Below the pieces are notes generated by a model. The model was given only the letters and a program-made list of their open reading frames with translations, ran no database searches and was not told the origin of the DNA. Shown here piece by piece: positions 1 to 64,000 of a stretch of DNA of 64,000 nucleotides. The stretch is from a virus (taxonomy: Duplodnaviria > Caudoviricetes), in the IMG/VR virus record IMGVR_UViG_3300032216_001476, positions 1 through 64,000 of that record; one strand, given 5' to 3'. Each line of letters opens with the position of its first letter. Positions within the stretch are counted from its first letter, which is position 1. A program made the translations under genes and the position numbers.

Positions 1-1047
1 AACTCTTCCTCCTGTAAACGAAGAACCTGTTAAGTTATATTCTACAGAAGAACTTGCTCCTGCACTAACCCAAGAACCACCTGTAGTAGTACCTCCTGTT
101 ACCACTTGCCAATTAAAGTTAGCAGCTGTATTACCTATTGCAGAAAGAGCTGTTGCTACAGCTATACCATCCAATCTTGTTGATTTTAATCTTATAGAAA
201 CTATAGGATAAAATGTACCTGCTGTTGCCAATGTTTTAGGAGAAGTTATTGGTGTACCTACAGCTTGTTGTGCTCCACGAAGTTCGTATCCTCCTTCAGA
301 TAGTATAGTGGAACATATTTGTTTCAATGTACTTGCTCCACTTGTAGCACCTGTATTTGTTATTTCATATCTTAAGGGTAAAGAAGCTGTTGTAATGTAG
401 GTAGATGTGATTAAGTTAGCATGATTAAACTTATGACAAACATAATAATTACCATTTATAACAAAACCCATTCTAACTGTTCCCACACCTAACCACTCAA
501 GGTCCATAAATAAGATTTGAGCTTTTGTAAGATCAAGTGTAATTCCACTTGGACCAGAACCATTCATTTTATCTACATTCCAATTTGCTTGTGCAACAGG
601 TGTGTTTACTAATGAACCAGATACAGAAGTTCTTTCAACAAAACTAACTGTAGTGCCATCTTGTTCTAAATAATATCCATTAGCTGTTCCATAATATCCC
701 ACTCTTTGTCTAAGATTTGTTTTAGCAGGACTCATTACAAAAGTGTTCAATACAAGAAGACTCTTGCCTGGTTGATATGAAAATACTTTAATAGTTTCTC
801 TAACTACCTCAGAACCTGAAGTTGCTGTCACTGCAAGATCAATTAATCCCTGACTAGCATTAAATGTAGCTGTACCACTTGTAGCAACAGCTGTTGACCA
901 CAAATTATTATCTGCAAATCTATGACTAGAGTCAAACAATGTAAAGGGTGTACTAACTCTCAACCTACCAAATGCATCTATATTGGGAGAATTGCTATAC
1001 GAAATAGCTGGACTTATTATACTATATCCTGAATATGATTGTGCCAT
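1..1047 (-). CDS. Virion structural protein (DAFGRLRVS family), 3' end beyond window
   Basis: Not in ORF track. Manual translation MAQSYSGY...NIDAFGRLRVSTPFTLFDSSHRF...YQPGKS...EWLGVGTVRMGF stays open to position 1; family common in aquatic phages. Confidence 0.8.
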   Translation of the reverse strand, partial: MAQSYSGYSIISPAISYSNSPNIDAFGRLRVSTPFTLFDSSHRFADNNLWSTAVATSGTATFNASQGLIDLAVTATSGSEVVRETIKVFSYQPGKSLLVLNTFVMSPAKTNLRQRVGYYGTANGYYLEQDGTTVSFVERTSVSGSLVNTPVAQANWNVDKMNGSGPSGITLDLTKAQILFMDLEWLGVGTVRMGFVINGNYYVCHKFNHANLITSTYITTASLPLRYEITNTGATSGASTLKQICSTILSEGGYELRGAQQAVGTPITSPKTLATAGTFYPIVSIRLKSTRLDGIAVATALSAIGNTAANFNWQVVTGGTTTGGSWVSAGASSSVEYNLTGSSFTGGRV

Positions 1048-1050
1048 ATA

Positions 1051-1380
1051 TTAACTTATTTCAGTACCCCAAACTTGAAATGATAAACTAGCATTTCCAG
1101 AGTAAACTCTTATTTTATCTGTTGTTGCAAGTGTTACACCTATTGTTGCAATAAATGTATCATTACCTGCTAATGTAACATCATAGTAAAGATAATCTTT
1201 ATTTGCTGTAGAACCACCTGCTTGTGATATAGATATTCTAAATGTTGTTTGTGTAGCTCCTCTATTACATATAGATAATGAACTACACACAGTAGAAGTA
1301 GCAGCAGGAACAGTATATAAATCTGTTTCTGTTGTAGCTAATGGACTTACTTGTCCTAATATTTTATATACGTTAGCCAT
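1051..1380 (-). CDS. Small virion/tail-associated beta protein
   Basis: YKILGQ..P.ATTETDLYTVP pattern, Thr/Ser-rich, in tail module. Confidence 0.65.
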   Translation of the reverse strand: MANVYKILGQVSPLATTETDLYTVPAATSTVCSSLSICNRGATQTTFRISISQAGGSTANKDYLYYDVTLAGNDTFIATIGVTLATTDKIRVYSGNASLSFQVWGTEIS

Positions 1381-1389
1381 AATAGTTGT

Positions 1390-1923
1390 TTATGCACCCA
1401 TTAACATAAAATGTTGTTCAAACCCTGTAGTACCGCCACCACTTCCTGTTGGTATTGCTTGTGTAGATAATATACCTGTATTACTTGCAACAACCATTCT
1501 TGTACCAAGACCAGATAAATTACTCATTGTAATAATACCTGATAGTGTTTTATCACCTGCAATCGTTTGCGTACCTGTACTAATAACACCTCTTGCTGTT
1601 GCTGATGCATTAGGAAGATTAAATGTATGAACACTACCTGAAGAAGTTATACTAAAATCAGTACCTGTAGTAGATGTAGCAAAAGTTTGAGTACTAACGG
1701 ATAAACCATTTAAAGATAGTAAACCACCACCTATACCTGATACATCTAAGTTAATAGTGACATCACCTGTACCAGAGTCTACACCAGTAGATGTAATAGA
1801 TACTCCAGTACCTGCAATAATTTTTCTTATTACTGCTTGTGTAGGAGTGGTTGTATTAAGATCATATCTTATAATAGAACCACCTAAAATATCTGTTGCA
1901 CCATTTATTAACTGTTCAATCAT
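1390..1923 (-). CDS. Tail fibre-associated protein
   Basis: Thr/Gly/Ser-rich, [10 protein letters not shown]...QTIAGDKT fibre-like segment. Confidence 0.65.
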
Positions 1924-1926
1924 GTC

Positions 1927-2334
1927 TTATACTATGTTTTTCCACCACATCCAACCTAAGAGTCTGACAATGTAGTATCTTAAGTAGTTATCAAATTTAT
2001 TATTATTAGTAATATTTAACCAAAACAACATTTCATTATCCACTTGTTTTCTATTTAAACTATGTTTGTCTTGATGTACATATAGATAATCATGTATAAG
2101 AAAAGCTATAAGTCCATCATTAAAAGGTCTTATTATACTCCACAACCACTTAGGTACAGTTGCCATATCATATACAAAACCTCTAGGAATATTGATAATG
2201 TCACCGGTACTAAGCTGTACCGTGAGGGGTTGAATGATCATCCAATACTTACTGCTTACATTTGAATAGACATAAGACTGTATGATTAGAAGATCAGTCA
2301 TAAGTTTCCGTATGACATTATCTTTAGTAATCAT
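1927..2334 (-). CDS. DUF1353 family protein
   Basis: IPRGFVYDMATVPKWLW...AFLIHDYLY motif. Confidence 0.8.
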   Translation of the reverse strand: MITKDNVIRKLMTDLLIIQSYVYSNVSSKYWMIIQPLTVQLSTGDIINIPRGFVYDMATVPKWLWSIIRPFNDGLIAFLIHDYLYVHQDKHSLNRKQVDNEMLFWLNITNNNKFDNYLRYYIVRLLGWMWWKNIV

Positions 2335-5300
2335 TATGGTACTATGTTTACTGCACCATTATTATTCCATAAATCCCCCGATGCTAATCCTGTGGTGGAT
2401 GTGGGGAGGGAAGACATGCGAACTTTTCCTGTTGTTTTTAATGCTCCTGCACTTGCTGCTGTTCCACTAGTACCATCAACCTCTAAACGATAACCGATAT
2501 CTGTATAAGTGCCACCGTTTTTGAGTAAGACATTACCAGTATCACCAAAAAGTCTAAATCTCTCCGTTTGTGAAGTTGTTGATGTTATTCTAAAGTGTGC
2601 AGTTGATGTGTTGTTGTATAGAATTACGTTAAAACCATTAGCACCACTTGATGTAAATGCTACTAAATTTCTTTGGCTTGTTCCAACCCAACTTGATCCA
2701 AATATTTCTAATGCTCCATATTCTCCAGCAACATCATTTTTAATAACAATAGCAGATTCCCCAGTTGAACTTGTATTTGTTACTTTTAAATTAACGGCAC
2801 CACTTGAACCAACTGATTTGCTTATTTCTAAATCAGTCGTAGGACTTGCTGTCCCAATACCAATATATCCTGTATCACCTTTTACTATTAATCTTGTTGC
2901 GGAGGTCTGCAAAGTTGTTCCAGTGGTAATTTTTGTAGATGTGGTCAATATCACATCACCAGGAGTACCTGTACCCCTACCTCTACCACCTGCAAGAATT
3001 AAAGATCCTCCAGATATATTATTGAAAAAAGCCAAATTTGCACCTCCACCCGCTATTGTAGCAGCAGATGGATCATAAACAACCTCAGAACCATGTATTG
3101 TATAATCAGGTCTAGTTAATAAACCAGTACCTCCATTACCAAACCACACATCAAAAATCTTTGTGTCGTCACTACCAAACATTACGACATTACTTAAAGA
3201 ATCTGGGATTGTATCATTTCGGTAATCTCCTATAGCAGTTAATGGATTTTTCCATATAAAAGAATTACTAATTGTTTTATTAGTCCCAGAATTAGCACTA
3301 AGGCTACCTGTCCAAAATCCAGAACTTCCATTTTGCAAAATTGTTGATTTAGTAATAGTTGCACTAGTGGCTGATATTCCATATCCAAAACTTCTTCCTA
3401 TTACTAAAGAATCTGTATAGTATATCGTTCCAGTAGGATATCCAAAACCAGAACCAATAGTTGTGGAATTATTCATTACAGTATAACCTTGACCACCAGT
3501 TATATCTCCTATTGCAATGTTTATATTAGTCCAAGTTGCGGTATGGTAGTCAAGGTTACCAAAAATATAGTTAGTACCAGTACCCATTGTAAGCTCAGAA
3601 ACATAATCACTATTATATAATGATGTGAAGTATAAACCTTTTGCTATAGCACTCTTCCTGTTAAATGTCAGTTGCCTACCTGAGAAGTTAGCTCCCCATA
3701 CAACACCTGCATTTGTAATTCCACCAAGAGAACCGATATTATATACAGAAACACCTCCTGTATCTAAAGTTTGCGGAGCAAATGAACCTGTACTTGTTGG
3801 TGTCAAATTTGTATCCGTAAAAGATATACCACCGTAAAAAGAATAAAAAGCAGTGTATGTCCCTGATACGGTGCCTCTGTAAATTCTAAAATTCTTAAAA
3901 CTACCAATATAAATATTAGTAATAGCAACAGATCCTGTTGTTACTCCAGCTCCAATCACTGCTGAATACTCATTAGAACATCCTGCTTGATGACCATTGT
4001 TATCAAGTGCTACTATACGATAATAGTATGTTCCCGTAGTGAGTGTACCACCTGTTGCGTTACCAGTAACTGTAGCTGTAATTGCTAAAGTAAAAACATT
4101 ACCTACACCTAATGCTGTACTAACACCACTAGTACTTGAAACTGATACTAGACCTGTAATATCATTATAAGTCCCATTTGGTGTATTCAAAACAAGTTTA
4201 TCACTTGCACCATTTCCTAAACTGAGAACATGATAAGCCCCTGATCTAAAGTACACACCTGTTTCATTTTGTTCAATACTTGACCAAAAGTTACCAGTAA
4301 ATCCACCACCTCCGCCAACAGCTCCTGGATTTCCTGCAGGTCTTAAGATTATCTTAGTACCATAGTTGCCATTTTTTATAAACTGAATGACACCATCTAT
4401 CTCAGGATTAAGAGTATTGTTAGCAGCACCATAACCAAAACTACTTCCAAACACAACATTCATCCCTGATGTACGTAAATCAATTGTATTAACACCCGTA
4501 AAAGAACCTGCAGTGTAAGTTGTGTTTAAATCAAGTGCTATTAGTTTGTCATTATTATGACTTGCTACAAGTGTGTTAGCAAAGTTTATACCTTTAACAT
4601 CTACGCCACCAGCAGCCAAAACTGATGCAGATGCTGCAGTGTGTATTATAGAGGTTGGAACTATGTTTATACCAAAGCGGTTGCTACTATTAAATACAAA
4701 TTGAGTGTCATTTCCTGAATTAGCTCTTATGATAATTTCAGTACTGTTCGGTTTTTTAATTCCCCAGGTAAAATCTGTACGACCATTAAACAATAAGAAG
4801 GCATCATTTTGTAATGCTAAAACATTAAACTCACCAAGGTCAGTTGTAGTAGTTTTATTGGAAGTGCCAAATTGAATAGCTCCGTTAACATCTAGTTTAA
4901 TTGTATTAGTGGGTACAGATGAATACCCTATATAAGTACCACCACTTGTACTATTTAGTAGTACATTACCTCTTACAGTTTCAAGAGCAGTAAGTACCCC
5001 AGCATTTGTAGTAATATTAAAATCAATAACCAATGCTTTACTATTACCAGCTTGTGTACCTGTATTAACAGGCATTAAAAGCTTTAATAGCGTTGTAGTA
5101 AAGGCACCACTGTTTATTGTCGGGTTACTTGTAGTAAACAAAAACCTAGTTTGATCAGTACCATAACCTAGTGAACTATTAGTAGTAAATGTTAACTCAT
5201 TAGCATAAATAGTCTTGCTAGCTGAGGTTGTTCCAACAAATGCAAGATAATCATACAAGAACAAAGCTCCGTTAAACTGAGTTCTAGTATTTACAATGAA

Positions 5301-5585
5301 CTGGGTTGAACTTGTAGCTCCCGCAAGAGTTAATGTATTACCAGACATTGTCACTGTCCTGTTTCCTGTAAGTGTACCATCCAAGTTATAGATGTTATAC
5401 ACCGCCCCTACCTCTGTCCATGTAGACGTAGTGGAATTGTAGTAGTACACCTTCTTGGTAGTGGTGTTGTAATACATCTGCCCATCTACAGCAGATGTAG
5501 GGGCAGTATCTAGTTTATGTAATACAGGACTTATCAGTTCATTCTGATCTAAGTCAATATTATGTAGGTACTTGTTTGTAGGCAT
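2334..5585 (-). CDS. Tail fibre / receptor-binding protein (1083 aa)
   Basis: N-terminal GQMYYNTT motif, GYIGIGT motif, FnIII-like GTYYYRIVALD domain, C-terminal GDLWNNNG. Confidence 0.8.
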   Translation of the reverse strand: MPTNKYLHNIDLDQNELISPVLHKLDTAPTSAVDGQMYYNTTTKKVYYYNSTTSTWTEVGAVYNIYNLDGTLTGNRTVTMSGNTLTLAGATSSTQFIVNTRTQFNGALFLYDYLAFVGTTSASKTIYANELTFTTNSSLGYGTDQTRFLFTTSNPTINSGAFTTTLLKLLMPVNTGTQAGNSKALVIDFNITTNAGVLTALETVRGNVLLNSTSGGTYIGYSSVPTNTIKLDVNGAIQFGTSNKTTTTDLGEFNVLALQNDAFLLFNGRTDFTWGIKKPNSTEIIIRANSGNDTQFVFNSSNRFGINIVPTSIIHTAASASVLAAGGVDVKGINFANTLVASHNNDKLIALDLNTTYTAGSFTGVNTIDLRTSGMNVVFGSSFGYGAANNTLNPEIDGVIQFIKNGNYGTKIILRPAGNPGAVGGGGGFTGNFWSSIEQNETGVYFRSGAYHVLSLGNGASDKLVLNTPNGTYNDITGLVSVSSTSGVSTALGVGNVFTLAITATVTGNATGGTLTTGTYYYRIVALDNNGHQAGCSNEYSAVIGAGVTTGSVAITNIYIGSFKNFRIYRGTVSGTYTAFYSFYGGISFTDTNLTPTSTGSFAPQTLDTGGVSVYNIGSLGGITNAGVVWGANFSGRQLTFNRKSAIAKGLYFTSLYNSDYVSELTMGTGTNYIFGNLDYHTATWTNINIAIGDITGGQGYTVMNNSTTIGSGFGYPTGTIYYTDSLVIGRSFGYGISATSATITKSTILQNGSSGFWTGSLSANSGTNKTISNSFIWKNPLTAIGDYRNDTIPDSLSNVVMFGSDDTKIFDVWFGNGGTGLLTRPDYTIHGSEVVYDPSAATIAGGGANLAFFNNISGGSLILAGGRGRGTGTPGDVILTTSTKITTGTTLQTSATRLIVKGDTGYIGIGTASPTTDLEISKSVGSSGAVNLKVTNTSSTGESAIVIKNDVAGEYGALEIFGSSWVGTSQRNLVAFTSSGANGFNVILYNNTSTAHFRITSTTSQTERFRLFGDTGNVLLKNGGTYTDIGYRLEVDGTSGTAASAGALKTTGKVRMSSLPTSTTGLASGDLWNNNGAVNIVP

Positions 5586-5587
5586 AA

Positions 5588-6208
5588 TTAAGATAGATAA
5601 GCGTATCCTGAAACGGGTTTACTAAAGCTAAGTACAAGAGTAGAAGTAGTAGAACTATTAATAGTTCCTATTATATTAGCACCTGTATTATCCACAGTAT
5701 ATACATTTGGAACAAAACCAAGAGAGTGATTAATTGTCCATATAGCTGAAGGTGTTGTTTGATTAAATGTATACTGTGAACCTGAAGATGATGTATTGTT
5801 AATAGTTACAGCAGGATTAAGATTAATCCTTGTAACACAACCAGCTGTATTCACATCAATTATATTTTGATTTTGACTCACTCCATAATTATAACTAAGT
5901 CCTAAATTAGAAGAAGAACTTGCACATGATTTTAAATAAGTGTATTGATTATTAACAAAAACTGAAGAATCAATTGATGTGTATGTAACTGGCAACCATC
6001 CCCAGTAGTTTATTGAAGATTGTGTAAGAGCTTCATTATCAGCATTAGATTGCCAATCAATAATCTCCTTACGCATAATGCTTAAATCAAGATTAGTCAT
6101 ATTGTTTTTATAATAATTAATTCCGTATTTCATTTTACGAAACTCATTATAAACATCATTAGCGAATATCTTGAAATATCTGGATTTATCTTTAAGGAGA
6201 TTTTTCAT
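5588..6208 (-). CDS. Tail hub / virion protein
   Basis: C-terminal WTINHSLG..P.V...D...G domain typical of fibre-attachment proteins. Confidence 0.6.
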   Translation of the reverse strand: MKNLLKDKSRYFKIFANDVYNEFRKMKYGINYYKNNMTNLDLSIMRKEIIDWQSNADNEALTQSSINYWGWLPVTYTSIDSSVFVNNQYTYLKSCASSSSNLGLSYNYGVSQNQNIIDVNTAGCVTRINLNPAVTINNTSSSGSQYTFNQTTPSAIWTINHSLGFVPNVYTVDNTGANIIGTINSSTTSTLVLSFSKPVSGYAYLS

Positions 6209-6213
6209 AGTTT

Positions 6214-6342
6214 TTAACTTGGGTTTTGAAGTTGTTTCTCGTAAATAGCAATACAGTTATTACATACTGAAGCACCATCTGAAGCTGTTTGTCTTTGACA
6301 TCCACAAGTGATAGTTGCTCCGCAATTAGGACATGTTTGCAT
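6214..6342 (-). CDS. 42-aa Cys-rich zinc-binding microprotein
   Basis: Manual translation MQTCPNCGATITCGCQRQTASDGASVCNNCIAIYEKQLQNPS; fills the gap between co-oriented genes. Confidence 0.75.
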   Translation of the reverse strand: MQTCPNCGATITCGCQRQTASDGASVCNNCIAIYEKQLQNPS

Positions 6343-6360
6343 TTTATTTGGTTTTATTGG

Positions 6361-6903
6361 TTAACAAGATTCTGTATACTTAATAAGTTTACTTTGAGCA
6401 TATATTAATAGCTCCAACCCTTGTTCTGGTTGATGTGCGTATTCCACTTTAGCTTTTGCTGCATCTATAAAACTTTTAATAAGTCTTAGTTCTTTTAGTT
6501 GTTCTTTTAAATCAGCATCAGGTTCACAAGCAGCTAATTCTAATGAAGAAAGAGCGTTATAGTATATATTAAGTGTTTGTGTTATACGAAGATATTGATA
6601 TTCTATATATACTTTATCATTAGGTGCAACTGAATATCTAACAGTAAATATACCATCAGGTATAGTATTACAATAAGAACCACAACCAGTATTTTGAATA
6701 CCTAATGTACACGCATTTAATACTAAATTAAATTGAGGTAACACTTCTATATTAACAGGAGTATTAAAACCAGGACTGGTTATTTGTAACAAACCACAAT
6801 TTGTACCAAGATCTTCAGCGTATAAACTTGTATCAAACACCCTAAGTACACTAATATTATTAGTATCTGGTAATTCTAAACTTAGTTGATGTTTATTTGC
6901 CAT
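6361..6903 (-). CDS. Putative tail hub / virion protein
   Basis: IPDGIFTVRYSV motif, position in crAss-like structural block. Confidence 0.55.
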   Translation of the reverse strand: MANKHQLSLELPDTNNISVLRVFDTSLYAEDLGTNCGLLQITSPGFNTPVNIEVLPQFNLVLNACTLGIQNTGCGSYCNTIPDGIFTVRYSVAPNDKVYIEYQYLRITQTLNIYYNALSSLELAACEPDADLKEQLKELRLIKSFIDAAKAKVEYAHQPEQGLELLIYAQSKLIKYTESC

Positions 6904-6951
6904 TTATATAAACTTTGTAGAGTTAAAAAAATAAGAGAAAGTCTTCAATAA

Positions 6952-6959
6952 TAATATAC
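6952..6959 (-). promoter_or_regulatory. Putative phage late promoter core GTATATTA
   Basis: Same 8-mer found just upstream of six minus-strand gene starts. Confidence 0.55.
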
Positions 6960-6985
6960 AAAATTATGAACACCTTACCAAAAAC

Positions 6986-7018
6986 AAAAAGGGAGGGGAC
7001 GTTATTGTCCACCTCCCT
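6986..7018 (-). terminator. Intrinsic terminator
   Basis: GC hairpin AGGGAGG..CCTCCCT with minus-strand U tract after the 542-aa gene. Confidence 0.7.
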
Positions 7019-7041
7019 ATATTTGATTTGTTAAGAATTAA

Positions 7042-8670
7042 TTAGTAACCAGTCTCAAGAACTACAGAACCTGCACCTTGTACACTATTAGCAGCTGTAA
7101 CTATTGGAGTAGTTAAGTTAGCATCAGTAGCAGTACCAGCTGGAACAACTATTTGATTAACATATTGATCAGTATCAAACAATCCACTAGGATTATTAAA
7201 TCTAGGAACACTATGAACAATCAATACTTGATCATAATAAGCAGAACGGGTTATATTGTTAAACACTGGATTTTGCTCTATTTCCCTCATCCTAAAACTT
7301 TCTACACGAGAACTATCAGGAAAAGCTTCTTGACGATACCTACCATCTAATATCAAATCACGCATAATTCCTTCACCAAGACCAATAGGACTTTGAGGTG
7401 CTTGAACTTGTTCAGCGTGAGTACCTAAATAAGGTGCAGCAACACTAATAGCAGTAGTAATAGCTGGTATTGCAGTTGGAGCAGTATAACTAGGAGTACC
7501 AGTTTCATCTACCACAGAAGCTTGAACTTGGAGAGGTTCAACACCATAGTAATCTAAAGGAGTGAAAGTTGCATTACCAAATACAGTGTCATAGTAAGCA
7601 GCACTGATTTCTAAATGAGGTTCTTGACTTGAAGTATAATTAAACCCAGTAGCAGATGGAACATCTGAAACATTATGAGCAGTAAGTGCAACACCTGTTG
7701 AAACAGTTGTACCAGGAATAAATACAGTATTTATTGCTTGATCTGTGGTAGAAACCTCATCCCAAAAATATAAAGTACCATTACCAATTGTAGGAGGTAA
7801 ACCTTGAGGAGGATAAGTAATAGTAATACTAGTACTAGCTGCTACAGCAGTAATAAAAGAATTAGCAGGGATACCAGTTGCTGAGTTTTGTGTAACTTTT
7901 CTCCCAACTGTTGCACCAGTAGTATTAGCAATTAAGAGTGTAGCAGTTGTTGTAGTTGGTGTTCCAGAACCAGTTATAGATCCAGTACTACCTGCACCAT
8001 ACTTATACACACGAGCTTGAAGAAGACTAGAAGTAAGAGGATTACTATTAATTTGATCTTTCCAAGACAAAAATGCATATATAGGATCTTTTACATAAGT
8101 AGGATTACTTACATTTGCAGGGGTGTAATAATCTAATGTACGATACAACTGATGATTCAAATACCTAAGAGCAGGAGCACCCTTAGCATCTATACGAAGA
8201 CGATAAGTTGTTTCTAAAGCAAGTCCTGGTGCATTCGTACCACTAGCTGTTTTTATTTTTACAACATGGCTTCTAGCACCTTTAGCAGCAATTCTAATTA
8301 CACGAGTTATGTACCTAGGATTAATCATCTTAGATTTAACACTCTCTTGATAACCACCATGTACACCAATTTTATCAGCAGAAGTAACAGCACTAGATGT
8401 CTTATACCAAGAACCCATTGCAAGATAAAAAGGAGCACCTAAACTAAGAGTTGCACCATTACCTACACTAACTGCAGTAGGAGAATACATAAAACTATAA
8501 CCTGTACCACTTGCTACTGAAGCAGTAGTGCCTCCTTGAAATATACCAAGTTGACCAGGAAGAAGTGTAGAAGAAGTAATGGTATTAGCAGCACACTGCA
8601 GAACGCTAGAAGTAATACCATTAGTATTACTAATGAAAAATGTCTTTTTGTAAGCATTAGGAAAATACAT
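7042..8670 (-). CDS. Auxiliary capsid / conserved crAss-like virion protein
   Basis: ESVKSKMINPRY and YDQVLIVHSVPRFNNPSGLFDTDQY motifs; position downstream of MCP block. Confidence 0.6.
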   Translation of the reverse strand: MYFPNAYKKTFFISNTNGITSSVLQCAANTITSSTLLPGQLGIFQGGTTASVASGTGYSFMYSPTAVSVGNGATLSLGAPFYLAMGSWYKTSSAVTSADKIGVHGGYQESVKSKMINPRYITRVIRIAAKGARSHVVKIKTASGTNAPGLALETTYRLRIDAKGAPALRYLNHQLYRTLDYYTPANVSNPTYVKDPIYAFLSWKDQINSNPLTSSLLQARVYKYGAGSTGSITGSGTPTTTTATLLIANTTGATVGRKVTQNSATGIPANSFITAVAASTSITITYPPQGLPPTIGNGTLYFWDEVSTTDQAINTVFIPGTTVSTGVALTAHNVSDVPSATGFNYTSSQEPHLEISAAYYDTVFGNATFTPLDYYGVEPLQVQASVVDETGTPSYTAPTAIPAITTAISVAAPYLGTHAEQVQAPQSPIGLGEGIMRDLILDGRYRQEAFPDSSRVESFRMREIEQNPVFNNITRSAYYDQVLIVHSVPRFNNPSGLFDTDQYVNQIVVPAGTATDANLTTPIVTAANSVQGAGSVVLETGY

Positions 8671-8698
8671 AAAATAAAAAATTTAAAAGGTTATATAA

Positions 8699-8706
8699 TA
8701 ATATAC
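8699..8706 (-). promoter_or_regulatory. Putative late promoter core GTATATTA
   Basis: About 30 nt upstream of the 8670 start. Confidence 0.55.
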
Positions 8707-8712
8707 AAAAAA

Positions 8713-9150
8713 TTATTTAAGAAACAAAAGTTTATATTTAATACTATTAATTGTAGACTTTACATTGTCTAAATCATTTACTATTTCACTATAAGGCATA
8801 GAAGATTGGAGTGTTGTTACCATTTCTTTAATATCTCTTAAATAAGATATTGCTTCATCTACTGATGATAATGATCTTGTTACTCCATCTTGAAATACTA
8901 ATAGTTTTTCTGCTGCACCTTGAAAAGCTTCTGCTAAATCATCTGCATGATCTGGTAGAGCATCATATAGTTCATTTAAAGCTTTGTGAGAAGCAAAAGA
9001 ACCTAAACCTGTAACTCTAAGATGTAACTTATGAAAACTATTTCTAGCATTCATCAACTCTGTTACACATGCTGCTGTTTTACTTTCAAGAGAACTACTA
9101 CCACCAGTTGAGGGGTATGACATAGGTCTTGATATTTTTTGGATTGCCAT
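8713..9150 (-). CDS. Ferritin/Dps-like four-helix protein (DUF5856-like)
   Basis: HKLHL...FASHKALNELYD...D.LAE.FQG, C-terminal KYKLLFLK. Confidence 0.75.
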   Translation of the reverse strand: MAIQKISRPMSYPSTGGSSSLESKTAACVTELMNARNSFHKLHLRVTGLGSFASHKALNELYDALPDHADDLAEAFQGAAEKLLVFQDGVTRSLSSVDEAISYLRDIKEMVTTLQSSMPYSEIVNDLDNVKSTINSIKYKLLFLK

Positions 9151-9152
9151 AG

Positions 9153-9854
9153 TTAACTATTTCTTTGTGAATTTTGAATTTCTCTTTGATATTGTGTGAT
9201 ACTTTCTATATCTCCAGCTAAAATACCAGCAGCTTCATCTATAATAACTTCAACCAGATCATCTTTAAGTTCTGAAATAACATTTGCTTTATAAGTAACA
9301 CCTGTTTCTGGACTAACACAACCTAGGAATTCTACATTTCTAGGTTTTCTATAGTATATTAAATTTATATCATGAACAACAAAACTGTTGTTTGTATATA
9401 TCCTTAACTTGTCTCCCATTACAGTACAAAATGTTTCTGCCCACTCAAACGATGGTGATTTAAAACTATCTGAAAGCATTATATCCACGTTTGCTTCTTC
9501 AACTTGATATACAGAAAAAGGTCTTTTAGGACAACAATCTGATTGACCATTTATACTCACTCTTACAAAGTGTAGATAATCTGCAGGTATTTGTTTAGTT
9601 TCTACAAATTTATCTTTAGTATAAGCTTCAAGTTCTTTTTGTACTAAAAGCATTTGAATATCATCTACTGCATTTATAGTTTGTTCAGGACCTTCTTTTC
9701 TAGCATTAGTACCATGTAATTGTCTTCTCACCCATTCAATTTGAGCTTTGTTAAATGCTTCTTGTATCATCCAACACTCAATATTATCATAGTCAAAAGA
9801 CGCTAGTTTATTTAGTCTTTGTTTTATCTTTATCTGTAGTAGATTGTTATTCAT
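9153..9854 (-). CDS. Tail ring / tubular (head-tail adaptor) protein
   Basis: AFNKAQIEWV and LIYYRKP motifs; crAss-like synteny. Confidence 0.7.
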   Translation of the reverse strand: MNNNLLQIKIKQRLNKLASFDYDNIECWMIQEAFNKAQIEWVRRQLHGTNARKEGPEQTINAVDDIQMLLVQKELEAYTKDKFVETKQIPADYLHFVRVSINGQSDCCPKRPFSVYQVEEANVDIMLSDSFKSPSFEWAETFCTVMGDKLRIYTNNSFVVHDINLIYYRKPRNVEFLGCVSPETGVTYKANVISELKDDLVEVIIDEAAGILAGDIESITQYQREIQNSQRNS

Positions 9855-9858
9855 AATT

Positions 9859-10875
9859 TTATTGATTCCAATATTTTTCTACTTTTTTTGTAAGATTAAT
9901 TAAGATTTCTTCATTGAGAGGATTTCTTAAATATTCTGCTACATCAGCTTGTGTTCTACCTAACACTGTTACACTTTCCATATGGTATATAAAACCATCA
10001 GCTTTTGTTGCAACAAACTTATAATAAGCACTATCTTTTACAATAGATTTTATTTTTAAACTTTCCATATCAAGATTCACAGTATCAAGAAATCTTTGAG
10101 CAGATTTTCTCTTGTCTTTTTCAATCAAATCACCATTGATAAATTTATCCATGTTATCATATATAATGTCATTAGGTGTTGACTTTTTATATTGTGCTGA
10201 ATTTGGATCAAGCAATTTTGCAACATAGAACAACTTATTCTGGTTCTTATCAAATAACTTCTGTAGTTCTGAAAGAGCTTTATTTCTAAGTTTTTTAACT
10301 TCAGTGTGCACACTTGCAGTTTCTTCAAGTTTATCTAAGTAAAACTTAGGAGCAAGTGTCATCTTTCTAGCATCTTCTAAACTTTTAGCAACTATAGAAA
10401 ACCCACCTGCTTCAATTGCATATAATTTAATCAAATCATATGGATCTTTATCAGGTTCTAAAAACACAGGTTCATTTCCACATCTAATTTTAATCTTATC
10501 CCAAAACTCAGAATTATCTGGTTTTAAAAGTTTTACCTTGTTCCAAAATTCTTTGTCATTAGGATCTACTATATTAGCTGCAAGTTCTTTTTCAAGTTGA
10601 GTTACAACAGCTCTTATTTGTTTAACTTTTGCTTCTTGTTCTTCAACAGTAAGATCTTTAAGATCTGGTGAATATTCATTAAGACCTGTCAAATAACGCT
10701 TAATCCCATTAATTTCTAAACACGCTAATTGTTCTTCATGAAAAGCACCATCAAACAACGAAAGACCATATTTCTCAAGACCCATGTTATCACCTAAAGA
10801 ATTAAAATAAGGTCTAATAGCAATACTTGATTTTTTGTTTTGAGGATACTTTTCTACAATAGTTACACTACTCAT
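9859..10875 (-). CDS. Conserved crAss-like protein downstream of MCP
   Basis: 338 aa, synteny with crAss-like capsid block. Confidence 0.55.
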   Translation of the reverse strand: MSSVTIVEKYPQNKKSSIAIRPYFNSLGDNMGLEKYGLSLFDGAFHEEQLACLEINGIKRYLTGLNEYSPDLKDLTVEEQEAKVKQIRAVVTQLEKELAANIVDPNDKEFWNKVKLLKPDNSEFWDKIKIRCGNEPVFLEPDKDPYDLIKLYAIEAGGFSIVAKSLEDARKMTLAPKFYLDKLEETASVHTEVKKLRNKALSELQKLFDKNQNKLFYVAKLLDPNSAQYKKSTPNDIIYDNMDKFINGDLIEKDKRKSAQRFLDTVNLDMESLKIKSIVKDSAYYKFVATKADGFIYHMESVTVLGRTQADVAEYLRNPLNEEILINLTKKVEKYWNQ

Positions 10876-10906
10876 TTGTTTGGTTTTTTGGTTTTGTGAA
10901 CTTTGA

Positions 10907-11062
10907 ACCTGTTAGGAGTTGCAAACTCCCTAGATGATCAATCTAGTATGCATACAACAGGTGAGCCAGGGATACTATCCAGGGCGGGGGATTTATATAA
11001 AAGACTTGGACGAGTGAGGGTGTTTTATCCAACTATGTTGGTGACTGCTATCCTTTCCAAGT
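10907..11062 (-). ncRNA. Candidate structured RNA (four-way junction plus upstream stems)
   Basis: ACCTGTT/AACAGGT encloses three hairpins; upstream ACTTGGA/TCCAAGT stem; GC-richer intergenic DNA. Confidence 0.5.
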
Positions 11063-11076
11063 ACTGTTACTAATAA

Positions 11077-11121
11077 TTAGCAGCCTCTTTTGCCACCTTT
11101 TTTTCCACCTTTGATTTTCAT
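11077..11121 (-). CDS. 14-aa basic micropeptide MKIKGGKKGGKRGC
   Basis: Starts 2 nt after the stop of the upstream gene; manual translation. Confidence 0.45.
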   Translation of the reverse strand: MKIKGGKKGGKRGC

Positions 11122-11123
11122 AG

Positions 11124-11315
11124 TTAATTAGTTTTAGAACTATCTTGTGCTTTGTAACCTAATATTGCTGTAAAAGTAGCAATAAGAATAGAAATCCAAT
11201 CTGTATTACCTGCTTCAAGTTGTGTTTTAACAACCATTAATGCAGCAACTATAAGTCCAATAACTGTTGTAACAGGAGAAGGTCCTAAAAGCTTAGATAT
11301 AAGTGATTTAAACAT
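11124..11315 (-). CDS. Small two-TM membrane protein (holin-like)
   Basis: Two hydrophobic helices, C-terminal GYKAQD. Confidence 0.6.
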   Translation of the reverse strand: MFKSLISKLLGPSPVTTVIGLIVAALMVVKTQLEAGNTDWISILIATFTAILGYKAQDSSKTN

Positions 11316-11351
11316 ATTGTTTGTTTTTATATTTTATATAACATATCAACA

Positions 11352-11382
11352 AATCTTAGGGGATTATTAGTCCCCTAAGATT
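11352..11382 (-). terminator. Hairpin after MCP (terminator or mRNA stabiliser)
   Basis: AATCTTAGGGGA/TCCCCTAAGATT inverted repeat with a weak U tract. Confidence 0.6.
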
Positions 11383-11395
11383 GCGATACTATAAG

Positions 11396-13018
11396 TTAGA
11401 ATGATCCACCAGTGATAGGGTTCCTCATAACTATTTTCAACACTTTGGTTGGGTCTTTAACCCAGATTGCTGGCATAGTTTGAGTCATGTATACACGGTA
11501 ACCGTTGAAGTTTCCACTAGATTGGAAACCTTGAGTACGTCCCATGTAATCCATTGTACCATTTTGATAGAACCATTTCAATTGATTATCCCAAGACAAT
11601 TTCAACAAGAAGATGTTGTCATTGGTGTTCTCGGTGATATCAAAGATAATAAAGTTGTAAGAAGACAGAGGGAAACCATCTATAATAGGATTCTCTACGT
11701 CATTAGTATGTACATTATCAAATGCAGGATTGAGAACAAACTTAACGTTAGCCAAGAACGGGATAACATATTGAGTGTAAGCAAATCCAAAGTTAAGATC
11801 CATACCCTTACCAGAGATAGCTCCTACTTCTGATGCATTGATAACAAGACCACTATTAACTGCTTCTTTCTTAATTGCTTCGTTAACAAGTTTCATACCA
11901 CCAAGACCTGTTTGTACAACAAGTGAACGCTTGGGATCTGGACCTTGGAACTCCACTTTACCATTGAAGAAGTTGAAGATTTCAGACTTAAACAAATCCA
12001 AGTTGAAAGAAGTTTTGTTGTAGATACGCTTGAAAGAGTTATCAAGTTGTTTCCAAAGACCTACAGACAAACGAATATCATCTGGACCATCTTGTTTAAT
12101 CTTACCACCTTGTCCCCACATGAGATAGTTCTCAATGTCATTAGCAATCTTAGTAAGATGTGCTGCTTCAAGAGTGGTGAGGAAAGAACGACTAAGTTGT
12201 CCTGATTGGTAAGCTTTTTTAACATAATCAGTACCCATCTTTTGAGCCATAGTCTCAAGACTAGTAACTGAAGGGTCCATAGATTTATCAAAGTTTCTCC
12301 ACAGTTCAATAACAGGTACTGCACCATCTGCTTTCATACCACCTTTCATCATCAAATCAGCACGACTAGATATAGAATAGTGTACGTGAGCTTCTGCACC
12401 ACCTACGTAGTTGTAGAATTCACGGAAACCAGAAGAAACATTACCAATATCAGAGAAACGCTCACCATATTCACCACGAGCAGAACCTTTGCGGAAGTAC
12501 TTAGTACCAACACGAAGATAAAGGTTATTCAAGGTGGCAGCAGAGTTACTATTTACAATTTGTACAGTGTAAATAAAACCATCACCAGCAGGAATAATTT
12601 CATCCATAGGAGAGATGTACAATTCAACACCGTTGTATTTGTCATAAGTGATGATATCACCATGACCAAAAGAACGTTTGTTGAATTTGATTTTGAATTG
12701 AGTACCATCAATACCTTTGTTAGTGGTGGTGGTATCAATATCTTCAACAATGTAAGGCAGATCTTGTGTAATAGGAATTTGCCATTTGTACTCTCCACGA
12801 GCGTTGTCTACTGGTATGATGTTTTTACCACCAAAAGAAGACATTTGATAAAGAGGCATTTCTACCTTTTGTACCATAGCCCAAAGATCTACAGGACCCA
12901 AATCTGTGGGTTCTGCACTTTTCAGCAAGTTAGAAAGGTGATAAGAATCTACGTGAGAAGAAGTTTGATAAGTGGTATCACGTAGAAAAATACCATTATT
13001 TAAAACTGGTGTAGGCAT
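11396..13018 (-). CDS. Major capsid protein (crAss-like)
   Basis: 540 aa, distinct high-expression codon usage, YLMWGQGG and WVKDPTKVLKI motifs, follows portal and scaffold. Confidence 0.85.
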   Translation of the reverse strand: MPTPVLNNGIFLRDTTYQTSSHVDSYHLSNLLKSAEPTDLGPVDLWAMVQKVEMPLYQMSSFGGKNIIPVDNARGEYKWQIPITQDLPYIVEDIDTTTTNKGIDGTQFKIKFNKRSFGHGDIITYDKYNGVELYISPMDEIIPAGDGFIYTVQIVNSNSAATLNNLYLRVGTKYFRKGSARGEYGERFSDIGNVSSGFREFYNYVGGAEAHVHYSISSRADLMMKGGMKADGAVPVIELWRNFDKSMDPSVTSLETMAQKMGTDYVKKAYQSGQLSRSFLTTLEAAHLTKIANDIENYLMWGQGGKIKQDGPDDIRLSVGLWKQLDNSFKRIYNKTSFNLDLFKSEIFNFFNGKVEFQGPDPKRSLVVQTGLGGMKLVNEAIKKEAVNSGLVINASEVGAISGKGMDLNFGFAYTQYVIPFLANVKFVLNPAFDNVHTNDVENPIIDGFPLSSYNFIIFDITENTNDNIFLLKLSWDNQLKWFYQNGTMDYMGRTQGFQSSGNFNGYRVYMTQTMPAIWVKDPTKVLKIVMRNPITGGSF

Positions 13019-13065
13019 AAAGCTTTGAGTTTTTAAGGGTTAGAATTAAAATATAAATTGTTTAA

Positions 13066-14307
13066 TTATCGTTTAAATATATTAGTAGGTCTTGTAATCT
13101 TACGACTTCTTGGTTCTTCTTCTTCATAAGTAGAACTAATCTTTCGTGCTTGTTCAGTTTTTAGTTGTTTTACTGTTTGTTCTACTGCTTGATTTTTACC
13201 TTGTTTCATCAAACTTTGACGATATTCGTTTGGATTTGATAATAACCAAAGTGCTTCAGCAATCAATGAATAATCAGGTTCAACAAACTGATACTTTTCT
13301 AAAAGATGACCCAATTGATTTGTAGGACGACCACTTATTGAAGGATAAGCGTATTGTGTTAATCCTGAATACAATTGAGCTTGTGTTCTTTTATCAAGTT
13401 TTAAACCATTTATTTCTGCTGGTTTAAGAGCTTCAAACACATTTTGTATATAGTTTTCAGCTGCTTCTTGTTGTTGGAGTTGTAATGCTTCTTGTTTTTC
13501 AATTTTTGCTTGTACAATTTTCTCTTGCATATTGTCTAACAGTGGTTTATACTGTTTAGCTTTTTTACCAAGAGAATTTAGGTCTTTCCATGTTTCAATA
13601 TCTTCATCTATTGTTTCAGGTGGAAATCCCTTTGCTTGCATATATTGTCTAACAATGAATTCTTGATCATTAGGATCTTCTGCATCCATTTCTCTAACTT
13701 GTTCAACTTGTGCAAGAGCTTGAAACAATCCCTTTAAATCTTGACCACCATCTGCTACATATTTTGCAGCATATTGTAGTTCTTGAGGAAGTGATGAAAA
13801 AAACTCTTGAGGAGTTTTAGAAGCCACTTCATTTTTTAGATTATCTACATTTGCTTGCCAGAGTTCTTCAACATCTTTCTCTGTAAGACCAGCAAGATAA
13901 TCATCAAGAGATTGCTTTTTTTCATCGTAATCATCAAATGCAAACATCTCATTTGACTCAATACGTTTTTTTAAGAACTCCACTAAACCTGATTTTTCTG
14001 TTTTAGGTCTACCAGGTTTATTTAGAACATCTTCGTTGTCATCATCAATGTCATTGATAATTTCATTTAAAACTTGTGATGTTCCACGTGAAACATTTTG
14101 TTCTTCCTCTTCTTCATCATCTTGATCTAAAAAGTTTAAATCTGTTTTAGTAGATGAAAAAATATTAGGTTTGTTTTTACCATCATTGGTACTATCAGAA
14201 GTGGGTGTAATTAGATTATCAACTCCTGGTGCACCTGCAAATAGACTATCTAAATCTATATCTACTTGCTGTACTGATGTCTGTACATTGGTTTGATTAT
14301 CAGCCAT
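13066..14307 (-). CDS. Putative capsid scaffolding protein
   Basis: Acidic N-terminus, helical, between portal and MCP. Confidence 0.65.
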   Translation of the reverse strand: MADNQTNVQTSVQQVDIDLDSLFAGAPGVDNLITPTSDSTNDGKNKPNIFSSTKTDLNFLDQDDEEEEEQNVSRGTSQVLNEIINDIDDDNEDVLNKPGRPKTEKSGLVEFLKKRIESNEMFAFDDYDEKKQSLDDYLAGLTEKDVEELWQANVDNLKNEVASKTPQEFFSSLPQELQYAAKYVADGGQDLKGLFQALAQVEQVREMDAEDPNDQEFIVRQYMQAKGFPPETIDEDIETWKDLNSLGKKAKQYKPLLDNMQEKIVQAKIEKQEALQLQQQEAAENYIQNVFEALKPAEINGLKLDKRTQAQLYSGLTQYAYPSISGRPTNQLGHLLEKYQFVEPDYSLIAEALWLLSNPNEYRQSLMKQGKNQAVEQTVKQLKTEQARKISSTYEEEEPRSRKITRPTNIFKR

Positions 14308-14341
14308 AAATATGTGGTTTTTTAGTGTATCTCTTCATAAT

Positions 14342-14371
14342 TAATATACAACTTAAACTCTATAAATTTAA
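14342..14371 (-). promoter_or_regulatory. Putative late promoter with extended upstream element
   Basis: Minus strand TAAATTTATAGAGTTTAAGTTGTATATTA; similar extended element at 25246-25280. Confidence 0.55.
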
Positions 14372-14388
14372 AACAGCGTTTTAAAAGT

Positions 14389-14406
14389 GTGGATTATAGA
14401 GCTATA
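14389..14406. promoter_or_regulatory. 18-bp operator-like motif, copy 1
   Basis: GTGGATTATAGAGCTATA; 16/18 identical to copies at 26770 and 35804. Confidence 0.55.
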
Positions 14407-14407
14407 A

Positions 14408-17155
14408 CTATTTTTTATTTTTCTTAGAATTACCAACATCATACTTGTTTTTGTTCTCTTTTGCTATTTGCAGTTGTTTATCTGCAATTTCACGTTGAGT
14501 TTGTAGACGTTGTTGTTCTATATTGAGTTTCTTCTCACCTTGGTCTTTCTGAATCATGGTAGACTCACGCTTTAAATTCATTTGATCTTGATAACGTTGT
14601 TCTTCTCTTATATTAGCCATTGCGTCTATATAATCAGACTGTTGATTCTTATTTACATCACCAAGTGAACCATAACCTGCAGCTCTTATTTCAGCAACAA
14701 TAATTTCGTTTTGACGATTTTTATCTGCTTCTTCTGCTCTAAACTGCAAATCCATTTGTTTTTGTTTTTCTTGACTTGCAATCATCTCTTGTTGCAGTTG
14801 TTGTTGTTGCTGCATTTCAGCTTCTTTTTGTTCTTTTACTTTATTTTCAGCATACTTAAGAACACTAGTAAGTTCAGCAATAGACTCTGATTTAATTACA
14901 TTACCAAGATCATAAATAGAAGCACCTGTTGTATTGTTATTTAGAGCAAGTTGTTTAAGTTGCTCCATTACAGCACGTGAGTTAGTCTTAGTAGTACAGA
15001 ATATATTTAAATCTCTTAATAATAAATCTGTACCATTTATTTCAAAATTTACTTTTTCATCAGCTCCACTAACGTATTGTAATCTTACAGAAGGTTTCTT
15101 ACTATGATAGTATTGAGCTAAGTCTGTACGCATTTGGTGTACTCTTGGCATCAAGTTATCACTGTGTTGTATAAAATATTGTTCTGTTTGTGCATATGAT
15201 GCGTTCATAGCTTGTTCTACACCAGTGGCAGTTTGTTGAGCCACTGTAGCACCCATACGTTGTGGGTTTAAACCTACCACTTCAAACGCTTGATTCTTAA
15301 AATATGCTGCTAGGTTTATACGAGATAGAAGACGATTTGTTTGTTCTAAGTTCAACACTTGGTAATGTTGAAAGTTTAGAGCGTTCTCTGTGTTAGTAAT
15401 AGATGTATCTAAAGGTAGCATTTGGAAGTTCTTCATTGCTACATATGCTTTAGCTAAGTTGTTCTTACCCCAATCTTCACCAAGTGAATGTCTAGGTAGA
15501 GCATTTTGATCTAACATAATCACAGTACCTAGTTCATCCACTAGAATATCTGCAATTTGGTTATTAACTATATTATATCCAATCTGATAGGGTTTTTGTA
15601 AATCAACCAACGATACACTTCTAGTGTTTCTATCACTGAATACACAACCTTCTACAGGTAGTTTACAACCGTATAAAGAGTTATCTCCTTTAAACTGGAA
15701 AGGTATTTTACCAGGTTTACCACCATGTAATCCTAAATACATAGGGTTTATACCACCAGGGTTATTCATACCCCAAAACGCAGGACGATTAGGTCCTATC
15801 TTAACACCACCCCAAACTTCGTTAATCCAAATCCATTCTATATGTTCGCCAAATATTAAGTTGTCTTTAGTTTTGTCTTTGTATATACTTGTATCGTAAA
15901 AAGGTTTATCTGTCACCTTATAGTCTTCACTTATAATATCTTGTATGATTTCACCTTCTTCAGTTATTTTAGTAAGGTGACCCACTTTACGCTGTGATTT
16001 CCAATAGATTGTAGTGACCCTTAACATGTTTGATTTACCAAAATCTTGTAAGTCTTCACTATCTTGAAGTATCATTTGTACAACATCCCCAGTACCATAA
16101 TATGTATCATACATACTTGTAAACTGACGATATCCCAAACTTGGCATTTGTGTATTCCAATCATGTGATCTTGTAGGATCATAGTAGTTACCATCATTTT
16201 GATAACCTTGTACTGCATAACCTGCAGAACGTACAGGATATATTGCTTCAAGACTTTCTAGTTGGTCAATTGTCATCATCCAACCATACTTATCTATTAC
16301 ATCAGATACACTCATCATATCCATCTTACCCACCCAGTTACCTTGAGAGATGTATCTAGTATCAGGAGACTTGTGATAGAAAGTAAGTAATGGATTCCAA
16401 AGCTCCACTTCATAATCATCTTCGTTCATTTTAAAATGCCAAAACTCTCTATCTGCTATTAACATATCCCTAAAACCTCTTTCTTCAAGTTCTTGCATTT
16501 TAAATCTTTCTTCATCTACTGCCATTTGGTGAGTAGCCCATTGTTCTATCATACTACGATAGTCTTTGTTAAAGAAAGATTCTATTTCAGGTAGTTTCTT
16601 AAGAGCATCAACTTGTGTAGCTTGTTGTAATTCTTCACTATCCATTGCTACACCTTGTAGCATCATCTGCATTGCTATTTTTTGTTTAGCATCTTCCAAC
16701 AATACTTCTTCTACTAACCTACGTTTTTCTTCTAACATCTCGTTGTAAGAAATATCATCTACAGCACGAAACATTATTCTTGAAGAACGCTTACTAAATT
16801 CGTTACATAAAACATTAATAACATTAGGTATAATGGGATAAAACTTTAATTCAAATGCAGATAAATCTTCTTTAGTAAGTTTATCTATCAAATCAGCCAT
16901 CTCATTATCTTCCTCTGCTATATAATCTGTTTTGTCTATTATACCTTTTGCAAGTTTATAATTTTTAGAGAGTCTACGAGCGTTTCTTCTAAGTTGTTTC
17001 ATACCTTGAAACTCTAACCAGTCAAGGTTCCAAGCTCTCCACTCATCATCTTTTTCTTTCTCAGGTAGAAATTGGACGGGTTGGACCAATGTACCCATCT
17101 TATTATATTCGGTCTTTTTACCTGATTTAAGATCTAGAGCATTATATATTTGCAT
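14408..17155 (-). CDS. Portal protein (crAss-like)
   Basis: 915 aa, FYPIIPNVINVL and NEVWGGVKIG motifs, coiled-coil C-terminus, follows terminase. Confidence 0.85.
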   Translation of the reverse strand: MQIYNALDLKSGKKTEYNKMGTLVQPVQFLPEKEKDDEWRAWNLDWLEFQGMKQLRRNARRLSKNYKLAKGIIDKTDYIAEEDNEMADLIDKLTKEDLSAFELKFYPIIPNVINVLCNEFSKRSSRIMFRAVDDISYNEMLEEKRRLVEEVLLEDAKQKIAMQMMLQGVAMDSEELQQATQVDALKKLPEIESFFNKDYRSMIEQWATHQMAVDEERFKMQELEERGFRDMLIADREFWHFKMNEDDYEVELWNPLLTFYHKSPDTRYISQGNWVGKMDMMSVSDVIDKYGWMMTIDQLESLEAIYPVRSAGYAVQGYQNDGNYYDPTRSHDWNTQMPSLGYRQFTSMYDTYYGTGDVVQMILQDSEDLQDFGKSNMLRVTTIYWKSQRKVGHLTKITEEGEIIQDIISEDYKVTDKPFYDTSIYKDKTKDNLIFGEHIEWIWINEVWGGVKIGPNRPAFWGMNNPGGINPMYLGLHGGKPGKIPFQFKGDNSLYGCKLPVEGCVFSDRNTRSVSLVDLQKPYQIGYNIVNNQIADILVDELGTVIMLDQNALPRHSLGEDWGKNNLAKAYVAMKNFQMLPLDTSITNTENALNFQHYQVLNLEQTNRLLSRINLAAYFKNQAFEVVGLNPQRMGATVAQQTATGVEQAMNASYAQTEQYFIQHSDNLMPRVHQMRTDLAQYYHSKKPSVRLQYVSGADEKVNFEINGTDLLLRDLNIFCTTKTNSRAVMEQLKQLALNNNTTGASIYDLGNVIKSESIAELTSVLKYAENKVKEQKEAEMQQQQQLQQEMIASQEKQKQMDLQFRAEEADKNRQNEIIVAEIRAAGYGSLGDVNKNQQSDYIDAMANIREEQRYQDQMNLKRESTMIQKDQGEKKLNIEQQRLQTQREIADKQLQIAKENKNKYDVGNSKKNKK

Positions 17156-17160
17156 GATTA

Positions 17161-17445
17161 TTAATTATTTAAGTCTAAATCAGCTGTAAAAGTTCTAGCT
17201 GATCCAGTCAAAGTATTTGAAGTAGTAAATGTGATTGGATTACCATTGATGGTTCCATAAGGTTGAACAGGTACTGTCCATGGTTTTGTAGTTCCAGTTG
17301 ACCAACCTGGTGTTGAAATAACTGTTGACGCTACCTCTTCTTCTTTTAAAATAAGTAAAGCTTCCTCTAAAGTAAGAGAGCTTTCTTTTATTAAACGAGA
17401 TAGTATGGCTACTTTTTGAGCATGTAAGGTTACTTCTGCTTCCAT
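17161..17445 (-). CDS. Hypothetical protein
   Basis: Coupled to terminase stop; TLEEALLIL motif then low-complexity tail. Confidence 0.6.
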   Translation of the reverse strand: MEAEVTLHAQKVAILSRLIKESSLTLEEALLILKEEEVASTVISTPGWSTGTTKPWTVPVQPYGTINGNPITFTTSNTLTGSARTFTADLDLNN

Positions 17446-19649
17446 TATCTTATATTTTTAAAGGGATTTCTAGGGGGTTGCATAGAATTAGGACCTCTCT
17501 TAGAGCTACCCATATGCCTAAAGGGGCTATAATTTAATTTACTAAATTTTTGGGAGTTATCCAAGTTTTGTTCTGTAACTTCTACACGTTTAGACATTCC
17601 CCTGTTAGATTGTTGCACTTTTGCAAAAGCTACAAGTGCACAAAAAGATACGAGTCTATCCACGTTTACACCATCTTGGTAAGCTTGCATCTCTTTTAAA
17701 AGCATAGGATCTGGTATACGTTCTACACCATATATAGTTTTAACAATTTCACCATCAGGCTTTGTTTCATGATCTAGTTCTTCTTTTAAGAATTGTATAC
17801 CATAAGACAATATATTACCCTTAAACAACGTTCCTACGTTCTTCCACCCATATTCTTGAAACACATTTCTATTAGCACCAATATCTTTTAAGAACAAAAT
17901 CATGTCTTTAGGTACTAAATAACGTTGCTTCTTCTTAGATATCATATGTTGTATAAATAAAGCAACATTGTTCTCCACTATAGTCCAGGCGTTATACCAC
18001 TCTATGAGTAGTTCTAGACGTTCATGAGTTTTGTTTATATCATCAAACCTACCACACCAAGAAGCTACTATCTTATCTCTTTCTATGTGATTCTCCACCT
18101 TACCATTACCTTGATCTTTTATAACCTCAACAGGATTTTTATAAATATAAATAGCACATAGTGAATCTGAAGTAGTTGTTTTTCCTTCTCCAACAGGATC
18201 GACAGAACCATAATACATACCAAATGGTGGATCTTTTGCAGGTCTTTCATATATACACAACACTCCCTCTTTATCTTCTGTTTTTTTAGATATGGGAAAC
18301 TCCATTATAGGAATTTTCCTACTAGGTTTGTCTACAATTTTACCTTCTGCATTTCTAGATAGTTCTAAATACTCAACAGGATATTCTTTATCAGAAATAC
18401 GAGAGAGTTGTTTAGCAATTAAATGAGGAGGGAATACACTCACTTTTCTAGTAGCAAAAGCTTCTTCTATATTTCTAGGTTGCTGTGATACAGTGAGTTG
18501 ATAGGCATCAGGTGCCATATCTTTCTTCATACGTACAAACTCTATTTCTAGAGCTTCTAGTGCTTTTTGTACAAGAGAGTTACCATATTGATCTATATAT
18601 GGTGGCATACTCCATTGTTCAGGTATAAACAACCCTGTTATACCAGGAGTACCATCTGTATCTAAAAGATTAGTATTTACACCATAGAAACCATTTTCTT
18701 CTGGATGTAATATATACTCTTTCATAGGTTCACATTGGTCTAGGTCACCTACAGAACCTGCTGCTATAAATTGACCTGTAATAATATGACCTGATTTAAG
18801 TGCAGGTTTCATAAATCCATAGGTGTCATTCATCTTAGGTGCAATACCTGCTTCTTCATGGAAGAAATACGTAACAGGACCACCTACACCATTTGTAGGA
18901 TCTTTCTCAAATGAATATGAGTTAATAGTGGACTTGTTTCCTTTATAAGTGTCCCTATTGTTTATTCTCACTTTAATTTGTTGTTGCCAAGCACCCACTT
19001 TCTCTGGTTCTGCAGGACGATACCATGCAGTGTGTTCATTAAGAAAGTTCTTATACTCATTGAGAAACTTCCAAGAACCCTTTTCATTGATGTAGTCTTT
19101 AAGACTAGCACCTATTTTTAGTACAGAACCATTCTCAAACCAATACTGATTTATGAGTTTTGCCATATGAAAATAAGAACTAGCTATCTGACGTTTCTTA
19201 AGTATTATAGCATGTTTCCAATGAAGTTCTGCTAATATCTCATATAATGCCATATGATATTGAGCATCTCTCACCTTTGCAAAGTCAAATCTCTTTTCTT
19301 CTTTATCGTAAATAGGGAGAAAGTTCAACCACATATAGTAGTCTCTGGTTATATACCATTGCTTATCACCATTTTTTACTAATATACCTGCTCTACATTT
19401 TAACTTTTGATCATCCCAATAAGTAATAAAATCTTTAGTTTTTGTAGGAGCAGCACAATAATAACCCTGTTTTTGAAACTTTCTTCCTTCAGCATTAAAC
19501 ACTAAAGAGTTTTCATCAAACTCATATTCTCCAGGTTCTTTAAATAAGGGTAATAAAAAATCCCGAAACTCTTCACGAGTGTTAAAACTCGTGAGAGTCC
19601 AGGAAGAATTCTCATAAGTGGGTACGGTTATAAACGGGCTGCTATTCAT
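17445..19649 (-). CDS. terL: Terminase large subunit
   Basis: LKKRQIASS Walker A variant, FFHEEAG Walker B, RNase H-like GSVDP..GK...SDS, IVENN, NVDR. Confidence 0.92.
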   Translation of the reverse strand: MNSSPFITVPTYENSSWTLTSFNTREEFRDFLLPLFKEPGEYEFDENSLVFNAEGRKFQKQGYYCAAPTKTKDFITYWDDQKLKCRAGILVKNGDKQWYITRDYYMWLNFLPIYDKEEKRFDFAKVRDAQYHMALYEILAELHWKHAIILKKRQIASSYFHMAKLINQYWFENGSVLKIGASLKDYINEKGSWKFLNEYKNFLNEHTAWYRPAEPEKVGAWQQQIKVRINNRDTYKGNKSTINSYSFEKDPTNGVGGPVTYFFHEEAGIAPKMNDTYGFMKPALKSGHIITGQFIAAGSVGDLDQCEPMKEYILHPEENGFYGVNTNLLDTDGTPGITGLFIPEQWSMPPYIDQYGNSLVQKALEALEIEFVRMKKDMAPDAYQLTVSQQPRNIEEAFATRKVSVFPPHLIAKQLSRISDKEYPVEYLELSRNAEGKIVDKPSRKIPIMEFPISKKTEDKEGVLCIYERPAKDPPFGMYYGSVDPVGEGKTTTSDSLCAIYIYKNPVEVIKDQGNGKVENHIERDKIVASWCGRFDDINKTHERLELLIEWYNAWTIVENNVALFIQHMISKKKQRYLVPKDMILFLKDIGANRNVFQEYGWKNVGTLFKGNILSYGIQFLKEELDHETKPDGEIVKTIYGVERIPDPMLLKEMQAYQDGVNVDRLVSFCALVAFAKVQQSNRGMSKRVEVTEQNLDNSQKFSKLNYSPFRHMGSSKRGPNSMQPPRNPFKNIR

Positions 19650-20055
19650 TTCCTAGTAGGTATTCTATTTTCTCTGGGTCACCATTTGTTTTTTGGATAA
19701 TCTCTACAAGAACACTTACTCGTGGACTTTTAAATACTCCTTGAATTTGGTTATCACTCCAATACTGTAGATACTTATCTCTAGGAATAGCATTCCAAAG
19801 AGTAGTGTGAGGGTTATAGTGAAAAACCCAATTGTGCAAATGATTTTCACTACCAACTTTGTAAACAGGTTCACTATCCTGATAAGTTTCATTTGTCATA
19901 TTATTTTTTTTATTTGATTTGTATGGACAATGTCTACAGTTATTACGACAACATCTACCTTTTTCCAAGTGGTATTGTTCTGTAAAAACCCACATACCAT
20001 TCTCTATATAATAATGTACATTCTCTATAAGTTTTAACGATTTCCTTTTATCCAT
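19642..20055 (-). CDS. DUF5522-like Cys-rich domain fused to a second small domain
   Basis: YYIENG.WVFTEQYHL.KG.CC.NNCRHCPY; internal Met with A-rich leader. Confidence 0.65.
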   Translation of the reverse strand: MDKRKSLKLIENVHYYIENGMWVFTEQYHLEKGRCCRNNCRHCPYKSNKKNNMTNETYQDSEPVYKVGSENHLHNWVFHYNPHTTLWNAIPRDKYLQYWSDNQIQGVFKSPRVSVLVEIIQKTNGDPEKIEYLLGNE

Positions 20056-20111
20056 TGATAAATAGAATTAATTATATTTTGTACAAGATTATCGTGAGAC
20101 ATTTTTTAAAA

Positions 20112-20627
20112 TTAGTAAGGTCCATCTACAATTTGGTGATTTTTTTCAAACTCGTCCCATATAGCTTTGATATTACCATCTGCTTTTAAAACACTATCAT
20201 ATTTGGTTTTTGTAACCCATTTATCGTTGTTGTTTTTAATACCTACAGCATCAGATATAGCAAAATGAATACAAAATCCAACTAGTAATAAGTTTACAGC
20301 ACCTTGTAAAATTGCATTCTCTTCGTACCATTTTGGTATATAGTTTAAATGCAGAAACAAACCTATCATTAAAAACACAAAGATTGTTCCTAAACAAATA
20401 GACAAACCTATTTTGCTTTTATGGTCTTTTCTCCTAGTAGCGATATCTAGTGATTGACCAAACGTAGGAGCAATAGAATAATTCACAACATCTTCTTGTA
20501 CACGGGTACCATTTTTTAGTACCCAGTCACCTTTAACTGTTTCTTGTTTATGTATAATGTTGTCTGGTGCTTTAGAACAACTTAATACAAGGATGAAAAA
20601 CATCCATAACATAATTACCTTTTTCAT
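20112..20627 (-). CDS. Membrane lipoprotein
   Basis: Signal peptide ending LVLSC plus two TM helices. Confidence 0.6.
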   Translation of the reverse strand: MKKVIMLWMFFILVLSCSKAPDNIIHKQETVKGDWVLKNGTRVQEDVVNYSIAPTFGQSLDIATRRKDHKSKIGLSICLGTIFVFLMIGLFLHLNYIPKWYEENAILQGAVNLLLVGFCIHFAISDAVGIKNNNDKWVTKTKYDSVLKADGNIKAIWDEFEKNHQIVDGPY

Positions 20628-20657
20628 TTTTTTTTGGTTTTTAAATTAAAAAATTAG

Positions 20658-20761
20658 CTGTAAGGAGAGGACTCGAACCTCTAAACTCTCCGTGGTTCAA
20701 AAACCGCTAAGAGAGCACCACTGAGACAAAGTAGCGTGTTTGCCAGTTTCACCACCTTACA
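20658..20761 (-). tRNA. Atypical tRNA, anticodon GUC (Asp), 35-nt variable arm
   Basis: TGTAAGG/CCTTACA acceptor stem, Leu/Ser-type D arm, CTACT-TTGTCTC-AGTGG anticodon arm, AGAGG-TTCGAGT-CCTCT T arm. Confidence 0.75.
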
Positions 20762-20768
20762 GTTTTGT

Positions 20769-21119
20769 TTATTTAAATGGTACTGCTAGATTTAAGTCTA
20801 GTAGTTCCTGGTTGATATGAAACTCAAAGTTAGGTCCATAATATATTTCAGATAAAGCTCTACCAAACGCATCAAGAGATCTACTCTTAATAAGTATGTT
20901 AGAACCTAATACTAGTTTGTCCATTACATATTGTTTAGCTTCTAGTGCTTTAAGTCTAACGTCTACATCTTTAGATTTTAGTTCAGGTGTATTTACACCA
21001 TAAAATCTACAATGTGATGTCCACTTAATTTTAAAACCTAAATCTATTGTAACATCAATAGTGTCTCCATCAACTATTTTGTTAACCACTGCTTCGTAAG
21101 TATATAAATTATTGATCAT
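20769..21119 (-). CDS. Thermonuclease (SNase) family
   Basis: IVDGDTID...RFYGVNTPE...DAFGRAL. Confidence 0.9.
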   Translation of the reverse strand: MINNLYTYEAVVNKIVDGDTIDVTIDLGFKIKWTSHCRFYGVNTPELKSKDVDVRLKALEAKQYVMDKLVLGSNILIKSRSLDAFGRALSEIYYGPNFEFHINQELLDLNLAVPFK

Positions 21120-21135
21120 AGTATAACTTTTATAA

Positions 21136-21342
21136 TTAACCTGTTGCTGCTTTTACTGCCCACATAGCTGCTTCTTCATAAGTTGTTTGTGCAAACTCTT
21201 TTAATCTGTGAACTTCAGCATCTGGCTTATTAATTAAATCTATTAGATTAATTAATTCTGCAGTTTTTTGTTTAATCTGATCCACAACAGAATCATTATT
21301 TGGATTAAACGTGGTTCTTACTCTTTGTTCTCCTTTAGTCAT
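21136..21342 (-). CDS. Acb2/Tad1-like helical hairpin protein (putative nucleotide sponge)
   Basis: C-terminal AQTTYEEAAMWAVKAAT resembles the Tad1/Acb2 helix. Confidence 0.55.
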   Translation of the reverse strand: MTKGEQRVRTTFNPNNDSVVDQIKQKTAELINLIDLINKPDAEVHRLKEFAQTTYEEAAMWAVKAATG

Positions 21343-21688
21343 GTAGATGGGTTTTTAAACTATGAATAATTTGCTTAAACAAATAGTCTTTAGACTTTTG
21401 TTCTGTAGGTAGTTCTTCGTATGGAAGAAAACAAGGATGTTCTTTTGTGTTAATATTTTTTATAGGACCATATTTCCACCCCTCTTCTTTTTTTTGTTTT
21501 AACCATGAGTCATGGCTATGAGAAGGAGTAGCATTAGGATTTTCTAAATGAAACTTAACACCATTAATTGCAGAACTTTTCTGCCAATCAGGTGCTTCTT
21601 CCCATGAAGATTGTGAGTTATCTCCAATACTTGTGCAAAATGCAGCGTTTACTTCGTGTGCTACTTTAGCAATTTGTTCTAGTGTCAT
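21335..21688 (-). CDS. RyR-domain protein
   Basis: HDSWLKQKKEEGWKYGP...KEHPCFLPYEELPTEQKSKD; likely start MTLEQ at 21688, avoiding overlap with upstream gene. Confidence 0.85.
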   Translation of the reverse strand: MTLEQIAKVAHEVNAAFCTSIGDNSQSSWEEAPDWQKSSAINGVKFHLENPNATPSHSHDSWLKQKKEEGWKYGPIKNINTKEHPCFLPYEELPTEQKSKDYLFKQIIHSLKTHLHD

Positions 21689-21698
21689 ATATGTTGAT

Positions 21699-22211
21699 TT
21701 ATTGATCGTATGCCAAATTCTGACCCCCTCTAACAGTGGATTTTTGTTCTTCTTCAAGATCTCTAAGTGTACCCTTAAAAGATTGACGTATTGCTTCAAA
21801 TTTTGCAGCTGCGTTTACAAGAGCTGTAATATTACCATCTCTACCATGTTCTATTTCTGTGGTTTCCATATATTTAGCGAGTCTGTCTAACATACTTTTA
21901 ATACCAGCGTATGCTCTATATGTAGGTGTTTCGTAGAGTTTTTTACAAAATGTAATAGCATCTACTATTACATCATCATCTGTAGAAAAATCTGCATCCA
22001 CTTCTTTAAGAATTAGTTCTTCTTTCTCCACTTCAGGTACATCAAAAAATGGATTTAAGTCTGGATTGGGACAAGTCATATAAAATAAATAAGCAAACAC
22101 TTTAGAAGACTCATCTCCATAATTGTCTATCACTGCTTTTAATGCTGATAATGTGTAACAATGTTCTGATGGAACCACTTTACCATTATGTATATCAAAT
22201 AATCTTATCAT
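21699..22211 (-). CDS. Conserved crAss-like protein (possible terminase small subunit)
   Basis: Helical, C-terminal VRGG motif, upstream of terL. Confidence 0.5.
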   Translation of the reverse strand: MIRLFDIHNGKVVPSEHCYTLSALKAVIDNYGDESSKVFAYLFYMTCPNPDLNPFFDVPEVEKEELILKEVDADFSTDDDVIVDAITFCKKLYETPTYRAYAGIKSMLDRLAKYMETTEIEHGRDGNITALVNAAAKFEAIRQSFKGTLRDLEEEQKSTVRGGQNLAYDQ

Positions 22212-22431
22212 CTTTTTTCCAATTATTAGGGATGTCTACATCCCAATCGTTACCATTCATAGGATTATCATAAATTCTAATATCATCTGAGTAGTAGTGT
22301 TTTATATGTCCACCTTTTAATCTAACTACCCATGTAGTATTTACATTAATCCCATAATCTATTAATAAATAAGCTTCCCCTTCACCGTGTGGTGTATGTA
22401 CAGGAAGTGGAGACGCAAACTCATGTATCAT
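22195..22431 (-). CDS. Hypothetical protein
   Basis: TPHGEGEAYLLIDYG...WVV conserved small phage family. Confidence 0.65.
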   Translation of the reverse strand: MIHEFASPLPVHTPHGEGEAYLLIDYGINVNTTWVVRLKGGHIKHYYSDDIRIYDNPMNGNDWDVDIPNNWKKDDKII

Positions 22432-23264
22432 TAATGCACCTTTAGTTTTTTACGATTGTCTTCTAACCAATGCAATAGAGATATAACTTCTGGTTTTAAA
22501 TAACTCAATGTATAAGGAACTACATCCTTTACAATTGGGTCACCATTACTATCTAAAGCAGTGATTGGGTTACCAAACTTATCTTCTCCTACAGTTTCAA
22601 AATGAATATGATGAATTGTAAGTTGTCCTGGTTTTAGTTTTGGGTTGTGCTTTAAGATCATATACATATACAAACTTAATTGTAATGTATAATGTGTAAG
22701 ATTACAATCATCTAGGTGACTTAAAGGAGGAAGCATTTTATTTATACTACCATCCCAGTTTTTAAAACCCTCTGTCTTAATCTCTTTGTTAGTTTTATAG
22801 TCTGTTATGTGCACCTCACCATTTATCACCTCTACTAAGTCTGATTGACCACATATACCAGATGATTTCAAATAAACAAGATGTTCAGGATAGACACCAT
22901 CTTCTAGTTTTTGATTAGGAGAGTATTTAATTCCATCAATTTCTATGGGTTTCACTATACTCACTTCTTTGTTTTTCCTACAAATAGTGTTTAGTTCACA
23001 ATATCCCTTCTCTTGTTTAGTATGATACCAACTACCTAGTGTTGTTGCTCTATTTGCTTCGTTTTTCCATGCGTTTTTTATATCCTCCACCTTCATCCCA
23101 TACCACTTACTCTTTTTGTTTTTTGAACTCTTCTCTGCTATTATATCTGCTTCAAATGGTTTTTTAAAATTACCTATAAAACTAGTTACGCTTATCCATT
23201 CAGTGAGATCTTCTTGGTTAAGACTTACATACTTATGGTTATCTGGCATAAACTTTAATATCAT
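22431..23264 (-). CDS. PD-(D/E)XK exonuclease
   Basis: CGQSDLV...ITDYKTNK...YTLQLSLY; start at ATGA overlap 23264. Confidence 0.85.
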   Translation of the reverse strand: MILKFMPDNHKYVSLNQEDLTEWISVTSFIGNFKKPFEADIIAEKSSKNKKSKWYGMKVEDIKNAWKNEANRATTLGSWYHTKQEKGYCELNTICRKNKEVSIVKPIEIDGIKYSPNQKLEDGVYPEHLVYLKSSGICGQSDLVEVINGEVHITDYKTNKEIKTEGFKNWDGSINKMLPPLSHLDDCNLTHYTLQLSLYMYMILKHNPKLKPGQLTIHHIHFETVGEDKFGNPITALDSNGDPIVKDVVPYTLSYLKPEVISLLHWLEDNRKKLKVH

Positions 23265-23590
23265 ATACCTAATTTCTGATTTAATACTCTTTCTTCCTCT
23301 ACAGTTAGTTCTGCTAACCATTTATCTTTAGGACAAGAAGAACTAAGACTTCGTGTTTTGAATTCCAAAGAACATCCACAACCCCCTTTGTCTTGATTAC
23401 AACAAGGACCTGTACCCTTCACCATACAACCATCTCCTATTTCATCATAGAGAGTACAAGTTTTACAAATAGTCATCCTTAAATTGGCAATATGTTCAAC
23501 ATCATCTCTTTTAAAAATGTTATTCTTAATACCCTCAAGTATTGCCCCCTTGTTCTTCCATATCTGTATTATGTTTTCTTTTAGACTCAT
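23261..23590 (-). CDS. Cys-rich zinc-binding protein
   Basis: R..IC..C...CC...GCGC.L..K.....CP..KW. Confidence 0.7.
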   Translation of the reverse strand: MSLKENIIQIWKNKGAILEGIKNNIFKRDDVEHIANLRMTICKTCTLYDEIGDGCMVKGTGPCCNQDKGGCGCSLEFKTRSLSSSCPKDKWLAELTVEEERVLNQKLGI

Positions 23591-23957
23591 TGGTTATCTT
23601 TTTATGTAGGGATATAAAATCTTTCTTTTGTTTCTCTTCTTCTAGTAGTAACTTCAAAGATGATAACATTTCAATTGATTCTTTTATCTTATACCTATCG
23701 TTTAAAACTTCTAACCCTTTCTGATTATTGTTCTCAATTGCTTTATTTAGACTCTCTATTCTCTTCTCTAGTTTCCAGTATTTCAAATTGAAATCACCTA
23801 GGTTTTCTATATGTATTTTAGAATGTGTAAGAGATTTGAGGTTTTTTCTTATTTCTTCCCAATAAAAAAACACTACATCTTTTACTAGTTCTTCAGGAAA
23901 ACCTAAATCACTCGCTATCTGTGGTATCAACTCCTTTGCCTTCTTTGGACGCAACAC
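23535..23957 (-). CDS. HU/IHF-like DNA-binding protein
   Basis: KELIPQIASDLGFPEELVKDVV...IHIENLGDF. Confidence 0.6.
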   Translation of the reverse strand: MLRPKKAKELIPQIASDLGFPEELVKDVVFFYWEEIRKNLKSLTHSKIHIENLGDFNLKYWKLEKRIESLNKAIENNNQKGLEVLNDRYKIKESIEMLSSLKLLLEEEKQKKDFISLHKKITNESKRKHNTDMEEQGGNT

Positions 23958-24306
23958 TTAGAAATTTAAAATCAAGTAATATATTGCCATTTGAATGTAT
24001 ATTCATCTGAGGATGCACTTTGATTTTTTTCTTATTCTTACCTTCCTTCACAACAAGATTTTTCTTAGCTGCCTTTGTTAAACAGTTTCTAACACTTTGA
24101 GGTGAGGAAAATATCTTTTTGAAAAACACTTTATCGCAAAAAGAAGTGAGTTCTTGTTCTCCTTCTAATGCTAAGAAAGTGAGACAATCAAGATCTGATT
24201 CACTTATTTGCACCTTATATATATAACAATGTGTTAGAATCTGAAACTTGACAATATCCCAAGTCGTCATCATGGTTCTTTTGTCCACTTGGTTTACTAA
24301 TGCCAT
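23908..24306 (-). CDS. Winged-helix-like hypothetical protein
   Basis: SPQSVRNCLTKAAKKNLVVK; co-oriented in operon. Confidence 0.5.
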   Translation of the reverse strand: MALVNQVDKRTMMTTWDIVKFQILTHCYIYKVQISESDLDCLTFLALEGEQELTSFCDKVFFKKIFSSPQSVRNCLTKAAKKNLVVKEGKNKKKIKVHPQMNIHSNGNILLDFKFLSVASKEGKGVDTTDSE

Positions 24307-24324
24307 CTTAAATTATTTAGTTTT

Positions 24325-24720
24325 TTATTTCTTTTTAAGAGAACGCTGCTTTGTTTCTTCATTGGTCTTAGACGGGGAAAAAACAGGTTTTTGTACATCG
24401 TCTTCTTTAGGGATGATAACTTCATCTCCCACTTTTAACCCTTGTTCAGCAAGTTCTGGGTTAGACCTCATATCTTCTTCTGTAATAGTGTGAGGTATAC
24501 CACCCTCATAATACTGAGCGTTATCTTCACTAGTATTTTGTTTAGAATTAGTCAATTGTCCCATATAAGCAATTGACTTAAGTTCTTCAAACCTAGCCTT
24601 TGCAAGAGAAGTGTTCAACTCTTGTAGTTTTAGTTGGAACTCTTTCACCTCAATTTGCTCTTTAAGAAAAGCAATCACTTCTTCTTTACTTGGTACTTTT
24701 TCTTCTGGTTGTTGGTTCAT
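24325..24720 (-). CDS. Hypothetical protein
   Basis: Coiled coil plus HTITEED...NPEL...GLKVGD motif. Confidence 0.65.
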   Translation of the reverse strand: MNQQPEEKVPSKEEVIAFLKEQIEVKEFQLKLQELNTSLAKARFEELKSIAYMGQLTNSKQNTSEDNAQYYEGGIPHTITEEDMRSNPELAEQGLKVGDEVIIPKEDDVQKPVFSPSKTNEETKQRSLKKK

Positions 24721-24732
24721 TTTGTTAAGTTT

Positions 24733-25014
24733 TTAGAGTTGTTGTTTTTTTTCTATTTTGTTTACAAACTCCTTGTATGTTTCTACAAAGTCTTCAAAGT
24801 TTGTATCTATTATATAGGTGTCACCATAGTCTGTAAAAATAGTGGTGCAGTTGTAGGTGAGTTCTTCATAATCATCACTGGTTAGTTTCATAGCTGCCAC
24901 TATATCCATATTAAATGCAAAAGGCATCCACTTACCAAGATCTTTATCCAAACCCATTAGTTCTGATTGTTCAGGATCAATACTATGACAATGGATGTTA
25001 CATTCATGTACCAT
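24733..25014 (-). CDS. Hypothetical protein
   Basis: Co-oriented ORF with tight spacing. Confidence 0.65.
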   Translation of the reverse strand: MVHECNIHCHSIDPEQSELMGLDKDLGKWMPFAFNMDIVAAMKLTSDDYEELTYNCTTIFTDYGDTYIIDTNFEDFVETYKEFVNKIEKKQQL

Positions 25015-25017
25015 TTT

Positions 25018-25230
25018 TTATTTGTTTTTGGGTGATTTATGATAATCGTTGTACGAAATGTACTTACTTGTGTTTTGAGACTTGACCATTTGTTGTGCTA
25101 ACAACCTCTCAGCAATACCATCACTAGCGTATACTACGGGGATGTTTATAGGATTACCATATTTATCCTCGTTTTGGATGTAGTGACTATCACTGTTTTC
25201 TTCTGCTTTTACTATTTTCTTGTTGGTCAT
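25018..25230 (-). CDS. Hypothetical protein
   Basis: Directly downstream of a late promoter motif. Confidence 0.55.
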   Translation of the reverse strand: MTNKKIVKAEENSDSHYIQNEDKYGNPINIPVVYASDGIAERLLAQQMVKSQNTSKYISYNDYHKSPKNK

Positions 25231-25245
25231 AATAACATTACATTA

Positions 25246-25280
25246 TAATATACTAATAAAGTTTAAACCCTACAAATTTA
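25246..25280 (-). promoter_or_regulatory. Putative late promoter with extended element
   Basis: Minus strand TAAATTTGTAGGGTTTAAACTTTATTAGTATATTA. Confidence 0.55.
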
Positions 25281-25393
25281 TAATAATATTATAAGATGTA
25301 CTGTTGTTATTTACACACATACAAAAAACACACCTATAGTATACAAATAGTACACTCTATATAGATGTGTTACAATAAAATGATTGTGAATAT

Positions 25394-26047
25394 TTAGATG
25401 TTATACTCGTAATCTAGTATAGCTCCCACTAAGTCAGACCTGTGGTTTTCTTTGAGTTTGATATATTCTATACCCTTGAGCTTCTTAGACATTTCTATAA
25501 CGTATTTAAGACCATTAATACCATTATCCCTGATATCGGTTTGTTCTAGGTCTCCATTTATTATAATCTTACCTGTCTTACCAAGTCTAGTAAGAATAGC
25601 TAACATCTGTGCTTTGGTGAGGTTTTGTGCTTCCTCCACTATAAGTATATCATCTATAGTTTTACCCCTAATAAACTGCACAGGATATGCTTGTACTTTT
25701 TGATCTTGTATAAGTTGTGTTATCTTCACCTTATCATAGCACTTGGTGAGGTTTTCCATAAAAGCCTCTAAATAAGGATTAAACTTCTCTGTTAATCCCC
25801 CAGGAAGAAACCCCAAAGAATTACCCACCTCTATAGTGGCTCTAGTAACATATATAACATCTATCTGTTTCTTAAAGAGAAAATCTAACGCAGCTTGTGC
25901 AGACACTAAAGACTTCCCACACCCAGCTCTACCAGTAATAATAACTATTTGATTTTCCACTATAAGTTTCTTAGCTAACTTCTGCTCATCATTAAGTTGC
26001 AATTGATACTTAATATCAGTTTTACGTTCTCTATTTGGTTCCTTCAT
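25394..26047 (-). CDS. phoH: PhoH-like ATPase
   Basis: GRAGCGKS, LGFLPG, RGKT, EEAQN, LTRLG, GDLEQTD, HRS; likely start MKEPNR at 26047. Confidence 0.95.
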   Translation of the reverse strand: MKEPNRERKTDIKYQLQLNDEQKLAKKLIVENQIVIITGRAGCGKSLVSAQAALDFLFKKQIDVIYVTRATIEVGNSLGFLPGGLTEKFNPYLEAFMENLTKCYDKVKITQLIQDQKVQAYPVQFIRGKTIDDILIVEEAQNLTKAQMLAILTRLGKTGKIIINGDLEQTDIRDNGINGLKYVIEMSKKLKGIEYIKLKENHRSDLVGAILDYEYNI

Positions 26048-26067
26048 ACTACTAATATACAAATAAT

Positions 26068-26220
26068 CCCCCTAAAAAACAACCCCCCTATTTTACCTTT
26101 ATATAAACATACCCCCCATATAAAATACCCCCCGTATATAAAATACAGTCTATGTAGTAGGTTGTGATGGGGTATTCAATTTATAACCCCTACTCAGTCT
26201 TGGCGTAGAGTGTACCCCCG
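26068..26220. repeat. Poly-C tract repeats at the strand-divergence point
   Basis: C5/C6 runs at 26068, 26083, 26112, 26128, 26215; ATATAAAATACCCCCC-like unit repeated. Confidence 0.75.
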
Positions 26221-26259
26221 TACATTCTATTGCAGTTTAATTAACTTAAAAATTAAAAA

Positions 26260-26544
26260 ATGAAACTTGAATTGAAAGTATCGAAGTGTACCTTAAACAA
26301 CAAGAAAAATGGATACGTACTTTCCCTCCGTACAGAGGGAAAGAAAGTTGAGATTTTTCCTGGAATGTTTAAGGAAACACCAGGTCAATTGTTCTTAATG
26401 TCTTTCAAACATCCTATTCCCGAAGGAACGCCCACATCAATTGATTTGGATTTATTCCAAATCAAGGAAGACAAGAGTATTGTGAAGGATAGAATAACTG
26501 GCGAGGACATTACCTTGACAAACAAGTGGCTATGGCTCAAGTAG
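26260..26544 (+). CDS. First early gene, hypothetical (beta-rich)
   Basis: A-rich leader, followed by a terminator. Confidence 0.7.
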   Translation: MKLELKVSKCTLNNKKNGYVLSLRTEGKKVEIFPGMFKETPGQLFLMSFKHPIPEGTPTSIDLDLFQIKEDKSIVKDRITGEDITLTNKWLWLK

Positions 26545-26555
26545 AGCCACTTGTT

Positions 26556-26592
26556 AATACCACACTGCAGAAATGTAGTGTGGTATTTTTTT
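26556..26592 (+). terminator. Intrinsic terminator
   Basis: AATACCACACTGCA-GAAA-TGTAGTGTGGTATT plus T tract. Confidence 0.8.
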
Positions 26593-26599
26593 AGCTAAT

Positions 26600-26630
26600 T
26601 GACTATGTCAGTGCAAGTGACTATGTCAGT
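26600..26630. repeat. Tandem palindromic sites TGACTATGTCAGT x2
   Basis: Exact 13-mers at 26600 and 26618, each containing TGAC-N3-GTCA. Confidence 0.75.
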
Positions 26631-26769
26631 ATAAAAAGTTTTAAATTTTTAATTAAACAAACGTTATAACTAATTGATAATCAGTTAGTTATGTGTTAAT
26701 TTGTGTGTGCTAGGTATTCTCAACATCCTATCATCAATTCACAAAAAACACCTAATCTCACTAAAAATA

Positions 26770-26787
26770 GTGGATTAGATAGCTATA
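26770..26787. promoter_or_regulatory. 18-bp operator-like motif, copy 2
   Basis: GTGGATTAGATAGCTATA. Confidence 0.55.
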
Positions 26788-26973
26788 TAGTATTAATGCG
26801 TCATAACCATCTTCTCAAGGGATGGCAGATGTATATACTCTTGAGTAAGTCCTAAACTTAATTGTTACCAGTAAGCCTTACGTGGAATTATCGCCACAGA
26901 TGTAAGCATGGTGTTTAGGGTTCTAGTGTTTAATCACAAAAGAGTATATACAACTGAACGCAGAGAGATACTA
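26788..26973 (+). ncRNA. Twister ribozyme (type P1) with large P5 insertion
   Basis: P1 TAGTAT/ATACTA, UAA, P2 TGCG/CGCA, P4 CCATC/GATGG, loop (T)TCTCAAGG, 3' GA-GAG pseudoknot partner. Confidence 0.75.
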
Positions 26974-27107
26974 GTGTATACATAATACAACCAAGCCGTG
27001 AAAATCTATCAGTCCTGACCGTCTATGTACGAGGAACCAGAAACAAGTTTTCTGCTATTAGGAATTATGGAGCTGATATCTCCCTGGTTAATGTATTGTG
27101 TATACAC
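26974..27107 (+). ncRNA. Candidate multi-stem ncRNA
   Basis: 16-bp closing helix GTGTATACATAATACA/TGTATTGTGTATACAC with internal hairpins. Confidence 0.55.
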
Positions 27108-27142
27108 ACCTTTGTTTTTATTAATCACCAAATTCATATAGT

Positions 27143-27337
27143 ATGAATGTATTAGTTGAACATTATGTAAGATTGAGTAATGGTAATACCGAGTATAAAA
27201 ATGGTAAACCAGTAACAACCACCACTGTACTCAAGCTTCCGATTAAATTTGGATATGATCATTTTAGCAAACCTATGGTTGTGTTAAACCATAATATCCA
27301 AGTAGAAGATATAGTTAATATAACTCAGGTTGATTAA
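27143..27337 (+). CDS. Hypothetical early protein
   Basis: ORF between structured modules. Confidence 0.55.
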   Translation: MNVLVEHYVRLSNGNTEYKNGKPVTTTTVLKLPIKFGYDHFSKPMVVLNHNIQVEDIVNITQVD

Positions 27338-27340
27338 TTA

Positions 27341-27500
27341 TATCTGAATACTCACTCTATCTGATCAATAGAGACTTTGCTATCGTGGCATTGTAAAATA
27401 AGAGTTATGGGTAACAACCATAAATGTTTGATATGACTCGAAACAAGGGTGAAGACCGTCCTAATAGGGTAAAACTAATCCTGTAATCAAACTTCAGGTA
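27341..27500 (+). ncRNA. Candidate multi-stem ncRNA
   Basis: TATCTGAA/TTCAGGTA closing stem; hairpins CTCTAT/ATAGAG and TTATGG/CCATAA; stem GTTTGAT/ATCAAAC. Confidence 0.45.
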
Positions 27501-27540
27501 AATTTCTTTTCTGTTAATTATTCACCAAACTTTAAATAAT

Positions 27541-27699
27541 ATGTCTACATACAATGAAGTAGAAAGACTAATTGATAAACTCCTAAAAGCAAAAATGGAG
27601 TTTGAAGAGGACTATCAAAAAGGAAAACTTGATGAAAAAACATTTGCGTTACTATGTGACTTTATTGACGCAAGTGTTATAATGTTGTCAGAGTCTTAA
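27541..27699 (+). CDS. 52-aa hypothetical protein
   Basis: Manual translation MSTYNEVERLIDKLLKAKMEFEEDYQKGKLDEKTFALLCDFIDASVIMLSES. Confidence 0.6.
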   Translation: MSTYNEVERLIDKLLKAKMEFEEDYQKGKLDEKTFALLCDFIDASVIMLSES

Positions 27700-27871
27700 A
27701 TTTTTTTACCATATAATGGATGCATACGTTATATGGTAGTTTAACCACTATAATCAATTTATTGATTATCACTAAAGTCACTGTATTTATACAGAATATG
27801 TGTGGTGGTTTAAACAAGCAAGTAGACAAAATCGCACCTTGCTTCTATTTTATATGTAAAACTTAAGTCCC

Positions 27872-27973
27872 TGGAAAGGGTTTCTCCGATTGTAGGCTAT
27901 GGAGTGTAATATAAAACAACCTTCCAATGGTGGTAACGAATCCACCCATCCTGAGCATGATGTAAAACTGCTT
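27872..27973 (+). ncRNA. Candidate ncRNA ending in an H-type pseudoknot
   Basis: TGGAA..GGTT/AACCTTCCA, GGTGG/CCACC, then CATC-CTGAGCAT-GATG-TAAAAC-TGCT. Confidence 0.5.
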
Positions 27974-28009
27974 ATAGATTAGTATTTTTTGTTTTTGTTT
28001 GTTTAGTAA

Positions 28010-28110
28010 ATGAAACACAACATCCCTAAAAAGGAGAAATGTTGAGCTCTCTCTCATCGGGGATACTATACTGTATAGTTAGCATAAAGAAGTCCCTTGT
28101 TGTGTTTCAT
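28010..28110 (+). ncRNA. Candidate multi-stem ncRNA
   Basis: Perfect 13-bp closing helix ATGAAACACAACA/TGTTGTGTTTCAT. Confidence 0.5.
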
Positions 28111-28135
28111 ATTTTTTAATCATTAAACCTGAAAT

Positions 28136-28402
28136 ATGGAAAATGTAATCTACTTGTGTGTATATAACAAAGACTTAAGTATATACGCATGGTCTAAACA
28201 CGTAACTAATGCTATAGGCAAAATAATTACACGTGTTAAGACAGATGGATCTGATGTCACAATTGCTACGATAAGAACAAGTGACAAAAAGATTCTTAAC
28301 AAACAAACACTTTCTAAGTATTGGGCTGACAATCTTAGAAAACAAAAAGAATTTCAGCTTAACGGTGAAGCTGCCGAAATGTTTAACTCAATTCAATCTT
28401 AA
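28136..28402 (+). CDS. Hypothetical early protein
   Basis: ORF in early cluster. Confidence 0.6.
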   Translation: MENVIYLCVYNKDLSIYAWSKHVTNAIGKIITRVKTDGSDVTIATIRTSDKKILNKQTLSKYWADNLRKQKEFQLNGEAAEMFNSIQS

Positions 28403-28624
28403 ATGAATAGCGTGAAAAAATGGTCTTTAAACGTTTTTGACCAAAAAAAGAAAAACGAAATAGAGTCTTATTTGTTGAACAATGCGGGTAGTCTTAGTAT
28501 GATAACTACAGCACACGCATTGTCAAAACATTTAGACAAAGATGATTCAATAACTCTTGTTGGTGATGACAACACCACAATTGAAATTGAAAACAATGAT
28601 AATGAAATAGTTTTTAACCTTTAA
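28403..28624 (+). CDS. Hypothetical early protein
   Basis: Abuts previous stop codon. Confidence 0.6.
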   Translation: MNSVKKWSLNVFDQKKKNEIESYLLNNAGSLSMITTAHALSKHLDKDDSITLVGDDNTTIEIENNDNEIVFNL

Positions 28625-28637
28625 AACAAACAAACAA

Positions 28638-28823
28638 ATGAAGTATTTACTAAAGATATTGGGATTGTCTCTTCTAGCAATCCCAATATTTATTTGGTTC
28701 GCACTTGTAACAGTATGGACTTTTAACACTTACAAAATAGAAGAATTCTATGAAAACTATTCATGGGGCATAAGAAAAAATTATAGAAAAATATTTCCTT
28801 ACAAATCAAAAAACACTTTTTAG
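28638..28823 (+). CDS. Small membrane protein
   Basis: N-terminal TM helix. Confidence 0.6.
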   Translation: MKYLLKILGLSLLAIPIFIWFALVTVWTFNTYKIEEFYENYSWGIRKNYRKIFPYKSKNTF

Positions 28824-28824
28824 T

Positions 28825-29049
28825 ATGAAACCATTAGTAATTTATGGCACAGCAATGTTCCTATTAACAACAGCAACTATTGTAATGACAACCGTAGTGA
28901 TAAAACAAGAATTCAATTTCGACCAAATAGTTGTTCTTGGATTATTGGGACTACTGGGTTACGGTGCAACAGCTATTTCTTTTTATATCAATAGTCTTGA
29001 TAACAAAAACAAAACTAAAAAACTTTTTAACGAACTAAAAACAAAATGA
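28825..29049 (+). CDS. Small two-TM membrane protein
   Basis: Two hydrophobic segments. Confidence 0.6.
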   Translation: MKPLVIYGTAMFLLTTATIVMTTVVIKQEFNFDQIVVLGLLGLLGYGATAISFYINSLDNKNKTKKLFNELKTK

Positions 29050-29393
29050 GTATGAGCAACCAAATGATCAACATGACTCCACATGCAGTAACAATTGTGG
29101 ACAACGAAGGTAACGTTGTAAAAACAATACCACCGTCTGGTCAACTTATTAGGTTGAAAGCTGCAACTATGCGTATGGAAAATAGATATAATATCTATTT
29201 TCCAGAAATTCCATTTTCACGTACAGTTTTTAGCTCACCTGAAGGTTTACAAGAGTATGACGTAAAGAAGTTTTATATTGTTTCACAACTTGTAAAGTCT
29301 GCACTACCAGATAGAGATGATTTACTTGTGCCTGCAGAGGTAGTAAGAGACAGTGAAGGTAATATAATAGGATGTAAGTCTCTAGGTATGTAA
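29046..29393 (+). CDS. NxTPH-motif protein, putative Crn4-like ring nuclease
   Basis: INMTPHAVTI...PPSG..IR...YIVS.LV...R.DLLVP...VRD..G.IIGCKSL. Confidence 0.5.
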   Translation: MSMSNQMINMTPHAVTIVDNEGNVVKTIPPSGQLIRLKAATMRMENRYNIYFPEIPFSRTVFSSPEGLQEYDVKKFYIVSQLVKSALPDRDDLLVPAEVVRDSEGNIIGCKSLGM

Positions 29394-29456
29394 TTTAAAT
29401 AGGTATGTATGTAATGTACATACCTATTTCTTTATTTAATCACCAAAAAAAAGATT

Positions 29457-29705
29457 ATGAGATACTTTTATATATTCTTATCTATATTTGTTATTAGTTG
29501 TAGTGAAGAAATAGAAAAAAAATCCTATGTCATAAAAAGAACTAAGTCAGTATCAACAAATTCTGTAAATTACGTTGTAATACCTTCTATTCTATATGAA
29601 GCAAAAGTATATAAAGAAGGTGATACTGTTTGGGTAAACACAACAACTCATAGAATAGACGATTCATCAGAAGAAATAACTCTATCAATAATACAAAAAG
29701 AATGA
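29457..29705 (+). CDS. Putative lipoprotein
   Basis: Signal ending FVISC; YKEGDTVWV. Confidence 0.55.
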   Translation: MRYFYIFLSIFVISCSEEIEKKSYVIKRTKSVSTNSVNYVVIPSILYEAKVYKEGDTVWVNTTTHRIDDSSEEITLSIIQKE

Positions 29706-29871
29706 AAAAGATTATCTTTCTAAACTACTGGCGTAGAATTAAAACAACTTTTACTTTTATAGATATACAGTATTTGTCTATAAATGATGAAAAGAATAAA
29801 AAAAAGATATTCTTCTTTTTCTTTGTATTACTAGGATTAGGTTTTCAATATCATCAAGAAAAAACAATAAA

Positions 29872-30060
29872 ATGAAATTAATTTTTTCAAGCAAAAAACA
29901 CACTAGAGGTGTAACGATTACAGTGGTAAACACAAAAGCTGCAATCAATTGTACTTATGAAAGTGCGAACTTGACAGAAAAAAAGGATAAGACTATCAAT
30001 TTTTTAACTGATAGTCCTAAAACCAAGGAAATCTTAGGAATTTTATATTTAGACATTTAA
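29872..30060 (+). CDS. Hypothetical protein
   Basis: Co-oriented ORF. Confidence 0.5.
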   Translation: MKLIFSSKKHTRGVTITVVNTKAAINCTYESANLTEKKDKTINFLTDSPKTKEILGILYLDI

Positions 30061-30071
30061 AAACAAAAAAA

Positions 30072-30329
30072 ATGGAACCAAAAGCAAATGCTCTCTTGTT
30101 GTTAGCTACAATGTTACCCATCGAAATTCATCTTGAAAAAGTTCAAGAAGCTATTACTGCCTACAATATTAATAGCAACCAAGAAAATGCAGATCTGTTG
30201 CGTATGACACTTCAAGGTGCTATGATATGGCTTATCAACGATGGTAAAATTGATAAAGCTATTAAAATGACTGAAGAAATTGAAAAGATTCAAAAAAATG
30301 AGAAACTTTTTAATATTGACAAAAATTAG
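30072..30329 (+). CDS. Hypothetical helical protein
   Basis: A-rich leader, followed by terminators. Confidence 0.65.
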   Translation: MEPKANALLLLATMLPIEIHLEKVQEAITAYNINSNQENADLLRMTLQGAMIWLINDGKIDKAIKMTEEIEKIQKNEKLFNIDKN

Positions 30330-30341
30330 TATTTGGTGATT

Positions 30342-30454
30342 AAGGACCCTGGAGATAATATCAAAGGGGTCCTTTTTATTTCAAAAAAAAGTGGCAAGCA
30401 ATCGTTAGAGGTAAAACAAAACCCTGGTGTTTCTACACTGGGGTTATTTTTTTT
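30342..30454 (+). terminator. Two tandem intrinsic terminators
   Basis: AAGGACCC/GGGTCCTT+T tract and ACCCTGGTGT-TTCT-ACACTGGGGT+T tract. Confidence 0.7.
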
Positions 30455-30474
30455 AATCAATTAATTCTTATAAT

Positions 30475-30924
30475 ATGCAAATGTTTCAAATAAAAAATCT
30501 TGATAATACAATTACAAATGTATCAGTACAATTAAGTAAGTATAGTAATGGAAGAACGCGTATAGATTTAATAGAAGAAAGCGAAGATGGTATATATCCA
30601 TATGCCACTTGTACTGTTAATATGCCAAATGTCCTTCTACAACCAGATGAAGTGTTAATCAAAGACTATTCTGAAAATCAGGGTATTCTTCACTTTCTCA
30701 CTTCTAATAACATAGTGGAAGAAACAGAGAATGGTATAAATACACAATTTACTTTTATACCTGTATGTAGACTACTTCCTGAATCTAAATGGGGTAGTGA
30801 AAAAGTAAAAGTTAATATGGATAATCTACCAAAAACTCAACTTTTTATTATAAAAGACTATAAGGTGTGGGCTAAAGATGAAGAAGAAGCCCAAAAATTA
30901 GTTACTTTTATTGAAAAAATATGA
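30475..30924 (+). CDS. DUF4313-like protein
   Basis: Y.NG...I.L...PYATCTVN...IKDYSENQGIL.FL. Confidence 0.55.
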   Translation: MQMFQIKNLDNTITNVSVQLSKYSNGRTRIDLIEESEDGIYPYATCTVNMPNVLLQPDEVLIKDYSENQGILHFLTSNNIVEETENGINTQFTFIPVCRLLPESKWGSEKVKVNMDNLPKTQLFIIKDYKVWAKDEEEAQKLVTFIEKI

Positions 30925-31130
30925 AAAAAAAGATCCAAATTAGAAGAAGGTATTATAGAAGAATGGTTAATAGAATGATTAGTTCTTCTCCTAAAAATGC
31001 TACATTCTTAGATATTAAACCTTCAGTTAATACAATCACAGCAGTAGAAAAACCAGGTTTTGATCAATGGATGAAAGAATTCAATGTATCATTACTACAT
31101 GGTAAAAACGTAAGACACTTTAATTTTTAA
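30921..31130 (+). CDS. Hypothetical protein
   Basis: ATGA overlap with upstream gene. Confidence 0.6.
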   Translation: MKKKIQIRRRYYRRMVNRMISSSPKNATFLDIKPSVNTITAVEKPGFDQWMKEFNVSLLHGKNVRHFNF

Positions 31131-31143
31131 TAAAAAAAACAAA

Positions 31144-31590
31144 ATGAAAGACACAATGAAGAAGTCTATTAATTTAGATGGAGTTAAGTTGCTTATTAAA
31201 ACTACCTATGCAGGTAGAAGAAGTGAAACACCCTTGTTTAGTGTTTCATCATCGGGTTATTCTTTCCTTAATATAAGTTTTGCAAACAAGTATTTCAAAA
31301 CTCATAAGTCCAAACTGTTTATTCAAGCAGTAAGTTATAAGAATATGTTTTATCTACTTATTAGTAAAACTAAGAAGCAAGGATATTACAGTCTTACTAA
31401 CAATCCTAATGGTGGTTATGCTGCCAAAATCAAAGGATTATCTGTTACTTTTGGTAAAAAAGGTATCACCACAAGGTACACTGTACAAATGGTTGATACA
31501 ACAGATAAGACTATTAAAGCATTTCAAATTAAAAATGCTGCTGAAGACTTGTTTGTGACAAAAGAAAAAACTGATTTTGAAACTGCTTAA
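31144..31590 (+). CDS. Hypothetical basic protein
   Basis: ORF with A-rich leader. Confidence 0.65.
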   Translation: MKDTMKKSINLDGVKLLIKTTYAGRRSETPLFSVSSSGYSFLNISFANKYFKTHKSKLFIQAVSYKNMFYLLISKTKKQGYYSLTNNPNGGYAAKIKGLSVTFGKKGITTRYTVQMVDTTDKTIKAFQIKNAAEDLFVTKEKTDFETA

Positions 31591-31600
31591 AATTTAAAAA

Positions 31601-31762
31601 ATGGATTTAAAGTTGAAAGAACGTAGAGAACGTGTTATTGCTCGTTTGAAAGAGCAACTTAAGAAAGGTGTAAAAACAAATAAAGATCTTACATTAGATC
31701 TCACACCTACAGATGTTGCAAGAATCAATAAGGAAATAGAAATTTTAAGTCAGAGAGTTTAA
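31601..31762 (+). CDS. 53-aa hypothetical protein
   Basis: Manual translation MDLKLKERRERVIARLKEQLKKGVK...RINKEIEILSQRV. Confidence 0.65.
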   Translation: MDLKLKERRERVIARLKEQLKKGVKTNKDLTLDLTPTDVARINKEIEILSQRV

Positions 31763-31767
31763 AATTA

Positions 31768-31915
31768 TTACATTTGATGTTGAGAGCCATATTTGTATTA
31801 ACCGACAAAAGGGATGGTATAACTTAGTAAACAGTATAATTAGTACTAGTTATACAGTTGAAAAGTATGAATTCCCCTAAGCAACTTAGAGAATATGTCC
31901 TCAACATAAATGTAA
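31768..31915 (+). ncRNA. Candidate multi-stem ncRNA
   Basis: TTACATTT-G-ATGTTGAG/CTCAACAT-AAATGTAA closing helix with internal stems. Confidence 0.5.
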
Positions 31916-31920
31916 ATAAC

Positions 31921-32033
31921 AGTACATTTGTAAATAAAGAAAAGAAGTAGATAATACCACTACATTTCTCCCAATAGTCAATAAGTGAAGAACATTATAG
32001 ACTATAGTTGTATCTGGTTTTTACATATGTACT
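31921..32033 (+). ncRNA. Candidate multi-stem ncRNA directly before tRNA
   Basis: AGTACATTTGTAAA/TTTACATATGTACT closing helix. Confidence 0.45.
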
Positions 32034-32036
32034 AAT

Positions 32037-32111
32037 GGACCCTTAGCTCAGTTGGTTAGTAGCACCTGACTCATAATCAGGGGGTCGTAGGTTCAAATCC
32101 TACAGGGTCCA
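32037..32111 (+). tRNA. tRNA CAU anticodon, most like Ile2 (lysidine-type)
   Basis: GGACCCT/AGGGTCC, CCTGA-CTCATAA-TCAGG, GTAGG-TTCAAAT-CCTAC; paired G1-C72 excludes initiator Met. Confidence 0.88.
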
Positions 32112-32157
32112 CATTTTAAACTAACAATTAATTTTAAATTATATAAAAAAAAATAAA

Positions 32158-32565
32158 ATGAATATTAAAAAACTTTCTTTTATAAAAGAAAATGATATTT
32201 GGTATGCTGACCTTCCTGAATTTTTAGAAGCAGGTCTTGGTACAAAAGCTAATTTAATGATGGTAGATGGAGCAGATACATTTTTAGATATTTTATCTAA
32301 GAATGGAGATTCTATTACTTTAAATATTTCAGATGAAGTTTTTGATGGTTATCAAAGTAGTATGAAAAAAATTAAAAAAGGATTAAATGCTCAATTATTA
32401 GAACTTGTAGGTCATGCTAAAGTTGACTACGGTGCATATTATAATGTTTTAGAACATAATAATCAATCATTTAATCATAAATTGTGGCTATGTCCTGTAA
32501 CAGAATATGTATTTGGATATTATCCAGATAATATTTATGTATCAATTATTAAACTACAGTCATAA
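32158..32565 (+). CDS. DUF6717-like protein
   Basis: WYADLPE...MVDGADTFLD...LWLCPVT.YVFG.YP..IY. Confidence 0.6.
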   Translation: MNIKKLSFIKENDIWYADLPEFLEAGLGTKANLMMVDGADTFLDILSKNGDSITLNISDEVFDGYQSSMKKIKKGLNAQLLELVGHAKVDYGAYYNVLEHNNQSFNHKLWLCPVTEYVFGYYPDNIYVSIIKLQS

Positions 32566-32579
32566 ACAAAAACACCATA

Positions 32580-32662
32580 ACAGTTTTTGGGGTAACTATA
32601 CATCTTTATCAAGTGATAAAAAAACCTTAAAGTATAGTCGTTGTGTTGGTGACACAAACTGT
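32580..32662 (+). ncRNA. Candidate structured RNA
   Basis: ACAGTTT/AAACTGT enclosing CTATAC/GTATAG and TGTGT/ACACA stems. Confidence 0.4.
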
Positions 32663-32693
32663 AGTTTTTTTAAACAATATTAATTAAATAAAA

Positions 32694-32906
32694 ATGAGAC
32701 ATCCAAACCAAAGAAATGTTGTAAGTTTTATGATTGTAAATGGTAAAAAAGGAGATACATTTTACACTCATAAAAAAAACAAAGATGTAACCGCTATTGC
32801 TTCTTATTATGATAGAGAAGTTACCACTACAAGAGTTATTAATCTTGAAGGTAACTTTAATAAACCTATAGTTAAAACATTAACAAAAGTAATTATTAAA
32901 AAATAA
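32694..32906 (+). CDS. Hypothetical protein
   Basis: A-rich leader. Confidence 0.6.
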   Translation: MRHPNQRNVVSFMIVNGKKGDTFYTHKKNKDVTAIASYYDREVTTTRVINLEGNFNKPIVKTLTKVIIKK

Positions 32907-32915
32907 ACAACAATT

Positions 32916-33167
32916 ATGTACAGAGAACCAGTAACAGCAAGAGAAAGAGAAATTCCACAGGAAGTTATGCCAGAGTACAAAAGACCTAAACAAGAAGTTC
33001 TTAGTGATTACCCCATTACTATTAGATTTTTATCTATAGGATGTATTGTTGAAGTGGGGTGTAAGAGTATTCCATTTACTAGTATAGTTGATGCTATGAG
33101 AGAGGTTAATGAATATGTAGAAAATCCTCATGAAGCTCAAGAGAAATGGAGAAGGATTTTGTCTTAA
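32916..33167 (+). CDS. Hypothetical protein
   Basis: GCIVEVGCKSIPF motif. Confidence 0.65.
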   Translation: MYREPVTAREREIPQEVMPEYKRPKQEVLSDYPITIRFLSIGCIVEVGCKSIPFTSIVDAMREVNEYVENPHEAQEKWRRILS

Positions 33168-33175
33168 CAAAATAT

Positions 33176-33312
33176 TAGTCAGGTGGCGGAAGGATAGGGG
33201 TTTCCCCTGTCGTGGTAGAAGCAATAGATGGTTATAGCACTATGGGTAAAAAACACAATGCGTGTGGTCACTATAATGACAGCCCTTGGAGGTTCAAACC
33301 CTCCCCTAACTA
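33176..33312 (+). ncRNA. tRNA-like RNA with D-loop and variable-region insertions
   Basis: TAGTCAGG/CCTAACTA acceptor, TGGCGGAA..TGGTAGA D elements, GGAGG-TTCAAAC-CCTCC T arm. Confidence 0.65.
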
Positions 33313-33447
33313 CACGTTCTACTTAATCAATAGATAGTTCATCCCTGAATGATAAGAAATGGTGTGATAACCATATGGGTCAGTTCACCCTAAATGGAGC
33401 AATAAAGGGTACGGTTAACTGCCGTGAGATAATATCAACAAAAGTTT

Positions 33448-33578
33448 ATAAGAGAAGTGGTTGAAGCTGTTAATTAGCACACCACTGATAAAGGTGACTA
33501 TACTGAACAAGGGTTTGTAGTAGGTATAGATAAAATCAGGCTAATCAGAAATCCTGAAAGACCCACAGCTTCTCTTAT
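33448..33578 (+). ncRNA. Candidate pseudoknotted multi-stem ncRNA
   Basis: ATAAGAGAAG/CTTCTCTTAT closing helix, three hairpins, loop GGGTTT complementary to AGACCC. Confidence 0.5.
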
Positions 33579-33801
33579 TTACATGCCATAGAGATTTTTA
33601 AATCTCCTACTTACTTACGATAAGGAAGGTTATGGTAGGTAACAGCATATAGTAGTGACGCTGTTAATTTTTAAATTAATAAATTATAATAAAATGAAAA
33701 GTATAGTTTTTTTATTATCTTTCCTAATAGGAATTATTAGTTTTATAGTAACGTATCCATTTATCTATTTATTTAAATTATTAAAAAGATAAATCAATTA
33801 A

Positions 33802-33887
33802 ACCTTGGTGGTGGAATTGGTAGACACGCAAGACTTAAAATCTTGTAACCAGAAATGGTTGTACGGGTTCGATTCCCGTCTAAGGTA
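33802..33887 (+). tRNA. tRNA-Leu(UAA)
   Basis: Canonical class II cloverleaf, CAAGA-CTTAAAA-TCTTG, A73. Confidence 0.95.
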
Positions 33888-33893
33888 CTAATG

Positions 33894-33928
33894 ATAACCT
33901 GGTATATAATTACCAGGTTATTTTTTTT
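33894..33928 (+). terminator. Intrinsic terminator after tRNA-Leu
   Basis: ATAACCTGGTA/TACCAGGTTAT plus T tract. Confidence 0.8.
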
Positions 33929-33943
33929 AACTAAATTTATTTT

Positions 33944-34243
33944 ATGAAATTTTATCTACTTGATGGTGATAAAAAACCATACAATGTAACTTTAGAAGAA
34001 AGTTATAAATTATATGACAATCCTGAAATGAAAATTACTAAACAGGAATATATTGGTAATATCTTAGTATCAACAGTATTTTTAGGAACTGATCACAGTT
34101 TTGGAGAATCAGAAATTCCTGTATTATGGGAAACTATGGTATTTGGAGGACATTATAATGAATATCAAAGAAGATATACATCACATGAAGATGCACTAAA
34201 AGGTCATAATGAAATTATTAATATGATTAATCCAAGAAACTAA
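33944..34243 (+). CDS. Hypothetical phage protein
   Basis: VSTVFLG.DH.F...WETMVFGG...RY motif. Confidence 0.7.
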   Translation: MKFYLLDGDKKPYNVTLEESYKLYDNPEMKITKQEYIGNILVSTVFLGTDHSFGESEIPVLWETMVFGGHYNEYQRRYTSHEDALKGHNEIINMINPRN

Positions 34244-34246
34244 CAT

Positions 34247-34489
34247 ATGACACCAAAAGAGAAAGCACTAGAACTATGGTGGACCTACTACTCTAGGATT
34301 GAACACACACTTTCTGAAGAGTATTCTTCTTATGAGAAAGACATTACAAAAAAGTTAGCTGTTATTGCAGTTGATGAGATTATTAACACTCTAAACTTTG
34401 ATATTAGAGATTTAGATGTTAGAGGTAGTGTTTTACTAGATCTAATCCAATATTGGAGAGATGTTAAACAAGAAATAGAAAAATTGTAA
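34247..34489 (+). CDS. Hypothetical phage protein
   Basis: MTPKEKA.EL...IAVDEII...YW.DVKQEIEKL family. Confidence 0.7.
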   Translation: MTPKEKALELWWTYYSRIEHTLSEEYSSYEKDITKKLAVIAVDEIINTLNFDIRDLDVRGSVLLDLIQYWRDVKQEIEKL

Positions 34490-34505
34490 ATCAAAAAATC
34501 AAAAA

Positions 34506-34700
34506 ATGACTTATTTATTTCAAGTTACAATCAAACCAGAAATTAATGGTATTGAATTACCAACAACAACATTTTCAAGTGAAAACTCATTTGATCACTG
34601 CTATGAGAAAATTGATAACTTTTTTAAAAAGAAAGCAAAACCTGAAGACAAAAGAGTCTATGAGGTAATACACACAAGTACACAAACATTTAATGATTAA
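34506..34700 (+). CDS. Hypothetical protein
   Basis: A-rich leader. Confidence 0.55.
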   Translation: MTYLFQVTIKPEINGIELPTTTFSSENSFDHCYEKIDNFFKKKAKPEDKRVYEVIHTSTQTFND

Positions 34701-34791
34701 AAACTATGAGCACAACAACATTTGGATTTTTATGGTTAATTGCTATGGCAGCAGTAGTATTAGTTGTATATAACTTAAAAAGAAATAACTA

Positions 34792-35109
34792 ATGGAACCT
34801 AGTTATATAGTTATTGATGATGAAAGTGACTATCATTATGATATATTCATAAATGAAACTGATAAAGGCACTGAATATAAAATATGTACAACAGGTGCCA
34901 AACATTATAATTCTCATGCAAGAAGAGAAGTTTTATTATGTTTATTAGATGATGGCAATGGTTATAAAATAACAGAAGGTAAAATTTCAAACAGAATAGA
35001 TTATAGTCAAATAGTAGAGTTAAATGTACTTCTAAAGACTATTTTCATGCATGAAAAAAACATATCTTCTGGTAAAATTATACCTACAGAGAAATCTATA
35101 AAATACTAA
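34792..35109 (+). CDS. Hypothetical protein
   Basis: DDGNG motif, co-oriented. Confidence 0.6.
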   Translation: MEPSYIVIDDESDYHYDIFINETDKGTEYKICTTGAKHYNSHARREVLLCLLDDGNGYKITEGKISNRIDYSQIVELNVLLKTIFMHEKNISSGKIIPTEKSIKY

Positions 35110-35119
35110 AAATTAAAAA

Positions 35120-35656
35120 ATGAATGAGCATTTTAATGACATGAAAGAGTATTATTTAAATTATACTAAAGAATCTCTTATCAAAGATGGGTATATAGTT
35201 CCAAGTTTTGCAATTTTTGCATATAAAACATCTGATAACTTTCCTGCTATGATACAAATGCCTATTCCTGGTAGTTTTCTTGAGTCTGATGAGTCTAAAG
35301 AAAACTTCATTAATAACGTATTTCCATTAATGGCAGAACAAGTTAGAAAAGAATTTAAACCTTTTGCAATATTGTGGTCATCAGAAGCATATTTTAGAGA
35401 AACAAGTGCTGATTTTGATCTTGAAAAAAATGATTTTAGAGATATTCCTATTAAAAAGGAAATATTAATAATCACTATCGATACTGCAGAAAACAATGAG
35501 GTTAAATTGTATGATATCAAAAGAAATGGTATGACTGTCAATAATGAAGGACTTGTTGATAGTATAGAAATTTCTGTAATGGAAGAAGAAGTAAATTCTT
35601 CAGATTTTTCAGGTAGATTTTCTAATCTTTATAAAAAACTAATGGGTGAATTATGA
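35120..35656 (+). CDS. Hypothetical protein
   Basis: 178-aa ORF with A-rich leader. Confidence 0.7.
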   Translation: MNEHFNDMKEYYLNYTKESLIKDGYIVPSFAIFAYKTSDNFPAMIQMPIPGSFLESDESKENFINNVFPLMAEQVRKEFKPFAILWSSEAYFRETSADFDLEKNDFRDIPIKKEILIITIDTAENNEVKLYDIKRNGMTVNNEGLVDSIEISVMEEEVNSSDFSGRFSNLYKKLMGEL

Positions 35657-35803
35657 TTGAATGGATTAAAAAATTATTGTACAGTAAAAAAGTAGACGAA
35701 TTAAAGAAAGAGAACTTAGAATTAAAGAAAAAAATATTAGAGAAACAAGAGCAGATTAATAAAACAAATGCTTATTGGAAAAAGAGATTTTATAGTAAAA
35801 ATA

Positions 35804-35821
35804 TATAGCTCTATTATCCAT
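35804..35821. promoter_or_regulatory. 18-bp operator-like motif, copy 3 (inverted)
   Basis: Reverse complement ATGGATAATAGAGCTATA. Confidence 0.55.
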
Positions 35822-35882
35822 GTTATTTTCTAAATTATTTTGAAATCTGTAAGTATAAGATTAGTTTTAATTATATAAAAAC

Positions 35883-36149
35883 TTGCTTATGCTTTATCAA
35901 TTACCTAATGGAAAGGTAATAGAGATGAGTACAGAGCAGTTCATTGAAATGTCAGATGAAGAACTTGAATATCTAATTGCTTATAATTATGGAGATGTGC
36001 AAGAAAACCCTTGGTTTGGTTCCATACTTGATAAACAAGATAAAACAGAACTATCAGATGCCTTCACAGAACTACCTCCAGACTTAACAGACGTACCTCC
36101 TATCGAAAAAATATCCGATTTAGACATAGATTATGAAGAAAACGAATAA
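35883..36149 (+). CDS. Acidic hypothetical protein
   Basis: YQLPNGKVI.MS.EQF..MSDEEL; followed by terminator 36174-36198; start may be ATG 35889. Confidence 0.7.
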   Translation: MLMLYQLPNGKVIEMSTEQFIEMSDEELEYLIAYNYGDVQENPWFGSILDKQDKTELSDAFTELPPDLTDVPPIEKISDLDIDYEENE

Positions 36150-36230
36150 ACCTTTATAATTTATAACATCTTGACCCTCTAAACTTAGAGGGTTTTTTAT
36201 TTTATAACATTCATTAAAAAATCAAAAAAA

Positions 36231-36713
36231 ATGAAAACAGTAATCTCAAAATCAAACGTGTATGTATCTGCAGACGAAACAGGAAACATTGTAAGAGTAT
36301 TTGAAGGTAATCCAGAGTATGGATATATCTCTATTAAACAATCTGTGCAATCTATTAATGCTGATGGTTGGGTTAGTAATCAAATTAGAAGTTGTCAAAT
36401 AAAAGGTAAAGTGGAAGATTTAGTTACATTTAACTACAAAGATGGTCAAGTACTTCCTGGTCATATTGTAATTAAGGAAGCTCTCACACCTTTTAATCAA
36501 AATAACCCTTCAGCCAATCTTAAAATTGCAGGTAGTACAGGTGTTATTTGTAGAGTTGATGATGAACCTATTTATCGTCAGTCTGTATATACTACAGATG
36601 TGAATATGAGTGATGAACTTATTGATCATACAAATTCTGAAGAAATTAAAGAAGCTTTGAATGCTCAAAAAGAACTCATAAAAATGGGTATATTTTCACA
36701 AACTACTCTCTAA
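36231..36713 (+). CDS. Conserved hypothetical protein (possible OB-fold ssDNA binding)
   Basis: Beta-rich, flanked by terminators. Confidence 0.5.
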   Translation: MKTVISKSNVYVSADETGNIVRVFEGNPEYGYISIKQSVQSINADGWVSNQIRSCQIKGKVEDLVTFNYKDGQVLPGHIVIKEALTPFNQNNPSANLKIAGSTGVICRVDDEPIYRQSVYTTDVNMSDELIDHTNSEEIKEALNAQKELIKMGIFSQTTL

Positions 36714-36801
36714 CTCTTATTTCTAAATTATAAAGGGGGAACTTAACAACTTCCCCCTTTATTATAACACCTTTGTATAAATCTTTTAAAAATCTAATTT
36801 T

Positions 36802-37329
36802 ATGTATTATAATCCAAACAAAACTATAGCAGCAAACGAAAAAGGTATAATCATATCTTACAGAGATATGAATAAAGACAAATGGATTCCCTATGAACAT
36901 AAACAATTCACAAAGGTTTTTTCTCAAACTGATATTAAAAAAAGCAAATATCAAAACAATGAAATTCAATTCAATTTTAAACAACATAAACTATATTGTG
37001 AAGCACTTTATGGTTTAGATGCTTATACAAAAGAAGAAGTAGAAAAAATGCCTCAAAGTTTAAGGAACACAATTATTGTAATGTACAATAAAGCACAAAG
37101 AATACTTAATAATTTGAAGCAAGAAGTAAGTAATAAAGGTGTTGATAATTTGATGTCTATTCTATTTCCTCATTCTTCTTTTGTAAAAGAGTTTGTTAAA
37201 GTAAATGGATATGATCCAACTACTAAAAACTTATCTTCGTTTAGAGAATTGAAAATAACAAAAGAAATGATTGCTAAAGAGTTTGTAAAATTTAGGATAT
37301 TGCCATTAGATTTTTTTAGTATTACATAA
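36802..37329 (+). CDS. Hypothetical protein
   Basis: 175-aa ORF. Confidence 0.65.
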   Translation: MYYNPNKTIAANEKGIIISYRDMNKDKWIPYEHKQFTKVFSQTDIKKSKYQNNEIQFNFKQHKLYCEALYGLDAYTKEEVEKMPQSLRNTIIVMYNKAQRILNNLKQEVSNKGVDNLMSILFPHSSFVKEFVKVNGYDPTTKNLSSFRELKITKEMIAKEFVKFRILPLDFFSIT

Positions 37330-37337
37330 AAACAAAA

Positions 37338-37721
37338 ATGCAAGCAAAACAAAAAATATGTGCTGGTTGTAACCAACCAAAGTACATTTGGAAATCACAT
37401 GGAAAAGAAAAATATTGTAAAGAATGTTGGTATAATATTGAAAAACCAAAATCAATCCCTAAAATTAGTGAGAAAATGAAAGACATAAGAGAAGAATACA
37501 CTAAAAAAAGGATTGCTTTTTTATCCATGTTTCCTAATTGTCAAGCTAAACTTGTTGATTGTACCCATAAGTCAACCGATGTACATCATAAAGCTGGTCG
37601 TGGAGAAAATCATAATAAGATTTCTACATGGCTGGCTGTATGTCGGTCTTGTCATACATGGATAGAAGAACATCCACAAGAAGCTAAAGAATTAGGGTTT
37701 TCTGATAATCGTTTAATTTAA
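37338..37721 (+). CDS. Zn-finger HNH-like endonuclease
   Basis: CAGC..CKEC; CQ...C...STDVHHK.GR...LAVCRSCH.WIE. Confidence 0.75.
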   Translation: MQAKQKICAGCNQPKYIWKSHGKEKYCKECWYNIEKPKSIPKISEKMKDIREEYTKKRIAFLSMFPNCQAKLVDCTHKSTDVHHKAGRGENHNKISTWLAVCRSCHTWIEEHPQEAKELGFSDNRLI

Positions 37722-37726
37722 AAAAT

Positions 37727-38857
37727 GTGAATAGTAAAAGAGAAGAAATTCAAAAACAAGCACTAGAAATATCTATTAAAAATAGACGTTGTGGTCTTGG
37801 TATATCAATGGGTGTCGGTAAGACTCTCATTGGTCTTAATTATATTGATCATTTTCAGAAAGCTAATATGGGTAAACTAAATATTTTAATAGTAGCACCT
37901 AAGCTTTCTATATTTGATTCATGGAAATCAGATGCACAGAAGTTTAATATAAATATAGATAATGTAAATTTTACCACTTACTTATCTTTAAATAAGTGGA
38001 ATCCTCATGCTTATGATATTTTAATATTAGACGAGTGCCATAGTTTATTAAATAGTCATCAGTTTTTTTTGACTTTGTTTACAGGAAGAATTCTTGGTCT
38101 CACTGGTACTCCTCCAAGATATCACAACTCTGAAAAGGGTATGATAGTAAACCAATATTGTCCTATTCTCTATAATTATATCACTGATAATGCAATATCA
38201 GATGAAATATTAAATGATTATAGAATAATAGTTCATAAAATGGAGCTTTCTCATAAAAATGATATGTTTATTAATCTAAAAAATAGTCAATTTTATACTT
38301 CAGAGTATAATAATTATAACTATTGGACTGATAAACTAAACAGATCAAGGAGTCCAAGAGAAAGACAAATGAATTCTATATTTAGGATGAAGTCTTTGAT
38401 GGAGTATAAAACAAAGGAAGTCTATGCAAAGTATTTACTAAATGAAATAGATCTAAAATGCATAGTGTTTTGTAATACACAAAAACAAGCAGATGATATT
38501 TGCAATTATTCTTATCATTCTAAAAACGCAGAGAGTGAACAAAATCTTCAGTTATTTAAAGAAGATAAAATTATGAAACTCTCTTGTGTTTTACAGCTTA
38601 ATGAAGGTGTAAATATACCAAACTTAGAATCAGGTATTATAATGCACTCATATGGTAATGAGCGTAAGAGTTCTCAAAGAATAGGTAGATTACTTAGATT
38701 AAATCCAGAGAATACATCAACAATACATATACTATGTTATAAAGATACTGTTGATGAACACTGGATTCAAGAAGCACTCAAAGACCTAGATTCAAATAAA
38801 ATTAAATACTTTGATGTAAAAATTCCTACTAACAATGAATCATCACTTTACAGGTAA
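37727..38857 (+). CDS. SF2 DExH helicase
   Basis: MGVGKT, DECH, LTGT, LNEGVNIP, QRIGRLLR. Confidence 0.9.
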   Translation: MNSKREEIQKQALEISIKNRRCGLGISMGVGKTLIGLNYIDHFQKANMGKLNILIVAPKLSIFDSWKSDAQKFNINIDNVNFTTYLSLNKWNPHAYDILILDECHSLLNSHQFFLTLFTGRILGLTGTPPRYHNSEKGMIVNQYCPILYNYITDNAISDEILNDYRIIVHKMELSHKNDMFINLKNSQFYTSEYNNYNYWTDKLNRSRSPRERQMNSIFRMKSLMEYKTKEVYAKYLLNEIDLKCIVFCNTQKQADDICNYSYHSKNAESEQNLQLFKEDKIMKLSCVLQLNEGVNIPNLESGIIMHSYGNERKSSQRIGRLLRLNPENTSTIHILCYKDTVDEHWIQEALKDLDSNKIKYFDVKIPTNNESSLYR

Positions 38858-39230
38858 GTTTGTTAAACGTAATGGAGCACTTCATCCTTATTCATTAAGT
38901 ATATTGAAACAACAAGAATTGTTTGTATCAAATATACCCGATGGTAGTATAGTGGAAACTTTCTATGAAATACAACATGACGATGGTACTCTTCCTCAAT
39001 TAGCTAAGTTGCATGTTATGATAAAACAACTGTCTACACACATTGGTGAAACAGTTGAAAACATGAAACTCTTAGTAAAAGATAGAGCAGGTCTTTGTAT
39101 AGCCAGAGAAGTATCTGGTAAAGAGTATTTCTTAGCAAAAAGTTTTGGTGAATGTTCTAAAGAAGAACTATCATTAGCCATACAAGCTGCTATTGAAATA
39201 GGTGAAACAGTTAATTACCCTCTATATTAG
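38835..39230 (+). CDS. NinB-like protein
   Basis: TLPQLAKLH..I..L....G.T...MK...K...KSF..CSKEELS. Confidence 0.5.
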   Translation: MNHHFTGKFVKRNGALHPYSLSILKQQELFVSNIPDGSIVETFYEIQHDDGTLPQLAKLHVMIKQLSTHIGETVENMKLLVKDRAGLCIAREVSGKEYFLAKSFGECSKEELSLAIQAAIEIGETVNYPLY

Positions 39231-39492
39231 ACTCGTCTACTTCTACTATTTGATCAGTTTCTTTTGCAATCTCTTCAATTCTTGTTAATAGTCTAACTAC
39301 ATTTATAGAATTAATAGCCCACGGTTCTGTGGGTTCTTTTTTTTCATCTATACATTTAGTTAATTCACTAATTTCTTCTGAAGTTCTTGAACCCAAGACC
39401 ATAAATAACAAAGATTGAAGAGATTGTATCATACCTGCTCCAATAGTAACTGTTATTTCAGCATCTTTCTTAATCATTGCAATTTTAGACAT
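39211..39492 (-). CDS. Isolated inverted hypothetical gene
   Basis: Fills the gap between plus-strand genes; own TACTTTTG promoter just upstream. Confidence 0.65.
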   Translation of the reverse strand: MSKIAMIKKDAEITVTIGAGMIQSLQSLLFMVLGSRTSEEISELTKCIDEKKEPTEPWAINSINVVRLLTRIEEIAKETDQIVEVDESNIEGN

Positions 39493-39526
39493 GTAAATGT
39501 ATTTCTAACAAAAGTAAATAACAATT

Positions 39527-40222
39527 ATGGATTCTGATAATATAGAGTATATTAAAACAAAATTTATAGAAAAGTTATGTGTTTCTAAATGGGATGTCAA
39601 ACTTAGATCTTTTATACAAAGTTCTGATTTTGAACAAGTTATAAATAAATTAGAAGATGAAACAAAAGCAGGTAAAAGATTTACTCCTGCTTTGAAGTAT
39701 GTATTCTCAGCTTTTGAGAATTGTCCTATTGATAAATTAAAAGTGGTAATAATTGGACAAGATCCATATCCACAAATTAATGTAGCAGATGGTATAGCAT
39801 TTTCTTGTAGTAGAGTTGATAAACCACAACCAAGCTTAGTAAAAATATTAGAAAGTATTGAAGACACTCAGATTAAAGATAATGACTTAAAACCTTGGGC
39901 AAATCAAGGTGTGTTATTACTTAATTCAGCTTTCACTTGTGAAATAGGGAAACCAGGTACTCATTATGATATTTGGCATCCCTTTATGATGTACATATTA
40001 GATATGATATGTTATACTAATTCAGGAATAATATTCATACTATTAGGTAAAAAAGCACAAGAATTAGAAAGTTATATTACACCTGCACATTATATACTAA
40101 AAGCAAGTCATCCTGCATCTGCTGCTTATACCAAACAAAATTGGGATAACAATGATGTATTTAATAAAGCTAATAGTATAATTGAAAAAAACAACGGGTC
40201 AGATTACAAAATTAAATGGTAA
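39527..40222 (+). CDS. ung: Uracil-DNA glycosylase (family 1)
   Basis: VVIIGQDPY, GIAFS, WANQGVLLLN, HPAS. Confidence 0.92.
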   Translation: MDSDNIEYIKTKFIEKLCVSKWDVKLRSFIQSSDFEQVINKLEDETKAGKRFTPALKYVFSAFENCPIDKLKVVIIGQDPYPQINVADGIAFSCSRVDKPQPSLVKILESIEDTQIKDNDLKPWANQGVLLLNSAFTCEIGKPGTHYDIWHPFMMYILDMICYTNSGIIFILLGKKAQELESYITPAHYILKASHPASAAYTKQNWDNNDVFNKANSIIEKNNGSDYKIKW

Positions 40223-40650
40223 TGAATAACTATTATTTTACGTTTGGTCAAAATCATACATTACTAGATGGTTATCCTATGTGTGACCATTGGATACATG
40301 TAAAAGCTTTTGACTATAGTAGAGCTAGAGAAGTATTTATTAAAGAGTTTGCATCTCAATATCTAGAAGCTAATGATAAATGGGGTTTTCAATATGATGA
40401 TAGCAACTTTCATCCAGAGTATTTTCCTAAAGGAATGTATATATTTATAGCTGATATTCACGCTGATAAACAATTATGGTGGGGTTATGTAAATATAAAT
40501 GGTAGCATTTATGTTAAACGTTTTTATGATTTAAGAGACCTTCAAGAAGCTCGTCAAAGTCAATTTGTAAAAAGAGTATACGGTCCTTTTGAAGTAGTTA
40601 ATGCAGACGAAGCATTAGAAATAATAAAAAAAGAACATTATCAAGATTAA
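40216..40650 (+). CDS. Hypothetical protein (apparent fusion of two small phage domains)
   Basis: YYFTFGQNH domain plus WWGY...VKRF...GPFE domain. Confidence 0.6.
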   Translation: MVMNNYYFTFGQNHTLLDGYPMCDHWIHVKAFDYSRAREVFIKEFASQYLEANDKWGFQYDDSNFHPEYFPKGMYIFIADIHADKQLWWGYVNINGSIYVKRFYDLRDLQEARQSQFVKRVYGPFEVVNADEALEIIKKEHYQD

Positions 40651-40670
40651 AAACAAATAAACAGTTAAAC

Positions 40671-40991
40671 ATGGCAGTAAACAAAGTAGACCTTTATGTG
40701 TCTCAAATTTTGGAAGATCTCAACAATGGTATGACATGGTTGAAAAAAGATGATTTGGGATACGGATCAATCGAGAGTAAGTACAATGCAAAAGAACAAC
40801 AAATTGCAGTAATTAGAAAACACCCTAAACTTAAAGATGCTGAAACAACTGTAACCATCTTTAATATTATTGATGACACCAAGCAAGAATTAGTAGAAGC
40901 ACCTATTGTAAAAACTGAAGTGGTAAAACAACCTGAATTAGTACAAGAAACAACATCTGTAGATGATTTTTCAGCATTCCAAGAACTTTAA
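40671..40991 (+). CDS. Hypothetical protein preceding AAA+/vWA pair
   Basis: ILEDLNNG...KY...HPKLK, acidic tail. Confidence 0.7.
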   Translation: MAVNKVDLYVSQILEDLNNGMTWLKKDDLGYGSIESKYNAKEQQIAVIRKHPKLKDAETTVTIFNIIDDTKQELVEAPIVKTEVVKQPELVQETTSVDDFSAFQEL

Positions 40992-41015
40992 TAATTAATA
41001 AGTAAAAAAGCAAAA

Positions 41016-42116
41016 ATGGCAACTATTAAAACTGCACTTAAGAAAACAGCAAACGATGTAAGAACTATTGAAACTTCTTTGATTAATAAAGAAGAAGTAT
41101 TTAAAATGCTCGCATTAGCAGAAGCAACACGTCTTCCATGTTTATTAGTTGGTGCTCCTGGTACAGCAAAAACTAAAACTGTAATCGAATATGCAAAAGC
41201 ATGGTTAAACAAAGATGGTAAAATGAGTGCAGAAGATTTTGCTAACAAAATCTATATTCTAGAAACTGATGAAGGTACCAAAGCATCAGAAATTAAGGGT
41301 ATGCCAGATATTTCTAAATTATTCACAGAGAATAAGTATGAACTATCTACCCCTATTGCAGAAGCTGAAATTGTTATTATTAACGAGGTGGATAAAGCAT
41401 CATCTGCTATTCGTAATGCTATGTTAGGTGTTATGAACGAGAGATTTTTGTTTAACGGTAAACATAAGATTCCTTGTAAGTGGAAACTCTTTATTGCAAC
41501 TTGTAATGAAATTCCTAAAGAAGAAGCTAATTCTCCTTTCTGGGATAGATTTATGTTGAAACATACAGTTAATCGTGTATCTGCAGGTGAATTAACCAAA
41601 TATTATACAAAGGGTGCTCGTGAATATCGTGAGAAATTCAACATCAACATCCCCTCTAAAGATGAAATGAATCAAATTGTTATACCTGTTAACAAGCTTG
41701 AGAAATATCTTGAAGTGGGTTATAGTCATTGTTCAGATCGTACTCTCACTTTTGTACCCACTCTTTCAAAAGCAGTAACATATGTGTGGAATGTAAGTAT
41801 TGATAAAGCACTTGTAAAAACTGCCCAGATCATGATATCTCAAACTGCCGGTTCTGAGCTTCAGAATAAGCTGATGAGTCAGGAAGTTAAAACTGTTATG
41901 AGTAAGGTTGATATGTTACAAAGTTATAAGACTAACGATCAACTGGAGTTGGCAATTGGAGAAATTGAGAGTTTAATTAATGCATATACACAAAGAAACC
42001 AAATGGACGAAAGTCAAGTACAAGAAATAGAGATGTCTATATCTTATGTTCTTGATAATCATCCTGCAAGAAAAGAAAAACAGCTCACAGATGAGCAACT
42101 TGAGTCTTTGATGTAA
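41016..42116 (+). CDS. MoxR/RavA-like AAA+ ATPase
   Basis: LLVGAPGTAKT, IINEVDKA, ATCNEIP, FWDRF. Confidence 0.88.
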   Translation: MATIKTALKKTANDVRTIETSLINKEEVFKMLALAEATRLPCLLVGAPGTAKTKTVIEYAKAWLNKDGKMSAEDFANKIYILETDEGTKASEIKGMPDISKLFTENKYELSTPIAEAEIVIINEVDKASSAIRNAMLGVMNERFLFNGKHKIPCKWKLFIATCNEIPKEEANSPFWDRFMLKHTVNRVSAGELTKYYTKGAREYREKFNINIPSKDEMNQIVIPVNKLEKYLEVGYSHCSDRTLTFVPTLSKAVTYVWNVSIDKALVKTAQIMISQTAGSELQNKLMSQEVKTVMSKVDMLQSYKTNDQLELAIGEIESLINAYTQRNQMDESQVQEIEMSISYVLDNHPARKEKQLTDEQLESLM

Positions 42117-42184
42117 AATAGATTTTCAAACAATTAATGTATGGAGAGATTAATTTCTCTCCATATATTATAATAACTCTTATT

Positions 42185-43666
42185 ATGAAACAATATAAAA
42201 ACGTTTATACAATCCTTGAGAAAGTAAAAAAGGGAGAAATTCAGTCTTATTATAAAGAAAAAGATGGTCTTTTCTCTAAAGTTAATTTTTACAAAAAGAC
42301 AGACCTTGTAAAACCTTACATGCACTATATAGATGAAAAAAATTTAAGTAAAATAGTACATTCTTATATTAAAGATGGTAATGTAGTAAGCTCTTTTCTT
42401 AAAAATATACCAAGTAATAAAAGTATTGATCCATCTGATTTTTTATCTAAAGTATTAGATACATTTAGAAACTTTCCTGAAAGCTTACAAAGGGATATAT
42501 TTAAAATGTTTTATCACAAAATAGATAATATTGATTTTGAGGATAGAACTGATAAAAATAATACACAGTATAAATTTATAGAGAAATCTAATAATCCTGT
42601 TTCTAAGATTATGACTCAAGAGAGTCTTCTGAAATCTTCTATGTTTACTAGAGAACTAATTTCTCAGTATTGCATGAAATTAGCCTATTTAAATATAGTT
42701 GATCCAGAGCAACATAAAAATATGATGAATGATCTTAATTCTAATAACGATCCTACATCAAATGATATAGAAAAGTCTTTTGATCAAATGATTAGTAGTA
42801 CAGGTGGATCTAAAACTATAGATCAAGCATTACAAAGAGCTACTAATATCTGTAATAAATTAGATCAATCTATTCCTGAAGATCTTCAAGATAAGCTTTT
42901 TGATAATGCAACTGAACATAGCAATAACTTAAATGCTGCAAATATTACAATTGATAATATCAACAACATAGGAGATTCAATTCTTTCTATAAAAATGTCT
43001 ACGAATGGAATTAAAAACATTCTTAAGAAACTATTAGATAGAACTGTAAATCAGTTTTCTGCAAAACCATATCCTATATATGAAGATTTGTTTAATAGTG
43101 ATAATGTTGCAAATCTAGATGATTATATAGCTCTTCATCCTAAACTTAGAAAGATTATGGCTGAAGATATATTAATCAAGGATAATAAGTATATGGGTAA
43201 GATTAATATATATGTTGATATTAGTGGTTCAATGTCTGATTATTGTGGTATTACGAATCCTGCTACTCAAAAAAGTATGAGTAAAATAGACTTTGCTAAG
43301 TCTTTTATAGCAGAAATGACTAAACAAAATCTACTAAATAATATATACAGTTTTGATACTCTTGTAAGACCTGTCAAAAATGATATTATCAATATAGCTT
43401 TGTTAGGTACAGGAGGTGGTACCAGAATTGATTGTACTATAAACCACATTATCAATCATACTCATTGTAATAGTATTATATTAACTGATGCAGAAGATTG
43501 TTGCAGTATGTATAGTGAAAAAGCATTTTTTATTGGTGTAAAAGGTGCTAAATTTAATCATTTTAATTTACAAGTTTTGAAACAATACTCTGAGAATCAA
43601 CAACTTATAGTATTTGATGGAACTAAAATATCAAGTGTTGATGAAACTGGTAAAATAAAAAAATAA
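42185..43666 (+). CDS. vWA-domain protein (ViaA-like partner)
   Basis: MIDAS YVDISGSMS, GGGT, ILTDAED; likely start MKQYK at 42185. Confidence 0.85.
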   Translation: MKQYKNVYTILEKVKKGEIQSYYKEKDGLFSKVNFYKKTDLVKPYMHYIDEKNLSKIVHSYIKDGNVVSSFLKNIPSNKSIDPSDFLSKVLDTFRNFPESLQRDIFKMFYHKIDNIDFEDRTDKNNTQYKFIEKSNNPVSKIMTQESLLKSSMFTRELISQYCMKLAYLNIVDPEQHKNMMNDLNSNNDPTSNDIEKSFDQMISSTGGSKTIDQALQRATNICNKLDQSIPEDLQDKLFDNATEHSNNLNAANITIDNINNIGDSILSIKMSTNGIKNILKKLLDRTVNQFSAKPYPIYEDLFNSDNVANLDDYIALHPKLRKIMAEDILIKDNKYMGKINIYVDISGSMSDYCGITNPATQKSMSKIDFAKSFIAEMTKQNLLNNIYSFDTLVRPVKNDIINIALLGTGGGTRIDCTINHIINHTHCNSIILTDAEDCCSMYSEKAFFIGVKGAKFNHFNLQVLKQYSENQQLIVFDGTKISSVDETGKIKK

Positions 43667-43697
43667 AAAAAAGGGAGTATATTTTTACTCCCTTTTT
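43667..43697. terminator. Bidirectional terminator
   Basis: AAAAAGGGAGTA/TACTCCCTTTTT between convergent genes. Confidence 0.8.
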
Positions 43698-43825
43698 CAT
43701 CTACCTTGTCCCCTATATTTACTTACTGGTTTATCTTTTGGTCCTTTTACTTTAGCAGCTTTGCCACCTTTTCTCCTACCAAATGATATTTTTCTTGAAC
43801 TATCTGATTTTGTTGATTTTGCCAT
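43697..43825 (-). CDS. 42-aa basic peptide ending YRGQGR
   Basis: Manual translation MAKSTKSDSSRKISFGRRKGGKAAKVKGPKDKPVSKYRGQGR. Confidence 0.7.
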   Translation of the reverse strand: MAKSTKSDSSRKISFGRRKGGKAAKVKGPKDKPVSKYRGQGR

Positions 43826-43842
43826 TTTATATTGATTTTGGG

Positions 43843-44370
43843 TTAAGCTTCATTTTCTGATAGTTTACCATTTGAAGATAAAAATATTTTTCTAATATTA
43901 GATGGCTGACTAGTATAATTTGGTCTTCTAGCTTGTGTCATTCTCATCTTTGATATTCTTACAACACTTACTTGATTACCCTGATTACCACCTAATACAT
44001 GATATGCGGTGGAATCTTCACCAACATAAAAACCTACGTGACCTCCTTCTGGACGAGTAAAAGTTAGTATATCACCTAACATAGGTTCTGCTACTACATT
44101 ACCAAACTTTCTCCAGTTAAGTGCCCACAGTGGATCTTTTACTGGTTCTCTACCTGATCTTAGTATACAAACTGCAACAAACAAACCACACCAAGGTATT
44201 TCATCTGATTTATAAACAGAATCTAAGTTTAGTTCTTTTGCCCATCCAAGTATTACAGGATTGTGTTTTGGTCCTACTATTTCAGTGGTACCAAACAGTT
44301 CTATTGCTTTGAGTAGGTGACGAGGAGCTGTTTCTTGTTGTAACCAGCTGTACGATTTTGGTAAGTTCAT
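43843..44370 (-). CDS. Endolysin, TIGR02594/NlpC-P60-like peptidase
   Basis: DEIPWCGLFV, GGHVGFY, VLGGNQ; likely start MNLPK at 44370. Confidence 0.88.
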   Translation of the reverse strand: MNLPKSYSWLQQETAPRHLLKAIELFGTTEIVGPKHNPVILGWAKELNLDSVYKSDEIPWCGLFVAVCILRSGREPVKDPLWALNWRKFGNVVAEPMLGDILTFTRPEGGHVGFYVGEDSTAYHVLGGNQGNQVSVVRISKMRMTQARRPNYTSQPSNIRKIFLSSNGKLSENEA

Positions 44371-44374
44371 TGGT

Positions 44375-44710
44375 TTATTTTTTAAATATTTTACTATAAA
44401 AGAATACAAAAACAATATTCCATTCTACTCCATATAGTATAAAATAAGTTAAAGAAAATGGTTGTTTATTAAATAGTATAGCTAAAACTAGTGATACAAT
44501 CATTGCTGACTTACATAAATGCCATGCATCTAATTTATATCCTCCTATTTTTTTAGCATATTTCCAAGATGTACGTTTATACCAAAAACGCTCATTTAGA
44601 TTTCTGAATACACTACTATAAAAATTTTCATTTTCTAGTATATCCATCATTGCATTAAAAATGGCGGCTACTCCTATAAATATAAATGTTACCATAATTT
44701 CAGTTTCCAA
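44375..44710 (-). CDS. Membrane protein in lysis cassette
   Basis: Three TM segments, DAWHL.K motif. Confidence 0.65.
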   Translation of the reverse strand: METEIMVTFIFIGVAAIFNAMMDILENENFYSSVFRNLNERFWYKRTSWKYAKKIGGYKLDAWHLCKSAMIVSLVLAILFNKQPFSLTYFILYGVEWNIVFVFFYSKIFKK

Positions 44711-45327
44711 TAACTCTGTACTCCATATATAAGTTGACCATTTATACCTATACCTACATTAGCACCATATAAATGATCTTTCTTATCTAAATAAAGTATA
44801 CCTGATTGTAATCCTTGTGTATACAAAGAACCTCCTACAAATAGCTTAGAAACAGGAGGTAAAGTGACAGTTTTAGTCACAACAGGATATTTTAACGAGT
44901 AAGAGTAACTTCTAGACTGTATCTTATTATTAAAAACAGTATCAATAGTTTTAACATATCCTATTGAATCTATCTTTAAACTATCTTTTGTTATATTTTT
45001 AGACATATAAGCAGTGAGTAGTTCATTATACTGCTTAATTAATCCCACATAAGATGTGTCAGGAAGGTATTGTGTATCTCTTGAGGTTATTATAACAGGA
45101 ATTGTTTCTGTTATAGTGGGTTTTGAGTAGATTGTAGTATCATGGCTAACCCAAACTGTATCATGTACAACACTAGGTTGTTCTACTTTTGTTGATTTTT
45201 TATTATAAATCTCTATTAAAATTACAGCTAAAAGTAATAACACAATGAGATTCAATATGTTACGCCAAATACTACTAAATAGTGGTTGTCTGTTTAAAGT
45301 ATCCATTCTTTTTTTTTGGATTTTCAA
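44689..45327 (-). CDS. Spanin-like protein (TM anchor plus beta C-terminus); start uncertain
   Basis: TM helix, repeated HDT/DT motifs, terminal YWKL beta strand. Confidence 0.55.
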   Translation of the reverse strand: MKIQKKRMDTLNRQPLFSSIWRNILNLIVLLLLAVILIEIYNKKSTKVEQPSVVHDTVWVSHDTTIYSKPTITETIPVIITSRDTQYLPDTSYVGLIKQYNELLTAYMSKNITKDSLKIDSIGYVKTIDTVFNNKIQSRSYSYSLKYPVVTKTVTLPPVSKLFVGGSLYTQGLQSGILYLDKKDHLYGANVGIGINGQLIYGVQSYWKLKLW

Positions 45328-45598
45328 TAATTATATCAGATTTATAAAACGCAATGGGTTTTTGTGGTATATTTGGCAAGTTATTACTACTTGTTTCACC
45401 CATAAAAACCTTTGTATTTAAATTTTCAATTTGTTTTTCCAAATTATCAATACGTGTTTTATCTGTTGCAGACTGAGCTATTAATGCTTTTACATCTGAT
45501 TTTATTTCATTTACATCCTGCCATATTACGGCAGCTAACAAGCTAATAACTGAAGGAAATAACCATATCTTGATATTTTCTATCGCAGTACGTGTCAT
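45275..45598 (-). CDS. Holin/antiholin-like protein
   Basis: N-terminal TM plus coiled coil. Confidence 0.5.
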   Translation of the reverse strand: MTRTAIENIKIWLFPSVISLLAAVIWQDVNEIKSDVKALIAQSATDKTRIDNLEKQIENLNTKVFMGETSSNNLPNIPQKPIAFYKSDIIIENPKKKNGYFKQTTTI

Positions 45599-45628
45599 TT
45601 GTAAAAACGTTAAAAGTGTTTGAAGAAA

Positions 45629-45898
45629 TTAGGCTATTTTAAATTCGTAATAAAGTCCAGTTGCAGGAGCTTTTGTACCTATAAAAAGTGAGTTAGGTAT
45701 AATACTTCCGTCTGCTTTTCTACGAACAAAAAACCTAAATCCCTTTGGATGCACTTTAGATGAAACTACGTTTTGTGCGGGAATAGTTACTATATTAGCT
45801 GGTTTAGGAACAGAAGAATAAGATGTAGCCATCATGGTACCAGGAATAGGATAACCATATTTGTCTTCTTGAGCGTAATAAGTTAATGTTACAGGCAT
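45629..45898 (-). CDS. Hypothetical (possible virion) protein
   Basis: Internal duplication YY..D..G.PIPGT / FF......GSIIPNS. Confidence 0.65.
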   Translation of the reverse strand: MPVTLTYYAQEDKYGYPIPGTMMATSYSSVPKPANIVTIPAQNVVSSKVHPKGFRFFVRRKADGSIIPNSLFIGTKAPATGLYYEFKIA

Positions 45899-45959
45899 CT
45901 TAAAAAAAATAAAGAATTATAAATATTATTTATGTAGATCTTTGAAACAATCTACAATA

Positions 45960-45995
45960 TAATATACTGAAAAATGATCAGTTTACATATATTTG
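45960..45995. promoter_or_regulatory. Back-to-back promoters: late GTATATTA (-) and Bacteroidota-type TATATTTG (+)
   Basis: Motifs at 45960-45967 and 45988-45995 between divergent genes. Confidence 0.6.
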
Positions 45996-46016
45996 TTAAT
46001 AAAACTTATAAAGTTT

Positions 46017-46505
46017 ATGAATGTAAAAGATTATTCAAGTACCATAAAATTAAATATGGTTAACAAATTCAAAAGTGAATTCTTTAAAAAATTTAACTAC
46101 TACCCCACTGTAATTGTAAATTGTGAAATCAGAAGACAATATTTGTCTATTATAAATTTAGAACAATTAAAAAAAGCTTTTGAACCATTCTTACCTGTTA
46201 TTGGAAAAAAGAAATATCTTCTTGAAACCAGTTCTAGAAAAAGAGAAATTGTAGAGTTAAGAGCTATATATTGTTTTTTTGCTAAAAAAATGGGTTATTC
46301 ATTGAAAACCATTGCTTTAAGTGTTAATAAAAGTGACCATACTACTATCATCCATAATCTAAAACTTTTTGACAATCTTATAAACTACTCCGATAGTTTC
46401 CTAAATAAGTATAATGTAATATTTGAACATATTAAACAACAAAATGTAGATTATAATGAGTCACCAACTATGGACAGTAGCGATACGATGGAACATCAGT
46501 CCTAA
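46017..46505 (+). CDS. DnaA C-terminal (domain IV) HTH protein
   Basis: SRKREIVELRAIYCFFAKKMGYSLKTIA....KSDHTTIIH; ATG 46017 preferred over TTG 45993. Confidence 0.8.
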   Translation: MNVKDYSSTIKLNMVNKFKSEFFKKFNYYPTVIVNCEIRRQYLSIINLEQLKKAFEPFLPVIGKKKYLLETSSRKREIVELRAIYCFFAKKMGYSLKTIALSVNKSDHTTIIHNLKLFDNLINYSDSFLNKYNVIFEHIKQQNVDYNESPTMDSSDTMEHQS

Positions 46506-47022
46506 TCAGTTATATTTTTTAGATTGTTGTAGGAGTAAAATAAAACCTACAAACATTATTAATGAAAATGCTGAAATACTAATTTCAAAAAACAAAAATC
46601 TCTTAACAGAAGACAATCAACTCACTCCAAAAGCAATAGCTATTCTAGATGAGTTTGAAATGTATCTTGCCAAAAGAAAGAAAAAAGTTACAGAATTAGT
46701 ATTAGGAGAAGATTTCTTAGAAAAAGTAAAAGAATATAGAGAACTCTTTCCCTTAAAAAGATTACCCTCTGGTGAGTTAGCAAGACAATCTGTAAATGAA
46801 TTAAAAGATAAGTTTGTATGGTTTTTCAAAACATATCCTGAATATACTTGGGAACTTGTTTTAGATGCCACACATTATTATTTACATCTAAAAAGCTTAG
46901 ATGAATTCAGATTTACTGTTACTAGTAGTTATTTTATAAAGAAAACTAACATTACTACAAAAGAACAAATGTCCAAACTTGCAGATTATTGTCAATTATT
47001 ACTAGATGATGAATCAATTTAA
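46456..47022 (+). CDS. Conserved replication-module protein
   Basis: YRELFP..RLPSG..AR...SYFIKK; upstream of DnaB. Confidence 0.55.
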   Translation: MSHQLWTVAIRWNISPNQLYFLDCCRSKIKPTNIINENAEILISKNKNLLTEDNQLTPKAIAILDEFEMYLAKRKKKVTELVLGEDFLEKVKEYRELFPLKRLPSGELARQSVNELKDKFVWFFKTYPEYTWELVLDATHYYLHLKSLDEFRFTVTSSYFIKKTNITTKEQMSKLADYCQLLLDDESI

Positions 47023-47032
47023 TTCACAATTT

Positions 47033-47064
47033 TTTGATATTGTCAATAATAAATAATAAATTTG
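47033..47064 (+). promoter_or_regulatory. Bacteroidota sigma-70 type promoter
   Basis: TTTG-N20-TAAATTTG. Confidence 0.6.
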
Positions 47065-47247
47065 ATGAACAATGAGCCAGTAAGTCATGATGAAATAGTA
47101 AAAAAGCTATTTTTAGAAATGACATCTCCCACAGAAGACAATGAATTAAGAACAATTTCATTTACTACATTTAAAAAAATTATTGATAATATGATGGACA
47201 AAGCATATTATTATGGACTTTCTCACGCTTCAACCCAAAATATTTAA
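47062..47247 (+). CDS. Hypothetical protein
   Basis: Coupled to DnaB start. Confidence 0.5.
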   Translation: MMNNEPVSHDEIVKKLFLEMTSPTEDNELRTISFTTFKKIIDNMMDKAYYYGLSHASTQNI

Positions 47248-48338
47248 TGGAACAAGAAGAAAAAAAAGAAAGACCTTATGGTGCAAAGTTGTATTCTGAA
47301 ATACTTGAACAAGGTCTTCTTTACGTAGAACAAAGAATGCAAGGTAAAGTGAGGTCATTTAAAACTCCTTGGGATGGTTTAAATGACTCTGGATTAAATG
47401 GTATTGACTGGGGTTCTATGATAACTATTGGTGCTAGACCTGGTTCAGGTAAAACTATGTTAGTAAATCAAATCTTAGGTGAATCTAAAAAAAATAATCC
47501 TGACCAAGATTTTAATATTTTAGAATTCCAATTTGAGATGAGAGCAGAAACTTCAGCAGGTAGAGCATTTGCTGTTGCTACTGGATTAGACTATAATCAA
47601 GTGTTAAGTAGTTACAAACAATTAGATGCTTTTTCATATGAACTTATGAAAAAACTAATTCAAGAAACAAAAGAACTTGAGAGTAAAGGAGTATATAGAA
47701 TACAAGTAACTAAGCCTCTATCTGCAAAAGAGATAGAAAAAGCTATTTATTTATATTATGAAAAACTGGGTTCAAAACCTTTGATTGTTACCATTGACCA
47801 CAGTTGGTTAATAAAAAAAGGTGCTGATGAAAAAGAGAAGATACAAACTCTGTATAACACTACAGAATATTTAATGAATCTAAAAAACAATATTCCTGTT
47901 ATAATATTTATGATTACCCAGCTTAATAGAAGTATGGATGATCCTAATAGAAAAGTACCTGGAAGTATTGTGAATTATCCCACATCTACAGATATATTTG
48001 GTGGTGATGCACTTATGCAAGGTTCTGATATGGTTTTAGTTATGAATAGACCTGAACCAAATGGTGTATCTATATATGGTAATAAGGGATATATTATGAC
48101 TGATACTAGTATTGCACTTCATATTATTAAGAATAGACATAGTAAAGGTGATAATAGTATTATATTCTTAGAAGCACAGTATCATTTAGGTAGAGCAGTA
48201 GAAACTATTGAACCACAAGTGAGTAATCCTTCAGGATTGGGTTATAATAGACTATCAAATCAGAAAAAAGTACCAAACTTAAAAACAGGAGCAGGTAAAC
48301 CTTTTATACCTAACACAGACATTCAAAACAATTTGTAA
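47247..48338 (+). CDS. dnaB: DnaB-like replicative helicase
   Basis: GARPGSGKT, FQFEM, IDH, TQLNR, IIKNRH. Confidence 0.9.
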   Translation: MEQEEKKERPYGAKLYSEILEQGLLYVEQRMQGKVRSFKTPWDGLNDSGLNGIDWGSMITIGARPGSGKTMLVNQILGESKKNNPDQDFNILEFQFEMRAETSAGRAFAVATGLDYNQVLSSYKQLDAFSYELMKKLIQETKELESKGVYRIQVTKPLSAKEIEKAIYLYYEKLGSKPLIVTIDHSWLIKKGADEKEKIQTLYNTTEYLMNLKNNIPVIIFMITQLNRSMDDPNRKVPGSIVNYPTSTDIFGGDALMQGSDMVLVMNRPEPNGVSIYGNKGYIMTDTSIALHIIKNRHSKGDNSIIFLEAQYHLGRAVETIEPQVSNPSGLGYNRLSNQKKVPNLKTGAGKPFIPNTDIQNNL

Positions 48339-48339
48339 A

Positions 48340-48855
48340 ATGGAAAAAACAATAAGAGAACAACAACTTGAAAAAAGCAGGAACTATCACAAAAACTTAA
48401 TAGCTAAGTTAAATATTCCTGTTGGAGACTTTAATATTAAAGTTCCGTTCAAAAACTTTCACAATGAACCAGTTGTAGGAATTTTTGCATCAGAATTTAA
48501 AAAGAAAAATGGTTTTTATTTTGAACTTGTAAAGGGTGATACATACGAACCTGTAGATGAAAGTGATAGAAGAGTATATAAAATACCCTTCAATACAAAC
48601 TTTGAGGAAGAATTTGAAATGAATCCCAAAGCTATGTTTCTTGTTCCCCTTGATGAACTTAAATTTATATCTGATACAAACGCAGTTATTAATACTCCCA
48701 CTGTAGATAATTCTATATCTAAACCAGATGTAGCATCATCTGTAGATGATGCACCTCTATCTGACCTCACTATAAAAGATGTAGTTGCTATATTCTTTAA
48801 TATGCCTGTGAGTAATAAAATATGGTTAAACGATATAATAAAAAGAAAACAATAA
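48340..48855 (+). CDS. Hypothetical protein
   Basis: C-terminal DAPLSDLTIKD...PVS.K.WLN motif. Confidence 0.65.
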   Translation: MEKTIREQQLEKSRNYHKNLIAKLNIPVGDFNIKVPFKNFHNEPVVGIFASEFKKKNGFYFELVKGDTYEPVDESDRRVYKIPFNTNFEEEFEMNPKAMFLVPLDELKFISDTNAVINTPTVDNSISKPDVASSVDDAPLSDLTIKDVVAIFFNMPVSNKIWLNDIIKRKQ

Positions 48856-48858
48856 CAT

Positions 48859-49542
48859 ATGGCAAGTAGTGTATTAATTATCGCAGATCCAGGGAGTGGT
48901 AAATCTACCAGTATTGAGAACTTAGATCCAAGTGAAACTTTTATCATCAATGTGGCAAATAAACCATTGCCATTTAAAGGATGGAAAAAAAAGTATACAT
49001 TTTGGACTAAAGACAACCAAAGTGGTAATATGTATAATGGCTCAACCGCTAATCAAATAGAGGCAGCTATGAAATACGTGAGTGAAAAACGTCCTGAAAT
49101 CAAAACTATTGTAATTGATGACTTTCAATATATGTCATCATTTGAATTCTTTGATAGGAGTGACGAGAAAGGTTATGAGAAATTTACTCAAATTGGTGCA
49201 CACTTAGCAAAAATATCTAGGTATCCAAAAGATCTTAGAGATGATTTAATGGTTTTCTTTTTAACTCATGCTGAAGAATCTACTGATATGGAAGGCAAGA
49301 GAAGAGTTAAAGCTAAAACTATTGGTAAGATGGTAGATGAAAAACTTAGTTTAGAAGGTTTATTTAGTATTGTATTATTTGGTAAGGTTAAAAAAGATAA
49401 AGATGGAAATATTCGTTATATCTTTGAAACCAAGAACAATGGTGAGAATACTTGTAAATCACCAAAAGGTATGTTTTCAGACTTTGAAATACCCAATGAT
49501 TTACAATTTGTAAAAAAAGCAATAACAGAATACGAAAATTAA
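48859..49542 (+). CDS. AAA_24-type ATPase (Sak4-like recombinase)
   Basis: PGSGKSTS, IVIDDFQY, KTIGK, CKSPKGMF. Confidence 0.85.
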   Translation: MASSVLIIADPGSGKSTSIENLDPSETFIINVANKPLPFKGWKKKYTFWTKDNQSGNMYNGSTANQIEAAMKYVSEKRPEIKTIVIDDFQYMSSFEFFDRSDEKGYEKFTQIGAHLAKISRYPKDLRDDLMVFFLTHAEESTDMEGKRRVKAKTIGKMVDEKLSLEGLFSIVLFGKVKKDKDGNIRYIFETKNNGENTCKSPKGMFSDFEIPNDLQFVKKAITEYEN

Positions 49543-49554
49543 AAACAAAACAAG

Positions 49555-50163
49555 ATGTTTAACACAAAAGGTCAAGAAGCAAAATCAACAGGAGTAAACA
49601 AAAACATTGAACCAGGTATTGTATATGCACACGTGTTCGATGGCTCACTCAAAGTGTCAGCTAACACAGGTAAAAAATCATTAGAGTTAATACTTGAAAC
49701 ACCTGAAATAAAAGACTTTCAGGGATGGAGTATAACCAAAGGTGATGATAATGGTCCTAAGTTTAAAGGTCAAAGTGGTAGAGTTAGTGCAACTGTATGG
49801 ACAGATCAATTTAATGAGTCTAATATCAATAAGAATGAAATCCTATATAAACTCACTGTTATTGCAACCGAGTTAGGAGTTCGTGATGAAATTGACAATG
49901 TATCTGCAAATAGCATTGAAGATTGGGTTTCTCAAGTGATAAATATCATTAAGAACAAAGATCTTTATTGGTTTATTAAAGGTGAAGAACAAGAATATAA
50001 TGGTAAAATCACTGTTAAACTTAGTCTTCCCAAGTATAAATTTGTAAATAGTGATGATGCTAAACTAGATAAGTTTGATAAAAATAACATCTATCATTAT
50101 AAGCAAATCAAAAATCAAAAAGTATCTGGTTTTGAACCATCTACTGATGATTTTCAAATGTAG
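49555..50163 (+). CDS. Putative ssDNA-binding protein
   Basis: Follows Sak4-like gene; acidic/aromatic C-terminus DDFQM; terminator downstream. Confidence 0.6.
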   Translation: MFNTKGQEAKSTGVNKNIEPGIVYAHVFDGSLKVSANTGKKSLELILETPEIKDFQGWSITKGDDNGPKFKGQSGRVSATVWTDQFNESNINKNEILYKLTVIATELGVRDEIDNVSANSIEDWVSQVINIIKNKDLYWFIKGEEQEYNGKITVKLSLPKYKFVNSDDAKLDKFDKNNIYHYKQIKNQKVSGFEPSTDDFQM

Positions 50164-50202
50164 TAATTCTTAGTTCTGTATATTTCATGTGTTTTAATTT
50201 AG

Positions 50203-50232
50203 AGGGGGTGTTTCTACACCCCCTATTTTTTT
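50203..50232 (+). terminator. Intrinsic terminator
   Basis: AGGGGGTGT-TTCT-ACACCCCCT plus T tract. Confidence 0.8.
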
Positions 50233-50242
50233 AACTTATTTT

Positions 50243-51232
50243 ATGTTTAATGTAAAAAATCTTGTTTATAAAATTTCAGATGTCCCTAGTACGTGGATAT
50301 TTGAGACTTTTTGTAATTTAAAAGAGAAATTAAACGGACAGGATATTAAAATTAAAAGTTTATTTAATCCTGATGAACGTACACCTAGTATGTGTATTTA
50401 TATGGATGTGAAAACAGGAGACTACAGATTTAAAGATTTCTCCACTGGTAAATACGGTAATGGTATACAACTAGTAAAAGAACTATATAAAACTTCTGAT
50501 TATTCTGCTTTCTCACAACTTATAATAGACAAGTATAATGAATTTGTATTGCTGAATGACGGTAATATTGAAAACAAATCATTTACAAAACAATCTAAAT
50601 TTAAAGTGACTAATTATCATATTAGAGATTGGTCAAAGGAAGATGAATTGTTTTGGACAAAATTCAATATTGGCAGTAAATTATTAAATTATTACAATGT
50701 AAAACCATTAAGTAGTTATACAATTTCTAAACAAACTGAATTTGGTGATATAAATTTAGATATAGCAGGTTCTAATCTCTATGGTTATTTTAAAAATGAT
50801 CAGTCATTGTACAAAATTTATCAACCAAAAAATCTAGATAAAAAGTTTCTTAAAGTTTCTGATTACATACAAGGTTCTGAACAACTTGAAAAACATAAGT
50901 ATTTAGTTATAACTTCAAGTTTAAAGGATATAATGTCTATCAAAAGTTTAAACTTAAAAATAGATATTATAGCACCTGATTCTGAAAACTCTTTAATTGA
51001 TTCTAAACTAATGAAGCAATACATCAAATCCTATAAAAAAGTGATTATCATCTTTGATAATGATGATGCTGGCATAGAATCAATGAGAAAGTATAAAGAA
51101 AAATACAAAGAAGTTGAAATATCTTTATTACCTATGAGTAAAGATATATCTGATTCTATTAAAAACTATGGCGTTAGAGAAGTTAAACTTCGATTAATAC
51201 CAATTATTAATAGTAAAATACAAAATGTTTAA
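50243..51232 (+). CDS. DNA primase (TOPRIM)
   Basis: ERTPS...FKDFS N-domain, ITSSLKD, FDNDDAG, KDISD. Confidence 0.85.
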   Translation: MFNVKNLVYKISDVPSTWIFETFCNLKEKLNGQDIKIKSLFNPDERTPSMCIYMDVKTGDYRFKDFSTGKYGNGIQLVKELYKTSDYSAFSQLIIDKYNEFVLLNDGNIENKSFTKQSKFKVTNYHIRDWSKEDELFWTKFNIGSKLLNYYNVKPLSSYTISKQTEFGDINLDIAGSNLYGYFKNDQSLYKIYQPKNLDKKFLKVSDYIQGSEQLEKHKYLVITSSLKDIMSIKSLNLKIDIIAPDSENSLIDSKLMKQYIKSYKKVIIIFDNDDAGIESMRKYKEKYKEVEISLLPMSKDISDSIKNYGVREVKLRLIPIINSKIQNV

Positions 51233-51263
51233 AATCAGATTGTTATATTTGTATCTATAAAGT

Positions 51264-51665
51264 GTGGATATCATGGCGGCTACTAAAAAAACTACAAGAA
51301 CAAAAACACCACGTACTAGAAATTCTGGTACCATGACAGAGTCTGCGTTTTGGAGTTTTATTAGAAGTGCTTTAAGACAGAAATCTAGATTTTGGAAACC
51401 TATAACAGAATGTAAACTAAAAGCAAAAAGAAAATATAAAGGTGATAACAAGAGACAAAAGTTTGAATATCAATGTAATAAGTGTAAAAACTGGTTTCCT
51501 GAAAAACAAATTGCTGTTGATCATGTTATACCTGCTGGTAGTTTAAATTGTTATAACGATCTTCCAGGATTTGTAGAACGTCTGTTCTGTGAAACAGACA
51601 ATCTGCAGGTACTCTGTGAGAGCTGTCACAATACTAAAACTCAAGCAGAAAAAAGTAAAGTATGA
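51264..51665 (+). CDS. HNH endonuclease
   Basis: CNKC, VDHVIP, NLQVLCESCH..KT; start probably ATG 51273. Confidence 0.85.
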   Translation: MDIMAATKKTTRTKTPRTRNSGTMTESAFWSFIRSALRQKSRFWKPITECKLKAKRKYKGDNKRQKFEYQCNKCKNWFPEKQIAVDHVIPAGSLNCYNDLPGFVERLFCETDNLQVLCESCHNTKTQAEKSKV

Positions 51666-51883
51666 GTACAGAAAAACAAATAAAAGCTCGTAAGTCTTAC
51701 AAGTTTTATAAAAACGTATTTCAATTGGCTAATGAACGTCAGCCTAAAGAATTACTGAAGTATATCCATACATATATGGAAAGTGGTAACAAACATGGTT
51801 CTGTATCTAATGCAAACTGGGCCATGGAATCTATTGATCAAGTTTTAAAAGAAAATCATGTCAGTACAAACAGTATATGCTAG
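51662..51883 (+). CDS. Hypothetical protein
   Basis: Overlapping operon arrangement. Confidence 0.55.
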   Translation: MSTEKQIKARKSYKFYKNVFQLANERQPKELLKYIHTYMESGNKHGSVSNANWAMESIDQVLKENHVSTNSIC

Positions 51884-52103
51884 AAAATGTGACCACTGTT
51901 CTAAAGGAATGGATTATGGTTATACAGTAAACGAAGGTGAAGAATACTATTGTTCAAATGAGTGTCTTCATAAACACTATACTGAAGATGAATGGGCGGA
52001 TATGCATGACAATGGAGATGGTGATTCATATTGGACAGAGTGGGATGATCCCATTGACATTCAGTATATATTAGTCGGTAATGAAGTAAAAGAAATAGGA
52101 TAA
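51858..52103 (+). CDS. Zn-finger protein
   Basis: CDHC...YCSNEC...YWTEW. Confidence 0.65.
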   Translation: MSVQTVYARKCDHCSKGMDYGYTVNEGEEYYCSNECLHKHYTEDEWADMHDNGDGDSYWTEWDDPIDIQYILVGNEVKEIG

Positions 52104-52117
52104 TAAAACATATAGTT

Positions 52118-52351
52118 ATGCCTGAATTACACGAGACCATGATGGGTCGTAAACTTATAGAGCACACACTTCCTAACATAGGAGATCAGTTAAAACGTAT
52201 AGCTGATTCATTGGAGAAAAAAACCAGTTCAAAAGATGTAATAGAAATTGGTATCTATTATTATACTGACGAAAATGGAAAGAAAGTATATGACATAGAA
52301 GAAATGTACAGAGAATTTGAAACAAAGATTCAAGAATTTGATAAACCTTAA
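52118..52351 (+). CDS. Hypothetical protein
   Basis: HETMMGRK...LP.I...L.RIAD.LE. Confidence 0.65.
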   Translation: MPELHETMMGRKLIEHTLPNIGDQLKRIADSLEKKTSSKDVIEIGIYYYTDENGKKVYDIEEMYREFETKIQEFDKP

Positions 52352-52512
52352 GTTATGCAAGACCCAATGTTTTCAGTAGAAGCTGTGGACGCTGCAGTTG
52401 ACTACAAAATGAAGTATGATGAGCTACTGCATTTTATTGAAATAGTAGAAGCTCTCACTTATGATGAAATGACATCTAAACGTATTGGTAACTTTTTAAA
52501 AGAAAAAGGTAT

Positions 52513-52956
52513 ATGGACATAACCATTAACGATGTAATAAAAAAATATCCTAAAATATTCCAAGACTACAAAGGTAATCCTAGAGGAGTCAACTGGAAAG
52601 ATATACCTGATGGATGGGTTTCTGTTGTAGATACTTTATGTAAATCTATTCAGCATTATATAGATGAAACTAGTAAATGGAATAATGAAGAGAAGAAGTT
52701 TGTTAATCCACCACAAGTAGTTTGTTCACAAATGAAAGAAAAATATGGTGGTTTAAGATTTTATACTGATGGTCATGATGATATAGTTGAAGGTATGATA
52801 CATATGGCTGAAGTAATGTGTGATAATATATGTCAAGATTGTGGTAGAGATAAAGATCTTGGTACAACATCACAATATATTATGACAATATGTAGAGGTT
52901 GTATACAATATCATGGAGATAGAGCTATGGCTAATTGGAATGAAAAAACTATTTAA
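52513..52956 (+). CDS. Conserved phage protein (QxKEKxGGLRFY, CxxC)
   Basis: DGW...QMKEKYGGLRFY...CQDCG. Confidence 0.7.
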   Translation: MDITINDVIKKYPKIFQDYKGNPRGVNWKDIPDGWVSVVDTLCKSIQHYIDETSKWNNEEKKFVNPPQVVCSQMKEKYGGLRFYTDGHDDIVEGMIHMAEVMCDNICQDCGRDKDLGTTSQYIMTICRGCIQYHGDRAMANWNEKTI

Positions 52957-52957
52957 T

Positions 52958-53299
52958 ATGGAAAAAAAACAACCACAATCTTTTTCTGAATGGTTAAACT
53001 CTTCGCAAACTCAAAAGATGATGCATAGAGTTGGTAAACAGTATGATGAATCTGTAAAAAAATTATCAGAATTACTAACAGATGAAATGGTTAGTGATAT
53101 TAAAAAATGGAGAATTGGAGATGGACCTGATGATTTAACTACACATTCTTGGAGATCTTTAGCCTGTGAATTTCATGATAAGTATGAAGCTTTTTCAAAT
53201 GAAAATTCAATTGACTATGGTAATCAAATTTCTGGTATGCAACTTTGTGAAGCTGCAATGATTAAACTAAACGAAAAAGCAGAAGACGGATGGAACTAG
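52958..53299 (+). CDS. Hypothetical protein
   Basis: Likely start MEKKQ at 52958; GNQISGMQLC..A motif. Confidence 0.6.
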   Translation: MEKKQPQSFSEWLNSSQTQKMMHRVGKQYDESVKKLSELLTDEMVSDIKKWRIGDGPDDLTTHSWRSLACEFHDKYEAFSNENSIDYGNQISGMQLCEAAMIKLNEKAEDGWN

Positions 53300-54318
53300 A
53301 TGATATCTTACAAGAGTCTATTAAAATACACGAAGAGGAATTTTACAGTAAAAAAATGTATTATTCTTATAGTAGTTTAAATAAGTTGATGTGGAATCCA
53401 CAAGCTTATTATCAATCGTATGTTCTAAATATAAAAGAAGAAAAATTAGATGGTCATCTTGTAAATGGTAAGCTTATACATTTATTACTTCTAGAACCTG
53501 AAAAGTTTGATGAAGTATTTATAATGAGTCCTATTAGTTTACCTGGAGATAGTATAAAGAAAGTGGTTCATAGAGTGTACGAACACCATGTTGAATTGTA
53601 TCAAAATGGTGATGCGAGAGAAAATCTTGAAGATTTTACTGATGCTATTATAGACATCTTAAAAGATATTAATTTATACCAATCATTAAAAACAGATCAG
53701 CAAAGAATTGAAAAAATTCTTACACCTGAAGCTTTTAATTATTGGAACTATCTTAAAATGAAAAAAGATAAAACTATAATAGATGATGAAACTTTTAAGT
53801 TTTGTTTAAGTGCTGTAGATATTATTAAAACTCACAATAACATTATTGAACTTCTAGGTCTAAATGTTACTGATTTTGATAATAAACAAGTATTTAATGA
53901 ACTACCCTTTCAAATAGATCTTCCAAATAAAACATACGGTTTTAGAGGTATCATAGATAATATGGTTGTAGATCATACTAATCGCACCATTTTTATAAAT
54001 GATATAAAAACAACGAGTAAAGAATTAAAAAACTTCTCCGAAAGTGTTGAATTCTACTCATATTGGATGCAAGCAATTATATATAATATTGCTGTAACCT
54101 TAAAATATGGTTCTTATTTAGAACAAGGATATACATTAAAGTTTCATTTTATCGTAATTGATAAAATGTTTCAAACATATGCGTTTCCAGTTAGTGAAAC
54201 TACATTAAATTATTGGCTTGATAGATTTGAAAAAGTCTTACAACAAGCTGAATGGCATTATAATAATAAGGATTATAGTCTACCTTATGAATTTGCTACA
54301 AGTAGTGTAATTCTTTAA
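53290..54318 (+). CDS. PD-(D/E)XK nuclease (RecE/Cas4-like)
   Basis: SYSSLN, GIIDN...NDIKTT, YWMQA.IY. Confidence 0.85.
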   Translation: MELDDILQESIKIHEEEFYSKKMYYSYSSLNKLMWNPQAYYQSYVLNIKEEKLDGHLVNGKLIHLLLLEPEKFDEVFIMSPISLPGDSIKKVVHRVYEHHVELYQNGDARENLEDFTDAIIDILKDINLYQSLKTDQQRIEKILTPEAFNYWNYLKMKKDKTIIDDETFKFCLSAVDIIKTHNNIIELLGLNVTDFDNKQVFNELPFQIDLPNKTYGFRGIIDNMVVDHTNRTIFINDIKTTSKELKNFSESVEFYSYWMQAIIYNIAVTLKYGSYLEQGYTLKFHFIVIDKMFQTYAFPVSETTLNYWLDRFEKVLQQAEWHYNNKDYSLPYEFATSSVIL

Positions 54319-54329
54319 AAAATGATTAA

Positions 54330-54878
54330 ATGATAGAAAGTTTATATAGTAAATACTTTCAAAAATCTAAATCATTTTTATATCCAGCTCTAGGGATTAC
54401 TAAAAAGAATAAGATATCTCCCATAGGTACTTATATATCTATCAAAGGTAAAATAGGACCTGAAGAGATGAAACTCATTTGTGTTTTTAAGTATTCTAAT
54501 TCACAAGAATATAAAGACTTTGAGTCACAAATGCTATTAAGTAATCCTTTGTTTGAAAAACACTTTGAGACTAAAGGATATAAAATATACATTTTCAATA
54601 TGGAAATGTATAAACATGATTGGTTTTCGTTTTTACTGGGAAAATATTCTCAATTAAGTTCTGTATTAAAAAAAGCTATAAGACATTATTATGGTGACAA
54701 ATCATCAGAATATAAATACATTGATTCATATTTATACCCTGAAAAGTATTTTGAACTATATTCTAAACTTCTAGCCGTTGATATTAAGGTTTTAAAGTCT
54801 ACTGGAGAACTCTGTAGTGCTTGTGATTTGGATAAAGAAACACTGGAAATTCCAAAAGAAGATTTGGATTTATTGTAA
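54330..54878 (+). CDS. Conserved hypothetical protein
   Basis: FLYP.LG...F..GKYS...YLYPE.YF...KETL. Confidence 0.65.
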   Translation: MIESLYSKYFQKSKSFLYPALGITKKNKISPIGTYISIKGKIGPEEMKLICVFKYSNSQEYKDFESQMLLSNPLFEKHFETKGYKIYIFNMEMYKHDWFSFLLGKYSQLSSVLKKAIRHYYGDKSSEYKYIDSYLYPEKYFELYSKLLAVDIKVLKSTGELCSACDLDKETLEIPKEDLDLL

Positions 54879-54895
54879 AACTGAACTTATATTTG
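54863..54895 (+). promoter_or_regulatory. Bacteroidota sigma-70 type promoter
   Basis: TTTG-N21-TATATTTG. Confidence 0.6.
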
Positions 54896-54911
54896 TATAA
54901 ACATTAAAAGA

Positions 54912-55316
54912 ATGGACAAAACAATGATGCTAATCACCTCTAGGTGGGTTAACAAAAAGACCTTCAAGATGATACCTACTACCTCTCAATCTCCTTATAA
55001 TGAAGCTATTTTTGATTTGGATAGTAAGGTGCTTGCTTTAATTAGCAAAGAGAAGAAAGAAAGTTTTCATATGTTACCCAGGTTAAATGAGTTTGGAGAT
55101 CTTCAACCTCTTAAAATTGGAAAAAGAACCAATGGTAAAGATTATGCTGAAGAACGTAAAACTCTGGATACCTACTATGAATATTTCATAGAAGAACGTA
55201 ATGAAATTGAAAACTTTGTAAAAACATTTGCCGTTAATAGTAAAGATTTCGATATTAAATCTTACCTTGACGAAGCATTTGAGAATCAAGAAGAGAGTTT
55301 GATTGTCAAACCATAA
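54912..55316 (+). CDS. Hypothetical protein upstream of polymerase
   Basis: 134-aa ORF. Confidence 0.7.
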   Translation: MDKTMMLITSRWVNKKTFKMIPTTSQSPYNEAIFDLDSKVLALISKEKKESFHMLPRLNEFGDLQPLKIGKRTNGKDYAEERKTLDTYYEYFIEERNEIENFVKTFAVNSKDFDIKSYLDEAFENQEESLIVKP

Positions 55317-55363
55317 CTAACAATAAAAAATAAGGGGGAACAGCTTAACTGAACAAAAAGGTT

Positions 55364-57304
55364 ATGTCATCTGAAAAAAAAGACCATTGGGTAATGGACT
55401 ATGAGACTATTTGTAATTGTTTCATAGGAGTATTTCAACACTACACAGATGAGTCACAAAGAAAGATATTTATAATCAATGAAAATCAGAACGATTACAT
55501 TGATTTAATATCTTTCTTTGAAAATAACATAAAGCATAAAGAATACCATATATCTTATAATGGTTTAGCTTTTGACTCACAAATTACAGAACATCTTCTA
55601 CAAAGAAAATCTAGATTCCTCAAACTAGATGGTAAATCCCTAGCAAAAGAAATATATGAGTATGCTCAAAAAGTAATAGAGCGATCTGACTCAAACACAT
55701 TTCAAGAGTATCCCCCATTCAAACTTAGTATTAAACAGATTGATTTATTTAAAATGAATCACTGGGATAATCGTGCTAAGATGAGTAGTCTTAAATGGAT
55801 ACAATATAGTATGGATTGGTATAATGTAGAAGAGATGCCTCATCATCACAATAAACCTATCAAAACTATTGAGGAATTAGACAATGTTATAAGTTATTGT
55901 ATTAATGATGTACTCTCAACTAAAGAAATATTACAATATTCTAAAGAGCAAATAGTGTTAAGACAAACCTTAACCAAAGAATATAATATTGATTTGTATA
56001 GTGCATCTGAACCTAGAATTTCTAAAGAACTGTTTCTACATTTCCTTAGTAATAAACTAGAAATGGAGAAAAGTGAAATTAAAACTTTAAGAACTCCACG
56101 CAGTAGTATAGTAATTGGAGATTGTATACTACCTTATATTAAATTTAAGACTCCTGTTTTCCAAGAACTACTCAAATACTTTCAAAACAAAACCATCACA
56201 TCTACAAAAGACGGTTTTAAATACACAGTGAACTATAAAGGTATTAAAACTGATTATGGTTTAGGCGGTATTCATGGTTCTATAGATGCTGATATATACA
56301 CAGCTAATCCTGGTTGGACTATTATGACATCTGACGTTACTAGTTTCTATCCTAATTTAGCTATACGTAATGGATTTCACCCACAACATCTTCCTAAAAA
56401 AGACTTCTGTGAATTGTATGAATGGTTCTTTGAAGAACGTAAAAAAATACCAAAGTCTGATCCTAAAAACTATGTATATAAGATTATTCTTAATAGTACT
56501 TATGGTTTAACTGGTGATGAAAATAGTTTTTTGTACGATCCTAAAATGACAATGCAAATCACTGTTAATGGTCAACTTCTACTAACAATGTTATATGAGA
56601 TGTTGACCATTGCTATTCCTGAAGCTATTCCATTGATGCAAAATACTGATGGTTTGGAAATGATTATTCCAAACAATAAGATTGAAACATACATGCAAGT
56701 ATGTAAAGAATGGGAAGCTTTAACTCAATTACAATTAGAACATGATGAATATTCCAAGATGATTATTCGTGATGTAAATAATTATATTGCAGTACATAAG
56801 AATGGTAAAGTTAAATGTAAAGGTGCATTTGAGTGGGAAGATTTACATAAAAAGAAAGTAGCAGTATTTCATAAAAACAAAAGTTTTCTAATTATTCCTA
56901 AAGCCATATATGCATATTTTGTTAATGGTATAAAACCTGAAGATTTTATAGAAGTGAACAATAATATATTTGATTATTGTGCTGGTGTAAAATCTAAAAG
57001 TGGTTGGTATTATGAAGCAAGAGCTGTAGAAAATGGTGAAGTAGTTTGTAAAAAACTACAAAAAATAGTTAGATATTATATTTCAAATTCGGGTTCAAAA
57101 TTAGTTAAATGTAATCCAGATGGTCGTGAAATTCAAGTAGAAGCTGGCATATGGATGCAAAATGTCGTAAACAATTTAGATGCAACTGTACCATTTAATA
57201 GTTATGACATCAATAAAAAGTATTATCTAGATTCTATTTATAAAGAAATCAATCAAATAGAAAAATTAAAATCTAGAGGATACACACAACTTTCACTATT
57301 TTAA
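55364..57304 (+). CDS. polB: DNA polymerase family B
   Basis: Exo DYET, YNGLAFD, YCIND; Pol SDVTSFYPN, KIILNSTYG, NTDG. Confidence 0.93.
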   Translation: MSSEKKDHWVMDYETICNCFIGVFQHYTDESQRKIFIINENQNDYIDLISFFENNIKHKEYHISYNGLAFDSQITEHLLQRKSRFLKLDGKSLAKEIYEYAQKVIERSDSNTFQEYPPFKLSIKQIDLFKMNHWDNRAKMSSLKWIQYSMDWYNVEEMPHHHNKPIKTIEELDNVISYCINDVLSTKEILQYSKEQIVLRQTLTKEYNIDLYSASEPRISKELFLHFLSNKLEMEKSEIKTLRTPRSSIVIGDCILPYIKFKTPVFQELLKYFQNKTITSTKDGFKYTVNYKGIKTDYGLGGIHGSIDADIYTANPGWTIMTSDVTSFYPNLAIRNGFHPQHLPKKDFCELYEWFFEERKKIPKSDPKNYVYKIILNSTYGLTGDENSFLYDPKMTMQITVNGQLLLTMLYEMLTIAIPEAIPLMQNTDGLEMIIPNNKIETYMQVCKEWEALTQLQLEHDEYSKMIIRDVNNYIAVHKNGKVKCKGAFEWEDLHKKKVAVFHKNKSFLIIPKAIYAYFVNGIKPEDFIEVNNNIFDYCAGVKSKSGWYYEARAVENGEVVCKKLQKIVRYYISNSGSKLVKCNPDGREIQVEAGIWMQNVVNNLDATVPFNSYDINKKYYLDSIYKEINQIEKLKSRGYTQLSLF

Positions 57305-57313
57305 ATTTACAAA

Positions 57314-58054
57314 ATGCCTAAAAGAGTTTTAGAAGTTTCAGAAAATGAAGTATTAGATAATACAAGACATTCTATTATATCAAGTTTTATTGCAAATGCA
57401 AAAACTATTATAAACAATAAAAATTTTATTGTTTATAATACTTATTATAAAGTTACAGAAAACTATGATACAGTAGAAGTAGCTTATAACTTAGGATCTT
57501 ATGGTTTTGTAAACAATCTATTTTTAATTTGTACTGTTTCAAATATAAAATCTTATAAATTTAAAGCTATAATCAAATGTGATAATTTGACATTTGGTAG
57601 TAGTTCAAAAGTATTTAGGAAGAACTTGACAGTAAATGATAGTTTAGATATGATTGGAACATTACTATTAAATGTTCCAAATGAAGTGGGTGCGTTAAAA
57701 AACTTTAACTATGCACTTGATATTAAAAAAATTACTAAAAAAGAAATTTCTGAAATAGTTGGTCATCTTTACTTTCATGAAGAAATTCTAACATCTTCTC
57801 AAATTAGTTTACTAAAAAAAGAATATAATTTGAGTTCAAGAATTAATACTTATTTAGATTTCTATAATAAGATTAGTATTGTTTTGGAATTATCACATCC
57901 AAATTCTTATATGAATAATCATTATATACTTTCTAACTTCTTTTTAAATAAGATTCTTGATTCTTATCCTAATGCAGAAACGGTTAGTGTAGAACCACAA
58001 GAAATAGCAGTTCAAAAAGAAGAAGAAGTACTTTTTGGTGTAAATTTTTTATAA
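57314..58054 (+). CDS. Divergent DUF932-like protein
   Basis: Weak resemblance only (ILTSSQ.S...FYN....L..SHP). Confidence 0.4.
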   Translation: MPKRVLEVSENEVLDNTRHSIISSFIANAKTIINNKNFIVYNTYYKVTENYDTVEVAYNLGSYGFVNNLFLICTVSNIKSYKFKAIIKCDNLTFGSSSKVFRKNLTVNDSLDMIGTLLLNVPNEVGALKNFNYALDIKKITKKEISEIVGHLYFHEEILTSSQISLLKKEYNLSSRINTYLDFYNKISIVLELSHPNSYMNNHYILSNFFLNKILDSYPNAETVSVEPQEIAVQKEEEVLFGVNFL

Positions 58055-58060
58055 GAAATT

Positions 58061-58408
58061 ATGAGTAAAAGGGAGTTGAGTAATGATACTATTGGAGAAC
58101 TTTTCATGAATGTATTACAACATATGAAATGTATTGAAATACGTATTGACTTTGCTAAAAATCTTACATCACAAAAACAAAAATACGCTCTCGATTTATC
58201 ACTTAAAAAAATTAAATCGGCTATTGATAATCTTTGTGATTTATTAGGTGATAGCAGTATGGTTTTGAAAGTTAAAAAAGAACTTGATAAATCAGATATG
58301 GTATATGTAATGCTTCTCACTGAAAAGTTCTCTAATCTCACCCCAGATGAACTAGAGGAAATAGATGAGATACTAGAAGATTATATTAATAAAAAACATA
58401 AAACATGA
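58061..58408 (+). CDS. Hypothetical helical protein
   Basis: Co-oriented, coupled. Confidence 0.65.
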   Translation: MSKRELSNDTIGELFMNVLQHMKCIEIRIDFAKNLTSQKQKYALDLSLKKIKSAIDNLCDLLGDSSMVLKVKKELDKSDMVYVMLLTEKFSNLTPDELEEIDEILEDYINKKHKT

Positions 58409-59169
58409 TAATTGGTGTATCTGGTTATTCAGGTTCTGGTAAAGACACTCTTGGTAATATCATTCTAAATCTCACTGCCAAAGAAAGATATGGATATTTA
58501 GAAAACACTTGGGAAATTAAAAAATGGGCAGGTAAATTAAAAACTATAGCTAGTTTACTTACAGGTATACCTGAATTCAAGTTTGAAGATCAGGAGTTTA
58601 AAAAAACTTATCTTCCTGAAGAATGGAACTACTATGCTATATCTCTTATAGATAATGGTAAATTACTTGTACAAAAAGGTAGATATACTACCAAAGAAGA
58701 AGCATATGCTTACATTCCAATGCTTAAAGAAATCTACGGTGAATTTAACATAGAATATGTAGTAGGTATGCGACAAATGACTGTAAGACAATTTCTACAA
58801 GAATTGGGTACTGACACACTTCGTGATAATTTTCATCCCAATACTTGGGTTAATGCTCTTATGTCTGATTATAAAGTAATTGGAGACACATTGCTAGAAG
58901 GTGAAGTCAGAAAAGTAAGAGAAGAAGATCTGATCTATCCTAACTGGGTAATTACAGACACTAGATTTGTTAATGAAGCAGAAGCTATTAAAAAAGCAGG
59001 TGGTATTGTTATACGTATAGACAGACCAGGATTTACTCCAATAAATGCACATCCTTCTGAAACATCTTTAGATGATTGGGATTTTGATTATAAAATAGCT
59101 AATGATATGGATATTAGTAATTTATCCAAAATCGTTGGTGATATTTTAAGAAAAGAAAAACTTCTTTGA
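58405..59169 (+). CDS. Deoxynucleoside monophosphate kinase
   Basis: IIGVSGYSGSGKDT, RQFLQELGT, ITDTRF.NE, HPSE. Confidence 0.9.
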   Translation: MIIGVSGYSGSGKDTLGNIILNLTAKERYGYLENTWEIKKWAGKLKTIASLLTGIPEFKFEDQEFKKTYLPEEWNYYAISLIDNGKLLVQKGRYTTKEEAYAYIPMLKEIYGEFNIEYVVGMRQMTVRQFLQELGTDTLRDNFHPNTWVNALMSDYKVIGDTLLEGEVRKVREEDLIYPNWVITDTRFVNEAEAIKKAGGIVIRIDRPGFTPINAHPSETSLDDWDFDYKIANDMDISNLSKIVGDILRKEKLL

Positions 59170-59251
59170 TGAATGAAAATTATACAAGATTTTACTAACT
59201 TGTATACAGATTTTTTTAACCCGAATACTATTCGTTATATATTTTAATACT

Positions 59252-59947
59252 ATGAATATTTTACACTTATCTGACACTCATGGTTTTCATGGTACATTTC
59301 CAAATGAGAGATTTGAAAGTATTGATGTAGTAGTACATTCTGGTGATTGTTCTAATTGGATGGATCCATATAAAAATGAATCTGAAGTTAGAAATTTTAT
59401 TGAATGGTATAAACAAGTACCTGTAAAACATAAGATTTATGTTGCAGGTAATCATGACACTAGTATTGAGAAAGGATTAGTAACTCCAGGAGACTTTTCA
59501 CAATCTAATATTATCTATTTAGAAAACGCTGCTACTATAATAGATGGTATTAAGTTTTGGGGTTCTCCTCATACACCTACATTTGGACCTTGGGCTTTTA
59601 TGAAAGCTCGTGAAAAGATTAATAGAGTTTGGGATACCATACCAGAAGATACTAATGTATTAATTGTACATGGTCCTCCTAAAGGTGTAAGAGACCTTAG
59701 TTTTGATAGATATGGAGAACTTGAAATGTGTGGATGTTCTGCTCTAATGAAAAAATGTGTCAAACTTAAAGACTCACTTAAATTAGTAGCATTTGGACAT
59801 ATTCATAACATGGATGGAATAGATACTAATCAAGGAGTATCTTATTATTCTAACATGTCTAATACTGTTTTCTCTAATGCTGCTTGTGTATATGATGGTA
59901 AATTTAATTTAGGACTCACCTCACATGGTAATATAATATCAATATGA
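59252..59947 (+). CDS. Calcineurin-like metallophosphoesterase
   Basis: SDTH, HSGD, AGNHD, HGPP, FGHIH. Confidence 0.9.
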   Translation: MNILHLSDTHGFHGTFPNERFESIDVVVHSGDCSNWMDPYKNESEVRNFIEWYKQVPVKHKIYVAGNHDTSIEKGLVTPGDFSQSNIIYLENAATIIDGIKFWGSPHTPTFGPWAFMKAREKINRVWDTIPEDTNVLIVHGPPKGVRDLSFDRYGELEMCGCSALMKKCVKLKDSLKLVAFGHIHNMDGIDTNQGVSYYSNMSNTVFSNAACVYDGKFNLGLTSHGNIISI

Positions 59948-60150
59948 ATCGTAGAAATCTATCAGGTGTTTATATCTTCCATAAGTTTGAAGAAGATGAA
60001 CGCAGAGAACCCACTTGTTTTGAAGACTGTCCAGAAACAAAACAAGATGAGTGGTTAAACTCACTAGATCCAGAAGCTGTAAAAAATGTAGCCAAACATC
60101 TTGCAAGAAAATTAAGATATATTGGTGATGAATTTGATTTAACAACTTAA
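59944..60150 (+). CDS. Hypothetical protein
   Basis: RNLSGVY...CFED. Confidence 0.6.
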   Translation: MNRRNLSGVYIFHKFEEDERREPTCFEDCPETKQDEWLNSLDPEAVKNVAKHLARKLRYIGDEFDLTT

Positions 60151-60159
60151 TTAATTCTT

Positions 60160-60381
60160 ATGTCTTTATTAGAAAAAAACTGTTATAACTGTCAACATAA
60201 ACAAGATATAAACTGGAGTGCACATATATCTTGTAGATTTTGTTGGCAAAATAAAAAGTATGTTACGTTTCCTCAAGGAACTGAATATGGAAAATCAAAT
60301 GGATGGTATGATTTTCCATATGATTTTGATCCTGCATGGATGGAAGAAACCTGTCAATATCATAAACCAAAACCAATATAG
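60160..60381 (+). CDS. Cys-rich hypothetical protein
   Basis: CYNC...HISC...GW..FP.DFDP.W...C. Confidence 0.65.
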   Translation: MSLLEKNCYNCQHKQDINWSAHISCRFCWQNKKYVTFPQGTEYGKSNGWYDFPYDFDPAWMEETCQYHKPKPI

Positions 60382-60383
60382 TT

Positions 60384-60641
60384 ATGAAAAAAGATCGTTG
60401 CGTACAATGTAATAGGGAAACTCAATTTGATGTAGATGCACATATTGACGAAAGAGGTGAAACTTATATTAGTGGTCTAGGTCAATTATGTTATAGATGT
60501 TATAAAGTAACCCTAGGTCAATTTGATAATAATAATGAGTTAATTTGCATTCCAAAGGAAACAATATTAGAAAAATCAAATGACTCCGAACTAGGTGAGA
60601 TAGTTAGAAAAATGTTTTATGAAAGCAATACTAGAATTTAA
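60384..60641 (+). CDS. Zn-finger hypothetical protein
   Basis: CVQC...GQLCYRC...NDSELG..VR. Confidence 0.65.
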   Translation: MKKDRCVQCNRETQFDVDAHIDERGETYISGLGQLCYRCYKVTLGQFDNNNELICIPKETILEKSNDSELGEIVRKMFYESNTRI

Positions 60642-60840
60642 TCTTCCTGAAGACCAGGAATATTATGAAGAAGCATATAACGGAACGAAGTATTCTATTG
60701 CTCTATTTGAGTTTGATCAGTATTTAAGAACACAAATTAAATACAATGAACAACTCACCGATGAGCAGTACAAAGTGTACGAGGAAGTCCGTGAAAAACT
60801 ATACCAGATTATTAATGATAACAACCTTTCAATTAAGTAA
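60619..60840 (+). CDS. Hypothetical phage protein
   Basis: MKAILEFNLPED family. Confidence 0.7.
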   Translation: MKAILEFNLPEDQEYYEEAYNGTKYSIALFEFDQYLRTQIKYNEQLTDEQYKVYEEVREKLYQIINDNNLSIK

Positions 60841-60843
60841 GAT

Positions 60844-61266
60844 ATGGTAAAAGTAAGTTTTGATTTTGATGAGACGCTTTCCAGAAAAGAAGTTCAAAAA
60901 TATGCCGAAGAACTTATTGATCTAGGCATAGAAGTGTGGGTAGTTACCACCCGTTGGGATGAGAACCACAAGCATAGGTATGAACTTAATCCCACCCTAA
61001 ATGATTTATGGGAAGTAGTTGACAGACTTGGTATACCACGTCATCATGTAAGATTTACATGTATGCAATGGAAAAGTATTTATCTAGATAAAACTAGTTT
61101 CATCTGGCATCTTGATGACAATCCAGAAGAGTTTATTAAAGCCAAACAATATGGATGCAATGTACCGATGATTAGTGTAAACAGCAACGGATGGATGATA
61201 AAGTGTGACAAATTATTAAATGAAGCTATTAATGCAATACACAATGGATCAAAAGAACACAGTTGA
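60844..61266 (+). CDS. HAD-superfamily phosphatase
   Basis: SFDFDETL, VVTTR, K, HLDD. Confidence 0.8.
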   Translation: MVKVSFDFDETLSRKEVQKYAEELIDLGIEVWVVTTRWDENHKHRYELNPTLNDLWEVVDRLGIPRHHVRFTCMQWKSIYLDKTSFIWHLDDNPEEFIKAKQYGCNVPMISVNSNGWMIKCDKLLNEAINAIHNGSKEHS

Positions 61267-61876
61267 GTTATTAGGTTGGTATGGTGGTGACAAAGAACAC
61301 GCTATGTCTGCATGGACAAGTACAAGTAGAGATTATGATAGTAAAAAAGATAGGATGCCTAACTTACTAAAAATGTTAGCATCTGAAGGTCATCACACTC
61401 CATTTGAAAAATCTACTTTACACTTCTTAGTTAACACAGATATTGCTACACACATTCACTTGATTAAACATCGGGTGGGTGTAAGTGTAAATGCAGAATC
61501 TGCTAGATACAAAGAACTCAAAGAAGACAATTTTTATGTTCCTCAAGATTGGTCTGAAACTTTACAACAAGATTTGATTGATTTTACAGAACAAGCAAAT
61601 GAGTATTATCATAAAGTTTTAGAAATTCTTACACCAAAACTTGGACGTAAACGTGCTAAAGAATCAGCAAGATTTTTTAAGACATATAATTCTCAAATTG
61701 CAGCTGATGTTCAATTTAATTTTCGTAGTTTTATGCACTTTCAAAAACTAAGAAACTCTGAACACGCACAATTAGAGGTTAGAGAATTAGCTCAACAGAT
61801 GCTCAAACTTGTACAAGACATTCCAAATAATCCATTTGAACAATCTTTAAAAGCTTTTGGTTATGACAGTATTTAA
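61244..61876 (+). CDS. thyX: Flavin-dependent thymidylate synthase
   Basis: GHHTPFE, KHRVGVSVNAESARY, NFRS..HF..LR...HAQ.EVR. Confidence 0.9.
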   Translation: MDQKNTVELLGWYGGDKEHAMSAWTSTSRDYDSKKDRMPNLLKMLASEGHHTPFEKSTLHFLVNTDIATHIHLIKHRVGVSVNAESARYKELKEDNFYVPQDWSETLQQDLIDFTEQANEYYHKVLEILTPKLGRKRAKESARFFKTYNSQIAADVQFNFRSFMHFQKLRNSEHAQLEVRELAQQMLKLVQDIPNNPFEQSLKAFGYDSI

Positions 61877-62105
61877 TATTTTAGCAATTGTACTTTGGTT
61901 TGCTTCTTTAATTTTCTATCTTTTTCTTACTGTAAGAAATAAAAAAGTAGCTAATTTTAGAAGACAGATTATTGAAGAAGACTACCATGAAACTATGCAT
62001 AATGTAGATAATGGTATTTTTTGAAAATGTAGATAATTACAGCAAATTACCATCTTATGGTCGAATGATATTCTCTTTCAAACCTCTTAAAAAGAAATAC
62101 TGGTT

Positions 62106-62657
62106 ATGATTTTAAGCGATAAAACAATTCTAAATGAAATGCGTTGGGGTAATATTATTATTGACCCCTTTGAACCCAAACATCTCAACCCTAACAGCGT
62201 GGATCTCACTCTAGCACCCTTGTGTAAAGTGTATGAAAGTGGTATACTAGATACTAGAAAACCCAATCCCACTGTAGAACTAACTATACCTGAAGAAGGT
62301 TATGTACTAGAACCTGGTCAAGTGTATTTATATGCTTGTAATGAACGTATAGGTGTTAAAGATAATATCAGAGCTAAAGTGGAAGGTAAGAGTTCGTTAG
62401 GTAGACTAGGATTGTTTATACATGTCACTGCAGGATTTATAGATACAGGTTTTGAAGGAAGTCTTGTACTAGAATTAGTAGCTACTAGACCTGTAAGAAT
62501 CTATCCTAACATGAAGATATGTCAAGTGGAGTTTGCAAGAGTAGAGGGAGAAATCTTAGAAACCTACGATAAAAAATCTGGCAGTAAGTATATGAATCAA
62601 ACTGGTGTACAAGAATCATTAATGCATAAAAACTTTAATGCTGATGGGGGATACTAA
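62106..62657 (+). CDS. dcd: dCTP deaminase
   Basis: PNSVDLTL, GKSSLGRLGL, AGFIDTGFEG, ICQ. Confidence 0.92.
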   Translation: MILSDKTILNEMRWGNIIIDPFEPKHLNPNSVDLTLAPLCKVYESGILDTRKPNPTVELTIPEEGYVLEPGQVYLYACNERIGVKDNIRAKVEGKSSLGRLGLFIHVTAGFIDTGFEGSLVLELVATRPVRIYPNMKICQVEFARVEGEILETYDKKSGSKYMNQTGVQESLMHKNFNADGGY

Positions 62658-62841
62658 ATCTTGTAGGCATTGTGGTCAAGATAAACCCTTAATAGAGTTT
62701 GCAGAAAGAAAAGACTCAAAAGATGGTAAAAGAGCACAATGTAATCAATGTAGAAAAATAAAAACAAAAGTTCATATTGCTACACCTGTAGTAGAAGAAC
62801 CTATTGTTTATTTTGAACATGATCCTTATTATCAATTCTAG
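62638..62841 (+). CDS. Zn-finger protein
   Basis: CRHCG..KPL.EF...DG....CNQC. Confidence 0.65.
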   Translation: MLMGDTKSCRHCGQDKPLIEFAERKDSKDGKRAQCNQCRKIKTKVHIATPVVEEPIVYFEHDPYYQF

Positions 62842-62844
62842 ACA

Positions 62845-63276
62845 ATGAAAAAAGCACTCTATCTTGATGATCAACGTACTCCAACAACAACTCTTCCTGG
62901 TTATGAACCTTGGTATGTAGTAAGAACCTATGATGAGTTTGTTGAATGGATTATAAATAATGGTATACCTGATCTTATTTCTTTTGACCATGACTTAGCA
63001 GATGAACACATAAAAGACTATACTAGTCAAGTGGGTTTATATGGATTTCAATATCCCACCTATGAAAAATATGAAGAAAAAACAGGTCTTGATTGTGCAC
63101 GTTGGTTAGGAGATTATGTCCAGCAAAATAATATTCAACTTAAATCTGTATCAGTACACTCTGCTAATCCAGTGGGGTCTAGTAATATACAGAGTTACAT
63201 AAACGGTCTTAAAAAACATATGGGTGAACAACCTGATTGTTTTTTAATGAAGCATCCCTTTGAAGTTGTAAAATAG
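62845..63276 (+). CDS. Cyclic-phosphate-processing receiver-domain protein
   Basis: LYLDD.R.P, ISFDHDL, TGLDCA.WL, VHSANPVG. Confidence 0.8.
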   Translation: MKKALYLDDQRTPTTTLPGYEPWYVVRTYDEFVEWIINNGIPDLISFDHDLADEHIKDYTSQVGLYGFQYPTYEKYEEKTGLDCARWLGDYVQQNNIQLKSVSVHSANPVGSSNIQSYINGLKKHMGEQPDCFLMKHPFEVVK

Positions 63277-63464
63277 TGATTATGAATTTAAATATTATGA
63301 TTTTTGATCCTTCCTATTGGATCTTTAGTATTGGTCTATCTTTTAATCGTTATGAAGAATCAGACGGTACTAATGAATGGGTAAGAAGAGAAATAGATTT
63401 AGGTCTATTAATATTATCTGTTAGGATCGATTGGATCTTAAAATTTAAACCTGTGGACGCTTAG
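63276..63464 (+). CDS. Hypothetical protein
   Basis: Last plus-strand ORF before terminator. Confidence 0.5.
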   Translation: MIMNLNIMIFDPSYWIFSIGLSFNRYEESDGTNEWVRREIDLGLLILSVRIDWILKFKPVDA

Positions 63465-63467
63465 TAG

Positions 63468-63501
63468 AAAAAGGGAGGATTAATTTCCTCCCTTTTATTT
63501 T
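63468..63501. terminator. Bidirectional terminator
   Basis: AAAAGGGAGGA/TCCTCCCTTTT between convergent modules. Confidence 0.8.
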
Positions 63502-63502
63502 A

Positions 63503-64000
63503 CTATCTAACATTATCAAGTTTCTTCTCGTAATAAAGTATCCTATTGTAGTTATTAAGTATTGGTATTGCCTTAGTAACTTTTAAGAATGTTCTTTCTT
63601 CATCATACAAAGGTTCACCATTTTCATCTTCTTCTATACCTGCTTGTCCTGCAGGATAGTGCCATAATACTGCTTTAACTGCTTCTTTTAAATTTACTAA
63701 AGATGTAAAAGAAGGTATAACTTGTGCTGTTAAACTTTCAAAAGATGTTACATCAAAATAGTAAAGCATATCTCTTTGTAATAACTTCATCTGATTTAAA
63801 GTAATATTCCAAGTTTTTTTCTCATCATCATCATCTGGTGCCATTGCTTTTGCAGCTAAATACAATATAGTCATAGTCATAATAGCATTTATTTCAGCAA
63901 ATGCTTTACGTAAATTTTCACGTTCTAGTTCACTCATATCACCCACTTCTTTTGAAAATCTTGCTTTCAACATAGCTTTTATTGCTTTACCTATACCCTC
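63503..64000 (-). CDS. C-terminus of a large virion (ejected/cargo-type) protein; 5' end beyond window
   Basis: Helical ERENLRKAFAE...DDDDE...IP pattern; frame open to window edge. Confidence 0.6.
   Translation of the reverse strand, partial: EGIGKAIKAMLKARFSKEVGDMSELERENLRKAFAEINAIMTMTILYLAAKAMAPDDDDEKKTWNITLNQMKLLQRDMLYYFDVTSFESLTAQVIPSFTSLVNLKEAVKAVLWHYPAGQAGIEEDENGEPLYDEERTFLKVTKAIPILNNYNRILYYEKKLDNVR

Follow-up and report, generated by a model that had tools for sequence, protein, structure and literature searches.

Which role does an RNA play that joins the anticodon of aspartate to the body of a leucine tRNA? The question is raised by a short gene in a 64,000-nt stretch of viral DNA (the window), which belongs to a 95-kb IMG/VR virus record estimated to be 77% complete. 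The product of this gene, here called the GUC RNA, has class II architecture, which by the textbook is limited to the tRNAs for leucine, serine, tyrosine (in bacteria) and selenocysteine. Our main reading, to which we give a probability of about 0.45, is that the RNA may be processed like a tRNA, charged by aspartyl-tRNA synthetase (AspRS) and used beside routine decoding.

Structure of the window copy

The gene and its parts are as follows.

20658..20761, minus strand: tRNA-like gene of 104 nt with a class II body and a GUC/U37 loop (Rfam RF00005, 40.3 bits; family covariance model R1, 93.5 bits)
20755..20761, minus strand: 5' strand of the acceptor stem, U1 G2 U3 A4 A5 G6 G7, pairing with 20659-20665
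20736..20752, minus strand: D arm of tRNA-Leu type, with a 3-bp stem GUG/CAC and an 11-nt loop AAACUGGCAAA; pairs 10-25 and 11-24 covary
20718..20734, minus strand: anticodon arm CUACU/AGUGG of 5 bp with the 7-nt loop UUGUCUC (20723-20729) and anticodon GUC (20725-20727); compensatory changes in 5/5 stem pairs
20683..20716, minus strand: variable region of 34 nt, predicted to fold into an outer helix GCUCUCU/GGAGAGU and an inner hairpin GGUU-UUUG-AACC, with unpaired U47 U48
20666..20682, minus strand: T arm AGAGG-UUCGAGU-CCUCU with a canonical T loop; 4/5 pairs covary
20658..20665, minus strand: 3' strand of the acceptor stem, CCUUACA, and the discriminator G73 at 20658, which is kept in relatives

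[quoted passage not shown] The trailer after G73 is CUA, so no CCA is encoded; the tRNA-Met and tRNA-Leu genes of the window show the same N73-C ending and likewise lack CCA. A sequence-only reading of this DNA had described a Leu-type D arm, the UUGUCUC loop with GUC and U37, a two-helix variable arm and the missing CCA, all of which were confirmed on the minus strand. The variable arm had been put at 35 nt; its two helices stand, while the recount gives 34 nt. Since the single-sequence folding energy of the window copy is ordinary (z = -0.98), the case for the GUC RNA rests on comparative data.

Genomic setting

The portal and the large terminase of the record match PHROG families, and the large terminase is about 25% identical to terminases of crAss-like, Flavobacterium and Cellulophaga phages. 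The neighbouring genes are as follows.

17445..19649, minus strand: large terminase gene (PHROG 6681), with the GUC RNA gene about 1 kb upstream on the same strand
19642-20055, minus strand: DUF5522 protein gene, directly upstream of the large terminase gene and overlapping it
20769..21119, minus strand: nuclease gene, 116 aa (PHROG 452 endonuclease, 1e-25; weak Pfam SNase match)

The GUC RNA gene lies 7 nt past the stop codon of the nuclease gene and 30 nt ahead of the next ORF, and it shares its strand with the DUF5522, terminase and portal genes. Because the same-strand gaps to the neighbouring ORFs are this tight, the RNA is presumably co-transcribed with these genes and then cut out. The two ordinary tRNA genes are 11-13 kb away on the opposite strand, in agreement with the earlier view that the gene stands apart from the other tRNAs. 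One of them, tRNA-Leu(UAA) at 33802-33887 (plus strand), resembles the GUC RNA almost exactly in its D arm and arm junction, in keeping with the family having arisen from a tRNA-Leu body.

The GUC RNA is one of only three tRNA-type genes in this phage, and in many relatives it heads the packaging genes; that so few tRNA-type genes are kept and that this one is placed there implies a real benefit in infection.

Two observations concern the neighbours themselves. A 50-nt stretch of the nuclease gene (20769-21119) is 86-88% identical to endonuclease genes of marine cyanophages, and the gene beside the GUC RNA may be a mobile nuclease. The DUF5522 gene (19642-20055, minus strand) occupies the position expected for the small terminase subunit.

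Conservation in related phages

We took 80 related terminase loci from IMG/VR and found homologues of the GUC RNA by BLAST and motif search. In the alignment of 19 phage homologues, all 380 cells of the 20 core pairs hold standard pairs, and compensatory changes were seen in 13 of the 20 pairs, distributed over all four stems. Acceptor pairs 1-4 are invariant in these homologues, while pairs 5-6 covary. None of 500 shuffles matched the observed pairing and compensation, and slid controls were 43-58% paired.

The covariance model R1, built from this alignment, was positive in 35 of the 80 terminase loci with scores of 66-110 bits, always on the strand of the terminase and 30-1900 nt upstream of its gene; the next-best matches, at 34 bits or less, were ordinary tRNAs. 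Where at least 2.5 kb upstream was available, the RNA was present in 29 of 54 loci. All 35 matches, which were not selected for their anticodon, keep G34 U35 C36 U37 C38 together with intact stems. The proposal of a genuine non-canonical tRNA-like gene is therefore borne out by the retention of GUCUC and intact stems in related phages, and the suggested search for a conserved GUC/U37 gave a clear answer, as it was kept in 35/35 and neither random anticodons nor decayed stems were seen. A pseudogene is ruled out by these unselected matches and by the compensatory changes. When the neighbours of 84 phage loci were clustered, only the terminase-region genes of this clade were recovered, with no enzyme among them; that no protein gene regularly accompanies the RNA in phages counts against our main reading.

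A family in Bacteroidota and their phages

At least 84 distinct phage copies came from the terminase loci and from scanning IMG/VR with a search pattern; among the copies listed, lengths run from 84 to 171 nt and most are 141-152 nt. With the same pattern, we found at least 120 bacterial genome stretches, almost all from Bacteroidota. The carriers among the matches listed are Pedobacter, Chitinophaga, Cyclobacteriaceae, Saprospiraceae, Cytophagales and some Flavobacteriales. There are at least 127 distinct chromosomal copies of 108-192 nt, whose arms of 38-122 nt contain the conserved module described below, and tandem copies are frequent, with five in Persicobacter diffluens as an example. 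In 151 evenly sampled Bacteroidota genomes, the family was present in 14 at scores of at least 77 bits, the next matches being tRNA-Leu at 52 bits or less.

Across the phage and bacterial copies listed, the variable arm is 14-122 nt long. A covariation-supported module is common to the long arms; it consists of an outer helix, an internal loop, a second helix and a GGGUUGACCAC element; the strands of the internal loop are of the GAUAAA and CUAA types, and the GGGUUGACCAC element adjoins a small palindromic hairpin. From this module the window arm retains only a hairpin resembling the GGGUUGACCAC element. The window arm recurs identically in two phage contigs (L172 and L186) whose anticodon stems differ, and in some phages the arm has been swapped for unrelated simple hairpins, down to 14 nt. 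The RNA of the window is a reduced-arm copy of a larger RNA family of Bacteroidota and their phages. In many phages, the RNA is one gene of an ordinary tRNA array, with the spacing and strand usual there.

The bacterial copies have a recurrent neighbourhood. Among the matches listed, 62 of 104 bacterial loci have a divergent gene for an Lrp/AsnC-type regulator beside the RNA; sufBCD lies beyond the regulator, and a gene for an AMP-dependent ligase is often found downstream. The best NCBIfam model for the regulator is AsnC at 157-180 bits, under the model cut-off of 227 bits.

A phage sub-family of 167-170 nt (L016, L029, L030, L031, L013, L005, L007, L017, L023 and L021) carries an extra D-loop hairpin before G18 G19, the loop of which repeats UCUCAG, a core that it shares with the anticodon loop.

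Detection by standard annotation

The Rfam tRNA model detects the window copy with 40.3 bits (E 2.9e-7), above the RF00005 gathering cut-off of 29 bits, when it is searched locally or by a careful whole-genome search; the arm is then treated as an insertion. ARAGORN and the fast whole-window Rfam run missed the window copy and reported only tRNA-Met and tRNA-Leu. The long-arm phage and bacterial forms gave nothing in Rfam, so the arm module corresponds to no catalogued RNA. One family member had no BLAST match among GenBank phages, an exact 22-mer of the 3' end had zero matches in IMG/VR, and a search of the literature and Rfam found no description or entry for a long-armed GUC RNA family. Short family members are labelled plain tRNA-Asp by ARAGORN, which counts against our main reading. 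Standard annotation thus overlooks the long members and takes the short ones for ordinary tRNA-Asp.

Coexistence with canonical tRNA-Asp

Is the RNA simply the tRNA-Asp of the phage? Canonical class I tRNA-Asp, with a loop ending in UGUCAC, is encoded by 1-8 genes in each of the five carrier bacteria tested. It is also present in seven of ten RNA-bearing phage contigs, among them the 288-kb genome, which alone is complete; the contigs that lack it are three fragments with an estimated completeness of 9-56%. It was not found in the phage record studied here, which is only 77% complete. Because canonical tRNA-Asp coexists with the RNA in 5/5 bacteria and 7/10 phage contigs, we reject this explanation, and the GUC RNA is unlikely to be the sole decoder of aspartate codons.

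Fixed nucleotides and aminoacyl identity

The most constant nucleotides lie at the acceptor end and in the anticodon loop. Among the copies listed, U1-A72 occurs in 127/127 bacterial and 81/84 phage copies, G2-C71 in all 211, U3-A70 in 127/127 bacterial copies, and G73 in 84/84 phage and 126/127 bacterial copies; U48 is found in 201/211. Position 33 is less strict, being G or C in 13/127 bacterial and 7/84 phage copies (about 10% of those listed).

For the loop, an anticodon-blind pattern was run over 401 Bacteroidota genomes, and matches of the model were retrieved as well. In this survey, most copies had the loop YUGUCUC. Position 37 is U in all phage copies examined; the bacterial copies retrieved irrespective of the loop have U there, with a single C. 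Two bacterial genomes depart at position 34, which is A or U: at G139:C1:3852069-3852399 and G230:C1:4975515-4992053, two copies have UUC and three have AUC, with the rest of the loop unchanged. An A34 or U34 should weaken recognition by AspRS, and these copies count against our main reading. The truly invariant core of the family consists of U35-C36-Y37-C38, G73 and acceptor pairs 1-3. G10, a weaker determinant for aspartate, is not conserved, which also counts against the main reading. To our knowledge, a pyrimidine at 37 and a U33 that is not fixed occur essentially never in working decoders; the window copy has U33, but no purine at 37.

The strong determinants for aspartate are G73, G34, U35, C36 and C38, with G2-C71 a minor one (Giegé and Eriani, PMC9976931). 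All of these are present in the window copy, as the sequence-only reading had stated, and the set agrees with that source (PMC9976931). How closely the nucleotides kept by the family correspond to those read by AspRS is striking. In bacterial tRNA-Asp, G1-C72 is strictly conserved, and in E. coli AspRS it contributes to the placement of the 3' end (PMC9976931); in the window copy U1-A72 stands there instead, a further point against the main reading.

Comparison with known RNAs

Bacterial tRNA-Asp(GUC), a class I tRNA, shares with the GUC RNA the anticodon, C38, G73, G2-C71, the 7/5 cloverleaf and a location in tRNA arrays. In contrast to tRNA-Asp, with 4-5 nt in the variable region, the GUC RNA has an arm of 34 nt here and of up to 122 nt in the family; it also differs by the Leu-type D arm, by U37 in place of A37 and by U1-A72 in place of G1-C72.

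The body is closest to class II tRNA-Leu. The D arm is almost the same in length and in A14, A15 and G18 G19, the A15-U48 pair is common to both, and two unpaired bases stand between the arm and the T stem in each. The family pattern also picks up Bacteroidota tRNA-Leu(UAG), whose D arm is nearly identical. However, the GUC RNA has G73 and not A73, which LeuRS requires (as established for E. coli), and an Asp-type anticodon loop; its family arm can be many times longer, and most members contain the conserved module.

Among RNAs with long arms and foreign anticodons, the allo-tRNAs are bacterial, carry non-Ser anticodons with GUC among the commonest, and in some cases come from phages (Mukai et al. 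2017, PMC5389517). Their acceptor/T branch is 8/4 or 9/3 and their identity is Ser; roles as missense suppressors or regulatory RNAs were proposed (PMC5389517). The GUC family, by contrast, is strictly 7/5 with all pairs formed, has a Leu-type body and keeps one fixed loop where allo-tRNAs show diverse anticodons. Because every homologue forms all pairs of the 7/5 branch, and an eighth pair would join U8 to U or C, the architecture of allo-tRNAs was rejected. The nev-tRNAs of nematodes, which are of the class II Leu type with Gly or Ile anticodons, ordinary class II arm length and leucine charging (PMC3333845), likewise combine a Leu-type class II body with a foreign anticodon, but are eukaryotic.

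The sequence-only reading had also considered an 8/5 fold like that of tRNA-Sec. This did not hold, since only the window copy has the C(-1):G73 pair, whereas relatives have A or U at -1. A tRNA-Sec is further excluded by the D stem of 3 bp and not 6 bp and by the anticodon GUC and not UCA. With tRNA-Asn in its role as a substrate of AspRS and GatCAB, the GUC RNA shares U1-A72, G73 and an anticodon readable by AspRS, and the carrier genomes hold GatCAB; it differs by GUC in place of GUU, by the enlarged D loop and, in the family, by the giant arm.

If the family, with its Leu-type body, aspartate identity marks, pyrimidine 37 and arms of up to 122 nt, holds up, it would represent a new branch of tRNA biology, common to a bacterial phylum and its phages. 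It also allows one to test whether a relative of tRNA has become specialised for work other than decoding.

A proposed role beside routine decoding

On sequence grounds, the GUC RNA probably does something other than routine decoding, because it is kept in addition to tRNA-Asp, has a pyrimidine at 37 and does not hold U33 fixed. Handling like a tRNA is suggested by its presence in tRNA arrays and by its N73-C trailer, which resembles those of the window's own tRNAs. In our main reading, the RNA would be transcribed with the late genes, excised by host tRNA-processing enzymes and provided with CCA. The host aspartyl-tRNA synthetase would most likely load aspartate, reading G73, G2-C71, U35, C36, C38 and usually G34. 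The RNA could then act in its charged form as a carrier, or it could mimic a tRNA and bind a partner that recognises the UCUC loop together with the acceptor end; what the phage supplies would be a pared-down version of an RNA of its host. That the RNA is processed, is charged by AspRS and acts off the ribosome is what we infer here from the fold, conservation, distribution and coexistence with tRNA-Asp that were observed.

The strongest alternative, which we nevertheless consider unlikely, is a spare decoder, that is, a tRNA-Asp variant that reads GAU and GAC and whose altered loop and arm evade a nuclease, a toxin or a modification requirement. The escape of phage tRNAs from host tRNA nucleases through loop changes is an established phenomenon. 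A spare decoder would agree with the full tRNA architecture, the location in tRNA arrays, the GUC anticodon with its Asp identity marks and the name tRNA-Asp that ARAGORN gives to short members. It agrees poorly with a pyrimidine at 37, almost unknown in working decoders, with the replacement of U33 in about 10% of the copies listed and with A or U at position 34 in two genomes, and it leaves the bacterial copies with their 38-122-nt arms and conserved module unexplained.

We regard it as improbable that the RNA stays uncharged and acts as a decoy, sponge or regulator for a protein that recognises the anticodon loop of tRNA-Asp, such as a nuclease, a modification enzyme or AspRS itself. The invariant loop core U35-C36-Y37-C38 would be explained in this way, as would the second UCUCAG loop on the D-loop hairpin of the phage sub-family and the retention of the core by phages that drop the arm module. 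However, G73 and acceptor pairs 1-3, which are targets of charging enzymes, would be needless for a loop binder but are invariant, and the surveys of phage and bacterial neighbours showed no nuclease or toxin gene linked to the RNA.

Similarly doubtful is the reading that the family is a dedicated aminoacyl carrier off the ribosome. AspRS would load aspartate and a partner enzyme, for which GatCAB under AsnC-type control is a candidate, would use or convert it; pyrimidine 37 and the giant arm would bar the RNA from translation, and stripped phage copies would push the reaction during infection.

Somewhat less probable again is an asparagine carrier, in which AspRS would load aspartate, GatCAB would amidate it to asparagine and the RNA would act off the ribosome, with the AsnC-type regulator in bacteria. 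U1-A72, present in 127/127 bacterial and 81/84 phage copies among those listed, is a positive mark for bacterial GatCAB (PMC2811023, PMC4206432). The idea would also agree with the Lrp/AsnC-type gene that adjoins 62/104 bacterial loci among the matches listed, its best NCBIfam model being AsnC, and with carrier genomes that have GatB together with both GlnRS and AsnRS (among five carriers tested, AsnRS was found in 5/5 and GlnRS in 4/5). The presence of GatB in 14/14 carriers is weak evidence, because 126 of the 151 sampled Bacteroidota (83%) have GatB and 0.83^14 is about 0.07. We also asked whether carriers avoid asparagine synthetase and did not find it so: an AsnB-type synthetase scored above the curated cut-off in 4/5 carriers, which counts against the asparagine carrier. 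Moreover, the regulator scores under the AsnC cut-off and the gene is absent near phage copies. The D loop is enlarged (11 nt in the window copy) where GatCAB rejects an extra base; such a base makes GatCAB reject tRNA-Glu (PMC2811023). The asparagine-carrier idea gained no support from the tests made here.

Mischarging by SerRS or LeuRS, which would place serine or leucine at aspartate codons as proposed for allo-tRNAs and nev-tRNAs, is very unlikely. SerRS ignores the anticodon, so the conservation of the anticodon would be left unexplained. LeuRS requires A73, and the family has G73. In favour, a long variable arm and G73, both present here, are the marks of SerRS (PMC7609411), the body is of Leu type, and there are precedents in the allo-tRNAs, including those with GUC (PMC5389517), and in the nev-tRNAs (PMC3333845); yet two unpaired bases precede the T stem, which makes the arm junction Leu-like and not Ser-like, and arms that vary in length and shape from 14 to 122 nt among the copies listed fit poorly with an enzyme that reads the arm.

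Least credible of all is that the sequence is a chance fold, the remnant of a decayed tRNA-Leu or no more than a site at which RNase P/Z cuts the late transcript. This would agree with the failure of ARAGORN and the fast Rfam run to find the window copy and with its embedding between ORFs (gaps of 7 and 30 nt), but it is contradicted by covariation in all four stems and by a loop and acceptor end fixed across hundreds of phage and bacterial copies, and a bare cutting signal has no need of a fixed anticodon loop.

Other tRNA-like elements

The window holds a second tRNA-like element of 136 nt at 33177-33312 (plus strand), which gives a weak match to the family model (23 bits, E 0.017). A hairpin is inserted into its Leu-type D arm, and it is an RNA distinct from the GUC RNA. 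In two other phage contigs, L162 and L164, ARAGORN reports tRNA-??? genes with four-base anticodons (agtc and aata) 313-334 nt upstream of the family member, and these may be further odd tRNAs.

Follow-up and report, generated by a model that had tools for sequence, protein, structure and literature searches.

A stand-alone RyR-domain gene overlaps a minimal Acb2-type hairpin gene in a crAss-like phage: two candidate antagonists of nucleotide immune signals

Introduction

In the genome of an uncultured virus, a gene for a stand-alone RyR domain runs into the start of a gene for a protein of only 68 amino acids. This locus raises the question of what each of the two proteins does, and whether they act on their own or as a pair. 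A preliminary description of this DNA had suggested that the small protein is a sponge for immune signals and that the RyR domain may bind a second nucleotide signal. In this study, we followed up these suggestions by computational analysis of a window of 64,000 nucleotides from an IMG/VR virus record (95,136 bp; CheckV completeness, 77%; GC, 31%), and we compared the two genes with their relatives in IMG/VR, in cultured phages and in the published literature.

Results

Two overlapping genes upstream of the terminase gene

The minus strand of the window holds every gene from approximately 26.06 kb down to position 1, including the two genes of interest. The features of the locus are as follows.

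21335..21688, minus strand: 117-aa stand-alone RyR (Repeat12-like) gene, RyDEP / RyR Tad family, whose product is a candidate sponge or glycosidase for 2'/3'cADPR (PF02026, BLASTP, AF2)
21136..21342, minus strand: 68-aa helical-hairpin gene, minimal Acb2-family, candidate cyclic-oligonucleotide sponge (PF24729, AF2, alignments)
21335..21342, minus strand: overlap ATGACTAA, 8 nt, with the RyR stop codon inside the start of the hairpin gene (sequence reading)
21699..22211, minus strand: conserved 170-aa gene, upstream border of the hot spot (homologues in L001 and L002)
20769..21119, minus strand: SNase-like endonuclease gene, variable member of the hot spot (PF00565 at threshold; phrog_452 endonuclease, E 1e-25)
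17445..19649, minus strand: large terminase subunit (TerL) gene, crAss-like, first gene of the packaging/structural block downstream of the pair (tblastn)

The overlap of 8 nt, which the preliminary description had pointed out, is borne out by the ORF list and by the minus-strand sequence, where the RyR frame reads AAA ACC CAT CTA CAT GAC TAA and the hairpin frame reads ATG ACT AAA GGA. It probably couples the translation of the two genes, both proteins being made together. Among the relatives, L002 has the same 8-nt overlap, L083 has an overlap of 1 nt and L010 has a gap of 2 nt. In the ORF translation, the 68-aa hairpin protein has the C-terminal end ...AQTTYEEAAMWAVKAATG.

In its longest form, the RyR ORF spans 21335..21799 with a TTG start, and it would then overlap the 170-aa neighbor by about 100 nt. 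When the ATG at 21688 is taken as the start, the product has 117 aa and the gene begins 10 nt past the stop codon of the upstream 170-aa gene. Considering this spacing and the identical 117-aa length of the RyR ORF in the relative L002, we preferred the ATG at 21688. The hairpin family comprises 803 representative clusters at E≤1e-3, mostly of 70-90 aa, with 242 relatives in IMG/VR, and relatives of the RyR protein occur in 296 of 50,697 cultured-phage records (0.6%). Neither the hairpin gene nor the RyR gene is a chance ORF.

A variable accessory site in a crAss-like phage

In the direction of transcription, the genes are ordered as PD-(D/E)XK exonuclease, 78-aa protein, 170-aa protein, RyR, hairpin, SNase-like nuclease, membrane protein, DUF5522 protein and TerL, which places the pair three genes upstream of TerL on the same strand. 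By tblastn, TerL matched, at approximately 25% identity, the terminases of crAss-like phages that belong to Bacteroides, Flavobacterium, Cellulophaga and Azobacteroides, and it is 87% identical in the relatives L001 and L002. When the region was compared with cultured phages by blastn, only short patches were matched. Among cultured phages with the hairpin subfamily, Flavobacterium phages account for 146 of 150 records. The source is an uncultured crAss-like phage. Considering that the terminase resembles those of the phages named above and that the hairpin subfamily is found mostly in Flavobacterium phages, its host is probably a member of the Bacteroidota.

The two near relatives carry different gene sets at the same site. 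Homologues of the 170-aa gene (66% identical) stand directly upstream of the RyR gene in L002 and directly upstream of the hairpin gene in L001. In L001, the hairpin gene and SNase follow the 170-aa gene, and RyR is absent from precisely the point where the 170-aa and hairpin genes meet, and the order in L002 is 170-aa gene, RyR and hairpin, without the SNase-like gene that is present in the window and L001. Since L001 lacks RyR and L002 lacks SNase at this position, the site between the 170-aa gene and TerL is a variable accessory hot spot. The 170-aa gene itself matched no Pfam or PHROG family, and an Atlas search returned viral hypothetical clusters only. Tad2 (PF11195) was not found anywhere in the 95-kb record.

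The RyR protein resembles phage sponges of 2'/3'cADPR

The 117-aa protein scored 45.3 bits against PF02026 RyR (45.5 bits in a repeat search), where the Pfam cut-offs, taken as gathering scores, are 27.4 bits for PF02026 and 27 bits for PF24729, the family of the hairpin protein. In a phmmer search of the PDB, it matched RyR repeats with E 2e-21 and the RyDEP entry 35TM with E 7e-9. The AF2 model (pLDDT 94.5) contains four helices at residues 3-20, 34-49, 55-68 and 95-114, and the top Foldseek matches of this model were all RyR Repeat12 or a B. thetaiotaomicron RyR-like protein, with a probability of 1.00. At the level of the predicted model, a four-helix Repeat12-like fold is confirmed.

According to two 2026 preprints, proteins of the RyR family sequester or cleave the Thoeris signals 2'/3'cADPR (PMC13232231; 10.64898/2026.06.04.730250). 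Entry 35TM is RyDEP of mycobacteriophage DyoEdafos, and other phage RyR-domain proteins are nanomolar sponges of 2'/3'cADPR (PMC13232231). H7 from a Pectobacterium phage bound 2'/3'cADPR with a nanomolar Kd, did not cleave the signals and overcame type I Thoeris (PMC13232231). When eight RyDEP homologues other than RyDEP itself were tested, none cleaved the signals, although the catalytic residues are kept (PMC13232231). Also, gp68 of Pectobacterium phage CB1, named 'RyR Tad', is a 3'cADPR sponge with a Kd of 43 nM, and its binding residues are H129/W132, K147/H154 and K170/D171 (10.64898/2026.06.04.730250).

Over 111 aligned residues, the 117-aa protein shares 55% identity with the Nepra protein, which has the sequence of H7. 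In the comparison with Nepra/H7, all six binding residues of RyR Tad are kept, as H59, W62, K77, H84, K100 and D101. Across 22 RyR relatives, H59, W62 and K100 never vary, and the conservation of K77, H84 and D101 is 90% or higher. The suggestion that the RyR domain may bind a second nucleotide signal agrees with the two preprints, with the identity to H7 and with the retained binding residues, and such binding is likely for the protein in the window.

On the other hand, the RyR protein could be a glycosidase like RyDEP, cutting the ribose-ribose bond of 2'/3'cADPR to yield ADPR. In the BLASTP alignment with DyoEdafos gp78 (L081:4664-5080), residues H59, W62, H84 and D101 correspond to H75, W78, H100 and D117 of RyDEP, so the equivalents of the catalytic dyad (H59 and D101), together with W62 and H84, match the enzyme position by position. 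However, the protein shares only 31% identity with RyDEP, compared with 55% for H7, which is a non-catalytic sponge, the eight other homologues of the RyDEP study likewise kept these residues and did not cleave the signals, and no NARP1-type NAD-salvage genes neighbor the RyR gene. Considering that the closest tested relative is a sponge and that none of the eight non-RyDEP homologues was active in cleavage, we rate a sponge as more likely than an enzyme, two functions that sequence alone cannot separate, and we regard a glycosidase as unlikely.

The 68-aa protein is a minimal member of the Acb2 family

The 68-aa protein scored 43.6 bits (E 3.4e-11) against PF24729 Acb2_Tad1_hairpin, and 42.6 bits in a six-frame genome search. 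An alignment of 59 members of its subfamily (A1) showed the motif G-E-x-R-V-R-x-x-F-N-P-S...V-D-x-I-K...R-L..L-A-Q-T-x-Y-E-E-A-A-M-W-A-V-K-A-A-T. The profile of A1 gave weak matches to PDB sequences, namely T4 Vs.4 (7UQ2) with E 0.019 and Acb2_43 (9PTQ) with E 0.31, and hhalign against Vs.4 gave a probability of 81%. With the 68-aa protein as a single query, phmmer found only a chance match among the PDB sequences.

The AF2 model of the protein (pLDDT 97.4) is a two-helix hairpin without strands, with a short N-terminal helix at residues 3-7 followed by helices at residues 18-35 and 42-67. A Foldseek search of the PDB with this model returned nothing at E≤0.001, and Tad1 (7uav_B) stood at rank 49 with E 7.3. 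In an exhaustive VIA search, Vs.4 (7uq2_A) ranked 7 among 48,161 chains (Z 6.7; rmsd 2.1 over 56 residues) and had the top identity in the list, 27%; yet Z values of 6-8 were common to many unrelated helical chains. Since simple hairpins are not discriminated by fold searches, the assignment to the Acb2 family was based on sequence and not on fold. Considering that the Tad1-type beta domain is absent from the AF2 model, the predicted architecture of the 68-aa protein is of the Acb2 type and not of the Tad1 type.

In PaMx33 Acb2, Y11 (stacking) and K26 (salt bridge) belong to the dinucleotide pocket, and R67 and T74 belong to the trinucleotide pocket (PMC10312549). Alignment with T4 Vs.4 and JBD67 Acb2 placed F12, K24, R46 and T53 of the 68-aa protein at these four positions, with Phe at position 12 replacing the stacking Tyr of Acb2. 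The placement of R46 and T53 is based on the equivalents of R67/T74 in T4 Vs.4, which are D61/T68 (PMC10312549); in JBD67 Acb2, the two aligned residues are likewise Arg and Thr. These trinucleotide-pocket residues are variable among true Acb2 proteins. In the subfamily, F12, K24, R46 and T53 are kept in 57, 57, 57 and 49 of the 59 members, respectively.

When four copies of the 68-aa protein were modeled together, the ipSAE was 0.78, against 0.01 for the best control, with a contact agreement of at least 94% between runs and a partner pLDDT of at least 70. The ipSAE mark is reached by 20 of 30 solved homo-pairs and by one of 23 single chains. The confident interface in this model is an antiparallel dimer formed by residues 19-68, and further contacts occur near residues 49-57. 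The model supports self-association and does not fix the stoichiometry, and its score may partly be a memory of the solved Acb2 hexamers.

Published assays cover close relatives of the protein. The FNPS...AAMWAVKAAT subfamily is present among the 4,204 Acb2 homologues in Table S1 of Hadary et al. 2025 (bioRxiv 10.1101/2025.08.24.671296), and two of its members, Acb2_42 and Acb2_2, were tested there. Acb2_42 was positive in a plaque assay against E. albertii CBASS, for which the signal is 3'3'-cGAMP, and it was negative on Thoeris I, II and IV, cUA CBASS and Pycsar; Acb2_2 inhibited none of seven systems (bioRxiv 10.1101/2025.08.24.671296). These assay results differ, so the ligand range varies within the hairpin subfamily. 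We recovered Acb2_42 as L109:7422-7670, and it is 51% identical to the 68-aa protein.

The preliminary description had taken the small protein as a candidate sponge, and this view is supported by the PF24729 score, by the four kept pocket residues and by the identity to Acb2_42. It had also held that a similar A.T..EEA.MW helix occurs in Tad1, which is visible in the Tad1 sequences of Hadary et al. (Table S2; 98-148 aa; bioRxiv 10.1101/2025.08.24.671296). The lack of a structural match to Acb2/Tad1 had been named as an argument against the sponge, and our comparisons gave a match to Acb2.

We considered two other roles for the 68-aa protein. In one, both genes act against Thoeris, and the mini-Acb2 binds 3'cADPR like Acb2_43 and nine other Acb2 homologues. 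Ten Acb2 homologues do inhibit type I Thoeris, Acb2_12, which also has the FNPS motif, was positive on type I Thoeris and on CBASS, and the weak match of the subfamily profile to Acb2_43 points in the same direction. However, the 51%-identical Acb2_42 failed on all three Thoeris types and succeeded on cGAMP CBASS, the residues of both Acb2 pockets are kept, and the AF2 model lacks the beta strands by which Acb2_43 binds 3'cADPR. We consider a double action against Thoeris to be improbable.

In the other, the 68-aa protein is not a sponge, but a small helical protein that happens to share the hairpin helix motif and serves, for example, head assembly or regulation. The shape of a helical hairpin has little specificity, as seen in the Foldseek and VIA results, and Acb2_2 of the same subfamily inhibited nothing that was tested. 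In addition, several family members are located near capsid genes or between the genes for the portal and a MuF-like head protein, as in L029 and L030. Against this, the PF24729 score is well above the cut-off, the four functional residues line up with those of Acb2 and are conserved in the subfamily, Acb2_42 is positive against CBASS, and known acb2 genes also occur in head modules, as in JBD67, where the major head gene and the adaptor gene flank acb2. We give a role other than that of a sponge a low probability, and we continue to regard the protein as a candidate sponge.

Recurrent adjacency of the RyR and hairpin genes

For the neighborhood comparison, 80 hairpin-anchored and 19 RyR-anchored IMG/VR loci were sampled, with a radius of 6 kb for RyR, and the 80 hairpin loci were reduced to 54 groups by shared flanking genes. 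RyR was found within 6 kb in six of the 80 hairpin loci; it directly adjoins the hairpin gene in L002, L010 and L080 and lies 560 nt away in L020. In the RyR-anchored sample, the hairpin gene is adjacent in two loci (L083 and L085), and 17 of the 19 are without it. The preliminary description had held that failure of the two genes to co-occur elsewhere would speak against its reading, and these IMG/VR loci show the two genes adjacent in other genomes too.

At the level of groups, four of the 54 have RyR at a distance of up to 1.5 kb from the hairpin gene, and no other family is found there in more than two. Taking the 0.6% of cultured-phage records with RyR relatives as a rough yardstick, we estimate that chance would give far fewer such groups, even with RyR ten times more common in environmental phages. 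The adjacency is not random. The phages that carry such pairs range from 25-62% GC, either gene can come first, and the divergence of the partners is discordant: in L083 and L085, RyR is 71% identical and the hairpin only 39-43%, whereas in L010 and L020, the hairpin is 66-69% identical and RyR only 32-47%. This discordance indicates independent juxtapositions and not transfer as a unit.

Regarding the position of the hairpin genes among late genes, L085 has the order hairpin, RyR, TerL and portal. Among 102 large neighbors in the 54 hairpin groups, approximately 15 are terminase, portal, capsid or MuF proteins, and many others are replication proteins. Late-module placement of the hairpin genes is recurrent, not general. 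The preliminary description had related late-operon placement to defenses triggered by capsid or terminase expression, and for the pair such timing is no more than possible. A sigma-70 scan of the 17-27 kb region of the window, with a tool that does not cover Bacteroidota promoters, gave fewer promoter-like sites than shuffled sequences, and a search for minus-strand terminators between 26 kb and TerL, which is a weak test, gave none that was convincing. The small ORFs flanking the pair in L010, L020, L080, L083 and L085 had no Pfam match.

That the two proteins depend on each other, as an obligate hetero-complex or two-component system in which neither works alone, is very improbable: the close junctions (8 nt in the window and L002, 1 nt in L083, a 2-nt gap in L010) and the rank of RyR as the most recurrent neighbor of this Acb2 subfamily would favor it, but RyR is absent from the 6-kb surroundings of 74 of the 80 hairpin loci, 17 of the 19 RyR loci have no hairpin, the near relative L001 has the hairpin gene without RyR, the two genes stand about 30 kb apart in one contig (L065, L086), no RyR-hairpin fusion occurs among 20 longer members of the hairpin family (one of which carries a YopX domain), and both families act alone in published assays. 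From these observations, we concluded that the two genes encode antagonists that are independent of each other and tend to accumulate at shared loci, which fits the published anti-signaling hot spots.

Discussion

We consider it likely that the locus holds two independent counter-defense genes in a variable hot spot, with the RyR protein acting against Thoeris and the 68-aa minimal Acb2 acting against CBASS. Both genes are additional members of families that were reported from 2023 to 2026, and each has a tested relative with more than 50% identity. Our comparisons show the family membership, the kept residues, the folds, the predicted self-association and the patterns of neighboring genes, and from these we infer the actual ligands, the choice of a sponge over an enzyme, the hexamer and the time of expression.

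On the one hand, the RyR protein would most likely act as a dimer, which in the RyDEP / RyR Tad family is expected to form through helices alpha1 and alpha4, and its Repeat12-like pocket, formed by H59, W62, K77, H84, K100 and D101, would tightly bind 3'cADPR and 2'cADPR. When these signals are captured, a ThsA-type effector of the host would stay off. On the other hand, the 68-aa hairpins are predicted to pack in an antiparallel manner and would probably form an Acb2-like hexamer. The F12/K24 pockets would hold cyclic dinucleotides such as 3'3'-cGAMP, and the R46/T53 pockets may hold cyclic trinucleotides. In this case, CBASS effectors would be blocked by the binding of their signals.

The recurrence of the pair allows a further thought. 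The adjacency, assembled repeatedly and independently and often translationally coupled, might reflect a real functional synergy and not a shared insertion hot spot, although we consider this distinctly unlikely. Such synergy could take the form of a stoichiometrically co-expressed two-signal module, selected by hosts with both Thoeris and CBASS or with decoy-guard systems such as Panoptes, or possibly of a physical assembly of RyR and Acb2. As a third option within this unlikely reading, the mini-Acb2 subfamily might bind another signal, for example cA3/cAAG or the cyclic oligoadenylates of type III CRISPR. In the papers that we consulted, we found no description of RyR/mini-Acb2 adjacency and none naming both 'RyR domain' and 'Acb2'. 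That RyR is the most recurrent neighbor of the mini-Acb2 subfamily, with pairs arising independently, is the one element of this study absent from those papers. If it is true across databases, adjacency to an Acb2 or RyR gene will be a useful search rule for new anti-defense genes in uncultured phages.

With our analysis, the phages that combine Acb2-type and RyR-type antagonists of immune signals now include a crAss-like phage with a probable host among the Bacteroidota. This implies that nucleotide-signaling defenses such as CBASS and Thoeris press on this phage lineage. Additionally, the locus provides two small and easily expressed candidates of 68 and 117 aa.

Compared with known systems, the 68-aa protein shares with the Acb2 family (PaMx33/JBD67, Vs.4 and Acb2_42) the PF24729 hairpin with its C-terminal A.T..EEAAMWA.KA helix, a dinucleotide pocket with an aromatic residue and a Lys (F12, K24), a trinucleotide pocket with an Arg and a Thr (R46, T53), and the predicted self-association. 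The classical Acb2 proteins of PaMx33, JBD67 and T4 have 88-108 aa and longer helices, whereas the protein in the window has a much shorter connection between the helices and an N-terminal G-x-x-R-V-R-x-x-F-N-P motif that is typical of its own subfamily. With Tad1, it shares the motif of the C-terminal hairpin helix (A.T..EE..MW) that defines PF24729; however, Tad1 has approximately 100-150 aa with a beta-sheet domain, and the protein in the window is the hairpin only.

The RyR protein is similar to RyR Tad and H7 in the identity of 55% across the Repeat12-like domain, in the predicted four-helix fold and in the six putative gcADPR-binding residues. Unlike gp68 and H7, which have an N-terminal domain of approximately 65 residues, it is a stand-alone protein of 117 aa without that domain. 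With the RyDEP glycosidase (DyoEdafos gp78, 35TM), it shares PF02026 and four residues in register, including the catalytic dyad, but it differs in its low identity and in the lack of the NARP1 NAD-salvage context, and its closer relatives are non-catalytic sponges. In terms of gene context, CB1 gp68 sits beside the primase in an N4-like hot spot, whereas the RyR gene in the window adjoins an acb2-like gene in a crAss-like phage. The anti-defense hot spots of N4-like phages (bioRxiv 10.64898/2026.06.04.730250) resemble this locus in their clustered sponge genes and in the gain and loss of genes between close relatives. The locus described here differs from them in its crAss-like lineage, in its position directly upstream of TerL and in the combination of RyR and mini-Acb2, which recurs in unrelated phages.

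RyR gene in different phages and gene turnover at the hot spot

The hairpin and RyR genes also lie together in the L085 locus, which belongs to another phage.

L085:3611-8751, hairpin, RyR, TerL and portal genes, consecutive, in a phage of 25% GC

The TerL protein of L085 is only 23% identical to that of the window, while the RyR protein is 71% identical, and the RyR gene again precedes the terminase gene, as it does in the window. The RyR gene has been transferred among highly dissimilar phages. An additional gene adjoins the hairpin/RyR pair of the window.

20769-21119, minus strand, SNase-like endonuclease gene

In the comparison of the loci of close relatives, this gene occurred both in the window and in L001 (57% identity), and was missing from L002. 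Considering that the SNase-like gene is variable between relatives, the hot spot exchanges at least two genes.

Surroundings of the pair and the hairpin family

19642-20055, minus strand, gene of a DUF5522 protein (DUF5522 match of 66 bits)

This gene shares 8 nt with the beginning of TerL, and its product is Cys-rich at the N-terminus. Its location is one in which the gene of a small terminase subunit could be anticipated. In L001 and L002, homologues with ~38% identity are encoded at the equivalent position. ARAGORN detected no tRNA or tmRNA in window positions 19000-27000, a range including the gap 20658-20761, which had been proposed as a class-II-bodied tRNA-Asp.

One hairpin-family member, P0006 (192 aa), showed a YopX domain (PF09643, at threshold) N-terminal to the Acb2-type hairpin, an arrangement due to a fusion or, alternatively, to a run-through gene call.

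RyR copies with altered pocket residues

L020:5100-5417, RyR-domain gene, 560 nt from a hairpin gene of this locus
L082:2782-3330, RyR-domain protein of Pectobacterium phage phiA41

In the alignment of RyR relatives, the L020 copy carries Ser and Gly at the H84 and D101 positions, indicating a degenerate pocket. The phiA41 protein has Arg (SHESRL) in place of W132 of RyR Tad, the 3'cADPR sponge; the phiA41 copy could lack activity, or a sequencing error could account for the Arg. In RyR Tad, the W132A substitution abolished activity (10.64898/2026.06.04.730250).

Follow-up and report, generated by a model that had tools for sequence, protein, structure and literature searches.

A predicted type-P1 twister ribozyme with a greatly extended P5 arm at the start of the early genes of an uncultured phage

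Results

Genomic setting of the element

The DNA stretch analyzed here (the window) covers the initial 64 kb of a record of 95 kb from an uncultured virus. The presence of terminase, portal, major head and DNA polymerase genes identifies the source as a tailed phage. Its structural genes are located on the minus strand and end at a PhoH-like gene (25394-26062), and small plus-strand ORFs are found from ~26260 onward. The element that we characterized comprises 186 bases (26788-26973, +) at the start of the phage early genes and shares the plus strand with the ORFs downstream of it. Two terminator-like hairpins are located upstream (26533-26587). Just 3′ of these hairpins and ~160 nt upstream of the element, a 13-nt direct repeat, TGACTATGTCAGT, occurs twice (26600-26630); the copies are 18 nt apart and each contains the palindrome TGAC-TAT-GTCA. 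This repeat pair looks like an operator. On the 3′ side a helix-closed structured module (26974-27107) adjoins the element with zero spacer, and its closing strand GUGUAUAC could extend helix P1 (see below) as an alternative pairing. An ORF (27143-27337) begins 36 nt 3′ of this module, so that 169 nt including the module separate the end of P1 from the next ORF start. No homologues of the downstream modules (26974-28130) were found among the fetched loci.

Arrangement and fold of the element

In twister ribozymes the stems P1, P2 and P4 and the pseudoknots T1 and T2 are essential, and P0, P3 and P5 are optional (PMC5408937; PMC11662667). The original prediction had proposed such a double-pseudoknot arrangement for this site, and reading the sequence directly we found each of the claimed helices and pseudoknots, all on the plus strand. 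P1 pairs UAGUAU (26788-26793; TAGTAT in the DNA) with AUACUA (26968-26973). Its 5′ strand is followed by the junction U-A-A (26794-26796) with the predicted scissile bond U26794/A26795, A26795 being the counterpart of the general-acid adenine. P2 consists of UGCG (26797-26800) and CGCA (26959-26962). The 5′ strand of T2 (PK1), UC (26801-26802), pairs with G26820 and G26819, which gives one G-C and one G·U pair. The linker L2, AUAA (26803-26806; AYAA in the main subgroup, alignment A1), leads to P4, in which CCAUC (26807-26811) pairs with GAUGG (26821-26825). P4 is capped by the 9-nt loop L4, UUCUCAAGG (26812-26820; TTCTCAAGG in the DNA), which holds both the 5′ strand of T1, CUC (26814-16), and the 3′ strand of T2, GG (26819-20). 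On the 3′ side of the element, the P2 strand is preceded by a conserved AA (26957-26958; alignments A1 and A2, AG in a second subgroup), where the Rfam twister-P1 consensus reads ..UAAA. The subsequent G-A (26963-26964) is invariant in A1 and aligns with the GA of the Rfam consensus GAGGG; G26963 is the counterpart of the general-base guanine (O. sativa G45). The 3′ strand of T1 (PK2), GAG (26965-26967), which complements the CUC in L4, then leads into P1.

The long arm between P4 and P2 is P5. Its 5′ strand (26826-26842) is composed of CAG (26826-28), an unpaired A and a 13-nt helix strand, and its 3′ strand (26940-26956) of a 13-nt helix strand, an unpaired A and CUG (26954-56). The two unpaired nucleotides form an A·A mismatch (26829/26953) beyond CAG/CUG. 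The perfect 12-bp helix that had been claimed for P5 is present, GTATATACTCTT (26831-42) pairing with AAGAGTATATAC (26940-51), and extends to 13 bp when T26830-A26952 is counted. It encloses the distal branched domain of the P5 insert (26843-26939), taken from the minimum free energy (MFE) fold and specific to this phage. An unguided MFE fold of the element yields P1, P2, P4 and the long P5 helix (-54.7 kcal/mol; z=-3.05, with 0 of 200 shuffles reaching an equal value), and the fold of the minus strand is weaker than that of the plus strand.

In a fold of the 50 nt upstream, an AU-rich hairpin (26752-26778, +) appears 9 nt upstream of P1. It may represent the optional P0 hairpin described for twisters (PMC11662667). 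The region 26693-26735 was considered as a second twister: it mimics the 5′ half (UAA, 4 nt, UG, then a hairpin with CUCAACA in the loop). This candidate was rejected, as it has no 3′ partner and its loop differs in L002, the closest relative; the resemblance is probably due to chance.

Relatives in phage and metagenome contigs

Relatives of the element were found in uncultured phage and metagenome contigs, at least 57 copies in all. Among 39 loci fetched via the PhoH-like neighbour gene, L003 carries a homologue with a canonical T1 (CCC/GGG), three compensatory changes in P4 and a shorter P5. Pattern scans of viral and metagenome contigs, in which the inner three P4 basepairs, P1 and P5 were left free and later also the letters of T1 or T2, yielded 35 distinct copies and then more; about half of the metagenome pattern matches were chance. 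A search of the same loci with R1, a covariance model of the nested stems, gave further divergent copies and a total of 57. Genomes usually carry one copy, sometimes two or three in tandem, and one strong copy was found in each of five phage records including that of the window. BLAST of the region against deposited phages and an exact 32-mer search of viral contigs gave no match. The 5′-half pattern revealed no family member in 185,579 species genomes. In total 21 genome-contig pattern matches were rejected as chance, mostly involving one conserved protein-coding gene of gut bacteria: in L255-L274 the 5′-half pattern matches a conserved coding gene of Collinsella, Ruminococcus and other gut genomes by chance.

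The motif alone is weak evidence, because a relaxed descriptor with no constraint on P1 or P5 produces ~0.85 raw matches per shuffled 95-kb genome; in the actual 95-kb genome its sole match is the site described here. For the predicted element we regard the comparative evidence as decisive: R2, a covariance model built from 55 copies with the window left out, recognized a single site in the 64-kb window (26787-26974, +) with 80.1 bits and E~1e-25, and this leave-one-out score of 80 bits falls within the range of the family. The element thus genuinely belongs to a conserved family of RNAs.

Covariation and conservation

We counted basepairing on the alignment of all 57 sequences. T1 and T2 were absent from the model structure, and the alignment was therefore not fitted to the pseudoknots. 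T1 is nevertheless 100% paired, with C-G in 48, A-U in 4 and U-A in 2 sequences at the middle pair and C-G in 53 and A-U in 1 at the third. T2 is 99.1% paired: the first pair is U·G in 41, C-G in 14 and U-A in 1, the second is always C-G, and the last base of L4 varies together with its T2 partner. This agrees with the 5′ strand ‘NC’ reported for PK1, for which wobble pairs are tolerated (PMC11662667). Among the nested stems, P2 is 99.5% paired with one pair alternating between G-C and A-U, P4 is 99.6% paired with all five pairs covarying, and the eight conserved pairs of P5 are 97-99% paired with seven covarying. In P1, evaluated on 35 sequences, 32 sequences form the innermost pair and 26 its neighbour; the sequence varies, complementarity is kept and the inner pairs covary. 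None of 500 shuffles reached any of the observed measures, and sliding the 3′ partners reduced pairing to 33-50%. Covariation in 57 homologues, which extends to both pseudoknots, thus gives strong support to the twister fold of type P1 with its double pseudoknot, as proposed originally. The U·G pairs in T2 and P1 would be C·A mismatches on the opposite strand, which identifies the plus strand as the RNA strand.

Conservation extends to the putative active site. The AA after the scissile position is invariant in 35 sequences, and the preceding nucleotide is mostly U (32 sequences), with C in two cases and A in one; owing to this invariant N-AA junction, cleavage is predicted between U26794 and A26795. 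The family retains both the A at the cleavage site and the G of the general base, and the position of G26963 is invariant in A1. This agrees with the published ‘NA’ rule for the cleavage site and with the catalytic roles assigned to A7 and G45 (PMC5408937; PMC11662667). The window copy departs from the consensus at two pairs of P4 and at the middle pair of T1, and all of these departures are compensated: its CUC/GAG T1 is a double compensatory change and one of the two U-A cases. Every invariant position of the family is intact in the window. The L4 consensus is UUCCCAAGG, compared to UUCUCAAGG in the window. An extra nucleotide in L4 had been pointed out as unusual; it is present (9 instead of 8 nt), but it is a family-wide trait and not peculiar to the window copy.

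Searches with Rfam models

The original prediction had named an Rfam twister match after removal of the insert as its criterion; judged by L165, a natural homologue nearly free of an insert (see below), such a match stays sub-threshold. The window with its insert gave no twister match, either with the gathering cut-offs or with the limit relaxed to E<=10. Likewise, no twister match was obtained at E<=10 for L003, L088 and L194, and searches of the five phage records with RF03160, RF02684 and RF03154 found nothing. The best score within the family came from L165, which reached a sub-threshold 18.8 bits with twister-P1 (cut-off 67.2). Its E=0.11 over 4227 families corresponds to ~3e-5 for that one family named beforehand. 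L165 aligns with twister-P1 end to end over P1, UAA, P2 and GAGGG, and the inner 37 positions are skipped by local ends. The model expects P3, and the family carries P5 instead; skipping of the core would be expected when a model with P3 followed by P4 meets a sequence with P4 followed by P5. We also looked for canonical twisters for alignment with RF03160 and RF02684 in 151 Clostridia genomes and found none, so that the comparison of the inner core rests on the P4/L4 of the rice ribozyme from the literature.

Inserts in P5

Beyond the conserved 8-bp stem, the copies carry P5 inserts of 6-125 nt, each closed by a long helix. The insert measures at least 25 nt in 55 of 57 copies; the exceptions are L165 and L194b with only 6-7 nt. 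Apart from a few small groups of related ones, the inserts are mostly unrelated in sequence. The window insert is among the longest and ranks second in size among the 35 copies that were parsed first. It has no homologue in the ~275 fetched loci or elsewhere in its own genome and matches no Rfam family. The idea of a ‘cargo’ in P5, part of the original prediction, hence finds no support: nearly all relatives have inserts, their lengths differ, their sequences are mostly unrelated and that of the window is without a homologue. Most likely, the 125-nt insert is an expansion peculiar to this lineage, which the ribozyme tolerates but does not require.

A ~90-nt three-hairpin module lies inside P5 in L217 (848-938, +), L238 and L170. 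The same module occurs free-standing and helix-closed upstream of the ribozyme at L003:2922-2990 (-) and L181:1027-1117 (-). P5 can thus capture independent modules; Rfam matched no family to this one. A further phage contig, L142, carries an array of 13 tRNA genes (29-1813, -), and the P5 insert of its twister (4449-4582, +) contains a T-arm-like sequence, GGTTCAAATCC. A tRNA-like reading of this insert was rejected, as Rfam calls no tRNA there.

Genomic context of the family

All copies are intergenic and co-oriented with the flanking small ORFs. The flanking proteins are mostly unrelated between loci, and no conserved partner gene was found among them. For 16 of 33 copies the distance from the ribozyme to the next ORF start is 14-49 nt. 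This pattern of a ribozyme just before the ribosome-binding site is not directly applicable to the window, because the ORF is 169 nt away and the module 26974-27107 lies between.

On the 5′ side, a GC-rich hairpin with a U-tract abuts ~20 of 57 copies, the U-tract being the 5′ strand of P1. Such flanks end exactly at the start of P1 in L181, L183, L214, L238, L088, L171, L250, L254 and others. The hairpin with its U-tract would be either an optional P0 or a terminator. At these flanks, termination and read-through with subsequent cleavage would give nearly identical 3′ ends of the upstream RNA.

Tandem copies are located at L060:9875-10476 (-), L171:2420-2686, L194:1580-1828 and L249:1165-1492. 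These arrays consist of two or three copies, separated by 24-106 nt that contain no ORF; the array of L060 is followed by an ORF start at a distance of ~37 nt. If every tandem copy cleaved itself, units of ribozyme plus P5 of ~150-250 nt would be released.

The distribution among close relatives is patchy. Only 4 of the 39 loci syntenic with the window carry a copy within 4 kb. L002 is the closest relative by its PhoH-like neighbour (95% amino acid identity), and its nucleotide homology with the window ends at 26791, the 5′ edge of the ribozyme. At L002:2300-2520 (-) there remain a helix similar to P5 and a 3′ half that resembles CUGAA-UAUA-GAGAG; P4 and L4 are missing and the covariance model does not match. 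This stretch has the look of a ribozyme that has decayed in place. With only a remnant in L002 and copies in 4 of 39 syntenic loci, the RNA is dispensable.

Discussion

We assign 26788-26973 (+) to the twister class: it is probably (about 0.8) a self-cleaving ribozyme of type P1 that lacks P3, has a greatly extended P5 and belongs to a phage subfamily. In a high-throughput assay ~94% of the predicted natural twisters cleaved (PMC11662667), and, judged by the family comparison, the element is very probably a real self-cleaving twister RNA. Points that speak against this assignment are the Rfam scores below cut-off, the dispensability of the RNA and, in the window, the 169 nt with a structured module ahead of the next ORF.

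One alternative, which we consider unlikely, is a twister-shaped relic that no longer cleaves and serves as a structured leader or has no function. It would account for the patchy distribution and the apparent decay in L002, and the window copy does show the rarer U-A pair in T1, the A·A mismatch in P5 and one of the largest inserts. However, all departures from the consensus in P4 and T1 are compensated, which indicates that selection still maintains the fold. The catalytic A and G are intact together with every invariant position, and the leave-one-out score lies inside the family range. Moreover, P5 stem-loops are experimentally well tolerated: all assayed twisters with P5 cleaved above 0.80 (PMC11662667).

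Other readings place the function in P5. We give little credence to P5 as a docking site for independent structured RNA modules, which the ribozyme would scaffold and, in tandem arrays, excise as discrete small RNAs. If this were true, the unique 97-nt branched domain of the window (26843-26939) would have a function of its own in the phage: it might act as a decoy or a sensor or bind a protein, and it would be delivered with a 5′-OH end when infection has only just begun. Unlikely too is a P5 domain that is itself the functional part, either as a ligand or protein sensor that switches cleavage or as a scaffolded RNA payload that the ribozyme helps to release. The prevalence of inserts of at least 25 nt, the three-hairpin module found both within P5 and free upstream, and the tandem ribozymes of some phages, whose cuts would release discrete RNAs, are consistent with such a role. 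The inserts range from 6 to 125 nt and are mostly unrelated, though, so that they have no aptamer in common, and L165 and L194b manage with 6-7 nt. The window insert has neither a homologue nor an Rfam family, its fold is one MFE prediction, and with a single ribozyme in the window nothing cuts on the 3′ side. Finally, a chance match or a DNA-level inverted repeat (a recombination or protein-binding site), as might be suspected from the raw matches in shuffled genomes and the many palindromes of this AT-rich region, is effectively refuted by covariation and the R2 score (E~1e-25): pairing is kept while the sequence changes, and strand-specific G·U pairs and two pseudoknots would be meaningless in duplex DNA.

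For the self-cleaving twister that we favor, we infer cleavage and its biological effect from the fold, the conservation of this fold and the catalytic residues, which are seen directly in the sequences. In the full 186-nt transcript P1, P2, P4 and P5 would form, and L4 would dock via T1 (CUC 26814-16/GAG 26965-67) and T2 (UC 26801-02/GG 26819-20). Docking would set the U26794-A26795 phosphodiester beside G26963 as general base and A26795 as general acid. Attack by the 2′-OH of U26794 would then generate a 2′,3′-cyclic phosphate on a short leader and a 5′-OH on A26795, and the weak, AU-rich P1 of 6 bp would allow release of the leader. The downstream early RNA would start with a compact pseudoknotted fold and a 5′-OH end; it would be separated from upstream transcription and probably protected from decay that depends on the 5′ end. 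Cutting of the early transcript and definition of its 5′ end, as suggested in the original prediction, is a putative role that fits the position and strand of the element. According to reviews, twisters of bacteria and phages still have no known role, the leading idea being processing of polycistronic RNA (PMC6765202). The element fits an accessory, exchangeable processing element that heads variable early-gene blocks.

The family adds a well-supported, phage-only branch of at least 57 copies to the twisters, which is invisible to Rfam-based annotation. In this family P5, an arm rarely found in twisters, accommodates a branched RNA of more than 100 nt with the core still under selection, a tolerance that is useful for ribozyme descriptors and for choosing insertion sites in engineering. 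It also offers testable clues to the biology of phage ribozymes: positions at the head of an early operon, flush with terminator-like hairpins and at the border of a mosaic region, and in some cases an arrangement in tandem. No new catalytic class or mechanism is revealed.

Comparison with known ribozymes

The twister-sister ribozyme (RF02681) resembles the family in its P4-loop sequence and is also phage-borne. It lacks a double pseudoknot (PMC6154101), in contrast to the family, in which T1 and T2 both covary. As both pseudoknots are supported by covariation and RF02681 gave no match at E<=10 for the window, L003, L088, L165 and L194, we rejected this identity.

The appropriate reference is the twister of type P1 (RF03160; Roth et al. 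2014 as reviewed in PMC5408937 and PMC6154101), with rice Osa-1-4 as the minimal P1 form. The published stems P1, P2 and P4 are present in the window and covary in the family, and the elements follow in the same order: P1, U-AA, P2, a 2-nt T2 strand ending in C, P4 with L4 of the type ..CCCAAG.., and on the 3′ side AA, the second strand of P2, G-A, a 3-nt T1 strand and the second strand of P1. T1 pairs L4 with the 3′ side of L1, between G-A and P1; T2 is a 2-bp helix of ‘NC’ after P2 with the 3′ end of L4. The N-A junction with its conserved adenine lies directly 3′ of P1, and the conserved general-base G directly 3′ of the P2 3′ strand. Pseudoknots, junction and general base are thus identically placed, and P0 and P5 have the positions given in the literature. 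The L4 consensus corresponds to that of rice, TCCCAAGC (PMC11662667), apart from one extra 5′ U, which makes it 9 instead of 8 nt long. Further differences concern the peripheral stems: P3 occurs in 78% of known twisters and P5 in about 1% (PMC6154101), whereas the family has no P3 and carries P5 in every copy, with 6-125 extra nt. In addition, the first T2 pair of the family is U·G, C-G or U-A, where the Rfam consensus has G at the 5′ position. All Rfam models score the phage family below threshold (gathering cut-offs of RF03160, RF03154 and RF02684), and the family was seen only in phage and metagenome contigs. We conclude that the element extends the known twister class and does not found a new one.

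Follow-up and report, generated by a model that had tools for sequence, protein, structure and literature searches.

Twister self-cleaving ribozymes occur in a type P1 form that has an optional P5 stem (Roth et al. 2014, reviewed in PMC5408937), and a large-scale test of the class has been reported (10.1101/2024.07.11.603121). P5 is uncommon and has no consensus in the published survey. Ribozymes punctuate the operons of phages and prophages, and in HF1/HF2 the mapped 5' end of the early transcript carries an HHphage hammerhead (Perreault et al. 2011, PMC3088659). The purpose of self-cleaving ribozymes in phage operons has been an open question since 2011. Abundant early non-coding RNAs are produced from long intergenic regions of the crAss-like phage phi14:2 (Drobysheva et al., 10.1101/2020.03.07.982082), and T4-type phages carry the PeSL promoter-terminator cassettes (Arbiol et al. 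2010, PMC2839356; PMC4122927). The Pistol ribozyme is represented by the Rfam family RF02679 (PMC4604425).

The locus described here lies in a window of 64,000 nucleotides (positions 1 to 64,000 of the IMG/VR record IMGVR_UViG_3300032216_001476). The record is a 95-kb crAss-like phage genome, and its large terminase shares 25-26% identity with crAss-like terminases. Positions 26788-28110 form a low-coding stretch just downstream of the switch between leftward and rightward genes. The divergence point is at about 26.1 kb, and the minimum of the cumulative GC skew adjoins the RNA region together with this switch. All features are on the + strand unless indicated otherwise. The first-pass annotation had described the stretch as mostly non-coding, with two small ORFs interleaved among seven modules, most of them with a long closing helix and all without obvious common sequence, and this description is confirmed in part. 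The neighbouring genes are open under genetic code 11. The only + strand ORFs preceded by a leader motif are 27143-27337 and 27541-27699, no sequence is common to the modules, and the helices are present (13 bp, 26830/26952; 16 bp with one G·U, 26974/27107; 13 bp, 28010/28110). Long stems (at least 13 bp, at most one G·U, closing 40-260 nt) are clustered here, with three of the 13 found on the + strand of the 95-kb genome located in these 1.3 kb, where about 0.18 would be expected. Weaker stems (at least 12 bp, at most two G·U) occur at 0.7 per kb throughout the genome.

The region from 26.6 to 28.1 kb, which opens a rightward gene block, is in our view likely to be an RNA island that changes rapidly, comprising a ribozyme, two conserved RNAs and tiny genes, with exchange of cassettes. 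The block is probably early, as judged from its position in the genome only. What is observed in this proposal is that the two RNAs are conserved and covary, that the twister layout is matched, that the ribozyme is swapped in the closest relative (L001), and that strains differ by insertions and deletions of cassettes. The earlier suggestion of an undescribed system is not borne out, as ribozymes at phage gene junctions and early 5' ends have been known since 2011 (PMC3088659) and early long non-coding RNAs have been described in phi14:2 (10.1101/2020.03.07.982082). A search for DNA similarity among GenBank phages gave no match.

A conserved leader or control region (26590-26787) precedes the modules; the palindrome ATAACTAATTGATAATCAGTTAGTTAT and two palindromic boxes of sequence TGACTATGTCAGT are found in it. 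L001 (77% over 26641-26791), L002, L067 and L088 can be aligned with this region, and in L092-L094 it is near-identical. This region would act as a promoter; in a scan for sigma-70 promoters, matches were no more frequent than in shuffles.

Module 1 (26788-26973) is probably a self-cutting twister ribozyme. The 5' half of the frame (26788-26825) contains P1 UAGUAU, the U26794/A26795 step, an A, P2 UGCG, the T2 partner UC, P4 CCAUC/GAUGG and L4 UUCUCAAGG, and the 3' half (26957-26973) contains AA, P2' CGCA, GA, T1' GAG and P1' AUACUA. This is the arrangement of the known twister, with P1, U/A, A, P2, a 2-nt T2 partner, P4 and L4 (U)UCYCAAGG, P5, P2', GA, a 3-nt T1 partner and P1'. The cleavage site is predicted between U26794 and A26795, and the internal loop with this U-A step is present in the canonical layout. 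P1, P2, P4, T1 and T2 follow in canonical order in five versions (the window, L045, L088, L089 and L093), with compensatory changes in every frame element, namely P1, P2, P4 and both pseudoknots. The sequence of P1 differs in each version with pairing retained, T1 covaries (CUC/GAG, CAC/GUG, CCA/UGG, CCC/GGG), and the GG of T2 is paired with UC or CC.

The loops were compared by eye with the twister descriptor quoted in 10.1101/2024.07.11.603121, and the window agrees with it (P4/L4 CCGGUCCCAAGCCCGG, PK1 'NC', PK2 'GRG', cleavage 'NA'). The conserved loop nucleotides are an L4 of the UCCCAAGC type, PK1 'NC', the 3' 'GRG' of PK2, 'NA' and the G after P2', for which the window has UUCUCAAGG, UC, GAG, UA and GA. 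The last base of L4 differs and its partner compensates, being a G paired to C/U here, whereas the known twister has a C paired to G. A descriptor that includes P1 has one match in the 95-kb genome, and matches are found in 2 of 150 shuffled genomes. The 95-kb genome holds this one twister frame and no other Rfam ribozyme, and no hammerhead core motifs were seen by eye.

At E≤10 the Rfam twister models (RF03160, RF02684 and RF03154) match neither the window nor the genome, nor any of ten related records, which include compact members with a P5 of 16-27 nt. The assignment to the twisters is therefore based on manual matching and covariation, and activity here is a prediction. At least 120 IMG/VR contigs contain the frame, with about five expected by chance, and the locus exposes what appears to be a viral twister subfamily missed by the present Rfam models. 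Over the region as a whole, Rfam gives nothing at the gathering score or at E≤10, with chance-level matches only over 26500-28300. An Rfam scan had been proposed in the first-pass annotation, and no covariance-model match was found for modules 2-7.

There is another difference from the known twister, in P5. The conserved base of this arm, CAGUUGUA/UACAACUG, holds 27-182 nt in the phage frames, and in the window it holds a conserved RNA of 131 nt (cargo A, 26826-26956), with a long closing helix round a four-helix arm and a small hairpin. The model CM R1 scores cargo A at 135-149 bits in six other contigs (L045, L067, L088, L089 and L090/L091). Six of its pairs show compensatory changes, and none of 500 shuffles scored as high. 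In L067 and L090/L091 the RNA occurs without a twister. No further copies were found with CM R1 in 100 more twister loci. The base of P5 is conserved, and the interior is almost always unique (79 clusters among 89). These unique interiors could be spacer rather than payload.

The position of the ribozyme is variable in its content. Homology between the window and L001 ends at 26791, and a Pistol ribozyme begins exactly there (RF02679, 37.1 bits against the Rfam cut-off of 34.5), where the window has the twister frame instead. The Pistol is followed by a P5-type stem and a remnant of the twister 3' half. Another, near-threshold Pistol copy is found in L131, and none in the window. Twisters are located at the same place in L002 and L018. 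Among the 39 PhoH-linked relatives, L001 is the one that aligns, up to 26791 only. In L092, a deletion (26834-27098) takes out the cargo and module 2 along with the ribozyme's 3' half; either these parts are dispensable or the L092 variant is defective. L093 carries another cargo, is missing module 2, ORF64 and module 3, and has gained an extra unit of 88 nt exactly at 27856/27857, between TATATG repeats. The sister strains differ by the gain or loss of whole cassettes, and the modularity that the first reading had proposed is seen directly in them.

As in the ribozyme-punctuated phage operons, a predicted self-cleaving RNA heads a probable early unit, relatives have several in a row, and ribozyme classes are interchangeable at one place. 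In comparison with those operons, the ribozymes of the relatives flank small structured RNAs as well as genes, and the window has a single ribozyme that carries a passenger RNA. Several ribozymes per unit, a feature of the Perreault type, are found in relatives, where two or three twisters are in tandem in 14 of 104 locus-strands, and not in the 95-kb genome. The notion of a small-RNA train is supported in that an RNA-rich cassette region heads the + strand block with a twister-like element first, and lacks support in that the window contains one ribozyme.

Module 6 (27857-27976) represents a conserved, uncatalogued family of phage RNAs. Its core (27861-27957) has three hairpins and a conserved loop, GNUUGUAGGNNAU, and a 3' hairpin (27948-27976) is followed by a U-rich tract to 28006. 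The model CM R2 identifies 17 distinct family sequences (70-109 bits). Four of the five pairs of the central hairpin covary, with 18 double changes against 4.2±1.6 in shuffles. Family members are usually beside twisters on the same strand. In relatives they directly abut the twisters, and ribozyme-delimited trains of small RNAs therefore exist in this phage group.

Covariation is observed for modules 1 and 6, which are conserved structured RNAs. The remaining five (modules 2, 3, 4, 5 and 7), also described earlier as structured, show no covariation, no fold signal beyond their closing stems and no homologues outside near-identical strains. Searches of modules 2-7 against 229 loci with blastn and nhmmer found module 6 alone, with no homologue of modules 2, 3 or 7.

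Module 2 (26974-27107) has a 16-bp closing stem, with one G·U on the + strand, round 102 nt, followed by CCUUUGUUUUUAUU. From its sequence it is probably a terminator or the 3' stem-loop of the twister-cargo RNA, and L045 has a 10-bp stem with a 28-nt loop and U7 at this position. Module 3 (27341-27500) is spacer sequence from ORF64 to the following leader motif (z -2.1, + strand; z 0.0, - strand), with an indel in its 5' closing strand in L092, and is not supported as a structured RNA. Module 4 (27707-27738) is a 12-bp hairpin located 7 nt past the stop codon of ORF52, without a U-run, and probably serves to terminate transcripts or to stabilise their 3' end. L093 has an identical copy, which hence offers no comparative information. 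Module 5 extends with a hairpin (27816-27844) and a U-rich tail over 27740-27856, is identical in L093, and is uncertain as a structured RNA. Module 7 (28010-28110), also identical in L093, has a perfect 13-bp stem that encloses 75 nt; a U-run and then the leader motif of an 88-aa gene (ATG at 28136) come after it. The stem-loops of modules 2, 4 and 7 are strain-specific and are placed as terminators would be. A reading of modules 2 and 7 as MITEs was rejected, as they have neither second copies nor target duplications.

Folding against dinucleotide shuffles, another check proposed earlier, gave a divided result. The segments 27341-27500 (z -2.1), 27740-27814 (z -1.95) and 27872-27973 (z 0.0) fold no better than shuffles, and 27707-27738 has a z of -5.0. 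Units picked by their stems anywhere in the genome have z values of -1 to -4, and the interiors of modules 2 and 7 are near zero (0.06 for module 7). However, the interior of cargo A, an RNA proven by covariation, has a z of only -0.4. Folding z-scores therefore cannot decide here, and were dropped as a criterion since a proven RNA is not separated from the background.

The leader or boundary motif TTAATCACCAAA is located at 27121-27132, 10 nt 5' of the ATG of ORF64. Exact copies are found at 27121, 29436 and 30332 (- strand), and near copies at 27518, 28116 and 30452. Each of the five copies on the + strand (27121, 27518, 28116, 29436 and 30452) comes after a stem-loop and a T-run, with an ATG 8-12 nt further on. 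The motif is also a recombination junction: in L093 the homologue of ORF52 bears the leader of ORF64, with one strain junction inside the motif. Other strain indels end in different microhomologies and not in the leader motif. ORF64 (64 aa, 27143-27337) has a homologue in L092 that is 94% identical, with six synonymous and four non-synonymous changes, and the gene shows the pattern of purifying selection. ORF52 (52 aa, 27541-27699) is intact in L093-L096 and has the leader motif 5' of it. A PHROG scan of the small ORFs gave no families. As in the PeSL cassettes, a stem-loop, T-run and conserved motif are repeated before small early ORFs, and one strain end-point is in the motif. The motif, at most a candidate promoter, is unrelated in sequence to PeSLs, only one junction is documented, and some of the stem-loops enclose 75-100 nt.

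In the scheme that we propose, transcription would start in the control region (26590-26787), and the twister-type ribozyme would be made first. A cut at U26794/A26795 would separate the leader next to the promoter from the rest, leaving a downstream RNA that begins with a 5'-hydroxyl at the ribozyme body. The P5 arm of this RNA would display the 131-nt RNA, and its 3' side would be closed by the module 2 stem-loop and U-tract. Two tiny protein genes would come next, each after a stem-loop, a T-run and the motif TTAATCACCAAA, and then the module 6 RNA and the module 7 stem-loop ahead of the 88-aa gene. Cassettes may be gained, lost and swapped between strains by recombination at short repeated boundary sequences. 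Self-cleavage, early transcription from the control region, a terminator role for modules 2, 4 and 7 and the roles of the two RNAs are what we infer here. Our guess is that the cargo A and module 6 RNAs are stable effectors that bind a host or phage factor. More tentatively, the P5 arm of a large, phage-specific twister subfamily could be a plug-in scaffold, in which interiors of 30-180 nt are exchanged between phages on an unchanging ribozyme and P5 base, and that forms, with module-6-type RNAs, ribozyme-delimited arrays of effector RNAs with 5'-OH/cyclic-phosphate ends, made first and binding or mimicking host factors such as defence or RNA-decay components; we would call this unlikely.

Another explanation, put forward in the first-pass annotation, would make each of the seven modules a separate, functional small RNA, released from a single early precursor by the ribozyme and RNase III and serving as a decoy for host defences or toxins. 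Modules 1 and 6 are indeed RNAs, relatives have trains of twisters and small RNAs, long stems cluster in the region, and modules 2 and 7 match the P5 cargos in format (a long stem round 75-130 nt) and in size (27-182 nt for the cargos). This explanation is nonetheless quite improbable, with five modules having neither homologue nor covariation and interior z values near zero, one ribozyme only in the window, modules 2, 3 and 7 placed exactly as the ordinary terminator hairpins before other leader motifs, and no module tied to any defence system. There is likewise a small chance that the locus is a cis-regulatory leader, in which the twister, the P5 RNA and a terminator-like stem form a sensor or expression platform that tunes read-through or stability of the downstream small genes and is not a trans-acting RNA. 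The order of a conserved folded RNA, a stem-loop with U-tract, a leader and a small ORF is common to L045 and the window, only 45 nt separate the end of cargo A from an ATG in L067, and reviews weigh the processing of polycistronic transcripts as a means of tuning stability (PMC6765202). However, the genes downstream of cargo A differ in every contig, in L091 the cargo is flanked by two terminator-like hairpins in the manner of a stand-alone gene, and no alternative-pairing element was found.

The inverted repeats could in principle act in DNA, as a replication origin, protein-binding sites or hairpin promoters of an N4-like virion RNA polymerase. The region adjoins the divergent gene switch and the GC-skew minimum, palindromic boxes are just upstream, and the stems of modules 2 and 7 fold as well on one strand as on the other. 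Against this, G·U pairs are part of the covariation seen for cargo A, the twister frame and module 6, the G·U of the 16-bp stem is an A·C on the other strand, and a G-C pair of the 27929-27946 hairpin is changed to G·U in L093. Moreover, the models strongly favour the + strand (149 against 21 bits for CM R1), and arms 75-100 nt apart make poor cruciforms. Action as DNA is accordingly very improbable. The modules could also be remnants of small genes or overlap them, for example 27720-27866 (+), 27899-27982 (+) and 27863-28057 (-); several ORFs of 25-64 aa do overlap the modules, and tiny genes are abundant in phage early regions. These candidate ORFs have no leader motif, every L093 substitution in 27899-27982 alters the protein and one removes the stop codon, and the conservation of module 6 tracks its hairpins and not a reading frame, which leaves a coding origin hardly credible. 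The RNA island with exchanged cassettes is the reading that we prefer.

The island represents a compact natural experiment, in which a twister, a Pistol or a deleted ribozyme is found at one site in near-identical phages, below one conserved control region. In addition, the conserved passenger RNA of the twister also exists alone, and in relatives twisters flank another conserved RNA. Because of the ribozyme swaps at one site, the occurrence of the passenger alone and the twister-bounded second RNA, we suggest that, besides cutting mRNAs, certain phage ribozymes serve to trim small structured RNAs and set them free.

The locus also gives an idea on the unexplained early non-coding RNAs of crAss-like phages. 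Long non-coding stretches are located near the start of the early genes in phi14:2 as well, but there is no convincing homology, the only match being about 45 nt with about 80% identity (1412-1462 of phi14:2 and 26834-26880 of the window). CM R1 finds nothing in phi14:2, and no twister frame or Rfam ribozyme is present in its first 9 kb. Homology was rejected, as the short match was confirmed by neither CM R1 nor the twister descriptor. A scan for 16-mers built on this match gave a chance-level count, yet L045 was found by it.

The stretch at 26788–28110 is a small-RNA and micro-gene island headed by a putative ribozyme, and not the seven-member RNA array proposed in the first-pass annotation. 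The observation behind that proposal is partly confirmed, and its interpretation is partly supported. Two of the proposed units, module 1 (26788–26973) and module 6 (27872–27973), are conserved RNAs with covariation, whereas the homologues of modules 2 (26974–27107), 3 (27341–27500), 4 (27707–27738), 5 (27740–27814) and 7 (28010–28110) are restricted to near-identical strains.

The virus record has 95,136 bp (estimated completeness 77%), and the window is its first 64 kb. The large terminase shares 25–26% identity with those of crAss-like phages, and Flavobacterium and Cellulophaga phages also have related terminases. The leftward structural genes extend to the PhoH gene (25394–26062), and small genes point rightward from 26260. 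The island, which is gene-poor as claimed, is located immediately past this divergent switch, plausibly at the beginning of the early genes, with timing judged from position alone. Between PhoH and the island, a 94-aa gene (26260–26544) without a family match is kept in the compared contigs L001 (49%) and L092–L096, and is far less diverged at its C-terminal end than over the N-terminal two thirds. After this gene come two palindromic boxes TGACTATGTCAGT (26597–26631), separated by 4 nt, and a nearby 27-nt palindrome ATAACTAATTGATAATCAGTTAGTTAT (26666–26692). Sister strains L092–L094 have an extra 26 nt between the boxes. This region is kept in L001, L002, L067 and L088, and looks like the operator and promoter region of the early unit.

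The long closing helices are present as described. On each strand of the genome there are 0.7 stems per kb that have 12 bp or more, contain no more than two G·U pairs and close 40–260 nt; such stems mean little. With at least 13 bp and at most one G·U pair, there are 13 on the + strand, three of them within this 1.3 kb. Units picked by such stems genome-wide have folding z-scores between −1 and −4. For the interiors of modules 2 and 7, z is near 0, and modules 3, 5 and 6 show no thermodynamic signal. The interior of cargo A, a 131-nt RNA in module 1 proven by covariation, likewise folds at z near 0. Folding energy is therefore not decisive in this AT-rich genome, and the proposed z-score check does not discriminate. 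An Rfam scan of the region gave no match.

Module 1 has a clear homologue in L045, which came from a 16-mer scan with chance-level match numbers; later scans added L067, L088, L089 and L090/L091. The flanks of the 131-nt core conform to a twister layout, with P1 (UAGUAU/AUACUA), U|AA, P2 (UGCG/CGCA), P4 (CCAUC/GAUGG) and the P4 loop (L4) UUCUCAAGG, with GA and GAG coming next. These features match the descriptor of the largest experimental twister survey (10.1101/2024.07.11.603121). All the stems covary across the window, L045, L088, L089 and sister strain L093, and in the same five sequences the pseudoknot T1 occurs in four fully complementary versions (CUC/GAG, CAC/GUG, CCA/UGG and CCC/GGG). 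A strict descriptor that includes P1 has one match in the real genome, and matches in 2 of 150 shuffled genomes. Three Rfam twister models left the window unscored at E ≤ 10, as they did ten records with compact members, and the assignment of module 1 as a putative twister variant is therefore made on manual and covariation grounds. A 17-base pattern covering L4, P4′ and the base of P5 occurs in more than 120 viral contigs, where chance would give about 5. Of 123 occurrences, 107 are followed by a closed P5 and then A-GUGCA-GA-GGG, and the matches probably represent a large phage twister subfamily. In L099, compact twisters (3274–3329 and 5064–5118, P5 of 16–17 nt) flank a homologue of the window's 115-aa gene (29046–29393).

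Cargo A (26826–26956) is located inside the P5 arm. Its covariance model scores 135–149 bits on L045, L067, L088, L089 and L090/L091. Compensatory changes are found in six base pairs, a level reached by none of 500 column shuffles, and slid registers give 0–1 compensatory pairs. Cargo A, at the least, is under structural selection. It is kept both with and without the twister: L067 has merely a degenerate frame, and in L090/L091 there is no frame and cargo A lies between two terminator-like hairpins. Cargo A is absent from 100 further loci. L093 has the twister of the window with a different P5 interior, and 79 of 89 P5 interiors are unrelated in sequence. Thus the frame is constant and the interior is swapped; the interiors may be payloads or spacers. 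Cargos A, B and C contain AAUCAC-like strings. In the crAss-like phage phi14:2 (L040), positions 1412–1462 resemble window 26834–26880 over about 45 nt at about 80% identity (GUAU.AUACU..GAG.AAGUCCUAAACUU.AU), a match that the cargo A model does not support. It sits in the first of phi14:2's long intergenic regions, one bounded by a 10-bp inverted repeat (1285/1567). Homology of the window RNAs to those of phi14:2 is not demonstrable.

In L001, the closest relative (PhoH 95% identical), the alignment with the window runs from PhoH through exactly 26791, with none past that point. At the end of the homology L001 has a Pistol ribozyme (37.1 bits; Rfam gathering threshold 34.5), followed by a P5-type stem (AGUUGUAAU...AUUACAACU) enclosing an unrelated interior and then a twister 3′-half remnant. 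The equivalent site is taken by a twister in L002 and L018 and by tRNA genes in many other relatives. Across the clade, the start of the rightward gene block is a hotspot for RNA genes. The position of the predicted ribozyme is conserved and its class is variable. This agrees with the remark that unrelated ribozyme classes share contexts, cleavage rather than the motif being what matters (PMC6765202), and with phages HF1/HF2, where the mapped 5′ end of an early transcript coincides with a hammerhead (PMC3088659). One to three tRNA genes are found at the island site in L009, L011, L015–L017, L019, L023, L024 and L027–L029, 0.7–2.7 kb from PhoH and oriented as the window + strand; the window's own tRNAs are further along (32037 and 33802). 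In L131 (1398–1457) a Pistol just under threshold (33.9 vs 34.5 bits) precedes a twister by 1.3 kb. L005 carries a group I intron (2266–2498, +; Rfam 67.4 bits) about 3.5 kb upstream of PhoH (6001–6657) on the same locus strand.

Module 6 has the worst folding score of the modules, yet it has homologues in twister-bearing loci; their three hairpins covary, and the loop GNUUGUAGGNNAU is conserved. A covariance model from nine sequences, plus one further pattern scan, gave a family of 17 distinct members (70–109 bits); L106 has a weak syntenic match. In the central hairpin four of five pairs covary, with 18 double changes compared to 4.2 ± 1.6 after shuffling (0 of 500). Substitutions in the small ORFs overlapping module 6 are all non-synonymous, and a stop codon is lost. 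The members share their strand with the twisters. In L231, L194, L184 and L115 a twister begins 0–44 nt past the module 6 RNA, and in L184 there are twisters on both sides. Trains of ribozyme-bounded small structured RNAs therefore exist in this phage group, the strongest support for the suggested ribozyme-processed train. The window itself, however, has a U-rich tract after module 6 and no ribozyme there. The hairpin CCUNAGCAUGAUNUAAAACUGCUUAU at its 3′ end (27948–27976) has copies about 93% identical in L176, L205, L180 and L174/L171, right behind stop codons and with the rest of module 6 absent; it may be a sequence-specific signal for termination or processing. The 3′ flank of the homologues in L150, L209/L232/L242, L194 and L106 has another hairpin, whose 19-nt loop GAUAUAAUGCGAAGUGAAA is conserved and whose stems covary (GGUAG/CUACC, GAGUGG/CCACUC, GUAGAG/CUCUAC and UGGCAG/CUGCCA). 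This hairpin is absent from the window and from Rfam.

Modules 2, 3 and 7 have a T-run and the motif TTAATCACCAAA directly 3′, the motif lying 8–12 nt ahead of an ATG. Ordinary terminator-like hairpins are in the same position downstream (29397–29429 and about 30420), and L045 has a 10-bp stem with a 28-nt loop and U7 after its twister-cargo unit. On these grounds modules 2 and 7 and the hairpin 27707–27738 are read as putative terminator or 3′-protective stem-loops, for which modules 2 and 7 are unusually large. Modules 3 and 5 are unsupported, and it is improbable that they are young small RNAs in the closed-stem format of the P5 cargos. Exact copies of TTAATCACCAAA are located at 27121–27132 (+), 29436–29447 (+) and 30332–30343 (−), three compared to about 0.03 expected, and near copies at 27518–27529, 28116–28127 and 30452–30463 on the + strand. 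All five + strand copies have a stem-loop and T-run ahead and the start codon (ATG) of a small early gene 8–12 nt on. The motif, also found in L018/L116, L067, L088 and L093, could be a phage promoter, a 5′-UTR signal or a recombination site.

Already known are phage gene-junction ribozymes (2011), P5 stems in twisters, Pistol ribozymes of phages and the early non-coding RNAs of phi14:2. Four points appear to be new. One is the conserved P5 base with swappable interiors, among them a conserved RNA also found free. The others are the replacement of a twister by a Pistol at an orthologous site, the module 6 RNA family with its location next to twisters, and the size of the twister subfamily invisible to Rfam.

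Cassette turnover is directly visible in three sister genomes. Across this stretch, sister strains L095 and L096 do not differ from the window. L092 has a deletion of 26834–27098 (the cargo, the twister 3′ half and module 2), flanked by GTATA(T)AC repeats. In L093 and L094, module 2 is missing together with the 64-aa gene (27143–27337, +) and module 3, and their 52-aa gene (27541–27699 in the window, +) bears the leader of the 64-aa gene, which places the junction within TTAATCACCAAA. They also have an additional 88-nt unit at 27856/27857, with TATATG repeats on either side. This turnover is reminiscent of the shuffling that PeSLs mediate in T4-type phages (PMC2839356), as a likeness and not as membership. 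The 64-aa ORF shows six synonymous and four non-synonymous changes between the window and L092, which supports its being a real gene.
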